Shown in pieces: positions 1 to 64,000 of a DNA stretch of 64,000 nt. This DNA is from Felis catus (lineage: Eukaryota). The stretch spans positions 203,360,001-203,424,000 of the forward strand of contig NC_058375.1 in NCBI RefSeq assembly GCF_018350175.1, in the 5' to 3' direction. The position numbers were made by a program, and so were the translations under genes. The notes under the pieces were generated by a model, which saw nothing but the letters and a program-made list of their open reading frames with translations, was not told the origin of the DNA and searched no databases. Position 1 is the first letter of the stretch. Each line of letters opens with the position of its first letter.

Positions 1-1246
1 CCTGCTCCTGCTCGAAGAGCAGCATGGCTAGCTGGGTGCGGGAGCCCAGGCCCTCCAGCTCGCCCTGGCGGCAGCGGTGGTACAGGTCCTCACTGAGCCG
101 GGCACTGCACGTCTGGGCCCGGTAGCGCTGCAGCAGCGCCGGCTCCACGGCCCGCAGAACGTGGAGGCCGGAGAAGCGCAGGAACAGCTCGTACACGTCC
201 ATGCTCTCCAGCAGCTCCTCCTCCTGCTCTGAGGCCGCCGCCAGCCGCCCTCGGGCCGCCACGTAGTCGGAGTTGTAGAAGCAGGCCTCGCTGGCTGCCT
301 GGCGATCGAAGCGGCCCGTGTCTCGGCCCAGCTCCGGGGGCCCAGGGCCCTGGGGCGGGGCCACGGCGGGGTGGAAGGCCTNNNNNNNNNNNNNNNNNNN
401 NNNNNNNNNNNNNNNNNNNNNNNNNNNNNNNNNNNNNNNNNNNNNNNNNNNNNNNNNNNNNNNNNNNNNNNNNNNNNNNNNNNNNNNNNNNNNNNNNNNN
501 NNNNNNNNNNNNNNNNNNNNNNNNNNNCGCAGCGGGGAGGGTGCGGCCGTCTGCACGCTGAGCCAGGGCACCCGGGCCCCGGGGAAACGCCGCTCCAGTT
601 CCGCCACGTGGGCCTTGACGGGCGCAAAGACATCCGCGTGGGCCGCCCGTTGGGCCTGTCGTGGCTCGTACAGGAGCAGCAGGGTCAAGGCTGCCGCGGC
701 ATCGCCAGGTTCCAGCGCCGCAGTGGCGAAGGCTTCCAGGAAGCCAGGGGCCAGGTCCCGCTCGGCCGCAGCCAGAGGCAGTAACACGGTGAGACGCGAG
801 GCTTCGGTGACGTAGGGCACAGGCAAGATCTCCACACGGCTCAGTGGCCGCAGCAGCTGCACCCGGCGGGTGAGGGGCCGGCGGCCACCCTGGGGGGTGA
901 GCGCCTCCAGCTGCAAGTCCAGTGTGTACTCCATACCCCGGGCAGGATCAAAGCGTCGGTAGCCATTAACTAGCTGCTGCTTCTGGAGCCGCAGGGCTGG
1001 ATGATAGCGACGGTTGAGCTCTTCCAGGGCCGCCCCCAGAACGTCAGCCACATCGGCCCGGTCAGCCCCTCGCAGAGGGCAGCGGGGCGAACCATCAGCG
1101 CAGGAGAAAGCATGCTGCTCCGTGAAATAGTCCCAGCGTAACACCTCAAAACGGGAGGCCGGGCGGGATGGTGCCGGAATGCCCACAGGCCAGGCGGCTG
1201 CGCGCTCCCCATCGGCTGCCAGATGGCTGGTGTTCTGGATCTCCCA
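1..1246 (-). CDS. CHPF: CHPF exon 4 (partial, runs off the window start; contains N-gap 382-527)
   Basis: Acceptor TTCCGATCTAG then WEIQNTSHL...; frame is kept across the gap; absent from the ORF track because the exon has no start codon. Confidence 0.93.
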
Positions 1247-1563
1247 CTAGATCGGAAAAATAGACCAGGAGCAAGGTAGAGACCGTGGGGGCCAGCGCAG
1301 AGCTGGAGGACTAAGCAGACAGCAGGTGCTACTTGGGATGGGTCCCTAGTCCCCAATTTCTGCTATCCCAGGGCCTCCACCTATCCTTTCCCAGATTGAG
1401 GCAACCTAAGAATTAAAAGGGAGGCTTCTGGAAGAGCTTCTCAGAAAAGGCAGGAACAAAGAGGGACTGGGAAGCCAGTTTGTTCTGATTCTAGTTTTGA
1501 CTTCCCTGGGATCTCAGATGTCTTAGGACCTGTCCCCTCTGTCCCCCAGGGCCCCGACCATAC

Positions 1564-1743
1564 CTGCAACTCCTGGATCTCCTGGTATGTTCGTTCCAGC
1601 TCAGCTCGGGCAAAAGCTTTGTGCAGCTGGTACATGTGTACGGGGTCATGCACAGGGTGGGCTGTCAGGGCACTGCGGAAACGGGGGTCTCCTTCCTGCA
1701 CATGCTCCCCAGGGCTCAGCTCCAGGTAGCTATAGTGTACCCC
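1564..1743 (-). CDS. CHPF: CHPF exon 3
   Basis: GVHYSYLELSPGE...EIQELQ; AG/GT boundaries; 180 nt. Confidence 0.95.
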
Positions 1744-2257
1744 CTGGGGAGAGGAAGGGAAGGGGTCTATGATGGGAAGAGATGGGACAGCTCCCCATTC
1801 ACCTCCCAGTGTGGATTTCATCTTCCCCTCCCATGACCTATGTGGACCTGGAGTCGGAATTACTGGGTTTAAGTACACCTTGACCAGTTGTTAGCTTGTG
1901 TGACTTTGGGTGAGCCTCTGCTAGCTCATGTGTGAAATGGGCATATGCATCCCATCTCAGAGCTGTCCAGGGGCTCAAATAAAAATCATAGTAGCCAACA
2001 CTGAACGCCTGCTATGTGCAAGGTTCCCTTATTTTTTCTAATCCTTAGAACACACCTGAACCATAGTTATTTTCATTGGTATGGATGAGGATACCAAAGT
2101 TCAGGAGATGCAGTCATTCACCCAAGGTTACAGGGATAGAAAGTGACAGAACTGGCATGGAAACCCAGGCCTATTATTTCCAACTACCCCTTTGCCTCCG
2201 AGGGGGAAGGGCACAAGCTCAGGCAGGAGGTGCCAATGGGGCGGCTTATCTTCCCAC

Positions 2258-2831
2258 CTCGTGGTCGCCAGTGCAGCCCACCCCTGTGGCATCGAGGATG
2301 CAGCGTCCCAGCCACTCATCCGGTCGCGCACTGACGATGTCGTTGCGGCAGCCTTCCAGGTGGGGGCGCAGCTGCTGCAGCAGTGTGCGGGACAGCAGCA
2401 CCCCAAAGCCGCCATGGCAGTAGCGGCCTGGGGCGGGCTCTCCACCGATGAAGTCCTGTGGCCGGCCCAGGTACAGGTGGGCAGCGGCCGCCAGGCTCAG
2501 ACGGCCGGCTAGGCGAGCCAGTCCATGTGCCTCGGTGTAGGTGGCATCGGGCACTATGAAGAACCAGTCAAAGTCGTCACCGTGTTGCTCCAGTAGGTGG
2601 CGCAGTGCCAGGTGCAGGTGCCCTATGGGCCGCTCCTCACCCAGTGTCACCACTGCCATGCCTGGTGGTGCCCTGCGGCCGCGAGAGCCCGTCAGGAACA
2701 CCACACGCTCTAGCCGGTGCCCCAGCGTGCGGTTCACGGCCACACCCAGTGTGGGCAACGTGGCTTGTGAGGTCAGCACCGCCACAAGCAGCCTCTGCCT
2801 GATGCCCAGCTCCGTGCTGATGTATCGGGTT
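2258..2831 (-). CDS. CHPF: CHPF exon 2
   Basis: CCCCCAG acceptor; TRYISTELGIRQRLLVAVLTS...GCTGDHE; donor GTGGG; 574 nt, frame continuous. Confidence 0.96.
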
Positions 2832-3739
2832 CTGGGGGAGAAGAGGGCACAAGGTTATCAGAAGACAACATAGGCTCTGGCAGGTCACATCCTCTCTGGG
2901 CCTGTTTCTTCACCTACGAATAGGATAAGAATAACCAACTCCCCGGGGGTCATGGGGATTTACATGAAATATTTGCCTTACCTATACAGTGCCTTGAGGA
3001 GGGGGGGATGGCAATGTGTGTGGAGATATGAGAGGTACATTGTGGATTTGATTCTCTGTTTCACGACTTAGTAGTTGTGTCCTTGAGCAAGTTATTTAAC
3101 CTACCTGAGCCTCATTCAGTAGTCTGCTCTGCATAAAGGAGCTGATAGTATCTATTCAAAGCACTTAGGCAACTGCTCAGCACATAGATACTCCACACAC
3201 CATGTATATACTTATTTCTATATAAATATGCCATCATAGCACAAATACATCACATAAATGATGTAAAGGAATATAGGGCAGAGGGATGTACTGAGTGTGT
3301 TTGGGACAAGGGAAAACCGGGGCTCAGCAGTTCCGGAAACTTAGCTTCCATAATGCAGAAGGTAAGTCGCAAAGCTGAAATTTGAACTCAGTGTTGCTTA
3401 GAAGAAAAGTATTTCAACTCATGCGCAAAGGCATTAATGGGATGGGTACCTCACCCCTCCCCCACAAACCTCATCCCGAGGTGTCCCACCCAGGAACAAG
3501 AGATACAGGTAAATTCTGGTTTCTCTTGTTTCTTTCCCTCTCTCTATGCACCCACTCCAAGTACCAGTCATTTCTCGAAACCCAACAGCCCAATCAGGGA
3601 GCTAATAGGAGGATCTATGAGGGACCATGGGGTCGAGCCAGTTTAGGACAGAGGAGGGCAAGTTCCGCCCAGGCCTGGACGGGGCCCAGAAAGGGCCTCA
3701 GATGGGTTCCACAGCTCCCGGGGAAGCAGGGCAATCGGA

Positions 3740-5000
3740 AGTTATTGGGGCCAAAGACTTCCTGGCTGGCCAGCCCCTTCCTTCCGGAGCCTAACCCAGC
3801 CTCCCGCGGCCTCCCCGGCGCGCCCGACCCGACCGGTGCCCAGGGGGTGGGGCTGGCGGGGCTGATCCCTACCTGACGGCCTTTTTGGCGGCCTGGCCAG
3901 GCTGTGCAGGGTGGTAGGGCAAGACACGCGGCTCCCAATTCTCCCCGGCGCCTGCGCCGACCCCAGGCCTCTCGCGCTCCGCTCCCGGCTGCACCGAGTT
4001 GGGCCGGCGCGCCGCGTTCGTGTTGCCGCGCGGCGGCAGCTCAGACTCTCCTGGCTGGGGCGGCCCTGGGCCACACGGTTCCTCCACCCAGGTGACGCTG
4101 AGCAAGCTCAGAGTGAAGCCCAGGGAGATGCCCACGGCCACAGGCCCTGCGGGCCGCAGCACCGACAGCAGCAGCGATGCCCGCATGGCGCCGGGACCAC
4201 GGGCCCCGGGGCCCGGAGCAGCCCCACAGCAGCCAGAAGAGGCTCCGAGGGGGCGGGACCGGGGAGGGGGCGGATCCGAAGGGCCCGGGCCAAGCGGGCG
4301 GGCCCGCTCCCTCCCCGCCGACGCGGTCCTAGTCGAATCCCCTGCGCGGCGCTCCGATCCTCCTCCGTCCGGCGCAGGGTCCCAGCGCTCCGCGCAGGAG
4401 CCTCGACCACGGCCGCCGCTGTCCGACGTGTCACTGCGAGGTCCCCGCCCCCGGGGTGGGGTCTCGGGCTCCAGCTACCGGAGACGGAGGAGAAGGGGGA
4501 GGTTAAAGGGGAAGGACCCCCGGAAGTGCCCCCTCCTCAGTGCCGGTGAGGGAAACGCCGGAGGCGGAGTCCCCTGCCTCCCCCGGCGTGGTTGGNNNNN
4601 NNNNNNNNNNNNNNNNNNNNNNNNNNNNNNNNNNNNNNNNNNNNNNNNNNNNNNNNNNNNNNNNNNNNNNNNNNNNNNNNNNNNNNNNNNNNNNNNNNNN
4701 NNNNNNNNNNNNNNNNNNNNNNNNNNNNNNNNNNNAGCCCAAGCCCCTGCTCCTGCTCCTTTCCCTTCCCCAGACCCAGCCTGAGTCCCCAGACTCCGCG
4801 GCACTGGAGTGCCAGCCGGTGTTGGAGGCGGAGCAGCGACGCCGCCGCACAGAGAACGGTCCCTCCGGCCCAGCAGCCCCCTTCCCGGCTCGACGGACTT
4901 TTCCCGGACCCCAGTCAGCTGGGGCCTCTGGCGCTCTGCAACCCCGGACCCTCCGGCCCCTGCACAGCCTCTTTCGCTCAGAAGCTCAGGTCGCCTCCTG
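3740..5000. promoter_or_regulatory. CpG island / bidirectional promoter shared by CHPF and TMEM198
   Basis: CpG-rich; GC boxes; ETS motif CCGGAAGT near 4520; divergent genes; probable TMEM198 non-coding exon 1 donor CCG|GTGAG at 4545/4546. Confidence 0.75.
3873..4186 (-). CDS. CHPF: Chondroitin polymerizing factor, coding exon 1 (start codon, signal anchor)
   Basis: ATG in GGCGCCATGC context; MRASLLLSVLRPAGPVAVGISLGFTLSLLSV; donor GTAGG; 314 nt. Confidence 0.96.
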
Positions 5001-5350
5001 CCCAGGTAGATCTTGGACAATCCCAGATTTGGCCGCCCACAGAGGAGTCTCCTGGCTGCCTCTTTCTTATGGGCAGCACACTGTCCTCCTCTTCCCCCAA
5101 CCAGGGTCCCTTTTAACTTCTACATCTCAGCTTCCTTTAGCCAGGCACTTTTGTTTCCCTTTGTCTTTTGCTCCACTTCAGAGATGCTTCCAGAGCTGGG
5201 CATCACTCCTTTGTCCACTGGTGTCCTTGCCTAGTTCTCCCATTCCCATTCTTGCCCCCATCCTGGTGGAGACCCAGCACTCCTCCTTGACCCCAACTTA
5301 CTCTTTGTCAGGCTGACCTGGGAGGTTGACTCCCTTCCATTCCCAGCACT

Positions 5351-5516
5351 ATGCCAGGCACTGTGGCGACACTGCGGTTCCAGCTGCTGCCCCCCGAGCC
5401 AGATGATGCCTTCTGGGGTGCACCCTGTGAGCAGCCCCTGGAGCGCAGGTACCAGGCACTGCCGGCCCTCGTCTGCATCATGTGCTGTCTGTTCGGAGTC
5501 GTCTACTGCTTCTTCG
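5351..5516 (+). CDS. TMEM198: Transmembrane protein 198, first coding exon (acceptor at 5311/5312)
   Basis: [34 protein letters not shown]...YCFF; donor GTGAG; 166 nt. Confidence 0.95.
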
Positions 5517-6825
5517 GTGAGACCCCTACCTCATCCTTCACCTGGGCTCCCCACTGTCTCCCAAATTATTTTTTAGGCGCCTCAAATCTTCTCTAGAACA
5601 TCATCACCACTACCACCATCACCACCACCACCATGAATAACTATCTTTCTTTTCTCTTTCTTTCATCCCACACATGTTCATGGATCATCTAGACTCTAGG
5701 TCCTAAAAAACACAGGCTTTTAAATTCAGCATGCTTGAATTTGAAACTGGCTCTGCACATTACTAATTGTGATACCTCGGCGCATTAACCTGTCTGAGCC
5801 TCAGTTTTCCCATCTAAACTGTGCGAACGATGATAATTGTCTCATAGAGGGTTGTTGGGAAAATAGTAGATGCTCAATAAATAATAGCTATTATGGTGAA
5901 GATGGGTTTGGGTCACTGTGCTAGGTAGGCACAGAAAAGCATTTAGCAGGGTGGTTGAACATGGTCCCTTACCACATGGCATATTGTCTGATAGGGGAGA
6001 GACTTCTGGAACATTCACACCTGTAATACATGTTAGAGTGGGCTAGATGGTAGTCACATACATGGAGATAGCTATAGTAACCAGGCCTGCTATAAACAGT
6101 TGTTTAGGATGGGTACTGCACAAGGAAGTTCAATTGAATAGGCAACCGGGAGCTGAAATCCAGCCCATGGTCCATTTGCCAAACTCTAGGCCTTGGCACA
6201 AGGCTGCTTTACCTAGAGGAAGACATGACTTTTTCTAATTTGCACAAAGGTACCAGATGGGCTAGTGGAATAAGTGACTACTGCAAGAGTTACAGAATTT
6301 CAGAGAGGGGCGTGAGCTCCACGGGCTGGGGGCCCAAGGGAAGCCTCTAGGAGGATCATTATAGGCAATTGGAAGAAGTACAAAGGAAGCATGGAGATCT
6401 GGGTTCCAGGCTGGGCAGAGGTGCCATGAGACTAGTGTTCTGCAGCACTTATACCTCCCCCTAGAATGGCTGTGTAGTAGGTAAGGATGGGAGCCAGATG
6501 GTCCCTCCTCTTCCACCCCCAAACTCTAAGCTGAACAACTGCAGAATGAGCAAGAGGAAGTGCCCTTCTAAGGGTTTAGGACACATTCTGGGTCTCTAAG
6601 GAGTCTGTCACCTCATGCTCTCCACTACCCATACCCACTCTCTCTGCAGTTGCTCAAGCAGCCTGACATTCTCTCCCCTGGGCTTCTCTGCCACTTTACC
6701 CACCTTGGATGCCCTCATTCCCAGGCTCTTGGACTCTGAGCCCTTGTGTATGACCTACTCCTCTATCTGACCCCAGAACCTCTTGGATTCTGATGCTTCC
6801 CTCATTCCTAAAACTGAATCTCCTC

Positions 6826-6843
6826 TTTTTTAAATTTATTTTT

Positions 6844-6877
<34 letters not shown>

Positions 6878-7048
6878 GAAAATATGCACAAGAGCAGGGA
6901 AGAGGTGCAGAGGGAGAGAGAGGATCCCACGCAGGCTCCATGCTCAGCACAGAGCCCAACATGGGGCTCAATTTCACGATCTCAAGATCACAACCTGAGC
7001 CAAAATCAAGAGTCGGATGCTTAACTGACTGAGCCACCCAGGCACCTC
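6826..7048 (-). mobile_element. CAN-SINE (carnivore tRNA-derived SINE)
   Basis: Inverted SINE head, (CT)n and A-tail; TSD CTGAATCTC. Confidence 0.9.
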
Positions 7049-8020
7049 CTGAATCTCTTTATGAACTTTCTCTTTGGCGTACCCTGACCCCTTGACCTCC
7101 ATCTCTGACTTCCATCTTCCCAACTGCTCAGTATCTACAGGTCCCTCACTCTTCCAGTTACCCTTAATGGGTATAACTTCCATTTCTCTGAAACTCCATG
7201 ACCACCGGTTCCCCTTATAATCCTCTTGAACACTCTATGACCCTAGTGACCCCCAGCCGCCTCCAGTTATCTCATTACCTTCCATCCCTCTGTCTCCCTC
7301 TGTTACTCCTGACACTTTGGTCCCTATGATGCCATTGTCTGCCTACCCTCATGATCTCCCATTTCTCTGGCTTCAATATTACCCTCTCTCAGAAACCCTT
7401 TAACACTCTCAACGATTCCATGTCTGTTAATTCCCCTGCTTGCAATGACCTCATCTTCTGGAACCCCTCCCCAATGACCCTGCTTTTCCATTCTCTTTGT
7501 AATTTTCTACTAATGTTGTATCTCTGAAGCCCTGTTACCCCTTAAAGACATTATCTTTCTGAACCTGTGTGACCCTCATCTCTCAAGTTCTTTCTGACTC
7601 CTAAATACCTCGTATCTCTGAACAATCCCTCCTAAGGCCCCAGTGATTCTATTGCTGATCGCCTGTGACCCCAAATGACCTCTCTCTCTCACCCCTATGA
7701 TTCCAAAGACCCTAATGACCCTATCACTGATTCACTCTTGACTCCAATGGTTTATCTGACCCTCAAGGACCCAACACTCATCTCAGTAACTCTTATCTCT
7801 CTGCTTTCCCAGTGAGTCCCAATGACCTATCTCTCTGACCTCCTTGGACCCCAATGGTCCCATCACTGATGCCCTCAGAACTCCAGTGGCCCCCAAGATT
7901 CTGACCTTTGTGACCTGCTCCTGGTTCCTCTGTGATTCTCATGTCCATAACCCCTCTGATCCCCTTTCTGGAGCCTGGTGACCTCATTTTGGCCCCTCAC
8001 TAGCCCTTGTTCCCCTCCAG

Positions 8021-8596
8021 GTTACCGCTGCTTCAAGGCAGTACTCTTCCTCACTGGGTTGCTGTTTGGCTCGGTGGTCATCTTCCTGCTGTGCTACCGA
8101 GAGCGGGTGCTGGAGACACAGCTGAGTGCCGGGGCAAGTGCGGGCATCGCACTGGGCATCGGGCTGCTCTGCGGGCTGGTGGCCATGCTGGTGCGCAGTG
8201 TGGGCCTCTTCCTGGTGGGGCTGCTGTTGGGTCTGCTGCTCGCTGCTGCCGCCCTGCTGGGCTCCGCTCCCTACTACCAGCCAGGCTCTGTGTGGGGCCC
8301 ACTGGGGCTGCTGCTGGGGGGCGGCCTACTCTGCGCCCTGCTCACACTGCGTTGGCCGCGACCACTCACCACCCTGGCCACCGCCGTGACAGGTGCTGCG
8401 CTCATCGCCACCGCCGCTGACTACTTTGCTGAGCTGCTGCTGCTGGGGCGCTACGCGGTGGAGCGACTGCGTGCCGCCCCAGTACCCCCCCTCTGCTGGC
8501 GGAGCTGGGCCCTGCTGGCACTTTGGCCCCTGCTCAGCCTGATGGGCGTTCTGGTGCAGTGGCGGGTGACGGCCGAGGGGGACTCCCACACGGAAG
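8021..8596 (+). CDS. TMEM198: TMEM198 coding exon 2 (multi-pass TM core)
   Basis: CCCTCCAG acceptor; [16 protein letters not shown]...EGDSHTE; 576 nt. Confidence 0.96.
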
Positions 8597-9681
8597 GTGA
8601 GAGGGTCCAGGCCAGGGTGGGTGAGAGAGAAATGAGTGGCCAAGGACGGGTGGGAGGACTGAGCAAATGGGGCACGGGGGAAGGAGCAGTACACACTAGT
8701 AGCCAAAGGCCTCAATAGGGTTAGAGAGCTGACTGGCTCAGGGTCTGGGAAGACAGGACCTCAGCCCCACTATTCATTCTGCAACAAGGTATGGGGCAGT
8801 GGCTCTGTGGCAAGCCCGTTTCAGGCACAGGGGATCCAACAGAAAAGGACCCTGCGCTCATGGGGTTGCATTCAGGTGGAGGCAGACAGACAACAGAATG
8901 CATACAAACTAGATAATTCCAGCTCCGGAGTGATACGAAAGAAATATGCAGGGCAATGTAAACAAGTGACCTACAGAGGCTGTTACGGATACAGGGGTCA
9001 AGGAAGGCCGCTAGGAAGAGGTGACATTTGAGTAGAGTGCTCAAGGATAAGAGGCCACGTGCAAAGAGCTAGAAAAAGAGGGAACAGCAAGGGCAGGTCC
9101 CCAGAAAGAAAGATCTTGGCTTGTTGAGGAAGTGGGCTGTAGTGTGGTGGGTGAGGCGTACCGACTGTGCGGGCCCTGTGGGCCGTGATTTTACCAGGAC
9201 TCTGGATTTTACCAGGAGGGCAATGTGATGCTATTGCAGGTTTAAAGCAGGGGGTGGATAGAATCTCATTTAGCGTTTGGGATGCTCATTCCGATTGCTA
9301 AGTGTAAGAAACATTGTGGGGGGGGGGGGGGGGGCAAGCATGGAAGGCCCAACCAGTGAGAAGGAGGCTGTAGTTGTCCAACTGAGAGATGATGACGGCT
9401 GGTTTAGGTGAGTCACCTGGGGCTCAGGATTGGGAAAGGGATAATAGCTGGAGAGGGAGTACTTAGAAGTCTAGGAATCTTCCATATGACCTTTGGAAGA
9501 AAAGAACAACTGCAGGAAGTCCCATTTGGGGCGTGGGAGATGGGGAAAGGAAGGGGGAGCAGGAGGTTATGGACAAAGGGAATCTGGACGCCTGGAGCCC
9601 TGAGGTAGGAAGGATCAGGGAGGCTTGGAGGACACGAGGCGTGTGAGCCTGTGAGACCCTTCTCTGCCCACCCCTGCACAG

Positions 9682-9884
9682 TGGTCATCAGCCGGCAGCG
9701 GCGACGCGTGCAGCTGATGCGGATTCGGCAGCAGGAAGAGCGCAAGGAGAAGCGGAGGAAGAAGAGACCCCCTCGAGCGCCCCCCAGAGGCCCCCGGGCT
9801 CCTCCAAGACCCGGGCCTCCTGACCCCGCCTATCGGCGCAGGCCCGTGCCCATCAAACGCTTCAATGGAGATGTCCTCTCCCCG
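9682..9884 (+). CDS. TMEM198: TMEM198 coding exon 3 (basic cytoplasmic tail)
   Basis: [28 protein letters not shown]...DVLSP; AG/GT; 203 nt. Confidence 0.95.
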
Positions 9885-10257
9885 GTGAGCAACCTGGGCC
9901 CCTCCAGCCTGAATGGGGGGAGAAGGGAGTACTGTAGACTCCGTCCAACGGAACTTGGCCTTCCCCAGAGGCCGATCTCGATCTAGAAGGGCTAGCATTT
10001 GTCTGACTATTGTAACCCCTGCACAAGGAGACTGACGGGTCCAGCTCTAGGACTGGGGGAAAGGTGTCCTGAGTAGGAATTTTAATGAGGTATAGTATGG
10101 GTAGGGTCTCGGGCTATGGACTATGGGTGTGGTGAGGCCCTGGGCCTGTGGCACTCTGGGGTGAGTCTGAGGCTGTGGCGTGCAAGGAGAGGATGTCGCT
10201 GGAGGTGGCTTCCGGGGCAGGATTTCCACGCTTACACCCGTGTTTACTTTCCCACAG

Positions 10258-10395
10258 AGCTACATCCAGAGCTTCCGGGACCGGCAGACGGGGAGCTCGC
10301 TGAGCTCCTTCATGGCCTCGCCCACAGACGCGGACTATGAGTATGGGTCTCGGGGGCCACTGACGGCCTGCTCAGGGCCCCCCGTGCGGGTATAG
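10258..10395 (+). CDS. TMEM198: TMEM198 last coding exon
   Basis: [14 protein letters not shown]...GPPVRV TAG; CDS total 1083 nt = 360 aa. Confidence 0.95.
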
Positions 10396-11125
10396 CAGTA
10401 CTGCTGCTCCTGCCCACCTAGACTCTGCGGTCACCAGCTCTGCCAGCTTGGGGAGGTCTGCTGGGCCGCTACCCAGCCTGCCTGGCCCTGTGGCCTCTGG
10501 CTGTCCCTCTCCCCACCCTGAAGAGGGCTGGCCCGGCTACTGGAAGAGAGAACCTGTCTCAGGCTGGGCCTGGCCTAAGGGGAAAGCCTCCTCCCGAGCT
10601 CCAGAGGGGCTCTTGAGGGATGCGGGGTGTAAGCCCCATTGGGGTGTGCTCAGGGTTGTGAGTGTGCCGCCTGTGTGTGTGTGTATATGTGTGTATGGAG
10701 GCGTGGGCTTGAGGGGACACTGGGACCCTTGCCTTAGATTTCTGATTGGTGGGGCTTCTCCAAGGTTGGCCCTGCCTCCACCCCCACTGCTGGGGTCCCA
10801 CAGGCCACTCTCCTGCATGTCTAAGTGGAGGATGTCTGCCTTCCTCCCCCACTGCTCCACCTCCCAACCAGACTCATCTAAGGCTTCTTGTCCTTGTCCC
10901 CGGGGCAAATGGCAGCACCCCTAGCCCTGGTCCCCCGTCTTCTACAAAGCCACCAGCCTGAGGGCAGTGGCAGGGGAGGGGGGTGGAGGGTGCTGCTCTG
11001 GGCTGGGTTAGGGAAAGGGGCTGGGGGAGGGGGCTTAAATGCACGGTGCATGTCTGGTGTCTGTCATGCCACCCTGGACACCTCATGCTTCTGTCTCCCC
11101 TCGCCCCACCCTGTTTTACATATTT

Positions 11126-11131
11126 TATAAA
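11126..11131 (+). terminator. Probable non-canonical poly(A) signal (TATAAA) of TMEM198
   Basis: Only AT-rich hexamer-like site I found in a GC-rich 3'UTR, followed by a GT-rich tract. Confidence 0.45.
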
Positions 11132-11310
11132 TGTGCCAAACTGTGTGGCTTCTGCCAGGAGTGGTGGTGGTCTTCAGCGGCTGGCACTTTCACGGGCCAA
11201 ATGGGAAGCCCCGCAGCCCTTGGTGTCCTGTGTCACTTACTACACAGAGGCTCCAGGCAAGTTCTGCCCTCCTACATCACACAGAGAGCCAGGGAAAAGG
11301 ACTGTACCAC

Positions 11311-11316
11311 TTTATT
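11311..11316 (-). terminator. Poly(A) signal AATAAA of full-length OBSL1
   Basis: TTTATT on + strand about 105 nt after the OBSL1 stop. Confidence 0.8.
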
Positions 11317-11420
11317 GTCCCCAACACCTGTGGTTCCCTTGCCTCCCCACCCCTGCCCAGGGTACGGGCACACGCCTTCCAAGCTGTCCGAGGGCACCTG
11401 CCTGGCCTGGTTCGGTCCTC

Positions 11421-11428
11421 CTAGCTAC
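11421..11428 (-). CDS. OBSL1: OBSL1 exon 21 (8 coding nt, G-S-stop)
   Basis: TTCCTCTGCAG|GTAGCTAG; completes a 5691-nt CDS = 1896 aa. Confidence 0.8.
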
Positions 11429-12125
11429 CTGCAGAGGAATGACTCGGCGTGGGGCTGGGGAGAGAGTGGGTACCACCGTCCTCTCCCCTGGCAGAGCCTG
11501 GGCACCCGCCCAGGAAGAGCTGGCTCCTCACCCTCTGCCCCACCCTTTCTGGACCTCTGTCAGGGATGTCTATGAGAGCAGGAAAATGGGAGTCAGCCCC
11601 CAGTTAGGGGTAGGAAATGCGGGAATTCAGGTGGAGGGGGCATCTCTGTGGAAGAGGAAGGAAATGGGACCAGAGGAGCCCTCCTCTCAGCCCGATGTGG
11701 AGCTGGCTGAGATGGGCAGAAGCCAGCTGGGCAGAGAGCAGGAGGGGGATGAGGGACAGGTAGGCACAGATCAGGGGCTAGTAGGTAGGAAGGAGAGGAA
11801 TTAGGGTCCAAATGGGGCATTCAAGAGAGACAGACACAGTCCAGAGGCAGGAGAGAGTGAGAAGCCTGGACAGGAAAGGGCATAGAAAGGTGGAAACGGC
11901 TGACCTGAACCAGACGGTTCCAGTAGAGAACACAGGGCTCCCTCCTCTGCTCAGCCCTCAGCCCCTCCCCCACTCCCCACCTCCACACACCCCAGAACCA
12001 GTTGGCCATCCCAAGTCCTGGAAAACCTCTGGTAGGCGTGTCTCAGCCCACCAGCTCCCAGGCGACCCCTCCTGTCTGGCCAGCCAGCCTGCCCCTCTGA
12101 CCTCTGCCCAGTCAGCTCCACTCAC

Positions 12126-12395
12126 CCTCTACCAGCAACCGTGTGTGGGCGCTGTCCTGGCCGGCCTGGCAGCAGTAGGTGCCCTGGTCCTCAGGTCTCA
12201 CGTCATGGATGACCAGGCTGTGGGTGGGGCCGTGGCTGCGCAGCTCATACTTGTCTCCCGGGCACAGCTCGACCCCCTCCCGCAACCAGCACACGTGGCC
12301 CCCCGAGCGGGACACAGTCACCTCCAGCACCGCCCTGCGGCCGACCAGAACCGTCTTCTCTCGAGGGGGGCGGCGGCACATCTGGAGAGGCAGTG
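12126..12395 (-). CDS. OBSL1: OBSL1 exon 20 (Ig domain)
   Basis: ALPLQMCRRPPREKTVLVG...HTRLLVE; AG/GT; 270 nt. Confidence 0.93.
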
Positions 12396-12698
12396 CTGGG
12401 GGTGAGGACGAGGGCTTAAGTTAATAGGGACACGCAGGGCCCCCAGGAGGAGAGACGCATCTTCCCCCTCCCTGCAGCCTCCACTTCTCTTAGATATCTA
12501 AGGCACCAGCCCGATCCTCTGTACCCTTAACCCAAAGTCTCCTCCTCCCCAGGAAACGCACTGCCCTCTGTGACCCGCCCCAGAAGAGTCCCTCGAGGAA
12601 GGGAGGTGGGAAGGCAGTGTTCCCAGGACCAGCCGCCAGCCTGCCAGTCCCGAGGGGAGATGATGCCCTCTCCCAACCGTCCCTCCCCAGTTGCTTAC

Positions 12699-12803
12699 CC
12701 TCCACCTCCAGCTGAGCCACGGACTGGGCGGGTCCCGCCTGGAAGCGGACCTCACCGGCGTCCTCCGGGCGCAGCTCGCTCAGCACCAGAACATGTTTCC
12801 TCC
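12699..12803 (-). CDS. OBSL1: OBSL1 exon 19
   Basis: GRKHVLVLSELRPEDAGEVRFQAG...LEVE; 105 nt. Confidence 0.92.
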
Positions 12804-13117
12804 CTGGGGGTGAGAGAGGCGCTAGCGAGGCCGGAGCAGCCAAGGGGAGGGTTCGGGGATGAAGGTGGGCCGGAGTAGGTCCCCGGGTCGGTTTGGACGC
12901 GGCCAAAGTGCGCTGGGGGCGGGACTGAGGGGAAAGAGGAGTGGTCCAGGACCGGTGGCTCAGAGCTGGGGACCGGGGAAATACCGGGAGAAGGTTCCTT
13001 GGGCTGTGGGGCGGGGCTCACTCGAGCCAGAGGCGGGGCTTATCCTAGTAGGGCGGGGTTTGCCTGAGCCGGGGGCGGGGCAGCAGGGGGCCAGAATAGG
13101 AAGAAAGTCCGCCAGAC

Positions 13118-13279
13118 CTTCCTGTCGGATGCGGACGCGGCCTCCGGGTCTCAGCGGCCGGCCTCCGAGCTCCCAGCTCCCGGTGGTCTCCACCTCCGAC
13201 ACGGTGCACTCGAACGTGGCGCCGTCGCCTTCGCGGGCGCGCACCGCCCGGAGCTCGGAGAGCACTGACACCGTGCGCT
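13118..13279 (-). CDS. OBSL1: OBSL1 exon 18
   Basis: ERTVSVLSELRAVRAREGDGATFECTVS...IRQE; 162 nt. Confidence 0.92.
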
Positions 13280-13451
13280 CTGGGGCGGAGCCGGGGGCGT
13301 GAGGTGGGGGGGCGGGGCTGAGGGGGCGGTGCCCGCTCACGCCCACACTCCGCCCTACTCCCGGGAGGCACCGGAGTCTGTCCGGGGCTAGTCGGGTCCG
13401 CAGTCCCCGCGCCCGCAGCATTGCCCAGTCCGGGCAGCGCCCGGTACCCAC

Positions 13452-13608
13452 CGCGCACTGCCAGGCGGACGGGCCCGGCGCGAGCCGTCCCCACTGCACA
13501 GCTGTAGGTCCCGGCGTCCAAGGGGCCGCAGCGCCGCAGCTGGAGAAGGCGTCGCGTGCCGAGGGCCTGGAGCCTGAGCCGAGGGCTGGGGGTGAGCGGG
13601 CGCCCGTC
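13452..13608 (-). CDS. OBSL1: OBSL1 exon 17
   Basis: DGRPLTPSPRLRLQALG...DAGTYSCAVG...LAVR; 157 nt. Confidence 0.92.
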
Positions 13609-14157
13609 CTAGGGGCGAGATTTGCAGAGGGTCGGGGAGAATTCGGTTGGACACAGGCAGCCTCGGCCTTGGGAGAGGGCGGCGCCGTCTGTTGAAGTCC
13701 AGAGGTTTCGAGGAGCATTTATGCCTCTCTGTCCCCCCAGGCTGGGATCTGGCTGTCCTGAGCCTTTGGGGCCTCCCCAGGAGCCTCACTGGGAAGGTGT
13801 CATCCTTGGGGATGTTAGGACTGAAAAGGGGCGCCGTGGGCACTGGAAGCCAAAAGTCGTGTACCGATCACTCTGGACGTGAGCATGGATTCTAGAATAA
13901 GGCAAATCTGGATTCAAATATGGCTCTACCCCTTTTGTCTGCCGCTGGGCGATGTCACCCCACTGAGCTTCAGGCTCCTTAGGGATAACACGGAGATAGC
14001 AAAACCTACTCTATAGGGCTGTTGTAAGGATTAGAGGGTTTAATGTAAAGTAAATCTGAGCACAGTGCCAGACACATCTGTTCAGGGAGTATTAGTTGTT
14101 TCCATTTGGGCCATTATCATTATGTCCTTATGACGTCAAGGTGGGATGGGTTCTGAC

Positions 14158-14270
14158 CTTCTCCCAGGTGACATCAGCCAAGGCCTGGGAAAGCTCGCAC
14201 TCCAATGTAGCTGTGTCTCCCTCGGTCACCTCTAGGTCCTGCGGCCCCCTCACAATGGTCACTGGGGCCT
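14158..14270 (-). CDS. OBSL1: OBSL1 exon 16
   Basis: EAPVTIVRGPQDLEVTEGDTATLECELSQALADVTWEK; 113 nt. Confidence 0.92.
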
Positions 14271-14289
14271 CTGGGAGGGGGAGAAGGAA

Positions 14290-15115
14290 GACACACTTGG
14301 GCACAGGGGTCAGTGGTGGACACATTCGGGGAAGGTGGTGGGTGGAGGCCACTCGTCAGAGGGGGATGTGCCGGGACACAAGTGGTCCAAGTGGGATGCT
14401 AGGCAGTGGAGGACACAACAGGGCCACAGGGGTCAATGGGACAGGAGTGGCCAGCTGGGGGTATCACACTTTAAGTTGGCCAGTGGGGGACATGCTGGAA
14501 TTAGAGGGGCATGGGGGCGGGAACCAAAGCAGGGACGCCAGTGGAGTCACCTATAGGCGGGCATGGTCAGTGGGGACCACACTTCACTGGAATGGACAGG
14601 TGATACTGGCCAGTGGGAGACATGATGTGTTCAGAGGAGCAATGGGGGGAACTCCAGAGCACGTGTTGTCAGTGGGGAATATGGGGCATAGAAAAAATGG
14701 GCATCCCTGAACCAGAGTTGCTAGTAGAGTCATCCTTAGGCAGTTAGTGGGTCACTGGGACTTGAGTGGTCAGAAGGGCACACGCAGGCAGGCAGCAGGG
14801 GCCATGGCAGGCAGGTGTGGTCAGTGGGGCCACACTCAGGGTGGTCAGTGGGGCCCTGGTCAGGCAGCAGACAAGAGGGACCACACCGGCACAGGCACAC
14901 TCACAGTGGCATGGTCAGTGGTTCACAGGGACCAGAAGGTCAGTGGAGTCACGCTGGATCAGATCGGCCAGAGGAGCCACACTCAAGCAGGGTGGTCTCG
15001 GGGGCCACCCAAGGCCAAAGAGTCAGGGGAGGCACACTCCGACAGGCAGGGTCAGTGCAGGGGGCCACACAGGGAGGGGGATCGGTGGAACCACACTCAG
15101 GGCAGTCAGCAGGCA
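14290..15115 (+). repeat. Decayed minisatellite filling OBSL1 intron 15
   Basis: About 20 degenerate copies of GGTCAGTGG(R)GCCACACTCAG. Confidence 0.65.
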
Positions 15116-15138
15116 AGCGGCGGGCCCAGAATCCACAC

Positions 15139-15405
15139 CTCTCACAGTGAGTCTGGCCGCGCAGCGCAGGGAATCCGCCGTGAAGGTGATGCAGCCCGAG
15201 TCAGCCAGGCCCAGGCCGCTGAGCACCAGACGGTGACTGTGGCTCTCTGCATGCATGTGGCACTTGGGCCCCGGCTGCAGCCGGACTCCACCTCGGGCCC
15301 ACTCCCCGGTCACACCCTCCTGGGACAGCTCCAGCTGGAAGGTGGCACTGCCCCCCTCAGTGACGGTCACATCCTCCAGAGGCCGCAGCACCCTTAGCTG
15401 CCTCG
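15139..15405 (-). CDS. OBSL1: OBSL1 exon 15 (Ig)
   Basis: RQLRVLRPLEDVTVTEGG...ARLTVR; 267 nt. Confidence 0.93.
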
Positions 15406-15689
15406 CTGGTGGGGGGAGATGGGGAGAGAGGGAGGATGAGGGCTCCAGCTCTGGGCAGGGGTTTGGAGGGTTCACACAGCTCTTGGCCCCACCTGTACCA
15501 CCCCTAACACCCAATCTGAGCCCCTGTGGAAGGAAGCCCAGAACCAGGGTCAGGGAGAAAGGAGCACAGGAGGCCAACGGGGTGGGGTGGGGAGGGGCTT
15601 AGGAGAGGGCACACGTGAAGGAGACGAGTTGTGGCTAGAGGGTCAAGGAGTCTGGGTGAGGGGTGCTGTGACACTGGGAGGAGCACAGG

Positions 15690-15855
15690 AATCGGAGTCA
15701 GACAAGCTGGGATTAGGCCCTAGCTCTGCCACATGGTTTGTGTGCTGTGTGACCTTTGGCAAACTGCTCGACCTCTCTGGGCTTTAGTTTCTCCAACCGT
15801 ACAAGGTGAACAGCATTGAGACATGGGTTTATTGCGATTAAATGAATGAAATAAA
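15690..15855 (+). mobile_element. MIR SINE
   Basis: GCTGTGTGACCTTTGGCAA...TTTCTCC...GATTAAATGA MIR core. Confidence 0.75.
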
Positions 15856-16403
15856 TTAGAAGAGACTACATATCAGCAACAGCAACCGTTTACCAAGCTC
15901 TGTGTGGGCATTTTTCATGTCATCTCAGCTATTGTTCCTGAAGACCCTTGAAGTACGGATCAGCCCCATTCTTGAGAAAACTTGGCTCAGAGAGAGTAAG
16001 TAACTTGCATGAGGTCTCGCAGTTAATAGAAAGCTCTGGCTTGGGGCAGATGGGGGAGTTGCTATTTGCCAAATGGGCCCGTGGACCCTGGGGCAGGTGA
16101 CTGAGGGATAAACACGGCACGTGTTTCTGGAGTATAATATTTACGTTTACAGCAAAGCCAACTGGGACACGTGAAATGGAATGCAAAATCCACACGGACT
16201 TCTAGGGTAAATAGAAAACACTAGAAAATGAAAAGTTTTGCTTTGGGCAGGCTGCTTCAGGTCACACTTCTGGAGGCCAGCCAGGGCTGACTTGCCTCAG
16301 TGGCGAGGGGCACTTTGGTGGGGGGTCTGAGGGGCCCTGGGGCAGCCAGGAAAGGCTGCGCCACGGGGCAGTGTGATGGGTTAGGAGAAGACAGGGCACT
16401 CAC

Positions 16404-16676
16404 GCCTCACGCTGAGCCTGGCCAGGGTGCGATCGTGGTGGCTCTCACAGCCGTAGGTGCCCTGGTCAGCCAGGACGACGCCGTGGATGAAGAGGCGGTA
16501 GACGTGGCCGTCCTGGGCCGTGGACACGCGCGAGTCATGGGGCAAGGGCTCCCCACCTCGCACCCAGCGCACGGCACCTGCTGCGCCCACTCGACCTGTC
16601 TCTACTTCGAGGCACACGTCCTGGCCTTCCTCTGCCCGCACATCCTGCAGCCGCCGCAGGAACAGCAGCTCCGTTT
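16404..16676 (-). CDS. OBSL1: OBSL1 exon 14 (Ig)
   Basis: ETELLFLRRLQDVRAEEG...TLARLSVR; 273 nt. Confidence 0.93.
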
Positions 16677-16839
16677 CTGGGGAGGAAGGGGGAGGGGGTC
16701 ATGGAGCCTGGTGGGGCCTGGAGGCTGATGACCCCCTGCTCACCGGCCGGTCCCTGGGCAGAGGCGCAAGGCTGCCAGGGCCAGGGCTGAGAGAACAGGC
16801 CCAGGAGACAAGACCACTGCATCCCCATCAGGACCAAAC

Positions 16840-17109
16840 CTCGAACGTGGAGCCGGGCACTTGTGGCTGTGCCCCCTGCTCGGGCAGTCACGGTCCCCGC
16901 ATCCTCCAGCTGACAGCGTCGCACCGTCAGCGTGCGGCTGGAACCATTCTGGGCCATCTCTAACTGGGGCCCCGGAGTGACAACGGCCCCGTTGCGGAGC
17001 CAGGTGACATCGGCATCTGGCGGCGAGACTTCACACCGGAATGTGGCGTCGTCACCCTCGTGGACGGTGAGTGGCGTCAGCTCTGAGACCAGCTTTGCCA
17101 GTGGTGGTT
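16840..17109 (-). CDS. OBSL1: OBSL1 exon 13 (Ig)
   Basis: EPPLAKLVSELTPLTVHEGDDATFRC...ARLHVR; 270 nt. Confidence 0.93.
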
Positions 17110-17704
17110 CTGGGGGGATGGGGTCAGGCAGTGAGGTGGGCTGTGTCTTTCCCTCTCCCTCCTTTCCATCCTCTCCTGGGTGCAGGTCCTCATCTCTCAG
17201 TTATCTGAAAGATCGTTGCTGAGGACCACGGGGGGTGTCTCAGAGGACAAGATGCCAGCTCCCTGCCGCTCCTAGCTACCTCCTTTCAATCCCAGCCTGG
17301 CTCCCTACTTCTCTGACTCCCTATTAGGTAATTTACCACGGACCCTGTTTATCTCATTTAACGGTCACAACAGCCCTACAAGACAAGCACCACCCCCTGC
17401 CCCGCCCTTCAGAGCCGGGGCCCAGAGAGGTGGAGCCACTTGCCAGAGTCTCGCACTACTGACAAGTGGAACCCAGATTGGAACCTGGGTGGGTTGACCC
17501 CAAAGCCCCTGCTTTTAACCACTGGGTTATGGCTCCTCCTATACAGAGGGTTCCCCAAGCCTCATCCAAGTACTAGTTGTGCATGCACTGGTTAGAGCCC
17601 GAGGCAGCAAGGAGGGGGTCGGGGGATGAAGGAGTCCCAGAAGGGTGCAGGGGTGTGGTCTTTGGGGTGACAGGGTCCACAGGGAGTGAGGGGTGCACTG
17701 TTAC

Positions 17705-17980
17705 CTTCCACGCGGACGAGGAAGATGCGGCTGTCCTGGGGCGTGTCGCACAGGTACTCCCCAGCGTCCCAGCTCCGTGCCCCCCGCACCCGCAGCACCT
17801 GCCTTGCCCCGGCCTGCTCCAGCTGCACCCGCCCCTGGCTCGACAGTCGCTCCCCGTCCTTGTACCAGCGCACAGGGCCCCCGGGCCCGGAGAGGCGCAC
17901 CACCAGCTCTAGGTCCCCGCCTGGGGTGCTGCGAACCCTTGTCTGGGCTGCCTCGGGGGCCACCACCCGCACGGGGGGCT
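17705..17980 (-). CDS. OBSL1: OBSL1 exon 12 (Ig)
   Basis: EPPVRVVAPEAAQTRV...IFLVRVE; 276 nt. Confidence 0.93.
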
Positions 17981-18153
17981 CTGTGGGGTCAGAGCTGGGG
18001 GTCACTGGATGGGGAGAGGCCCGAGGGCTGTGGGGAGGGCAAGATACTGAGAGAGGTGAGTGAGGGATGGACAAGGCATGCTAGAGAGGCGGGGAAACTC
18101 ATACGGGCTTGGGGGTGCAACGCTCTCAGGCTTTCTGCCCAGGCCATACTCAC

Positions 18154-18441
18154 CAGCCACTTGGACAGTGAAGCTGAGGCTGGGGGCCCCCGGGGCTGTC
18201 CCGGACTGGCAGGTGTAGAGGCCTGCGTGGGCCACGTCTGCGGCCCGGATACAGAGGATGCGGCGGGGGCCCTCAGCATGGAGCTCCAGGCCCTCGCCCT
18301 CCTGCACCGGCTTCCCATTGTGAGTCCAGAAGACCAGGGCACTAGCCCGGGACAGTTCGCAGCTCAGCATCACCGGCTCCCCAGGGGCCACACAGAGTGG
18401 GGCAGGGGCTGCCTCTGGAGCAAGGAACTGGACTGGGGGCT
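18154..18441 (-). CDS. OBSL1: OBSL1 exon 11 (Ig)
   Basis: EPPVQFLAPEAAPAPLC...SFTVQVA; 288 nt. Confidence 0.93.
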
Positions 18442-18515
18442 CTGGACAGAGAGAGGAACATGTCAGCTCCGGCTGACTGCCCCCTCCCGCACCCGGGCTG
18501 GCAGGAAGCACCCAC

Positions 18516-18791
18516 CGGCCAGGCTGACATTGAAGGTGACAGCTTCATCACGAGTCTCGCACACATACTCCCCGGCGTCCTCGGGCTGGGCGTGGGGCAG
18601 GGTCAGGGTGCGAGCGGGCCCCTCGGCTCCCAGCTGCAGTGTGTCCGATGCTTCCACCTCCAGCCCATCTTTGTACCAGCGCACCTGGGACCCGGCAGGG
18701 GCCACCTCGCAGCGCAGCTCCACGCGCCCTGGAGCCCTGAACTGCAGGTCCAGGGAGCGAGCTGCCGGGTGCACGATCCTCTCTGGTGGGG
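18516..18791 (-). CDS. OBSL1: OBSL1 exon 10 (Ig)
   Basis: APPERIVHPAARSLDLQF...FNVSLA; 276 nt. Confidence 0.93.
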
Positions 18792-19541
18792 CTGGTGGAC
18801 AGACAGAGGGAAAGGTGCTCAGGCTCAGCCAGCAGGCTCCCACCCACTCACACTGGCTTCTCAGCACTCTCTCTTTCCAGAGCAGTTCTTGGGACTTGTG
18901 TGGCTTCCATCTGGGGGCACCTACTGTGTGCCCGGTGCTGTGCTAAGCACACGGCAGCTCTTTTCACAGCTACTCCTGACACTCCCGAGGACGGCACCGA
19001 TGTTGGTTTCACTTTACAGATGAGGACTCGAAGCCTCTTTAGAGGAAAGTGATTTGTCTGAGGGCCCATGAATAGACAGAGGTAGACACAGACCGATGTG
19101 ACCCCAATGCACGCCCCACCCTACCACGCCCCCACTCCATATCCCCTTTCCCCACTTTGCTTCTGATGTACTTATCATCGCCTACTGGTTGTCTGTGTAT
19201 CCTCACTAGAACTCGAGCTCCACAAAGACTGGAGGTGTTCTCTTATTGGCTTGCTAGTCTATCCCTCAGCATCCAGAACCGTGCCGAGCACATAGTAGTT
19301 GCTCAATGAATATTTGATGAATGAATGAATGCTCCTAACTGCTGGGCTCTCTCTAGTCACTGTCATGGCCTGATCTGGGCAAGCCAGGGCTCTCTGATGG
19401 CTGAGAATGAGGAGTCTGGGGGAGGGGCAGGCTGTGTGGGGCAGGTGGGGGGCCCCTAAGAAGCAGGAAGTGAGAAGGTTGGGTGTCTGTCCCTCGGCCT
19501 CCTGCCTCTCTAGCTCCCCACGGTGCCCAGAGACTGCCCAC

Positions 19542-19814
19542 CTGTGATGGTGACAGTGAAGAAGGCTGAGTCATCTCCGGCGTCACACACGAACTCGCCC
19601 CCCTGCTCGGGCTGGGCCGCAGGCAGAACCAGGCGGCGGCGTGGCCCGTCGCTCTCCAGCACCAGGGCCTCGCTCTCCTCCACCTCCAGCCCATCCTTGT
19701 ACCAGCGCACAGGGGCGTCCTCCCGAGACAGCTCACACATCAGCACCACACACTCCAAGCTCACGGCGATCAAGGTCACCTCATCTCGGGGGTATATGAT
19801 GCGCACTGGGGGCT
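19542..19814 (-). CDS. OBSL1: OBSL1 exon 9 (Ig)
   Basis: EPPVRIIYPRDEVTL...FFTVTIT; 273 nt. Confidence 0.94.
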
Positions 19815-19931
19815 CTGCAGAGTGGGGCAATCACAGGCTGTCACAAACTCAATCGCCAGCCGCCCTGGCAACACGGAGTTCCTGTCGCTCGCAACAACAA
19901 GAGTGATAAGGATAATAATAACAAGGAATAA

Positions 19932-20276
19932 CAGGTCCACGATCTACCCTCCGAAAACCCTGGGGCCAGAGATGTGAATCCAGAATGCTTCAGATCCCCG
20001 GAAAAAAAGGTGCATTTATTATATATCACATACCTGCCTCTCTTAGCCCCCACTGGAGCACCGCCCCCCCCGTGCCCCATCCCCCGCCGCAACCAACCAC
20101 ACTAACATTTCGGCAGTGTGACATATACATATACTCACTCTAAACAAGATACTTAAAGAGCAGAAATAGTTTCACAGGTTTTACTGAAATGGCTCTGAAG
20201 ACCAAACTTAGAAAAGACTTTTGGTTTGGAGAGGTTTTTTGGATTTCAGAATTGTGAACAAGAGATCGTAGATCCG
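19932..20276. mobile_element. Old TcMar-Tigger-like DNA transposon fossil
   Basis: Degenerate inverted termini CAGGTCCACGATCT / AGATCGTAGATCCG followed by TA. Confidence 0.5.
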
Positions 20277-21983
20277 TAACAGCGAATACTTCTGTATGAT
20301 TTCCTAAGGTTCCAGGAACAGTCCTAAGCACTTTACACATTGAACTCTCACAGCAATCCTAAGGGTAGGTATCATTTTATCCCTGTTTTCCAGATGAAGA
20401 AATCGAGGCAAAGAGTGATTTAACCAATCTCTTTAAGGTCACAGCTGGGTCCACGTACTCGAGGGCTGGAGGAAGAGCCACCATCTGTTAAAGGGAGGCT
20501 CAGACTCTGTGAGCAGTGCTGGGATCGAAAGCCAAAGCTTGTGAACTCAGTAATGATTTTTGCATCTGTGTCTAAGAGTTGCCAGCACCTGTCTGAGTTC
20601 CCCAGGGATGCTAAACGCTGATTCTGGGAGTTCATCTCCAACTGCTCCAAAGGGGTCATTCCTCCACAGGAAAGGACCTCCTATGTCAACACTGGAGGTG
20701 ACTGGTGCACTGAGTCCGAGCCTGCCCATGCTCCCATGCGCCCTGAACATCTCCCAGAATCTTCTAGCTTCCAAGACATTTTAGAGCCCCTTTACCATGC
20801 GGCCCCCTTGTGGCTAAGCTCAGGAACTGCTCGCTTCCCGGAAACACTTTTTTGCAGAGGTGCGCATGGGCAGACGTGCTCACCAGCACACAAGTCCTCT
20901 GCCTCCACAACCCACCTCCCTAACAGGGCTTGTTCTAAGAGTCCAAGGGACGCAGGCTGGTTCTCAGGGGTCCAGCAAGGCTGGTAGATTGCAAGGTGCG
21001 GCTGCCTGGGGAGCCAAGGAGGTGAAGGGAGCAGTGGGGTGAGGACAAGGTGCCATACAGGATTGGGGTGTCCGCACAGCTGCGGGACCTCAGCTTGGCA
21101 TCAGACTTGTTTATCCCTGGCCCAAAGCCGGGCTGGCTCTGTGTGAACTTCCGGGCCGCTTGTGTGAACTTCCCGGTGAGCAATCTGGTGTTTTGTGGGG
21201 AGGCCAGGTGTGAGCTGAAATGTGTGTCTGCCATTGTGTCTGGCCAGGGCGTGGGGCTGAAGAGCTTGAAGGGGTCACTACAGGACAAAACATGCAGAGA
21301 GAGGCCTCTTTGGCTTTGTGGCTTGGGTGTTCCAGGCTGCACTCTCGTGGGTTGGGGGTGGGGGCACCCAGGCAGCTCAGCCTGGATCGAGGCATCACTG
21401 CTGGGGCAGAGCGGAGGACAGGGCGACAAGACAGTGCCAGTGCAGCCAGTGCGGTTCTTCTGTGCCACCGAGCTGTCAGGCCCTGCGAGCGCCACCCCAC
21501 CCCCCACCCGAGCTGCACATCCACACCAGGTCTGGCGCTGAGGCCTGCGGCCCCACGCTTTCCAGCACCGAACCACCGTGACTTTCACAGTCGTCTTGTG
21601 CTCTTCCAGCTTTGAACATTCCCCCATCTACCTTCGGCCCAAACCTGACCCCACTCAGCTACCTCGGCCCCTGCCCCCAAGTATCTGCCTTGAAGGCACT
21701 CCCTGCCTGCCGGCAAGGTTAGCAGCCCCCCAGCCTTGAGCTCCCTCTGTACCCCTGTCACAACACTGGACAGTCCACCTTCTGAGACCCTCTAAAGTGT
21801 CTGCCTTTCCTCCCAGGCCGTGTGCTCCCGGAGGGAAGTGAGCGTGTCTGTCTGCTTGCCACCGGGTGTCCAGAGTCCAGCCCAGGGGCGTGGCGGCTTT
21901 CTCCGCAGCCCTCTCTGACTCTCCTGTTCTCTCTCCAGCCCTCTGCTCCTTCACATCACTTGTCACGACGTGTCAACTGTGCA

Positions 21984-22001
21984 TTTATTTGTGCATTTAT
22001 T
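21984..22001 (-). terminator. Tandem AATAAA signals, probable 3' end of the short OBSL1 isoform
   Basis: TGTGCATTTATT duplicated on + strand, giving two AATAAA on the OBSL1 strand inside intron 8. Confidence 0.7.
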
Positions 22002-22010
22002 GGTTTAACA

Positions 22011-22342
22011 CAGGGGTCGCAAACTCAAATGCCCACAGGGGCCAGGTAGGTGGTCAGGTGAATGGCGGAAGGGGTCTGGGGAGAGGCAAAGAGGAATGGC
22101 AGAGGGGGAAGGGCAGAGGAATGTGGGCCCCATATTATGGGGGCANNNNNNNNNNNNNNNNNNNNNNNNNNNNNNNNNNNNNNNNNNNNNNNNNNNNNNN
22201 NNNNNNNNNNNNNNNNNNNNNNNNNNNNNNNNNNNNNNNNNNNNNNNNNNNNNNNNNNNNNNNNNNNNNNNNNNNNNNNNNNNNNNNNNNNNNNNNNNNN
22301 NNNNNNNNNNNNNNNNNNNNNACTGCCCGTTTGCGACCCCTG
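22011..22342 (+). mobile_element. hAT-Charlie-type non-autonomous DNA transposon (MER102-like)
   Basis: Perfect 14-bp terminal inverted repeats CAGGGGTCGCAAAC / GTTTGCGACCCCTG; 332 bp; degenerate target duplication GTTTAACA/GTTAACAG; 5' sequence resembles recalled MER102. Confidence 0.8.
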
Positions 22343-22684
22343 GTTAACAGCTGCCTCCCCAGCTAGACTGCAGCTCTGAGAGCAGAGATGGTGCATGTCT
22401 CACACACCAGTTACCTGCAGCACCCGGCCCGGGGTCTGGTGGCACGTGGGAGGCACCCAGTAAATGAGCCAGGGGAGCACAGCTCTTCCTGGCCCTGGTG
22501 CTGGGGAGGAGCCTGCTTCCTGGAATAGGGGCCCTGGGGTCTTCCGGGCAGGGAGCCTCGGTACATGCACCCGCAGCCCCACCTCCCTCCTCCCCAGTGT
22601 GCCGACTAGGGGGTAGGTGGCCAGCTCCCCCGAGGGCTCAGGACTGTCCTCTGGTGACCCCGGGCGGCTGGGGTGAACCCACAC

Positions 22685-22957
22685 CTGTGACAGTGACGGT
22701 GAAGGAGGCCGACTCGTCATCGATTTCACACAAGTACTCGCCGGAGTCCTCCAGCTGGACGGCAGGCAACACGAGGCGGCGGACGGTGTCCTCCTTCTGC
22801 AAGAGCAGTGCGGGGCTCTCCACCACCTCTTCACCGTCCTTGGTCCAGCGCACCTCGGCCCACGGCCGGCACAGCTCACAGGTCAGCACCACACGCTCCA
22901 AGCGCACGGCCGCCACATACACCTTGCCACTGGGGTACACGATCCACGAGGAGACAT
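22685..22957 (-). CDS. OBSL1: OBSL1 exon 8 (Ig)
   Basis: DVSSWIVYPSGKVYV...SFTVTVT; 273 nt. Confidence 0.94.
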
Positions 22958-23691
22958 CTGCGGGACAGGGACAGTCATAGCTGGGACCGAGGTGCCCGGC
23001 TGCCCTCCCTGAGCCACGCCTGTTCCCTCCTCCTGCAAGTGGGCCACGTGTTGACGAAGAGAGCCTTCCCACCTTCCCACTTACATAGAACGCCCAGCGC
23101 TCATCACAACAAAAAAAAAAAAAAGAAAAAGAAAAAAAAAGAAGAGAATCTGCCTTTGGATTAGGTCTCCTAGCTGCTGGGACAGCCACCCCCATCTGGA
23201 GACACAACCACAGTCACCAAAGCACGTCACAGGCACGGTGGCCCCATCGGGACCACGGTGTCAGCCTTGGCTGTAGAAATGGTCTACGCTCTCTGGGTTG
23301 GGGCAGGGACCGTATGTAAGATGGGGCTGGGGAGAGGTGGGTTAGGTGCCCAGATGGAGCCAGGGTCTCCCATAGACTTTTGAGGTCTTCTGACCCCTCT
23401 AGGGTGGGGGCTTACCTGCCCTAAACCCTGCCCCGCAGGAAAGCTCTGCCATTCCTAGAGGTTCTCCTTTGCCAGAGAACGGAAAGGGGCAGAGGTGCCC
23501 TGTGACTCGTGGAGCCCTGGCCTGCGTTTAGGACAACGTAGTTTTGGTGGGTGACCGAATCGTAGGATGCAGACCGAGGAGGGGCACGCAATCAGCTTGC
23601 GGGGAGGGAAGAGGGCCTGGGGAAGAGTGGCCCGGAGGGGATCGTGTGACAGCTGCTAGGCGGTGCCACACGGACCTGCCTGTCCCCCCAC

Positions 23692-23964
23692 CTGTGATGG
23701 TGACGGTGAAGTAGGCACGCTCATCTCCAGCGACGCACTGAAACTCGCCCCCGTCGGGGGGCTGGGCGGCAGGCAGCACCAGCCGGTGGTGGGGCCCCTC
23801 CTTCTCCAGCACCACAAAGTCACTCTCCTCCACCTCCTGCCCATCCTTGTACCAGCGCACGGGTGCATCCTCTCGGTCCACCTCACAGGCCAGCATGACA
23901 CACTCAGAGGTTATGGCGTGCACAAACACGTGCTCCTGGGGGTCCAGGATATGCACCGGGGGGT
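23692..23964 (-). CDS. OBSL1: OBSL1 exon 7 (Ig)
   Basis: DPPVHILDPQEHVFV...YFTVTIT; 273 nt. Confidence 0.94.
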
Positions 23965-24457
23965 CTGGTGGGAAGCAGACAAAACGAGGTCACGCAGACA
24001 GGAGACTCACAGGAGACAGTTTCCTCCCCAGGGGACACTAGGAGGGTTAAGGCCGTGCTGTGCAGGGTGGTCTGGAGCAATGACGTGGGGTACTGAGGGC
24101 ATGGCAGGTGAGGCAACGCAAACCATGTGGCACCTTTGTGTTCTGGGCGTCCCCACGGGACGTGGGGGTGGCTGGGCAGGGACATGGGGGAGGGGGAGGC
24201 ACAGATGACAGCCTTTGCCTAGGCTGAGAGGAGGTCATTATCATGGGCCACGCTTGCTGCTGTTTTTACAAGGGATCCCCTGGAGCACTGGCCCTAGGAT
24301 GGGCAGGAAGGGGGAATGACTTAGGTGCCACAGTGAGACAGCTGCTCGCTACAGGTAGTGAGTTCCCTGTCACTGGGTGCATGTACAGCAGTTAGAGGGC
24401 CTCCTGGCAGTGGGGTTGAGACAGGATGTCCACTCGAAGCGAGAAGATGAGGTGAAT

Positions 24458-24607
24458 CAGTGGTTCCCAAGCTGCCTTCCCGGAGTGATCCCCAGGCTCT
24501 ACCCTGGATAGTCTGGAGCTGGAGAGCTGGGGGGCCTGGGCGTATGCATTTATAACAAGCTTCCCAGGTGGTTCTGAAGCAGCCAGAACATGGCCTGAGA
24601 ACCACTG
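24458..24607. mobile_element. MER5-like hAT MITE
   Basis: TIRs CAGTGGTTC / GAACCACTG; internal TGCATTTATAACAAGC motif. Confidence 0.7.
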
Positions 24608-25130
24608 GACCCCTGCACTTAAAGCTTCCCTTTGACCGTGGCTACCTGAGATAGTAGGATAACCACAGACCTGGGTGTGAACCCAGCTATGGTGTTTGCT
24701 GGCTGTGTGATAATGGGCAAATCACATAACCTCTCTGAGCCTGTTTCTTCATCTGTGTTGTAGAGATCTACTGCTTCTCATCCAGATGTGAAGATTACGT
24801 GAAACCCTATGTATTTGAAACATTTGGTATTATGTTGGGTTCATGGCAGGGACCCAGCAAATGTTAGCACGTGCCTCTCCTTCCCTTAATTGAATTTCGT
24901 TTCCCCACCCTCATTACCTAGCCAGGGGTATGTGGAGGGCAAGTATGCTGGAGGGTGTTGGTGCACGGGAGGATTAGGAAGCAAGTACAGAGTAATTTGA
25001 AAACGTGTCTGCTGGCCCCCTTGGCTCTCCCTGGAAGGGACCCCCAAGCAGGCAGACCAGGGGGCAGGGCCTGCATGGCCCCTGGGAATCAGCCTCAGCT
25101 GCAGGAGCCCAGACCACCATAGTTGCTGAC

Positions 25131-25403
25131 CTCGGACGGTGACACTGAAGAAGGCTGAGACGCCTTCTGTTCTGCACTCAAACTCGCCGCTGTCTCGGAC
25201 CTCGGCGGCCGGCAGGATCAGGCGGTGTTTGCGCCCATCTATCTTCACCACCAGCGACTCGCCCTCCTCTACCTCCTGCCCGTCCTTGTACCAGCGCGCT
25301 GGGAAGTCCACCCGGGAGAGCTCACAGGTCAGCACCACCCGCTCCGAGGTCGTGAAGGTCAACGACTCCTTGTCCTGGGGGCTCAGGATGTGCACCGGGC
25401 TCT
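25131..25403 (-). CDS. OBSL1: OBSL1 exon 6 (Ig)
   Basis: ESPVHILSPQDKESL...FFSVTVR; 273 nt. Confidence 0.94.
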
Positions 25404-26410
25404 CTGTGTGGGGAGAAGTGTGGGCACAGGCAGCACCCTTGTCATGCTCCACCTGGGATCAACAGCCCTCGCTGGTGCAGGCCGGAGTACATCAGGCCAG
25501 ACAACCGCTGGCTCAACGCGTTTGTTGGAATTAAAAAGAAAATCGCTAGGCTCACACGCCAATTCTCAAGGGCAATGTTTGAGCGTACAGAATTCCTAGG
25601 GAGTCTACTGAAAATGCAACCTCTTAGGCCCCACACAGGCATGCAAGGGCCAGGGGATCTGCATTATCAACCAGCCCTCCAGGCAGTTCTGATGTCAGGG
25701 GTCCCAGGCTGCATTTTGAAAATGCCACTCTGGTTATTGGTTCTTACTCTGCCCTCCTCCTAGGATGCCAGCAGCTGACCACCCGCCTGGCCCTGTGCTC
25801 GGTCACCGAGGAATTCCTTGATTGGCCCGGACAAACTCCAGCAATGGTGAGATGGCAAATGCCACGTGTCCCCTGCACTTTCAGATGCCCACCAAGAACC
25901 GTCCTCCCCAGGGACCCCTCATCCCCTTCCTTCCTGGTTTCCACAGGTGGCACAGTGTGATTCTGGCACCAGACTGCCTGGCTTCATAACCCAGCACTAC
26001 CACTCATTAGCTCGGTGACTCTAGGCAAATCACTTAACCCCTCTGTGACTCAGTGTCTCCATGTGTAAAATGGACTCACCAAAGAATCTATCTTGTAGGG
26101 CTGTCGAGAGAACCGTGTTAATTAATGCACGTAAAATGATTAGGATTGTGCCTAACACCACAAGAAGTTGCTCTGATAACGTTATCAGTTACATGATAAG
26201 GCAGGAAGCAGTCAGGGACTAGGGCCCAGGGGCCATGCCTCTAAGATAGCAAATGTGATGGAATTCTATAAGCCACAAAGAGAATTTGGCTACGATGCTG
26301 AAGATAACGTACGTTGTACGTAGGTGGAAAATGGCCTTCTGGACCGCTGAGCCCTCCGTCTGAACCCACCAAGGACTTCTGTATCCACCCAGGTCCCCAC
26401 CAGCACCAAC

Positions 26411-26707
26411 CTTGGATGGTGAGGGCGGCTGAGTCCTGCACACCAGGGCAGCTGAAGCCAATGAGTGCCCCGCTGTGCTGGTGCCTGACAGCCTGCAGGA
26501 GGAGTCTGTGCTGTGGGCCTTTCTGCTCTATCCGGTATCGCAAGGCCCCAGGCTCCACCTGGCCCTCTGGCTCATTACTCTCGAGCTCTTCCCCGTTAAG
26601 GAACCAGGTGCCCTGGATGATGGTGGAAAGATCCAGGGAGAAGACCGCATCTTCCCCGTCGTATACCTGTACGTCCTCCAGACCTGCCACCAGGCGGGCT
26701 GTGGGCA
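26411..26707 (-). CDS. OBSL1: OBSL1 exon 5
   Basis: VPTARLVAGLEDVQVYDG...AALTIQ; 297 nt. Confidence 0.93.
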
Positions 26708-26884
26708 CTGAGATGGGGACAGAGTGCCGCCATCAGAACCAGAGGGCTGGCAGAGGACAAGAGTTGGCAGGCAGAAGGCATATAACACGACGGGGACCGA
26801 AGGCTGGGGAAGGGAGGAGAGAGGATGGGGAGGTGTGACTGGGGTACGGCCGCGGACAGGCTGGGTCCGGAAGGACTGACTCAC

Positions 26885-27187
26885 CGAGGTGAGCAGACCC
26901 ATGGAACACAACGTGGGGACTGCGGCCGTGCTCGCTGACTGTGCAGACGCGGAAGCGGTAGTCGCCCTCGGAGGGCACGCAGTCCCCTGGGACCTCCACG
27001 GCTCCGGCTTTCTCGATGCTGAAGCACTGGATCCAGTCTTCCGAGCCCACCTCCTGCCGCTCCAGCCGGTAGATGAAGGGGGTCTCAGGAGCCGGCTCGG
27101 GGGGCTTCCAGGTCAGCAGGACTGTGTTCTTATGGCCCTTGAACATCTCTGCCAATACCGGGGGTCCCGGGGGGCTGTGCTTGACGC
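26885..27187 (-). CDS. OBSL1: OBSL1 exon 4 (fibronectin type III)
   Basis: VKHSPPGPPVLAEMFKGHKNTVLLTWKPP...GSAHL; 303 nt. Confidence 0.94.
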
Positions 27188-27356
27188 CTGAGACAGAGGC
27201 AGGGTTTGCATTCCAGCCCTGCTCCAGCCTCCCACAGCCCTCCCAACTTGAGTCCGCTTTGCCAACCCAGGCTCTGGCATCTGGTCACCCTCCTGCCCTG
27301 GCCCTCCTGTCCGGCCCTCGAAGAGTCAGTCTGCCCACGGGCTTTCCTGCCCTCAC

Positions 27357-27608
27357 ATTTGACTCTGAGCAGAGTGGTGGTACGGGAGTTGCCCAGGCTA
27401 AAGGTGACCTCGCCGGCATCTTCTCGGGTGACCCCTGGAAGGACCAGGGCATGCATGTGGCCGCAGCTGCTCTGGCAGATGGTCGGCAGGTCCTCCCCAT
27501 CGCGGCTCCAGCGCCCCTGGACCCCAGCTTCCTGTGTCTCCACCAGCAGCACCGCATTCTCTCCCTCCAGGACGTCGAGCTTCCGGGGCAGCCGCTTCAG
27601 GATGGGCC
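27357..27608 (-). CDS. OBSL1: OBSL1 exon 3
   Basis: GPILKRLPRKLDVLEGEN...TTLLRVK; 252 nt. Confidence 0.93.
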
Positions 27609-27692
27609 CTGAGAAAAGGACGGGAATCCCCCAGCCTGGGGCCTGGGCATCCGCCTGCCTCAGCCTCGGCCTCCTCCCACTGGCCAGCCCAC

Positions 27693-27962
27693 CTTTGACC
27701 GNNNNNNNNNNNNNNNNNNNNNNNNNNNNNNNNNNNNNNNNNNNNNNNNNNNNNNNNNNNNNNNNNNNNNNNNNNNNNNNNNNNNNNNNNNNNNNNNNNN
27801 NNNNNNNNNNNNNNNNNNNNNNNNNNNNNNNNNNNNNNNNNNNNNNNNNNNNNNNNNNNNNNNNNNNNNNNNNNNNNNNNNGCACTTTACACTCCAGCAC
27901 GGCAATGCCATGCTCCCGGCCCTCCACATCCTGCAGGGGCCTGGTGAAGCGCAGACGGGGCT
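27693..27962 (-). CDS. OBSL1: OBSL1 exon 2 (mostly in an N-gap)
   Basis: EPRLRFTRPLQDVEGREHGIAVLECKV...VK; both splice sites visible; 270 nt. Confidence 0.88.
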
Positions 27963-28364
27963 CTGTGGGGAGGGGAGAGATAGAAGGCTCTGGAGAGGGC
28001 CAGACCAGGGGAAGGGCTCCGTGCATTACCAACTGCCTATACCCGCGTCAGCTCCTGCCATCTTCCTCCCAGGCCAGCAGGTATTCCAGGATCACAGAAA
28101 ACCCAACAGGAGAGACGTCAGGTGGCCTGGATTCTCATCTGACCCTGACGCTCCGGCCACATCACCCTGAGCAAGGCCATTTCAGTGATCCTGGGCCTCA
28201 GTTTTCTGACCGTCAAGCGGGGAAAGGGATGGAAGGGTTTGGACCACAACGGTGATTTTCCAGCTGTTCCCTGGGGTCCCTCAGAGGCACTACACAAATT
28301 CTGCAAGGGGCTGAGCTGAATTTCATTTTTAAAGAACTTTAGTCGTTTTCACCTGGCTAGAGCT

Positions 28365-28612
28365 AGAGCATATAATGCTGAGTGAAATAAGTCAGTCAAA
28401 GAAAAACAAATACTATATGACCTCACTCATATGTGAAATTTAAGAGACAAAGCAAATGCGTGAAAGAAAAAATAAAAAAAGAGGGAGACAAATCAAGAAA
28501 CAGACTCTTAACTATAGGGAACAAACTGATGGTTAGCAGAGGGGAGGTGGGGGGGGGAATAGGGGATGGGGATTAAAGGGGCACAATAATCATGATGAAA
28601 AAAATAAAATGA
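28365..28612 (+). mobile_element. L1 3' end fragment
   Basis: ATGCTGAGTGAAATAAGTCAG...G-rich tract...A tail, typical of an L1 3'UTR. Confidence 0.75.
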
Positions 28613-28646
28613 TTTTTAAAAAGTGCAATTAAAATTTAAAGAAACA

Positions 28647-29100
28647 GGGGCGGCTGGGTGGCTCGGCAGGTTGAGTGTCTGACTCTTGAATCTGGCTCGG
28701 GTCATGGTCTCACGGTTCGTGAGTTTGAGCCCCGGGTCAGGCTCTGTGCTGACAGTGTGGAGCCTGCTTGGGATTGTCTCTCTTCCTCCTCCCCTCCTGG
28801 CACATGAGAGCATGCGCTCTCTCTCAAAATAAAGAAATAAATAAAACTTAAAAAAAAATTTTAAAGTAGTCATTTTCAGGGGGGGCAGGTGGCTCAGTGT
28901 GTTAAGCATCCGACTGCGGCTCAGGTCATGACCTCGCGGTTCTTGAGTTCAAGGTCCACATCGGGCTCTGTGCTGACAGCTCAGAGCCTGGAGCCTGCTT
29001 CAGATTGTGTCTCCCTCCTCTCTGCCCCTCCCCACTCGTACTCTGTCTGTCTGTCTGTCTGTCTCAAAAATAAACACTAAAAAAATCAAATAAAATAAAT
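28647..29100 (+). mobile_element. Two tandem CAN-SINEs
   Basis: GGGTGGCTCAG-type heads, (CT) tracts and A tails. Confidence 0.9.
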
Positions 29101-30127
29101 TGTCGTTGTCAAAACTGCATTTTACAAAAAGAAAGCATGATGTTGGAAATGGCCAGCGGGTTATCAGGCCGCTGGAGAAGCGCGTATGCCCTGTGCCTCT
29201 GGGAAGTTCTGCCTTCGCACTGGGCTTTCCTTTCCTGATGGCGTTAGTGCAGTTTTGCGAGTTTGTGCACATCAGACCTCACCACAGAAGCACAGGTGCC
29301 ACATGCTGCCCTCGCGCCAGGCAGGGCTCAGGAAACGTGCCCACTTTTCTTCCTCCGAGGGGACAAGTTGAGGAATAGCTAGTGAAGGTATAACCCCTGG
29401 AGTTGCAGGGAACTCCTATTCTGGAGAGCTTCACCTTCCAGTGGGAGTTTGGGATGTTTTTTTCCTCTGAGTTTTCTGTTTGTGAGCAATGTATCTAATG
29501 TTATTAGATATTGCTGGTGACTCAACTTTGAAATGGAAATCTCTTCTCCTTCACCTTCTTCTTCTTTCAAACCTGGAGAGCAGTTTCATAAAAGTGCATT
29601 TTTTTTTTCCTTCCTCTAGTCTACCTTTGGTGTGAATCAGGAGTTTCTCAATGTGTCGCTTGCAGCCAGACTTTCCCCCCATGACTCACAGACTAGACCC
29701 AGTTGTGAACGCAGCCTCCTCTTACCCTTGTTCTCATGGATAGTTATGAATCTGGACCCGGAAATGTACACCCATAAAATGTTCCTTATATCAGTCTCCA
29801 CAAGGGATTTCCATTGAGGGAAGGGGAGTGAAACAAAAAGGCTGAAATCCCCTGGACTAGAAGTGCTCCCTCTTGGTTCGTACATCAATCACTCCTTAAA
29901 GCGGTTTATCAAAGGCTGGTTTTCCACCCTCTGCCTCAGAAGCACTTACGAAGTTTGCTAAGAAGTTCCTGGGTACCCTGGAGACCTACTAAATACGAAT
30001 CCCCGGGGGGTGGGAGGCGGGCAGGAAACGGCATGCTATTAGTCCGTCTCCCCTCCCCGTACCGGCTCCCGGGCAGCGCTGGAGGCCCCTCCCCAGGGCC
30101 CGGGCAGCCCCAGGGGTGCCGCAGTAC

Positions 30128-31139
30128 CTTTGACATGCAGCTGCACCGCGCTGAGAGTCTGGCCCGCCGAGTTGCGCGCTGCGCACACGTAGNNNNNNNN
30201 NNNNNNNNNNNNNNNNNNNNNNNNNNNNNNNNNNNNNNNNNNNNNNNNNNNNNNNNNNNNNNNNNNNNNNNNNNNNNNNNNNNNNNNNNNNNNNNNNNNN
30301 NNNNNNNNNNNNNNNNNNNNNNNNNNNNNNNNNNNNNNNNNNNNNNNNNNNNNNNNNNNNNNNNNNNNNNNNCAGAAGGTCTTGGGCGCGCACTTGAGCG
30401 GCTCCACCACGGGCTTGGGAGCCTCATCGGGGTCCTCGGGCGGGCTCTCGGGGGGCTGATGCACCTGCAGCAGCGCGCCGGCCTGCGCGTGGCCGTGCGC
30501 GTTGCGGGCGTGGCACACGTAGACGCCGGAGTCCGGCAGCCGCGCCGCCAGGATGCGCAGCGCTAGGCTCACGCCGGGGCCGCCCTCGGCACGGCCGGGC
30601 TCGAGCACGAAGTGGCCGCTGTCCCACACTTCGTCCAGGGCCATCCCGTCCTTCTCCCAGTAGAGCGCGGGCGCGGGGAGGCCCCCCACCTGGCACGTCA
30701 GCACCACCTGCTCCCCCCGCAGCACCCACTGGGACCGGGGCCCCGCCAGGAACACCGGGGCGCCCTCCCCGGCCCCGGGAGGAGGCAGCGGGCGCTCGGC
30801 GGGCTGGGGCTCGGGCTCAGGGGCCAGCGGCTCCAGCACGGTGACGGCGGCCGCCGCGTAGGCCTCTCCGGCCGCGTTGCGGGCGCGGCACACGTAGACC
30901 CCCGCGTCGGTGGGCAGCGCGCCGCTCAGCAGCAGGCCGTGCTCGGCGCCGTCCACCGGGAAGCTGAGGCGCTCGGAGGCCGCCAGCTGCTGGCCGCCCT
31001 TCTCCCACNNNNNNNNNNNNNNNNNNNNNNNNNNNNNNNNNNNNNNNNNNNNNNNNNNNNNNNNNNNNNNNNNNNNNNNNNNNNNNNNNNNNNNNNNNNN
31101 NNNNNNNNNNNNNNNNNNNNNNNNNNNNNNNNNNNNNNN
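30128..31139 (-). CDS. OBSL1: Obscurin-like 1 exon 1 (N-terminal Ig domains; ATG inferred inside N-gap 31009-31140)
   Basis: WEKGGQQLAASERLSFPVDGAEHGLLL...LSAVQLHVK; donor GTACT; start placed 44 codons upstream of the W by analogy to the recalled human protein, right after visible GCCAC. Confidence 0.85.
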
Positions 31140-31905
31140 NGTGGCAGCCGGCCCGCAGCGGCGCGGGGGGGGGGGGGCGGGGAAGGGCGGGCGGCGGGCG
31201 CGCGGAGGCCGGGGGCGGCGGCGGGAGCCCGCGAGGCGAGGCGCGGCGCGTCTGGGGCCGGGGGCGGCGGGGACCCGCGGGGCTCTCCCCCGGCCGCCCG
31301 CTCCCGGCTCGCCTCCTTACCCTCGGCCCGGAGCTGCGGCTCTGCGGCGGCGGAGATTCCCGGGCCCCGAGTCGAGAGCTCGAGGGGCAGTCCTTCCTGT
31401 TTGCCTTTGCAGCGAGGGGCCCCGCAGCCTCCCCTGCCCGCGGCCTGGCTTCCTNNNNNNNNNNNNNNNNNNNNNNNNNNNNNNNNNNNNNNNNNNNNNN
31501 NNNNNNNNNNNNNNNNNNNNNNNNNNNNNNNNNNNNNNNNNNNNNNNNNNNNNNNNNNNNNNNNNNNNNNNNNNNNNNNNNNNNNNNNNNNNNNNNNNNN
31601 NNNNNNNNNNNNNNNNNNNNNNNNNNNNNNNNNNNNNNNNNNNNNNNNNNNNNNNNNNTTAGAGCAGGCGGGACCACCTGCCCCCGGCCCTAGCCCCAGT
31701 TCTAGCCCCGACCTCAGCCCTTCCCCCCCATGACCCGCCCGGCAGCTGCTTGGTTGAAAGCCACTGCCCCCCCTCCCCCAAGATCTGAGGGGCTGGCGCA
31801 TTCTGTCTCCCCGACGACGAGTAACACTGTTAGGAGCTGGCTGACCCCAGCTCCCAGGCTCCTGTTGTACCTGATGTCACCTCTGTGCTGGGTGCTGGGA
31901 TGTGG

Positions 31906-31906
<1 letters not shown>

Positions 31907-31948
<42 letters not shown>
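31907..31948 (+). repeat. (TG)21 microsatellite in the INHA promoter
   Basis: Direct reading. Confidence 0.95.
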
Positions 31949-31952
<4 letters not shown>

Positions 31953-32056
31953 AGAGAGAGAATGGGGGAAAGGGTTGTAGGTTGTATGTGTAGGTCAGGT
32001 CACTCCGGGTGAGAACTCTCACCAGCCCCCTCCCCCACATGCCTGGCAGGAGTGGG

Positions 32057-32096
32057 AGATAAGGCTCAGGGCCACAGACATCTGCGTCAGAGATAG
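32057..32096 (+). promoter_or_regulatory. INHA proximal promoter module: GATA, SF-1/NR5A site, atypical CRE, GATA
   Basis: AGATAAG 32057-63, TCAGGGCCA 32066-74, TGCGTCA 32083-89, AGATAG 32091-96; fits the known inhibin-alpha promoter layout. Confidence 0.8.
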
Positions 32097-32284
32097 GAGG
32101 TCTCAATGCCATGGGCAGGGGCAACTTGGACTGCAGGGCGTGGGAAGGACTGGGGAGACTGGGATGAGAGGGGTAGAAGAGGGCCGGTACTGGGATGGGA
32201 GGGCAGAGTGGGGAGGCGGGGGGGTGGGGGGCAGACCCTGACAGAAAGGGCACCGGACACCGCTGGCCCTCCGCTGGGTGAGCC

Positions 32285-32558
32285 ATGTTGCCCCAGCCTC
32301 CACTCCTGCTCCTCTTACTGCTGTCTCTGAAGAGTGGGCATGGCTGCCCCGGGCCAGAGCTGGACCGGGAACTTGTCCTGGCCAAGGTGAGGGCCCTGTT
32401 CTTGGATGCTTTGGGGCCTCCGGCAGTGACCGAGGAAAGTGGGGATCCTGGAGTCAGGCGTCTGCCTCGAAGACATGCCCAGGGGGGCTTTGTGCACAGG
32501 GGCTCTCAACCCAGGGAGGAGGAGGATGTCTCCCAGGCCATCCTTTTCCCAACTACAG
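32285..32558 (+). CDS. INHA: Inhibin alpha subunit exon 1 (signal peptide, pro region)
   Basis: [13 protein letters not shown]...[26 protein letters not shown]; donor GTAATG. Confidence 0.96.
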
Positions 32559-33387
32559 GTAATGAGGGCAGGGAACTGGCAGGGTGACTTTGACTTTGAG
32601 AAGCAGTGTGGTACATACGGCGTGGGCTTGGGAGCCAGACAGGTCTGGGTTTGAGTCCCATACACGCCGCTCAACTGGCGTTGCAACAGGGGACCAGTTA
32701 CTAAACCTTCCTGAGCTTCCGTTTCCTCACCTTAAAACGGGCAGTAATGTCTACCTCTGAGGATTAAGTGAAATGATGTAAGGCTGAGAGGAGGCATTTG
32801 GGAGATACTCATTGGGGAGACCTAGAGTCTCTAGCGACAGAGATATTTGGGTATCGGCCCCTTCCTTCCACCTTTCCTTCTTTCTCTGCCTCCACTCCCT
32901 GCTCGGAATCTTGTTTCTTTAGCCCCAATTAGCTGAGGCTTGAGAAGGTATCAGAGGTGCAGGAGTGAGATTAGTTGAGACACTTTTCCAGAAAATTAGT
33001 CTACTTTCTCTTGACTCCTCATCTCCTTATGCACGTTTCCATGTTCCACTGACTGAACCAATAAAGTCCTCTTCCGGGTGGACTTTCTCGTAATCTAGCC
33101 CATCTTTCCCTCAGAGGGGACCCCCTGCCTCCCTGTGCTTTAGTCCTCATGCAGCACTGTGAGTTGGTGTGGCTCTGGGATGGGGCAGAATCCCAGCCTG
33201 GCCACTTAGTAGTTCATTTTTGTAACCTTTTCTCCTTATCTGCAAAATAGATCACTTGTGAGATTTATAACAGAATCTGTGTCACACTATAGTCCTAAAC
33301 CCAGTCTGTCAACTAGTCCGTGATTGTTTAGTATAGCCTGCATACCTGTTGGGGAAGGATGCCAACCACCTTCCTTCTCTCTCTCTC

Positions 33388-33533
33388 TTTTTTTTTAACT
33401 TTAATTTTATTTTTTGAATTTACATCCAAATTAGTTAGCATGTAGTGCAACAATGATTTCAGGAGTAGATTCCTTAATGCCCCTTACCCATTTAGCCCAT
33501 GCCCCCTCCCACAACCCCTCCAGTAACCCTCTG
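33388..33533 (-). mobile_element. 5'-truncated L1 3' end with TSD
   Basis: Poly-T then TTTACATCCAAATTAGTTAGCAT...; flanks GCCAACCACCTT / GCCAATCACCTT. Confidence 0.7.
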
Positions 33534-33649
33534 GCCAATCACCTTTCTTAGAAAGCCCTGCCCTCTATCCTAGGCTATTTACCTTCCCCTCCTGTCCCTC
33601 CTTTTTCTTTCTGGTATTAACCTTTTTTTTTTTTTTAAGTGGAATTGTG

Positions 33650-34105
33650 TGTGTGTTTTTTAAACGTTTATTTATATATTTTGAGAGAGAGAGAGAGAGA
33701 AAGAGTGCGTGCATGAGTGGGGAGGGGCAGAGAGAGAGGGGGAGAGAGAATCCCAAGCAGACTTCTTGCTGTCAGCACTGACCCCGACACCGGGTCCAAT
33801 CCCACGAACCTCAAGATCATGACCAAGAGTGGGAAGTTCAAATGACTGAGCCGTCCCGGCGCCCCTTAAGCGGAATTGTTTTTTTTTTTTAATGTTTATT
33901 TATTTTTGAGACAGAGAGAGATAGAGCATGAACGGGGGAGGGTCAGAGAGAGAGGAAGACACAGAATCCAAAGCAGGCTCCAGGCTCTGAGCACAGGCTC
34001 TGAGCCTCAGCACAGAGCCCGACGCAGGGCTTGAACTCACGGACCGTGAGATCATGACCTGAGCTGAAGTCGGACGCTTAACCCACTGAGCCACCCAGGT
34101 GCCCC
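33650..34105 (-). mobile_element. Two tandem CAN-SINEs in the INHA intron
   Basis: SINE bodies delimited by a repeated AAG(C/T)GGAATTGT target sequence. Confidence 0.9.
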
Positions 34106-34515
34106 AAGCGGAATTGTTTTAAAGAGTTTATCGTGCAACATTTCTGACTTGTAAAAAGATATATGAGGTACTGAAACAATTGCCTGTGTATCTAAAGTAC
34201 TATCACCCATTTCACACTATCAACAGAGATTCAGGCCTAACAGCTCCAAGTGAAAGTAGGGGGTGGGCAGGGCCTCGTATATAGGTTGCTGATAGGAATG
34301 TTAATAGGTAAAACCACTTCAGAGGGAAGTTGGCAACGTCTTGTATTTTCTGCGTCCTATAGAGATGAAAAAACAAATGGAGAGCCTCTGTCGGTTCTCT
34401 CAAGACTGGAGAGGGGCCCCAAGTCTGACAGAGCACTCAGGAGAGTGGCTGAGGAGGAGGGGTCCCAGGCTCCGCCAGTCCAGGCTGCCCTCTCTCTTCC
34501 CGCTATCTCCTGCAG

Positions 34516-35348
34516 GTGCTAGCTGTGGGGATGAGCCGGCTGCCAGAGAGCTGACCCAGGAGGCCGAGGAGAGCCTCTTCACGTATGTGTTCCAGCCGTC
34601 CAAGCACACACGCAGCCGCCAGGTGACATCAGCCCACCTGTGGTTCCACACGGGACTGGACAGGCAGGGCAGAGCAGCCTCCAACAGCTCTGGACCCCTG
34701 CTGAGCCTGCTGGCGCTGTCATCAGGGGTCCCCATGGCTGTGCCCATGTCGTTGGGCCAGGCCCCCTCTCGCTGGGCCGTGCTGCACCTGGCCACCTCTG
34801 CCCTCCCTCTGCTGACCCACCCCGTCCTGGTGCTACAGCTGCGTTGCCCTCTCTGCTCCTGCTCGGCCCGGCCTGAGGCCACACCCTTCCTGGTGGCCCA
34901 CACGCGGGCCAGGCCGCCCAGCGGAGGGGAGAGAGCCCGACGCTCCACTCCCCCGCTGCCCTGGCCCTGGTCTCCCGCTGCGCTGCGCCTGCTCCAGAGG
35001 TCTCCAGAGGAACCCGCTGCCCATGCGGACTGTCACCGAGCGGCCCTCAATATCTCCTTCCAGGAGCTGGGCTGGGACCGGTGGATCGTGCACCCTCCCA
35101 GCTTCATCTTCCACTATTGTCACGGTGGCTGTGGGCTGACTGCCCCACCAGACCTGCCCCTGCTGGTCCCTGGGGCTCCTCCGACCCCTGCCCAGCCCCT
35201 GTCTTTAGTGCCAGGGGCCCGGCCCTGCTGTGCTGCCCTCCCTGGGACCATGAGGCCCCTACGTGTCCGCACCACCTCAGATGGTGGTTACTCTTTTAAG
35301 TATGAGACCGTGCCCAACCTTCTCACGCAACACTGTGCTTGCATCTGA
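34516..35348 (+). CDS. INHA: Inhibin alpha exon 2 (RARR cleavage site, TGF-beta cystine knot)
   Basis: RARR|[19 protein letters not shown]...[13 protein letters not shown]; total 368 aa. Confidence 0.97.
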
Positions 35349-35502
35349 GGGCGTCCGGCTGGTGGCCAAGCCCCCACCATCAACAGCTGGAAGGAAGAGC
35401 TGAGTTCAGAAAATAGATGGTTCTTACTTCCGCCTCCTTCCATCTCTCTCTGCCTGAGGGCCCCCTCCCCCATATGACCCTGTCCCATGGGCAACATGTG
35501 AC

Positions 35503-35508
35503 AATAAA
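35503..35508 (+). terminator. INHA poly(A) signal
   Basis: AATAAA about 155 nt after the stop. Confidence 0.85.
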
Positions 35509-37218
35509 CAACATAGTGCATATAACTCGTCATGCATTCTCTGGCTTCTCGGATACGGTGGGGAGCAGGTCTGGGCCCCAGAAGCATAGGATTGTAGGCT
35601 CTCAGGTCACACAGCCTCACTTGACCTAAAGATCTGGAGTTCAAGAGCTGTAATTGGACATGCATCTGGTGGGGAGCTGGTGTGGAGAAGACATAAAAGT
35701 GTTCTGAGCTCTCGACAGCTGCTCTGGAGGCAGCTGACCCTCATGCCTCTCCCTTGCTATTCTCTACCTTAGCTGATGGACCCCTAGTTCAAGATCAGCT
35801 GATTTGCAGACTGGCCAGAGATCATGGCTTTCAGGGCCCCACTGGGATAGATGTTCAGAGCAGCTCAGATCTTGGGTTCCTCTGGAAATTGGGTGGGAAA
35901 ATCAGGGAAAGACGGATGAATTGGCAGAGTCTGAAAGTGGACAGGGGCAGAGACGTGGAAGAACGAAGACCCAAGAATTTCAATTTGCTGAGGGTCCCAG
36001 GACTCCTTTGAATCTGTCACTGGCTCTTGATGTAGACTCCATGAGGCCTGGCCTCATGGGATTCAGGTTCTAGAAGACTTTGCTTCCCTTAATGTGCCCG
36101 GTATATCTTTACATAACCCCCTAACTCAGTCTTTAACGTCGGAGGCGTGGAAAGGCAGAGCCTACCGTCGGAGAAATGCACTCTTGTGTGCCTCCGTGTG
36201 CACCCTTCGTGTATGTGATCAGAGCCCAGAGCAGGATGCAAAAAGTCCTTTTCTCTTCCCGTTGTGTCTCCTGTCAGTCCATTCCTGCCTGCCTTGATGG
36301 GCCCTGCTTCCCTGGCCTTCCTTCCTGCTTTGTCCACTCTCCCCTTTCTCCCTCTGTCTTGTTATCCTCCTGCCCTGCCCCGGGGTCCTGGCTCGAAGCC
36401 AGTAGCTTCCGTCCAGTCTCCCTTTAAGGGGGATGTTCAGGCCCCTTAGACTGAAAGTTGGAGCACTTTCTGATATTGACCGCACAACCACAGCTTGGAT
36501 TGTGACTCATCAAAGACTTGTTCCTGCGAACCCAGCTCCACGGGGTGGGTGACTGCTTGCTCTAGGAAGGGAGTGTGGAGGGGCGAGACTCCCATCCCTG
36601 CACCCGTGGGCTAACACCTTCCCCCACTCTGAGCTCAGCTGAATGAGCCGCTGTTCCTCATGACACAAGGGAATAGCCCGCATCCACACTCCTGAGCTAA
36701 CCTGTCTCTGTTGATGCTGAATCCCCAGCTGGTTTGCTCCTGCTCCCAAGCAGGGGGACCTGCCTGTTCAGTCTCCTGTCTCTCCCAGCACCTTCATCTA
36801 GACCCAGCGTTGCAACTAGTCTGTGCTCAGGGCTCCTGGGGGTCCCTACTCAGGCGGTCGACTTGGGGAGAGGGCTGGTTGGGCTAGGTCAATGCTGGGA
36901 ATGGGAGATGTTCCTCAAGTCTCTCTGAGCTCCATGCCCTTGCTGTCTGGCTTTCCTTGCCAGATCCTCCCTGCTTTGAGTGAGGCCTTCCCTGGGATCT
37001 GCAATCCTCCTATAGGCCTGGGACCCTGTGTTGTTCAGACTTTCCCTGTCCCTGGGATGTGGATGACATCTGATGGGTGGAAACTCTACCAAAGGGCACA
37101 GGTTCTCTACTAGGCCAGTTAGCAGGTTGCTGGTAAAAGGTTTTCACATACCTGAGACAGTGAGAAAAGTGAGTACAGTGTAGTGTCTTTCACAAAGCCA
37201 AAGATATTCATTTCACAT

Positions 37219-37678
37219 TTTTTTTTGAGAGAGAGAGAGAGAGCGAGAGAGGGAGAGAGAGAGAGACAGCATGAGCCGGGGAGAGGGGCAGAGGGAGGGA
37301 GAGAATCCCAAGCAGGCTCCGTGCTCAGCATGGAGCCCAGTGTGGGCTTGATCCCAGGACCCTGGGATCGTTACCTGAGTCGAAATCAAGAGTCGGATGC
37401 TCAACGGATTGAGCCAGTCAAGTGCCCCCTAAGGTATTTGTTTTAAAGAGATATTCTTTGGGGCGCCTGGGTGGCTCAGTCGGTTAAGCGGCCGACTTCG
37501 GCTCAGGTCACGATCTCGTGGCCCGTGAGTTCGAGCCCTGCATCGGGCTCTGTGCTGACAGCTCAGAGCCTGGAGCCTGTTTCAGATTCTGTGTCTCCCT
37601 CTCTCTGACCCTCCCCCGTTCATGCTCTGTCTCTCTCTGTCTCAAAAATAAATAAACGTTAAAAAAAATTTTTAAAAA
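37219..37678. mobile_element. Head-to-head pair of CAN-SINEs
   Basis: Minus copy 37219-37429, plus copy 37459-37678. Confidence 0.9.
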
Positions 37679-37705
37679 ATTAAGAGGTATCCTTTGCTTG
37701 AAAGT

Positions 37706-37707
<2 letters not shown>

Positions 37708-37774
<67 letters not shown>
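37708..37774 (+). repeat. Compound (CT)n(GT)n microsatellite
   Basis: Direct reading. Confidence 0.95.
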
Positions 37775-38245
37775 AAGAGAGACAGAGAGTGTGTAAAAGT
37801 CTTATTTTTCTGACATAATATTCTTTTATGGTTACTTAACAAATTAAAACTTAGCAATTCTAATTTGGACCCTAAGTTTTGTCGTTATAATTTTGCTAGC
37901 TGAGATCTGCAAAATCCCAAAGTCAGGGAGTCACACATTGGTTTGGGCCACCCCTTCCAGAATCTCTAAAGCCTTAGATTCTTCTAACTTAGCAAATTGA
38001 AATGACACATCTATCCTCCCTAAGAGGGGCTGACAGTAGCTAAGGACATCTTTTTGTCCTCACTTCTTGCAAGAGACTAAGAGACTAAGAGACTAGATTT
38101 CAGAGATGCTCCTCCTTCCAGTGCTAATCATTAGAAACACTCTGAAGACTTTTAATTCAGAGTTAGTCTGAACAGAAAACACAACTCAAACTGACTTAAA
38201 CCAAGCTAAATTTAGTTTAATTTAATTTAAAAGCCACTGGCTCAT

Positions 38246-38479
38246 GGGGTGCCTGGGTGGCTCAGTTGGTTAAGTGCCTGACTTCGGCTCAGATCACGAT
38301 CTCACGGTTCATGGGTTCGAGCCCCATGTCGGACTCTGTGCTGACAGCTCAGAACCTGGAGCCTGCTTGGGATTCTGTGCCCTGCTCTTTCTCTGTCCCT
38401 CCCCTGCTCACGCTCTGTCTGTCTGCCTCTCTATCTGTCCTTCTCCCTCTCTCTCAAAAATGAATAAGCATTAAAAAAA
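38246..38479 (+). mobile_element. CAN-SINE
   Basis: Typical head and tail. Confidence 0.9.
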
Positions 38480-40501
38480 TTACTGGCTTGTGAGACTTTT
38501 GTGACCACGTCTGGCTAAGGTTTGGCTTGTTTTGGGGCTCCAAAGATGCCTCCAGGATCCAGCTCTAGGCTCGACTTCCCTTGGGCCGACTTCATCCCAG
38601 GCACACGGCAGCCTGAGCAGTTCCAGGTTCTTGTCATCTCACACCTGGTGTCACGAGGGAGTCTGCTTCCAGACATCTCAGAACGTGTCTCGGTGGCCTG
38701 ACTGTCCTGATTGGGGTCATGTGCTCCTCCGGGAAAGGTGGCCGAGGGAACAGAATGAGTTAATGACTTATATATCCTGTGTCCTATCCCCAGAGCCCCA
38801 AGCCTAAAGCACAAGGGCTGAAAGTGAAAAAAGGTGATTCCCCAAAGCGGGGTACAGTTAACACAAAAATGTGGACTCGATGCCTAGAGGCAGGTACTGT
38901 TGCTGCCTCCTCCTAACGATCTCTAAAATCAAGCCCCTTTTCTCTCCCTGCATAGACACTATTCTGTCACTTCCGGGAGAATTCTCGAAGGGCAGTGCAA
39001 CAGCCTCCTGAACCAGTTCCTAAGCAATCATCCCCACCTCCCCAGCTACTTTCCACCTGGATGCCGAAGGATACTTCTTTTGTGATCATGTCCCTTGGGT
39101 GGCTTAAAAAGTTGTGTCCACAAAGTTCAACCTCCTCAGTGTGTACAGCAGGCCTTTATAACCCGTCCACACAGCCTGATCTCAGACCCGTCCCTCCCTT
39201 CCTCTCCCCACCCAACCACACACGCCAGAAATATAAATTCCCATCTTCCTCAATCCATCATTTCATTCTCAAGCAGCCCTGTCTTCAGCCAATCTCTTTT
39301 CCTCAGGCAACGCCTCCTTGAAGATCCAATTCTCATGTCCTCTCTTCTGTGACTTCCCTTGACTCCCAGATGGCAGAGCCACCACTCTTCTTTGCTGTTT
39401 CCTGGGCACTTTGTTCTTTCACGTTGATTTTCAGTAAAAGTTGCTTGCTTGTTATTTCACAAAGAACACGCAGATATGTTCTCTCGGTCAGGTTGCAAAT
39501 ATGGAAAATAATGCTGAGGTTCTCCTTGGTCGTCCCCTCCATAGAAGTAAGTATCCTGCCAGACACATTTCTATGAATTTACATATAGACATACACCTTG
39601 TAGAAATAGCTTTTTCCTCCACAAATGATATCATGCCTTATGTTGAAACTCTACGTTCTGAAACGTTATATTCTGAGGACTTTCATTGACTTTATTTCCA
39701 GTCCTGCCATTACCTTTTTTTTCTTAGAAATCACACTCCCTCCACCAAATAATCTTGTTTTATTAATTTTACTATTTATACAACAAAGGGCTATATAGAG
39801 CTAACTATGTGCCAGGCACGTTACAAGTAAGAGCTCATCCAATCCTCATAACCATCCTGTGAGGAGCGCACTGATATCACACCCATTGCACAGATGAGAA
39901 AATGGAGGTATGAGAGATTAATTAATGTATCCAGAGTCACATGTCTAAGTGGTGGAGCCAGGATTTGGACTCCAGAAGTCTGGTTCCAGAATCTGTGCAC
40001 CCACCACTATGCTGCGTTACCACGTGGCCTCTCCTCTCCACTGTTCTCCAAATGTGCCTGCTGAGGATATGAAACTGTGCTCATTGGTAAGGAAGATATC
40101 CTAGTGCCAGGACACTTGTGGAGATGGCAATTTCTTTCTTCCTCCCTTCCTCCCTTCCTCCCTTCCTCCCTTCCTTCCTTTCTACTNNNNNNNNNNNNNN
40201 NNNNNNNNNNNNNNNNNNNNNNNNNNNNNNNNNNNNNNNNNNNNNNNNNNNNNNNNNNNNNNNNNNNNNNNNNNNNNNNNNNNNNNNNNNNNNNNNNNNN
40301 NNNNNNNNNNNNNNNNNNNNNNNNNNNNNNNNNNNNNTCACAAATGTCTTGTCCTTTTTTTTTCTTTTCCACTGAAAACATTCTTCATTTTCGTTACCTA
40401 TATCCTGCAAAACAACTGACCTCACACAGGGCTGTCTAACTGCTCACTGTGACACCATCTTTCTTGAGACCATTATACATTTTTTAAAGCTACAACGATT
40501 T

Positions 40502-40724
40502 GGGGCGCCTGGGTGGCTCAGTCAATTGGGCGTCCCACTTCGGCTCAGGTCATGATCTCGCGGTTTGTGGGTCCGAGCCCCGCGTTGGGCTCTGTACTGA
40601 CAGCTCAGAGCCTGGGGCCTGTTTCAGATTCTGTGTCTTGTTTCTCTTTGCCCCTCTCTGTTTGCACTCGTATTGCTTTCTCTCAAAAATAAACACTAAA
40701 GAAATTAAACAGCAAATAAATAAA
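40502..40724 (+). mobile_element. CAN-SINE
   Basis: Typical; TSD AAAGCT(A/G)CAA. Confidence 0.9.
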
Positions 40725-40739
40725 AGCTGCAATGACTGC

Positions 40740-42097
40740 AGGGATTCAATAAAAGGAATTCAGGAAAATGACTCTGAAGCAGCATGCTGTGCACTTTCAC
40801 AATGTGAAAGTATTGTTTGTCTACAGGCAGGAAACAAGCTGATGAAACTCCTCAGCTATAGACACGTGCCACCTCTCATGAAATAGCAATGATTCTGATA
40901 AGGAGTCACAGGCTCAAAGGGTGGAGCCGGAAGCCACAGATTATTCCCAGGCCTTCAAACCTAATGAATGTAGTCTTCCTGGCTGGATTGCTACATTGCT
41001 TGGGACGGGTAGCTCCTTTGTTCATTCCATTTTCTGTTTTATGAATGGGAACATCTGTTACTATTACTCTATGACTGTCTTCCCATTATATTTGGGAGCA
41101 AAGAACTGGTTTTGTTGGTTTACAGGTGCACAGATGGAGAGCAATTATGCCCCAGGAATCATACCCACATCCTCACCCGTACTTTAGATAATTTAAATAA
41201 TGAGATTTGGGACTTTCAAGTTGGTGAGATTCAGATAAAATTTTGGGCTTTGAGTCGATGCTGTAATGGGTTGACACTTTTGAGCACCTTTGGATGGGGT
41301 GATTTTACTTGGGATGGATGTGAATCTGGGGGGCAAAGGTAGACTGTGGCAGGCAGAATAATGGCCCTCCAAAAATGTTCACGTCCTAACCCCCAAATCT
41401 GTGAATAGGTTACCATGTATGGTAAAAGGGATTTACCAACGTGATTAAGTCAAGAGTTTTGAGATGGGGAGATTATTCTGGGTCATCTAGGTAGACTAAA
41501 TGTAATCACAAGGATCTGTGTAAGGGGGAGGCAGGAGAATCAAAATTGTAAGGCCAGAAACAGATTGCAGTGATATGGCCAAGATCCAAGGATGCCAGCA
41601 GCTTCTATAAATTGGAAAAGGCAAAGGACAGGTTTTCCCCTGGAGAGAAACTTTCCTTCCTCCCGGAAGGAAACTGTAAAGTGTTAATTAACATGGCAAA
41701 GGCCACTTTGCAGGTGTGATTGAGGTTCCTACAGACTTTAAGATGGGGGAATAATCCTGGATTATCCAGTGGGCCAATCTAATCACAGGAGTCCATAAAC
41801 ACAGGGAAACTCCCTGGCTGTTGCAGAGAGATGGGATTGTGGAAGAAGGGTCAGAAAGGTACAAAAAGGGGGCTACAATCTAAGAGATGCAGGAAGGCTC
41901 TAGAAGGTGGAAGAGTAAGGAGATGATCTTCCTCTAGAGCCTCCTGAAAAAAATGCAGCCCGGCTGTCACCTGGATATTAGCCCAGCGAGACCCATGGTG
42001 GACTTCTAACCTATAGAATTGTAAGCTGGAAAGTCTGTGTTATTTTAAGCCACTAAGTTCATAGAAATCTGTTGTGGCAGTAATAGGAAACTAATCA
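40740..42097 (+). mobile_element. MaLR (MLT1-type) internal remnant plus LTR sequence
   Basis: Purine tract, then LTR start TGTGGCAGGCAGAATAATGGCCC at 41345; ends ...GTGGCAGTAATAGGAAACTAATCA. Confidence 0.75.
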
Positions 42098-42426
42098 GGA
42101 GTAGTGACCAAAGATGACATGGTATCTGGGAAGAAGAGAAAGCTTTTCTATCATTCCTGATGTGGCCCGCCTCATTCAGGAAATGCTTGGGTTCAGCAGA
42201 AATGTAAACACTTACGGAGGTCATTCCTTAGATCCAGTGTGTCTGACAGAAGATACATTCCTGAGTCTCTAGACTGGTTTTGTCCTGGAGTAGAATATAT
42301 TTTGAGTTGAGCAGTTCGAACAGTTTTCAGGATATACAGTGGGTCTCCTAGAAGACTATGTTGAATGAATGTGATCAGGACAGTCTCTGGGAGGGACTGT
42401 AATAACTCCATTTTAAAGTGCTCTTG

Positions 42427-44104
42427 GGGCTCCTGGCTGAGTCAGTCAGTGGAGCATGTGACGCTTGATCTCAGGGTTGTGAGTTCAAGCCCCGTGTTGG
42501 GTGTAGAGATTACTTAAAAATAAAACCTTGGGGCGCCTGGGTGGCTCAGTCAGTTAAGCGTCTGACTCTTGATTTCGGCTCAGGTCATGTTATTGATGTT
42601 CTTGACATGGAGCCCCATGTTGGGCTCTGCGCTGATGGCACGGAGCTTGCTTGGGATTCTCTCTCTCTCTCTGCCCCTTCCCTGCTTGTGCTTTCTCTGT
42701 CTCTCTCTCAAAAATAAACATTAAAAATTATTAATAAAATTATTAATATTAAATTATCAAATTAAAATTAAATTATTAAAATTAAAATTATTTTGGATGT
42801 TTATTTATTTTTGAGAGAGAGACAGAGCATGAGCAGAGGGAGGGGCAGAGAGAGAGAGGGAGACACAGAGCTATCAGCACAGAGCCCAAGGCAGGGCTCC
42901 AACTCACAAATCATGAGATCATGACCTGAGCCCAAGTCAGATACTTAACCGACTGAGCCAGCCAGTGCCCTAAAAAAATATTAAAAAATAAATAAATAAA
43001 AATAAAAACTTAAAAAAAAAATAAAAATGTATCACATCTTTTCAAGGACTGTTGACCTTTATATCCTTTTATTTCTGGTTTATGATGGTCACAGCTCTAC
43101 AAAAAAAGAAACAAACTGTATTTTTTGATACTATTAATGTAGTTAAATCAATAAGTAAAAAGGAAGCATAAAATCTTGGGACACCTGGGTGGCTCAGTCA
43201 GTTAAGCATCCAACTTCAGCTCAGGTCATGATCTCACAGTTTTGAGTTCCAGCCCCGCATCAGGCTCTGTGTTAACAGCTTGGAGCCTGGAGCCTGCTTC
43301 AGATTCCGTGTCTCCCTCTGTCTCTCTGCCCCTCCCCAGCTTGCTCTCCGTCTCTCAACAAAATAAATTAAAAAAACAATAAAAAAGTTTTGAAAAAAGG
43401 AGGCATAAAATCTAAACCGGAGAAATAATTATTATCTGATCAAACGATTTCAAAATAAGAATACAGATACTTTTTGGTATATATCACAGAAAAACTTTCA
43501 ACTTAATTTCCTAAAAAAATTTCTTAATGGCTGTTGGTCAATGCAGCATTAAGAAACTGTAGTGCAAATTCTACCAAATACATTTATCGCAAAGGGGGTT
43601 TGTTCATTTTTCTGCAAATAAATGTTGTTACATTAATAGTGAACATGTAACAAATTGGGTTGCCTGGATGTTTAAAAGCTATCACCATGGGGTGTGTGGC
43701 TGGCTCAAGAGGTAGAACATGCAACTTGATCTGGGGGGGAGGGGGTCCTGAGTTTGAGCCTCTGCTAGGTGTAGAGTTTACTTAAAAAACAAAAAAGCTA
43801 TCCCCATAAGCCAGCCCTGCAACTAAAAACTCAAACATATTAATATCAAGATCCATCCTTAGTCCAATATTATCTATACCAAGGCTGGAAGACCTTAATA
43901 ATAAGAATAAAACCAAAATGTATTTATGAAAGCACTAAAGAGGCACCTGGGTGGTTCAGTCGGTGAAGCATCCAACTCTTGATTTCGGTTCGGGTCATGA
44001 TCTCATGATTTGTGAGTTCGAGCCCTGTGTCCAGTTCTGTGCAGACAGTGAGGAGCCTGCCTGGGATTCTCTCTCTCCCTCTCTCTCTGCCCCATCCCAC
44101 TCAT

Positions 44105-44142
<38 letters not shown>

Positions 44143-44183
44143 TAAATAAATAAACTTAAAAAAAATAAATAAAAGTAATAAAA
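42427..44183. mobile_element. Cluster of about 6 CAN-SINEs, some nested
   Basis: Multiple SINE heads and tails in both orientations. Confidence 0.85.
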
Positions 44184-44405
44184 ATCATTTGTTTTAATGT
44201 TGAAAGTATTTTCCTTACTAATATGGCACATACTCTTTCCTAGCCTTTAATCAGCTATTTGGAAATGAAGTCACAAGAATAAAGTGAAGACTTGGAAATT
44301 CAGGATGAGACTGTGCAATAAACTCCCCAACATCCAGTAAACTGTCTGGTGCACTATTGCATCTTCGTATCAAATGACTGTCATCTGCTAACCCAGATTG
44401 AATTC

Positions 44406-44955
44406 TTTTTTTTTAATGTTTATTATTGAGAGACAGAGAGACACAGAGTGTGAGCAAGGGAGGGGTAGAGAGAGGGGGAGACATAGAATCTGAAGCAGGC
44501 TCCAGACTCTAAGCTGTCAGCACAGAGCCTGATGTGGGGCTCGAACTCACAAACCGTGAGATCATGACCTGAGCCGGAGCCGGTCGCTTAACCAACTGAG
44601 CCACCCAAGGCACCCCTGAATTTTTTTTGAAGTAATCTCTAGGGGTGCCTGGGTGGCTAGTGGGTTAAGCGTCCAACTCTTGATCTTGGCTCAGGTCATG
44701 ATCTCATGGCTTGTGAGATGGAGCCCCGAGTGGTGCTGGCAGCTTGGAGTCTGCTTGGGATTCTCTGTCTCTCTCTGTCTCTCTGTCTGTCTGTCCTTCC
44801 CCCACTGTTTCTCCCTGTCTCTCTCAAAATAAATAAACTTTAAAACATAATTCATAAAAAAATAAAAATAATCTGTATGCTCAATGTGGGTCTCAAACTC
44901 ACGATCCTGAGATCAAGAGTCACATTGTCTAGTGACGGAGCCAGCATGGCGCCCC
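44406..44955. mobile_element. Nested CAN-SINE trio inserted in the UBXN2B pseudogene
   Basis: Minus copy, plus a plus-strand copy nested inside an older short minus copy. Confidence 0.85.
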
Positions 44956-45340
44956 TGGATTTGAATTGGGTTTTGTTGGCCCTGAATCATCAATAAGAAC
45001 AACTGCATTAAGTATTGACTTCTCCTCCTCTTCTGGGGAGGAAGGTGTACTGACTATTTCAGGTGTAAGGCTTCCAAAGGTTTGCCTTTCTCCACAGAAA
45101 GCCTTGAACCTTATTCTAGGCTTTAGGTATTCTTGATCTTGACCATTCTCCATATCCAAATTCACTTGGTCACCGTGAACCTGTCACTGAAGTTCCAGGG
45201 GAGTCTCTTGAAACCTTCTGCCAACAGTAATGTCACTTTAAAGGATTTCTAGTATAAGTTGCTGAATTTCAAGCATACACACAGAGTCACCCTTAACAGA
45301 TTCCAGAAATTGAACATTTGTTGGATCATTGTATGGTTTC

Positions 45341-45575
45341 TTTTCTTTTTTTTTTTTTTTAATTTTTTTTTTCAACGTTTATTTATTTTTGGGACAGAGA
45401 GAGACAGAGCATGAATGGGGGAGGGGCAGAGAGAGAGGGAGACACAGAATCGGAAACAGGCTCCAGGCTCTGAGCCATCAGCCCAGAGCCTGACGCGGGG
45501 CTTGAACTCACAGACCGCGAGATCGTGACCTGGCTGAAGTCGGACGCTTAACCGACTGCGCCACCCAGGCGCCCC
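45341..45575 (-). mobile_element. Young felid-type CAN-SINE with a perfect 15-bp TSD
   Basis: TSD TCATTGTATGGTTTC at 45326-45340 and 45576-45590. Confidence 0.95.
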
Positions 45576-46301
45576 TCATTGTATGGTTTCAACTCACCAT
45601 CATCTAAACTGAAACTGTTATTGAAACTGTTTTAAGCAAAATCTGAACATCTTGTGGCTGGTTTGGTCTATAGATGTATTCATTCCTTATAAAAGGAATG
45701 CCCCAACCTGTACCTTCTACATGCAAATGACTTTTGTTTGTCATCACTCAAGGCTCACGTGGCTTCTTTCAGAGGGACATCCAATGTTCCCTCGCCTCTT
45801 TGAAAAGTTCATTCACAACTTTTCCAGTTGAAAGTTGAATTACATGTGATCTTCTGTACTCATGTTCGTTTGCACAGCACCTTACAGAGAAGTGATGTGG
45901 TCAGCACCTTAACCAAGGGAACATATCTTCAATAGCAGGAAAACCTTTGATGTAGTCTTCATGGTCTTTTAAAGACTATAACTTTAGGCCTATCAAATTT
46001 GGAAGATTTGCATTNNNNNNNNNNNNNNNNNNNNNNNNNNNNNNNNNNNNNNNNNNNNNNNNNNNNNNNNNNNNNNNNNNNNNNNNNNNNNNNNNNNNNN
46101 NNNNNNNNNNNNNNNNNNNNNNNNNNNNNNNNNNNNNNNNNNNNNNNNNNNNNNNNNNNNNNNNNNNNNNNNNNNNNNNNNNNNNNNNNNNNNNNNNNNN
46201 NNNNNNNNNNNNNNNNNNNNNNNNNNNNNNNNNNNNNNNNNNNNNNNNNNNNNNNNNNNNNNNNNNNNNNNNNNNNNNNNNNNNNNNNNNNNNNNNNNNN
46301 N

Positions 46302-47092
46302 AGAGGGGCAGAGAAAGCTTGGGAGACACAGAATCAGAAGCCGACTCCAGACTCCGAGCTGTCAGCACAGCCATGCAATCACAAAGCCATGAGATCATGA
46401 CCTGAGCTGATGGTCGCTTAACCGACTGAGCCACCCAGGGGGTCCCGAGTCCAATTTATATCTTGATACATCATCACTTAGTTTGTTTTCAGGTTTCTTT
46501 ATTTTATTTTTAAAAAATTTATTTATTTATTTTTATTTTAGAGAAAGAAAGCATGAGTGGGGGGAGAGGGGCGGAGGGAGAGAGAATCTCATGCAGGCTC
46601 CACGCTTGGCACAAAACGTGACACGGGGCTCAATCTCATGACCCCGGAATAATGAATGACCTGAGCCCAAGTCAAGAGTTGAACACCCAACTGACTGAGC
46701 CAGCCAGGCACCCCTGTTTTCAAGTTTCTTTGTAAGGTCTTCACATTCTTATTAAATTCTGCAAATCCTGGGGTGCCTGGCTGGCTCCATCAGTAGAGCA
46801 TATGACTCTTGATCTCAAGGTTGTGAGTTCAAGCCGTACATTGGGTATGGAGCCTACTTAAAAAAAAAAAAATTGCAGGGGCGCCTGGGTGGCGCAGTCG
46901 GTTAAGCGTCCGACTTCAGCCAGGTCACGATCTCGCGGTCCGTGAGTTCGAGCCCCGCATCAGGCTCTGGGCTGATGGCTCAGAGCCTGGAGCCTGTTTC
47001 CGATTCTGTGTCTCCCTCTCTCTCTGCCCCTCCCCCGTTCATGCTCTGTCTCTCTCTGTCCCAAAAATAAATAAACGTTGAAAAAAAAAAAT
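46302..47092. mobile_element. Four CAN-SINEs interrupting the 5' part of the pseudogene
   Basis: TSDs TGTTTTCA(G/A)GTTTCTTT and TGCAAATCCT. Confidence 0.88.
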
Positions 47093-47355
47093 TGCAAATC
47101 CTGTGTGCTTGGGGGCCTTGGCCCTGTGACCTCCTCTCTTATCTACCCTGAGGGCTAGGCACTGCCCTTGCTCTCTCCAGCCCCCCCCCCCCTTACCCTT
47201 TATTGTTTTTTCTTCCTCCCTCCCTCCTTTGTATGTGTGGGCCTATTTTGTCCTACATTTTAGTTTGAATGAATTTACTAAAGTCTTTGCTTACCATTGC
47301 TGTTTGCTCCCTCACTTCTTCCTCTTGAATTCATTTTTTTCTTAGTGCTGATCTA

Positions 47356-47359
<4 letters not shown>

Positions 47360-47395
<36 letters not shown>

Positions 47396-48165
47396 TTTTC
47401 AACGTTTATTTACTTTTGGGACACAGAGAGACAGAGCATGAACGGGCGAGGGGCAGAGAGAGAGGGAGACACAGAATCGGAAACAGGCTCCAGGCTCCGA
47501 GCCATCAGCCCAGAGCCCGACGCGGGGCTCGAACTCACAGACCGCGAGATCGTGACCTGGCTGAAGTTGGACGCTTAACCGACTGCGCCACCCAGGCGCC
47601 CCCTCTTTTTTTTTTTTTTAAGTTAATCTATTTATTTTGAGAGAGACAGAGACAGTGCGAGGGGGAAAGGAGCAGAGAGGGAGAGAGAGAATCCCAAGCA
47701 GGCTTTGTGCCGTGAGCATAGAGCCTGACATGGGGCTCAAACTCACGAACCCTGAGATTATAACCTGAACCGAAACCAAGAGTCAGACGCTTAACTGACC
47801 GAGCCACCAGGCACCCCACTTTTTAAAAAAAAATTTTTTTTTTTAACATTTATTTATTTTTGAGACAGAGAGAGACAGAGCTTGAACAGGGGAGGGGCAG
47901 AGAGAGAGGGAGACACAGAATCCGAAACAGGCTCCAGGCTCTGAGCTGTCAGCCCAGAGCCCGACGCCGGGCTCGAACTCCCGGACCGCGAGATCGTGAC
48001 CTGGCTGAAGTCGGACGCTTAACCGACTGAGCCACCCAGGTGCCCCTCCACTTTTTTTTTTTTAATATTTTATTTTTAACTAATCTCTACACCCAATGTG
48101 AAGCTTAAACTTACACCCTGAGATCAAGAGTCGTATACTCTACTGACTGGGCTAGCCAGGCTCTC
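47360..48165 (-). mobile_element. Four tandem CAN-SINEs
   Basis: Same-orientation array inserted into A-rich tails. Confidence 0.9.
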
Positions 48166-48311
48166 CTACATTAATTTTCATATCCTTTGTATATTTTTAT
48201 TTTTAACCATTAGGGATGAGAGCAAAAGGCTGCAGCCTGTATTCAGCTTGCAGTCTGGGACTGGAACCATCTCCCCATAGCACTATCTCTACCATAACAC
48301 GCATCATGAGT

Positions 48312-48821
48312 ATGGTAGGCAGAATAATGGCCTCCTCCCTTCCCTCAAGATGTCTGTGTCTTAATCCCTGGAACCTGTGCAAATATCACGCTAGATAACA
48401 GGGGAGAATTAAGACTTCAGATGGAATTAAGGTTGCCAATTAGCTGACTTTACAATATGGACATTATCCTGGGTTACCTGGGTGGGCTCAATGTAATCAC
48501 CAGGGTCCTTAAATGTGGAAGAGGGAGCCAGAAGAGTTAACACCAGAAGGATGGATGTGAGAAAAGCCCAATTAGCCATTGCTGGCTGTGAAGACAGAAG
48601 GGGGCCAGGGAAGTGGGCAGCCTCTGTAAACTGGAAAAGGCAAGAACGCATATTCGCCCCTGGAGGCTCCAGAAAAAAACGCAGCCCCACTACCACCTTT
48701 ATTTTAGCCCAGTGAGATACATTTTGGACTTCTGACCTTCAGAACAGTAAGGTAACAAACGGGTGCTGTTTGAAGCAACTAAGTTTGGTGTAATTTGTTA
48801 CAGCAATAGGAAGTGAACACA
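48312..48821 (+). mobile_element. MLT1-type solo LTR
   Basis: GGTAGGCAGAATAATGGCC ... TAATTTGTTACAGCAATAGGAAGTGAACA. Confidence 0.8.
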
Positions 48822-48889
48822 ATGTTGAAATGTGATTGTTGGTGTATGTCCTTCCACCTCACTGCCAGCTTCTTTAAAAAAAAAAAAAA

Positions 48890-49098
48890 ATTTATGTTTT
48901 TATTTTATTTTTGAGAGAGAGAGACACACACAGTGAGAGCCGGGGAGGGGCAGAGAGAGATGGAGACAGAATCCGAAGCAGGCTCCAGGCTCTGAGACGT
49001 CAGCACAGAGCTCGACGTGGGGCTTGAACTCACAGACTGAAAGATCATAACCTGAGCTGAAGTTGGACGCCCAACTGGCTGAGCCACCCCTGCGCCCC
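48890..49098 (-). mobile_element. CAN-SINE
   Basis: TSD CCTCACTGCCAGCTTCTT. Confidence 0.9.
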
Positions 49099-50619
49099 TC
49101 ACTGCCAGCTTCTTGAGGACAAGAGCCATACTGTTGTCTCCTTTATTTACACGGAAGCCAGCACAGGATCTGGCATATAGTCAGGGCTCAGTAAATATTT
49201 GTGGAACCAGTGAAAGAATGAAGACCTGCTTTAACTTTTTGAGGTTCTACTCGGGCTCTGAGATTCCAAAGCGGCCACTGCCTTTCCCTTTCCCCAGGCC
49301 CTTGGAGACCCTAAGCCCTTTGATCTCACTTTTCTCTAGTTTCCTTGCCCCGTTGATCCGAGTTTCCCGTTGCACTATTCCACTTCCAGATTCCTCCCTT
49401 GCTGTGGACTCTTCTCTCCAGCTTTGTGTGCAGGCAGAATTGAGATGGAAGGCACGTGTCACAGACGCACCTGACTCTGCCATCAGGCTTATGCCTGAAA
49501 CCGACGTTTTCTTCTTTTCCAAGATTCTGCTTGCTTTCCTGTCTTCTCCGTAGCTGCCTCCAATCCGGTTTCCTATCCAGCTTCTGATGAGGAATAGAGC
49601 TTTCATTTCGTCTCTTCCTTTCTGTTTTCTGGATTAACCTCAAGGTTCCCATCTTTCTTTCAGCGCTTCTTAACCCCTCCCCCTATGATTCTAGGGGTTT
49701 CCAGCAGAGACAATGTAAAGAATTAAGGCACTCTCAAGGACCTCAGGTTTATAAAGCCACTCAGGGACTCCCTCAGTTTATTTTATGCAGCACTGCAAAA
49801 TCTGCTCAGGCTGGGCTCTCCCAGCTGCTGTTGGGTCACTGCGATATTGTTATTTTGTTACTTCCTTTTCAGTCAGCCATTCTCGGGCCCTGGCTTCTCT
49901 AATCTCACGCTGAGCTTGGCCTCTGCTTCTCTGTGTTCAGTCTCTCCTGGAACCAGGCTCTGATGGGCTCGCTTGGTCACGGTCTAAAGCGGTGTTCTCA
50001 TGCCAGACCTCCTGTAATGCTGCTGATTTGTCCCATATGTCTGATTCTGGCAACCGGGCCAATTCCTGGGCAGTCTTTTGTGGCTAGGTCTGGTATCAGA
50101 GCCAAGAGAAACAATGTGCGGTAACTTATGTAGAAAGAGCTGCCTCTGACCACTCAATCCTGGGGCCATCGGTGCCAGGCACAGGGCCTCTCCAGCACAA
50201 ACTCCTTTACCACAGCTCTCTTTTTTTGCAGGTGATATTCACACCTCTTCATTCTCTTCCATCTGCCCCCCTTTCCCACTCCATGAAGAGGTTGGTGAAA
50301 GAAACAGATCATCCAATTTCACTCTCCCTACCCACAACCCAGTTTCGGGTGTGAAATTTTCATTTTGGAGGAAACCTTAGGTCTCAATCATCTCATCTGC
50401 TGTGGGAGGCTGTAGCACCACAGCAGTGAGGTCTGTATCTAGGACAATGGTTCACGTCCTAACCAGGAATCATTACTCTGTTGCCCTGTGGGCTATAGTC
50501 TAGGGGCCTGCATGTTCCAAGGTACTAGAAACAATCAGGCTTTGGACTAGGACTCTGAGGTCTGTATTCTCTGGTAACTAACTTTGTCATCATTTTTTCT
50601 TCTTTTCTTAAAAAAAAAT

Positions 50620-51033
50620 ATTTTTAATGTATATTTGAGAGACAGAGACAGAGGGTGAGCAAGGGAAGGGCAGAGAGGGAGACACAGAATCTGAAGCAGG
50701 CTCCAGGGTCTGAGCTGTCAGCACAGAGCCCGACACGAGGCTCGAACCCACCAACTGTGAGACGGTGACCTGAGCCGAAGTCGGATGCTTAATTGACTGA
50801 GCCACCCAGACTTCAGTTTTTTAAAAAAGGTTTTGCCTTGGGGCATCTAGGTGGCTTAGTCAGTTAAAGCATCTGAATCTTGATTTGGGTTCAGGTCAGG
50901 ATCTCACAGTTGTGGAGTTCAAGCCCGCCTGGGGCTCTGCACTGAATGCGGAGCCTGCTTGGGATTCTTTCTCTCTCCGCCCCTCCCCCACTCGTGCTGT
51001 CTATCTCTTAAATAAACTTGAATAAAATAAAAA
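50620..51033. mobile_element. Head-to-head CAN-SINE pair
   Basis: Minus copy followed by plus copy. Confidence 0.85.
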
Positions 51034-51461
51034 AGCTTTTGTCTTCCTCAAGGTTCTTAATGGTAGCAATTTACAGAGACACACTCAAACTAATTTAGGC
51101 AAAAAAAAAAAAAAAAAATTGGGTAGGAATTCTTTGGAAGGTGGCCAAGGCCTCTCCCGCAGCCTGAGGGCAGAAAGGGGAGTGGGCCTCACGCGGGGCC
51201 TGGAAACAAGAACTTAGTCTTCCCTTGTTGCTTCTCTCAGGGGATGTTTTCCTCTCCCTCCATAGTTCAGTTTTCTTTGCTGCTCTCTGTTCCACTTTCA
51301 CATTTCTGGGGGGCCAAGGGATCGAGAGCAAATCTGGCTACAGGGGTCTCTCCATATTAATAGAGCAATTCTCAGAATCTGTGGGCTGGCAAGACACTCC
51401 TGAAAGATTTCAAAGCACTGTCAAGTCAGTAATTTCAAAACAATCTCTTTTTAAAAAAAAA

Positions 51462-51673
51462 TTTTTTTTTTAACGTTTTATTTATTTTTGAGACAGGGAG
51501 AGACAGAGCATGAACAGGGGAGGGTCAGAGAGAGGGAGACACAGAATCTGAAACAGGCTCCAGGCTCTGAGCTGTCAGCACAGAGCCCGACGCGGGGCTC
51601 GAACTCTTGGACCGAGAGATCATGACCTGAGCTGAAGTCGGCCGCTTAACCGACTGAGCCACCCAGGCACCCC
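51462..51673 (-). mobile_element. CAN-SINE
   Basis: TSD CAAAACAATCTCT. Confidence 0.9.
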
Positions 51674-52176
51674 AAAACAATCTCTCTTCTTGCCTAAGAG
51701 GGTTACAGTTGGCAGTGACAGCTATGGGAGAACCCTCCCTTCCTAGTTCCAGGTGACGGATGAACAGAGACTGACAACCATCATGGCTCTGGGATTAATA
51801 ATTCGACAAAAATATATTGAGACTCTACTCTTCCCTTGTATACCGCTCTACCGTTCACTACGTGCTTCCACTTACTTCATTTGACTGCCTTTTAGGCTTT
51901 TGGCTCAGATCACACAGTATGTGATAAACGCTAAATTGTCTGGCTTAGAGGCATAAATTGCCATTTCAAATATTATGTCTTTGGAAAAATGGATCCTTCA
52001 AATTTTGCAACTTGAGATAAAGGTAACTATAGTCTCACCCTCAACTGGTAAAGGATTCATTTGATTTTCCTCTGTACAAAAGGCACTTAATTAAGAAAGG
52101 CACTTAATTAAGGCACAACTCTCCCTGAAAAACAAATCGTTACATTTTTCTTTAATCTAGCTCAGTAGTTGATGTC

Positions 52177-52384
52177 TTTTTTTTTTTTTTTTAATGTGTA
52201 TTTTGAGAAAGAGAGAGAGAAAACACAAGCAGGAGAGGGGCCAGAGAGAGGGAGAAAATCCCAAGCAGGCTCCTCCGTGGCGTCAGCACAGAGCCCCACG
52301 CAGGGCTCCATCTCGCGAACCTTGAGATCATGACTTGAGCAGAGATCGAGTCCCAGGCTTAACCAACTGAGACGCCCAGGCGCC
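52177..52384 (-). mobile_element. CAN-SINE
   Basis: Typical head and tail. Confidence 0.88.
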
Positions 52385-52899
52385 GGGAGGTCCTCTTTTG
52401 ACCGGGAGCAAGGTGAAAGCTCTAATGGGAACTTGGAACCAGGAAAATTTGGCAGTCTTGACAAAATTGGTTACTAATTGAAAGACCTTTGCAGGTAACG
52501 TAGCCTCTGTGAACCTGTTTTTTTTTTTTTTTCAAAGCTGGCCTAACAATTTTTATTCACGTGTTACGAGACGGAACGCGGTAAAAACAAGAGACCTGAT
52601 ACACGTGGAGCATTACCAATCTCAGTATGAGAGTCTGACACTGCTGAAGGAAAAAAGGACAGAGTTTGGAGGGACGTTAAGGAAAAACCGTCAAGGGGCA
52701 CTGCAGAAGTGGCAAATTTGCCAGCTCCCGCTTTCGGCAGATACCAAAAAAACTCCTATGGCGGACTCGCTCTCCTTTAATTGGAAAACAAGTGTTCGCT
52801 TTGGCCGAGTCCTTTCCTCACTAAGAGAAAATTCCGTTTCCTAAAACTTTGCTTCCTCGCCCAGTCTGCAAACAACGAGTCAGGTTTGTTTTCCTCACA

Positions 52900-53400
52900 G
52901 GGGCCGCGGCAAGCCGAGTGGAAGTCCCTTGCCGAGCGGAGCCCACGAGTGGGGCGGGGATGGCGGTGGCGGTGGCGGCTCCCCTACGGGCGGGGGGGGG
53001 GGGGGGGGGGAGGCCGGGCCCAGCAGGTCGGAGCGCCGAGGGACCGCCCCGTCCGCACCCAGACCCCACCGCCTCCAGCCGACACGTCTGCACGACTTAG
53101 GGCGTGGTTTCCGGCAGCGCAGGCAAGCTTTCCGGTTGTCCCGCTTCCCCGCCTTCCTTCCGGGGCGGGACTTCCCGTCCATTATTGATAGGCGCCGGGC
53201 TGCAGAGTTGGTGGAAGGAGCCCACAGGAGGTCAGTTTGGGTGGCGAGGTCTTATGCCCCTCGAAAGGGTACCCGACAGGATGCCCTTCCTCGCTCTCTC
53301 CCTTACTTTTTTTCCCTGCGAGGTCTCGGCTTGCTCGGACGTCCTAGGCTTTTTGTATTACCACCCACCTGAGGCTCTTCCGCTTCCTCTTTCTCAGGCT
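52900..53400 (+). promoter_or_regulatory. STK11IP CpG-island promoter and non-coding first exon region
   Basis: CpG-rich; repeated TTCCGG (ETS/GABP) at 53109-53163; GC boxes; acceptor TTCTCAG ending 53397. Confidence 0.7.
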
Positions 53401-53422
53401 CCGCCCCCAGCGTCCCGTGGCC

Positions 53423-53483
53423 ATGACGACCGCCCAGCGGGATACCCTGGTGTGGAAGCTCGCCGGGCTGCTGCGGGAGTCTG
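53423..53483 (+). CDS. STK11IP: STK11-interacting protein, first coding exon
   Basis: GTGGCCATGA; MTTAQRDTLVWKLAGLLRES; donor GTGAG. Confidence 0.9.
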
Positions 53484-54604
53484 GTGAGTGGATACCTGGT
53501 TAATCTGGGGGCTGAGGCAGGGTGGGGGTGCACCCTGCCTTACAGAGACACTCCCCCTAGGGGTCATAGAATGACAGCTGTTTAAGGTCACGAGGGTTCG
53601 AGCGTCAGTTCATTTTTTTTACTTCTCTGGGGTTTTTTTCTCTGGTGCCATTGCTTACAGTGTCCTTTGTCTTTGACAGTTCAAACCTTAGCCATCCTTC
53701 GAGGTCCAACTCCAGTACCACTTCCTCCATGCGTTCTCTGATACTCTCAGAGGAAGGTGATCATTACTTGGCTGTAAGTCTCTGGAGACCAGGGACTAGT
53801 ATAATCGTTGCTGTGTGGCAAGATCCTTAGTATAGTTAAAAGCACGAGGTTTGTTGGAGTCAGATTCACTTGGGTTGGAATCCCAACCTTCTTTCAAACG
53901 TGGCGAAGTTAAGTTTTCTGAGCTTCAGTTTTCCTCGCCAGCAAAATGGCATAATGATTGTACTTGACTCAAAAAGTTGTCGAGGGGATTAATTTTAATT
54001 CACGTAAAGCACTTAGGACAGTGTTTGCATAATATGTAAGGGCTCAAAACTGGTAGCTGTTTTTACTAGAGTTTCTTCTTTCAGGACTTGGGCGTGGTGG
54101 AGCCACACTGGTTGTTCAGTATGTGGTTGACATTAGTTGTGGTACAACAAGCCTTGGCTTTGAGATCACACACAAGTACCAACTTCCTACCACCTATATA
54201 ATCTCGGTTGATATTCTTTTCTAAGCTCTCATTTTCATATCTGAAAGAGGTGGTCAGTAGTGCTTCTCTTTAGGAGATTTTAAAGAAGTTTAAATGAGGT
54301 AACAAAGTTGTCTGTCACATACTACCCAATTCATGTTAGCTGCCTTCTAGCACTCTGTACTCCCATTGATGGTATCTGTGGAATCTCTGTTTGTAGCAGT
54401 TTCAGTTTCTGGCTTGTTTTATTAACTGTGTATGTATTTTATCTCTTGTAGACTGGGGGGCTCTTTGAGGGTGGGAAGAGTCTTTGAACCCTGTCTGCAT
54501 CTACCCTTTGTGTCAAGTACATAGACCATCTTTCAAGTAAGGTTACAGGATTTATTGGTTTGTTCAGACAAATCTGACCTGGTGCTCTAGGGGTTAGGCA
54601 TGAT

Positions 54605-54649
<45 letters not shown>

Positions 54650-54669
54650 ATGTGTATGTATGTATGTAT

Positions 54670-55143
54670 TGCTATAAAGAGGAAGCTAGAGAGAGATATT
54701 TATGGTGATGGAATAGTTTTGTATTTTCATGGTGATGTTGGTTATAGGAATCCACACCAATGACAGTGGCATAGAACTATAGGGATGTACGTATTTACAT
54801 CGTCAGTTTCCTGCCTTTGATCTCTTACCACATTTACATAAAATGTAACCATTGGTGGAAACTGGGTGAAGGGTATAGAATACCTGTCTGTAACATTTTT
54901 GCAACATCCTTTGACTCTATCCTTGTTTTTATTTAAAACGTTTGTTTATTTTTGAGAGAGAAAGAGGGAGAGCATTTGTGTGCAAATAGGGGAGGAACAG
55001 AGAGAGAGAGACAGAATCCCAAGCAGGCTTCACGCTGCCAGGGCAGAGCCTGACCCAGGGCTTGAACTCACGAACCGTGAGATCAGGACCTGAGGCAAAA
55101 TTAAGAGTTGGACACTTAGCCGACTGAGCCACCTAGGCACCCC
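54670..55143. mobile_element. Old L1M 3' fragment followed by a CAN-SINE; preceded by (TG)17 at 54607-54640
   Basis: GTAACCATTGGTGGAAACTGGGTGAAGGGTA L1M motif; SINE body. Confidence 0.7.
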
Positions 55144-55989
55144 TATATCTTGGTTTAAAAAAAAAAAAAAGTAAACAAAATATTTCTCTGTGCCTACCTC
55201 ACAGCTATACTTTTTTAGGTGCAGTGACGGGTACCAAGGTGATCAAAAGATGCCCTCAAGGATGACAGTCTCGTTAGAGCAGTTTTAGCATAGAGATCAA
55301 GAATAGTACCAATGCTATAACGAGCGGTTATTCTTTTTATGACGTGCATTTTAGGATTGTTTGAAAGTTTCTGCAAGTGTGCCTATCTTTCAATCAGAAA
55401 AAGAAGTCAAGATGAAACCAACACCTGGGGCACCTGGCTGGTTCAGCGGTGGAGCATGTGACTCTTGATCTTGGGGTCATGGGCTTGAGCCCCATGTTGG
55501 ATGTAGAGTTTACTTAAAAAAAAAAAAAAAAAGATGAGACACATTACCAGCTTTTATGTAAAATGAATGATTATGGTCTAAAAGTACAGCAGTGTGACAC
55601 AGTGAGAAGCCTGCCTGGAGGAGGTAGGTCTCAAGCTGAGCAGAGTGGAAGGGAATATCAGAAAACGAGGAAGCTGTGAACCACGCTGACTGTATTCCCA
55701 GCATCGTGAGTAGGCCAGACTCTCTTGAGCAGATGGTGAAAGAAAATTTGGAAACGTCGGTTGGATGTAGTGACACGATTTCATATTTCAGGCTGAAGAG
55801 TTAGGACTTTTTGGGAAGAGAGAGGGGAGCCATTGAAGACTTTTGGGCGGGGGAGGAGATAGTATGATCCTGGCAGCGGAAGATTACAGTGTGGATTGGA
55901 CTGGGTGTGTCCTGGGGTCGCAGAGTCTTAGGATAAAGGGAAAGACCCTTTTGTTATGCTCTCCTTCCTGTCCGCCCCTTTCCCTGCAG

Positions 55990-56195
55990 GTGATGTGGTC
56001 CTGTCTGGCCGTAGCACTCTGAGCCTGTTGACTGGCACCCTGCAGCAGCTGAGCCACGTATTTGAGCTGCACCTGGGACCGTGGGGCCCTGGCCAGACAG
56101 GCTTTGTGGCTCTGCCCTCTCATCCCGCCGACTCCCCTGTCATCCTCCAGCTTCAGTTCCTCTTCGATGTGCTGCAGAAAACTCTTTCACTCAAG
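55990..56195 (+). CDS. STK11IP: STK11IP coding exon 2
   Basis: [13 protein letters not shown]...[14 protein letters not shown]. Confidence 0.92.
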
Positions 56196-56398
56196 GTCCT
56201 GGGGTGGGAATTGGGTAGGATGTACACAGGGCCCAAGAGCTGGGGGTGGGTACATGGGTGCAAGAAGTCTGCAGGGCCCAGATCGAGGAGATGTGAGAGC
56301 TGTGGGTGGCTGTGCCGAGGAGGAGAGGTTAAGGAAAGGGAGATGTGCTGGCCTCAGTGACATGAGTGATTTTTTTGTTTTGTTTTGTTTTGTTTTAG

Positions 56399-56473
56399 CT
56401 GGTACATGTCCCTGGTTCTGGCCTCCCAGGGCCCATCAAGATTTTTCCCTTCAAGTCCCTTCGGCATCTGGAG
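56399..56473 (+). CDS. STK11IP: STK11IP coding exon 3
   Basis: LVHVPGSGLPGPIKIFPFKSLRHLE; AG/GT. Confidence 0.9.
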
Positions 56474-56765
56474 GTATGGAGTGTTGGATGCTGACACACA
56501 AAACCCAGCTTGGGACAACCTTTTGGGAATGGAGAAAGAGAGACGGTCTCTTTTGCGGGGGGGGGGGGGGGGGGGCAGGGGGACAGGCCTGAGTGTGCCC
56601 ATTGCTCTGTGGCAGTGTGACATCTGTCTCGTGTAACGGTTCCCTGAATCATAGTTGGCCTTGTCGACCTTTCCCTCCCTGTAAAAGGAGGGAAAGTGAG
56701 GTGAAGCGTCTGCCTTTTGTGAAGTTTTGTCTCCCTCCTTCCCTCCCTCCTTTTCTCCACCGCAG

Positions 56766-56861
56766 CTCCGAGGTGTCCCCATCCATTGCCTTCGTGGCCT
56801 CTGTGGCATCTACTCCCAGCTAGAGACCCTGATTTGCAGCAGGAGCATCCAGGCATTAGAG
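56766..56861 (+). CDS. STK11IP: STK11IP coding exon 4 (LRR)
   Basis: LRGVPIHCLRGLCGIYSQLETLICSRSIQALE. Confidence 0.92.
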
Positions 56862-57243
56862 GTAAGGAGAATGAAGGCTGGGCCCGGATGCCCTGTTCTG
56901 AGGGACATAGAGGACCAAGCTCTGACATTCCCTCTTTTTTGCAGCCTTCCCTGCCTCCTGCTTCCCTCTGGACAGTGTCCTTGCCCCCTTTGCTCTGCTC
57001 CCAGAGCACTATGTATCTGTTTATATGTTTATGGCCACACCTACCCTCTTGTATTCAATATTCCCATGTTTGTCTCCCCATTCTCCCCACAATGAACTCC
57101 TGGGGGCAGGGCCCTGGGCTTTCTTTCAGTCTGCCTCTGCAGACCGACTTTAGTATATAAAGAACGAATGAATGGCTGGGAGACAGCGTGGCCTTGCATT
57201 GGGGAGGAGGGGACAGTGGCGGTAATGGAGCACCCTGTCTCAG

Positions 57244-57351
57244 GAGCTCCTCTCAGCCTGCGGTGGTGACCTCTGCTCTGCCCTGCCTTGGCTGGCTCTA
57301 CTCTCTGCCAACTTCAGCTACAACGCACTGACTTCTTTAGACAGCTCCCTG
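57244..57351 (+). CDS. STK11IP: STK11IP coding exon 5 (LRR)
   Basis: [36 protein letters not shown]. Confidence 0.92.
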
Positions 57352-57468
57352 GTGAGTGCCTGAGAGGGAAGGGAATTTGGGGAAGGACACGGACAGGCCC
57401 TTAGGGAGGAGGGCCAGCTTGTTGCACGGAGGTGTCTGATTCTCTGCTGCTTTTCCCATGCCCCCCAG

Positions 57469-57540
57469 CGTCTCTTGTCAGCTCTGCGCTTCCTGAATCT
57501 GAGCCACAATCAAGTGCAGGACTGTGAGGGCTTCCTGATG
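57469..57540 (+). CDS. STK11IP: STK11IP coding exon 6 (LRR)
   Basis: RLLSALRFLNLSHNQVQDCEGFLM. Confidence 0.92.
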
Positions 57541-57934
57541 GTGAGTAAGGGCAGGCTGGTTGGGGCTGGCACCACATGGGTCTCTGATTCTGCTCTGATC
57601 CTCTCTCCTGGACCTGGTTTTGCTCCCACCTTCGTCTTGTCCCCCGCCTTCCCCCAGGTGGGGCTGCATCCTGGAGGCAGTACTGTTTGAGAACTCAGGC
57701 TCTAGCATAAGACAGGCCAGCATTCAAATCTCAGCTCCTAATCCTTGTGTGATTTGGGACAAACTAACCTATGAGTTTCTTCACCCATCAAGCAGAAGTC
57801 ATAGGAGTACCTGCTTGTATAGTATTACTGTGGGTGCGAAGGTTGTGGGATGTTGCTCAGCCTATGCCTAGCTCAGGAAAGATGGCTTCGGGAAGATGGT
57901 GAAGAGCCTTCTCCCGCATCTCATAGTCAGGGGT

Positions 57935-58608
57935 GGCCAAAGTCAGACACTAGTTAATGTGGTGAGAACAGACTTTAATCCGTAACGCACCATTGGAGTA
58001 GTAATAAGCTAGCGTGGAATGTAATCAGCAGTAAAACTATTTTAATTGGTAGTAAACTTCAGCGTGAACTGAACTCCAATTCAGTTTGTGCAGAGATTAC
58101 TGGGACCTTTAAAGGGAGAGTGAGGGAATGGGGCCGGGGAAGACAGGGGCTTGAGCAGATTCTCTCCAGTCAGTTTCCTCAGGTCAAGAAAGTAGAAATG
58201 TACAGAAAGCAGGAAGGGGGCATTGGTCCACATGAAACCCATCTGGGTCTGGGTTTGCTAACCGGCGCTTGCCAGAGTTAGCTTCCTACCTTCCCACAGA
58301 GGCTGGGACACAGGGGCTGTATCTTCAGGCATTGGCTGCTACAAACTAAATTCTCCTGGCAGCCTGGAGTTTCTCTAGGACGGAACGGAAGGGGGTTGGA
58401 GTTGTCTTCCCAATGATGTGACCTTGAGCTATTAGGAACTATGCCAGTATTCGTTCAAGTCTGTTAACATGGTGCGGGGAGGGGCGGGTGGAGGACTGGA
58501 TGAATCATTTGTGCTGAGAGTACGCAGTCTTTATAGGCCAAGGTTGAGGCCTGCTTGAAGGCTCAGAGGAGCCCGGCTAGAGTCTGGTCAAGGAGAGAAT
58601 CTTTGTCA
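57935..58608 (-). mobile_element. ERV1-class LTR (MER31/MER67-like)
   Basis: Minus strand begins TGACAAAGATTCTCTCCTTGACCAGACTCTAG; ATTAAA near the far end; left boundary approximate. Confidence 0.7.
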
Positions 58609-58622
58609 CCAACCCCTCTCAG

Positions 58623-58749
58623 GACTTGTCTGAGCTCTGCCATCTGGACATCTCCTATAACCACCTGCATATGGTGCCAAGAATAGGACCCTCAGGGGCC
58701 GCTCTGGGGACCCTGATACTGCGAGGCAATGAGCTCCGGAGCCTGCAGG
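58623..58749 (+). CDS. STK11IP: STK11IP coding exon 7 (LRR)
   Basis: DLSELCHLDISYNHL...LRGNELRSLQ. Confidence 0.92.
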
Positions 58750-58982
58750 GTGAGTGGGAGTTTGGGGAGGGAAGTGGGGGGCCAGAGAGTAGGCGGGGGC
58801 ACACAGGGTTTTAGGGGCAATGTGAGACTGAGAGTGGTCCGGGAACCGCATGCCTCCAGGGCCTCTTGTGGGTCTACGGGTAGGTCTGAGATGCCCAGGC
58901 TGGTCTTGCCGCTGCATGTCCCCCAGCACCCTGCCCCCTGAACTCACCCACCTGTCCTTCCTCCCTTCTCATCTCTACCCAG

Positions 58983-59086
58983 GCCTGGAGCGGCTGAGGA
59001 ACCTGCGGCACCTGGATGTGGCGTACAACCTGCTAGAAGGACACAGGGAGCTGTCCCCGTTGTGGCTACTGGCTGAGCTCCGCAAG
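58983..59086 (+). CDS. STK11IP: STK11IP coding exon 8 (LRR)
   Basis: LERLRNLRHLDVAYNLL...LAELRK. Confidence 0.92.
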
Positions 59087-59220
59087 GTGAGTCTTGAGCG
59101 CTTCCGGGACTTGGGAGCCAGCTGTGCGCCTCTCCCTCCCTCCCGGGCTGATCTGGTGAGTGCCCTTCCTCACTCAGGGAGGCCTGAGGCCCATCTCAGT
59201 CTCCCCTTCCTGCTCTTCAG

Positions 59221-59316
59221 CTCTACCTGGAGGGGAACCCTTTGTGGTTCCACCCTGCGCATCGGGAGGTCACTGCCCAGTACTTGTCACCCCGTGTCAG
59301 GGATGCTGCAGCCGGC
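59221..59316 (+). CDS. STK11IP: STK11IP coding exon 9
   Basis: LYLEGNPLWFHPAHREVTAQYLSPRVRDAAAG. Confidence 0.92.
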
Positions 59317-59549
59317 GTGAGTAATCTTCTCACATCCGCTCTGCTGTCCCTCTCTTGCCTGGTCCTGCCCTCGCCCCCTGTGCCTCTTTCCACCCCATCC
59401 TTGGGTGAGGGGCCATAGCCCCGGACTCCCTGCTTGTTATGCTGTTGCCCCTCGCTGAGCCTAGGGGTCCCTGGGCTGAAGGGTTTCCCTGCGTGGGCAG
59501 GCAGGAACTCTACCACCAACACGACCCCTCCTCTTTTGTCTTTGCTCAG

Positions 59550-59591
59550 TTCCTTCTCGACGGGAAAGTCTTGTCACTGACTGACTTTCAG
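59550..59591 (+). CDS. STK11IP: STK11IP coding exon 10
   Basis: FLLDGKVLSLTDFQ. Confidence 0.88.
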
Positions 59592-59766
59592 GTTAGTATG
59601 CTGGGAGCTCTGGGAATAGGATTGGTTTGGGAGGACATGAAAGGGGTCCCAGGGTAGGGGTCTTTCTGGGAAGCTGAAAAGTAGGGCCTGTCCTCTGGCT
59701 AGCCTGGCAGGGCAGAGGTGTACCTCTGGCTCCAACCTTTCTGTCCTTCCTGTTGTCACACCCCAG

Positions 59767-59907
59767 CTCTCCACATCCTCCAGCTCCATGGCTCCACCTG
59801 TGCTCTGGCCAGCAGGGAGTACTGTTGAAACCTCAGGTGGCCCTGACTTGAGCGACAGCATCTCCTCTGGGGGCGTTGTGGCCCAGCCCCCACATCGTAA
59901 GGTTAAG
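59767..59907 (+). CDS. STK11IP: STK11IP coding exon 11
   Basis: ...WPAGSTVETSGGPDLSDSISSGGVV...KVK; 141 nt in frame. Confidence 0.85.
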
Positions 59908-60105
59908 GTAGACGGTGTCCTAGGCTGCCTTGTGCTGGGGTTGAGTCCCTTTAATGGGTGCTCTGGTTTATCGATGGGCTGAAAATAGTAAGGCCTCGTC
60001 CTTGGTTGTGAGTGGGGCTTTCTGGGTAGGTTGGGTGGGTGGCCATGGATGGCAGGGTGGGAGGCCCTGGCTTTCATAGAGCATGGGCCCTCTGTCCACC
60101 TTCAG

Positions 60106-60190
60106 AGCCGAGTCCGTGTGAGGCGAGCAAGTATCTCGGAACCCAGTGATACAGACCCAGAGCCCCGTACTCTGGACCCCTCCCCGGCTG
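60106..60190 (+). CDS. STK11IP: STK11IP coding exon 12
   Basis: SRVRVRRASISEPSDTDPEPRTLDPSPA. Confidence 0.92.
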
Positions 60191-60763
60191 GTAAGTCCGC
60201 CATGCTCCCAGCTGCCCTTGCCCAGTCCTGTCTTCAGTGTCCTGTCCCAGTCTTCTCGGTAGAAGGATTCTGTCTGTGGTGGAGCACAGCATTATAGAGG
60301 GCCTCGTAGGCTTTCCTCTTTCTTTCTAATTTAGGGAAAGGAGAAGAGACCACTCCTGGGCAGCATTTTCCAAAGTGTTTTTCAAGGAACGTGAATTTTG
60401 TAGGCTGTCGAAAGGTCACTTGATGACTAGATTCCGTGGGAACTTCTGGGCTAACCAAAGTCAAATAGACGTCCTCCTCCTAGGACGTCTCAGGACCTCC
60501 AGGGTGCCCCCTTGTATTTCAAATCTCCCAAGGAGTGGATGTTGTGTGGTTCTGAATTGCACACGACCACAGGTGTTCTACAGAACACGCTTCAGGACAC
60601 GCTGCTGAGGGGAAGCCTTTAGTTTCCCCCTGATGCCCAGCCCCTATTAACATTACACACCCGTTTACTTCACTGTGAGGGAGAGTTGCAGAAGAGGTCG
60701 GGCTCGGCGGGGGTTGTGGTGGGGGCGTGGGCTTGCTCAGTGGTGCTCTCCCCACCGGCCCAG

Positions 60764-61105
60764 GGCAGTTTGTGCAGCAGCATCGGGAACTTGAACTCAT
60801 GAACAGCTTCCGGGAACGGTTTGGCTGTGACTGGCTACAGTATAGGAATCACCTGGAGACCTCTGGGACCCCGGTTCTGGCTGCCTCCCAGACCCCTGCC
60901 CTCAGCACTCTGTGCCCAGACACCCTGAGCCCAGGGTCTGTGCCTGGGCCTCCCCGCCCAGAGAAGGAGTCACCGCAGGAAATGGCAGAGGAGGTCAGGC
61001 TACGGCCGGAGCCCCGGGAAGAAGAGGTGGTGGAGGAGCTGGTGAAGGAGGAAGAAGGAAAGGAGGAAGAAGAGGAGGAGGAGCAGGAGCGGAATGAAGT
61101 GGAGG
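60764..61105 (+). CDS. STK11IP: STK11IP coding exon 13 (Glu-rich)
   Basis: QFVQQHRELELMNSFRERFGCDWLQYR...EEEEQERNEVE. Confidence 0.9.
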
Positions 61106-61213
61106 GTGAGTTGTGAGCGCTCAGTGCCCGTCAGGGAGACGGGGCCCGGTGCTGGTGGCGTATCTGGGAGAGTTAGGAAAACCCAGACTGGGGATAGCTC
61201 ACCCCTGCAGTCT

Positions 61214-61413
61214 TTCTTAATGTTTATTTTTGAGAGAGAAACAGAGGGCGAATGGGAGTGGGGCAGAGAGAGAGGGAGACACAGAATCGGAAGCAGGCTC
61301 CAGGCTCCGAGCTGTCAGCACAGAGCCCGACGCGGGGCTCGAACCCACGGACTGTGAGACCATGACCTGAGCCGAAGTCAGACGCTCAACCGACTGAGCC
61401 ATCCAGGCGCCCC
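61214..61413 (-). mobile_element. CAN-SINE
   Basis: Typical. Confidence 0.9.
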
Positions 61414-61510
61414 TGGCTTACCCCTCTTGGATGGAAGGCCACCCCTTGGGAGGGCAGAGTCAGGGATACCTCTCTCTTCTTATGGGGCTGCTCCCCTGAT
61501 CTCTCCTCAG

Positions 61511-61716
61511 CGGAACTGTGTCGCCCCATGTTGGTGTGTCCCCTGGAGGGGCCTGAGGGCGTGCGGGGCAGGGAATGCTTTCTCCGGGTCACTTCTGGCC
61601 ACCTGTTTGAGGTGGAACTCCAAGCGGCCCGGACCCTGGCACGGCTGGAGCTCCAGAGTCTAGAGGCGGCTGAGGTGGAGCCCGAGCCTCGGACTGGCAG
61701 AGAAGCGGTGCTCGAG
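61511..61716 (+). CDS. STK11IP: STK11IP coding exon 14
   Basis: ELCRPMLVCPLEGPEGVRGRECFLRVT...VLE. Confidence 0.9.
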
Positions 61717-62203
61717 GTGAGCGGTGGTGTTAGGGGTCCTGGAAGAGGGGCTGGGCTTTTTGCAGGAGCCGACTCGGACAGCATGGCTGTTGGGTGCCAA
61801 GCCCTGGACTGCGAGTTTCCCACAGTCTCTCGTTGGCTCTTGGAGCAGAAGAGGGAAGCTGCGGGGGCAAAGGCATGGCCCCAGGCAGCCTGGGAGGCTG
61901 GGCTGCTGAGCTGGAGCGTGGATGGCAGCAGGAGCATTTTCATGACATCCAGAGCTACTGTTGTCTGCCATGCTGTCAGTATAACTGGAATCCCTCNNNN
62001 NNNNNNNNNNNNNNNNNNNNNNNNNNNNNNNNNNNNNNNNNNNNNNNNNNNNNNNNNNNNNNNNNNNNNNNNNNNNNNNNNNNNNNNNNNNNNNNNNNNN
62101 NNNNNNNNNNNNNNNNNNNNNNNNNNNNNNNNNNNNNNNNNNNNNNNNNNNNNNNNNNNNNNNNNNNNNNNNNNNNNNNNNNNNNNNNNNNNNNNNNNNN
62201 NNN

Positions 62204-62392
62204 TTTTTGAAAGAGACAGAGACAGAGTGTGACTGGGGGAGGGGCAGAGAGAGGGAGACATGGAACCTGAAGCAGGCTCCAGGCTCTGAGCTGTCAGCAC
62301 AGAACCTGCTGTAGGGCTCGAACCCACGAACCATGAAATCATGACCTGAGCCAAAGTTGGACGCTTAACCGACTGAGCCACCCAGGCGCCCC
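62204..62392 (-). mobile_element. CAN-SINE
   Basis: Typical. Confidence 0.9.
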
Positions 62393-62433
62393 TTCTCTAC
62401 TCTTTTCTACGCAGTCCCCCTCTTTGTGTGCAG

Positions 62434-62550
62434 GGCTCAGATCCGCTCCCCAGGGCCCCTGTCCTTGTTCTGCGTTTCTCCTATATTTGCCCTGACCGGC
62501 AGCTGCGTCGATATGTGGTGCTGGAGCCCGATGCCCATGCAGCTATCCAG
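62434..62550 (+). CDS. STK11IP: STK11IP coding exon 15
   Basis: GSDPLPRAPVLVLRFSYICPDRQLRRYVVLEPDAHAAIQ. Confidence 0.9.
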
Positions 62551-62651
62551 GTAATGGGGCCCGGAGCGAGGCCCAGGAGGCTGGGGAAGGATTGGGGGGT
62601 CAAGGGCCAGGGTCCATTGCTCACAGCTGCTTCTGGCCAACCCTGTATCAG

Positions 62652-62829
62652 GAGCTGCTTGCCGTGTTGACCCAAGCAGCCACCACGGCTCAGTGTCAGC
62701 TTGGGGAAGCAAGAGACCCGCCGAGGGGCAGACTCCAGTGTCTACGTTGTGGCCATGAGTTCAAGCCAGAGGAGCCCAGGTTGGGATTAGACAGTGAGGA
62801 AGGCTGGAGGCCTCTGTTCCAAGAGACAG
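62652..62829 (+). CDS. STK11IP: STK11IP coding exon 16 (gene continues past the window)
   Basis: ELLAVLT...LQCLRCGHEFKPEE...WRPLFQET; donor GTACG. Confidence 0.9.
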
Positions 62830-64000
62830 GTACGGGCCCTGCCCTTGGCCTTCCTGCCCACACCTCTCCCACCATTTCAGAGACAGTGGCTTTGAGGGAG
62901 GGAGTGTGGAGGGGGAACCCCAGGGCAGGGAAGGAATTGGGACCAGCTTTTCTGCCTGGAGGAAAATAGACTCATCTGTCTGATACATTTATCAAAAAAA
63001 AAAAAAAAAAAAAGAGCAAAAAGAGAAATTATATTCTTTCTTTTTGAAAGCCGGGAAATACAATCTCTGAAACTATTTAAACGTACTCATTATTTTTTCA
63101 TAACTTGAAGGCTCTTTCCACTTTTTCTGGCTAAGATTTAGAAACTGCATAAGAGCTCCTGAGCTCTCACTGCAGTATCGGGTGTAGTGCTGTCCTCTGA
63201 GTGTGTTTGGCTGTGGAGTAAGATGCTGTGGGAGTTGGCTGAGATTGTCCTTCCTTGACTGACCTTGGAAGCTACTTCATATCGAGTGGTGCCTCATGGC
63301 ATCTTTTCACACTGTGTTCTTTAACGGGAGAGATTTTTTCCACTGTAGATCGGTCAAAAAGCTATGTCTTTGAGGACATTAAAGAAGAAAGAAATATTCT
63401 CGATAACGTCTGTGTTGAAACGTATGACTTTTAGTAGCCACTTTTTTCTTCTTGGCAGCGGCTAGCGCAGAGGTTGAAAGTTTATCGAGAAAATAGACCC
63501 CTTTCCACCCCCCTCTCTAAACCGCCCTCCCCAGAGGTCCAGAAGTACAATGCACACAGTGGAAAGAGCCCCGTCCCCTCTAAGACCTTTCTGTGCTCCA
63601 CAGGGTCACGTGGCCCCTGGGGTCCCTTCAGTGGGTCATTATCATTGAACGCTCCTGTGTGTTACGTCCTCTTTTTATTTGAGCCTTGGTTACCTCATCT
63701 GAACAAAGAAGGGAGTGAACTTGTCCTCTGTACTGTTAGGAGATTGAAACGTGACAGAAAGACGCCAGGCACAGTGTCTGGCACAAAGCACAGGTCCTCC
63801 GTAAATGGTAGCTACCACCGCTAGCCTCAGCTCCACGGTCTCAGTCCAGGTACGTTCAGTTATTAGAGCGTTGCTTTCCTCATTTGCAAAATGGGGTCGG
63901 GAGAGTTTTGATTCTGTCGTCAGAGGTTCTGGCGTATGCCCAGCACGCTATAGCTGCTCAAGGAATGTTTTTTCTCTTGCTGCCGATCCCTGACCTGGGT

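Follow-up and report, generated by a model that had tools for sequence, protein, structure and literature searches.

The closest described case to the locus reported here is OBSL1 itself. Mudge et al. (2011, Mol Biol Evol; PMC3176834) report an alternative final exon of this gene, the acceptor and coding part of which lie within a CHARLIE8 element. In their account every placental genome available at the time has the exon intact and the opossum alignment is disrupted; in their supplement its length is 125 bp in both human and mouse, with 92% identity. The transposon-built exon is real and has already been known since 2011 (PMC3176834). This was the only paper found by literature searches tying OBSL1 to CHARLIE8 or to exonization, and the MER102 papers include none on OBSL1 by title. 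CHARLIE8A is equated with MER102A in Repbase and belongs to the hAT superfamily (Kojima, 2018, PMC5753468, Table 5), and a divergence of 27.9% is given for MER102a (PMC1914374). Of the OBSL1 proteins, the human isoform 3 precursor NP_001166879 is listed with 1025 aa and a sheep isoform is predicted at 1023 aa (PMC7493961).

The window analysed here is a 64,000 nt stretch of the Felis catus genome (NC_058375.1, positions 203,360,001 to 203,424,000 of the forward strand), and OBSL1 is read from its minus strand. With a probability of about 0.92, an antisense copy of a hAT element in OBSL1 intron 8 is the source of the splice acceptor, 41 codons and stop of an isoform of about 1025 residues, and of most of its UTR; the tail of this isoform is probably a short motif for binding or targeting. 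The features are as follows.

22685..22957, minus strand: OBSL1 exon 8, an Ig domain, with a phase-1 donor at 22684.
22343..22349, unstranded: second copy of the target-site duplication with one base lost, from flank comparison.
22329..22342, minus strand: terminal inverted repeat, intronic arm, 55-68 nt upstream of the acceptor.
22275..22292, minus strand: U-rich tract and CAG splice acceptor within the element; the junction matches the retrocopy and 31 proteins.
22150..22274, minus strand: coding part of the alternative last exon, 125 nt and 41 residues, an open frame in the genome's own copy of the locus.
22011..22342, plus strand (host gene reads the minus strand): non-autonomous hAT element of Charlie8/MER102 type, 332 bp, profile match at E = 1.9e-33.
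22011..22024, minus strand: terminal inverted repeat, UTR arm, ending 10 nt before the first AATAAA.
22003..22010, unstranded: target-site duplication, 8-bp copy, from flank comparison.
21978..22149, minus strand: 3′ UTR of the short isoform, element-derived to 22011, with an approximate 3′ end (the retrocopy aligns to about 21983).
21996..22001, minus strand: first AATAAA, outside the element; protein P0023 ends at the matching stop and the retrocopy is A-rich after the second 12-nt unit.
21984..21989, minus strand: second AATAAA, from the 12-nt duplication 21978-22001, read from the sequence.
19543..19815, minus strand: OBSL1 exon 9 (tblastn), the competing acceptor used by long isoforms, with 52 of 69 proteins continuing into it.

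A tblastn search with the 1025-aa and 1896-aa OBSL1 proteins maps eight coding exons upstream of the element, the last of them exon 8 (22957-22685), and exon 9 (19815-19543) beyond it. The element is thus in intron 8, where an earlier note made from the sequence alone had put it. That note located the coding part in an N-gap at 22146-22321. The frame is read there (22150-22274). The run of N is not an assembly gap, as the genome's own copy of the locus carries no N and shows zero mismatches to the window at non-N bases. An open exon and an acceptor are both present in the filled sequence.

The first codon of the tail is split with exon 8 and the frame closes with a TAG stop at 22152-22150. There are 984 residues through exon 8, which with the tail of 41 residues gives 1025, in agreement with the human isoform of about 1025 aa with a unique C-terminus after exon 8 that the earlier note names. 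Three other AG dinucleotides were considered as acceptors and rejected. AG 22322 is inside the element and in frame and would give 57 residues (16 more), but it has a weak tract and the product is absent from the fetched proteins. AG 22375, outside the element, leaves only 10 codons and AG 22272 only 9.

The 3′ end of the exon is not derived from the element. The 12-nt duplication (21978-21989 and 21990-22001) is exact and yields both AATAAA signals on the OBSL1 strand (22001-21996 and 21989-21984), as had been noticed earlier. Both signals are beyond the arm and the target-site duplication, and they are therefore host sequence. Thus the earlier attribution of the whole terminal exon to the antisense strand of the transposon holds for the acceptor, the 41 codons, the stop and most of the UTR, but the AATAAA and the last bases of the UTR come from the flank. 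The first AATAAA (22001-21996) is likely the signal in use. A further minus-strand AATAAA is found in intron 8 at 20009-20020, about 200 nt before exon 9, in a sequence with an 11/12 match to the 12-nt unit; it is possibly a distal poly(A) site, or a chance occurrence.

Two other features of the locus are recorded here. If the exon 8 donor is read through, a short intronic frame follows at 22684-22625; proteins P0043, P0045 and P0046 end in a related intron-derived tail, which suggests that intron 8 is retained in some transcripts. In OBSL1 intron 6 there is a second small inverted-repeat element (24458-24607) with 15-nt arms that are 87% complementary and 120 nt apart, which resembles a MITE of the MER5-type hAT group.

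The element shows the anatomy of a transposon insertion. The two arms (22011-22024 and 22329-22342) are complementary at 14 of 14 positions with a spacing of 304 nt, which confirms the perfect 14-bp terminal inverted repeats first reported, and the target-site duplication matches at 7 of 8 bases, one base having been lost on the right. In order-2 Markov simulations of 20 kb of sequence, a perfect 14-bp repeat within 500 nt turned up in 22 of 200 runs. The repeat by itself is thus not rare, and the element is counted as real because a family profile matches it. An internal motif of the element has 26 matches in the cat genome, and the reversed control has 0. All 26 copies were counted, and a profile built from them with the OBSL1 copy left out matches the OBSL1 copy over its length with E = 1.9e-33 (48 loci searched). 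A DNA search with the left 135 bases of the element gave no family member except a retrocopy on C11. The family label Charlie8/MER102 is taken from published accounts (PMC3176834, PMC5753468).

The family is dispersed and has a consensus of about 335 nt. The OBSL1 copy is 69-70% like the consensus in the UTR, coding and acceptor-upstream segments, and the mean likeness of the 26 copies is 65% in the UTR, 75% in the coding part and 65% upstream of the acceptor, the coding value being biased upward by a selection that favours copies with a well-preserved coding segment. The consensus differs from the OBSL1 copy in the parts that make the exon. From acceptor to stop there are 150 columns in the consensus versus 125 nt in OBSL1, and each of the three antisense reading frames is interrupted by stops in the consensus. 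An AG occurs in the consensus 2 nt downstream of the AG that is used, and CAG is found at the used position in only 1 of the 26 copies. The stop triplet is already present in the genome-derived consensus, by a weak plurality, and TAG is found in 2 of 26 copies. The OBSL1 copy is 30% off the consensus yet nearly fixed among placentals, which suggests that most of the change predates the placental radiation.

A processed pseudogene of the short OBSL1 isoform is present at C11:60703913-60704863. In it the last 204 nt of exon 7 run directly into exon 8 and then into the element-derived exon, with no introns between them, and it is the sole other match in the genome to the left part of the element. 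The similarity covers the UTR and both 12-nt units (9/12, and 6 of 7 aligned bases), and is followed by an A-rich segment and then by a purine repeat. Identity is 80-82% per segment, with a non-CpG divergence of 15.0% (JC 0.17). Introns are absent, the copy is 5′-truncated, it has an A-rich tail, it is flanked by an 8-bp direct repeat, and it carries disablements in the form of frameshifts, all as in processed pseudogenes. Other retrocopies were not found in a genome search with exon 8, which gave three matches (exon 8 itself, the C11 copy and a paralogous OBSL1 Ig exon). A SINE-like stretch (about 4865-5035 of the locus L011, in which the retrocopy occupies 3914-4864) abuts the 5′ end of the retrocopy through a (CT)n run and is without an A tail of its own. 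We take it to have the look of a carnivore tRNA-SINE, and it may be a later insertion or the result of a template switch.

The junction of exon 8 to the tail is seen in the retrocopy and in 31 of 49 fetched proteins, and this supports the spliced product. Retrotransposed copies that are inherited arise in the germ line or early embryo. Since the C11 copy carries both the junction and the 3′ end, an ancestor presumably used this splice and a 3′ end at this place in its germ line or early embryo. The retrocopy papers among the matches listed do not name OBSL1 in the main text; supplements or retrocopy databases may list the C11 copy.

The terminal arms of the OBSL1 copy are better preserved than those of its family, and the suggestion that they are unusually intact is upheld. 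They pair at 14 of 14 positions, versus 4-10 of 14 in the 26 other copies, the pair counts of which are lowered by noisy alignment of the copy ends. Copies picked by the left terminal repeat were set aside from this comparison as biased. In the family the two arms appear to mismatch at position 4: of the well-aligned ends, 5 of 7 on the left have G and 6 of 7 on the right have A, as do all 4 further right ends. The intronic arm of OBSL1 has G at this position, where 22 of 26 copies have A. With G in both arms, the OBSL1 copy displays one change towards pairing. At a likeness of 0.70, at least 26 of 28 matches have p = 0.004, a value computed after the fact.

One explanation is that the arms were kept because they pair in the pre-mRNA, with the acceptor, the coding part and the UTR held in the 304-nt loop. 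Such a loop would bring the upstream intron beside the poly(A) signal and tune the choice of last exon. This explanation survives better than the other alternatives but is unlikely. The 14 of 14 pairs in a copy that is otherwise about 70% like the consensus, and the G at position 4 in both arms, are in its favour. Secondary structure predictions are divided. The arm helix has a probability of about 1.0 in two of six windows (the element alone and 21960-22400), with a duplex of -26.5 kcal/mol, but P = 0.00 in the four larger ones (551-1061 nt), where 22430-22444, 22105-22108 and 21963-21970 compete with it and where forcing the helix costs 7.8 and 9.4 kcal/mol; the outcome depends on where the window is cut. 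Shuffling the interior leaves the arms paired in 39 of 40 folds. Thus the fold tells only that the repeat is perfect and is no evidence of function.

The conservation of the arms is also lopsided, which counts against a function of the helix. At the UTR end, in the first 28 consensus columns, none of the 26 copies reaches the identity of the OBSL1 copy, but at the intronic end 7 of 26 do. Selection of the locus for its perfect repeat, together with the noisy copy ends, also weakens the comparison with the family. A side observation comes from P0023, a protein of another mammal, which clusters with a snub-nosed monkey record. It is frameshifted in the tail and reads through the UTR, and so exposes the conservation of the UTR beside the first AATAAA: over 22047-21997 it matches cat at 16 of 16 codons and the stop. 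The upstream UTR of P0023 differs from cat by substitutions and indels, and the match over the UTR arm is consistent with a kept helix. A search for orthologous DNA in metagenome contigs gave 262 pattern matches, none of which was confirmed. That the arms were perfected and then kept as an RNA helix gating short and long OBSL1, one element having given both exon and switch, is slightly more doubtful again. Most simply, the intact arms would reflect constraint on the region upstream of the poly(A) signal and on the branch region, plus one change by chance or conversion.

The 41-residue tail is conserved. With the tail as query, 15 of 16 candidates show 80-98% identity at full coverage. Of the 31 proteins that carry the tail directly after exon 8, 16 have Logan records, and the tail is 41 residues long in all 31. 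Pairwise identity among 16 full-length proteins is 88.1% for the tail and 88.7% for the body, and 12 of 24 equal-sized body windows score above the tail. An identity near that of the Ig body and a fixed length indicate purifying selection on the tail at the protein level. A search with exon 8 plus tail gave 69 proteins, of which 52 go on to exon 9 and 11 stop with the tail, while 1 runs into exon 10 and 5 were not caught by the pattern; the named ones are all placental.

The named carriers include golden mole, tenrec, shrews and bats, and from Glires and primates squirrel, marmot, jerboa, guinea pig, naked mole-rat, rabbit, hare and snub-nosed monkey, although many of these are predicted annotations that may be projected from other species. 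The earlier note had the exon kept in primates and carnivores. It is kept, but that range is too narrow, as carriers span Afrotheria, Laurasiatheria and Euarchontoglires. Xenarthran or marsupial carriers were not found among the protein matches.

AlphaFold2 gives a good model of the Ig domain and a poor one of the tail, whose last four blocks have mean pLDDT values of 53, 57, 43 and 36, with one low-confidence strand at ELCVLL. An ESM Atlas search with the tail gave no usable match. Lysine and arginine make up 8 of the last 25 residues, a composition suggestive of a short linear motif for binding or targeting. The invariant positions are concentrated in the basic-aromatic half (K.PK...LW.RFP.WRR.AG.E), and many of the changes are conservative. 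In the reading favoured here, the tail is basic and likely disordered and probably acts as such a motif. An isoform-specific study of OBSL1 was not found in the literature searched. OBSL1 is reported to bind CUL7, the isoforms being unnamed in the text available (PMC3091842); an effect of Obsl1 splice variants on localisation is said to remain to be shown (PMC6509138); and the available part of PMC12812942 has nothing further on the short isoform.

A second explanation is that the exon is an RNA-level off-ramp truncating OBSL1 after exon 8, with residues kept through overlapping splicing and poly(A) signals and not for the peptide. The human and mouse exon DNA is 92% identical, versus 90.6% for a 276-bp OBSL1 coding exon (PMC3176834), and the tail has neither a confident fold nor a look-alike in the Atlas, all of which would fit such an off-ramp. 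However, a length of exactly 41 residues in every one of the 31 carriers, the clustering of invariant residues in the basic-aromatic half and the conservative nature of many changes argue for selection on the peptide, and the off-ramp appears improbable. That the interval contains no transposon, or that the exon is annotation noise, can draw on the repeats in 22 of 200 simulations and on the failure of the left 135 bases to match any family member but the retrocopy, but is refuted by the profile match, the 26 internal-motif matches versus 0 for the reversed control, the target-site duplication, the retrocopy and the published report (PMC3176834).

The reading of a transposon-derived last exon accounts for the locus by the following steps. 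Insertion of the element would predate the placental radiation. Read in antisense, its A-rich subterminal part may have given the U-rich tract, and one base change may have made the used AG, 2 nt upstream of the AG in the consensus. A net loss of 25 nt together with substitutions would then have opened the frame, and an AATAAA in the flanking DNA would have closed the exon, after which purifying selection presumably held it. The acceptor and poly(A) site would compete with exon 9 and in this way set the ratio of short to long OBSL1.

The additions made here to what was known are small ones, namely the C11 retrocopy, which records the splice in the cat lineage, and the arms, which are better than those of the family. 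The retrocopy is a record of the splice that is dated by divergence. If the arms do act as a helix, this would be a new way of domesticating transposon ends.

Compared with the exon of Mudge et al. (2011), the cat exon is in the same gene, has 125 nt, has its acceptor and coding part inside the element and shows placental conservation. The terminal repeats and the target-site duplication are not described in section 19 of that report, and neither are the poly(A) signal or a retrocopy, although its supplementary file 5 may say more on the element. The stop is absent from the CHARLIE8 consensus in PMC3176834 but weakly present in the cat-derived consensus. The length of human isoform 3 (1025 aa; PMC7493961, compared by length only) equals that of the cat protein through exon 8 plus tail. 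Like CHARLIE8A (MER102A), the family of the OBSL1 element is non-autonomous, with a length of about 335 bp, 14-bp terminal repeats and an 8-bp target duplication, and its copies are about 25-35% from the genome-derived consensus. Unlike CHARLIE8A, the OBSL1 copy has perfect arms and, in its coding part, is shorter by a net 25 nt. Processed pseudogenes made by L1 are an established class. The C11 copy resembles them in being intronless and 5′-truncated, with an A-rich and purine-repeat tail, 8-bp direct repeats and frameshifts, but differs in that it derives from a minor, transposon-ended isoform. Thus a fragment of a DNA transposon has moved again through RNA.
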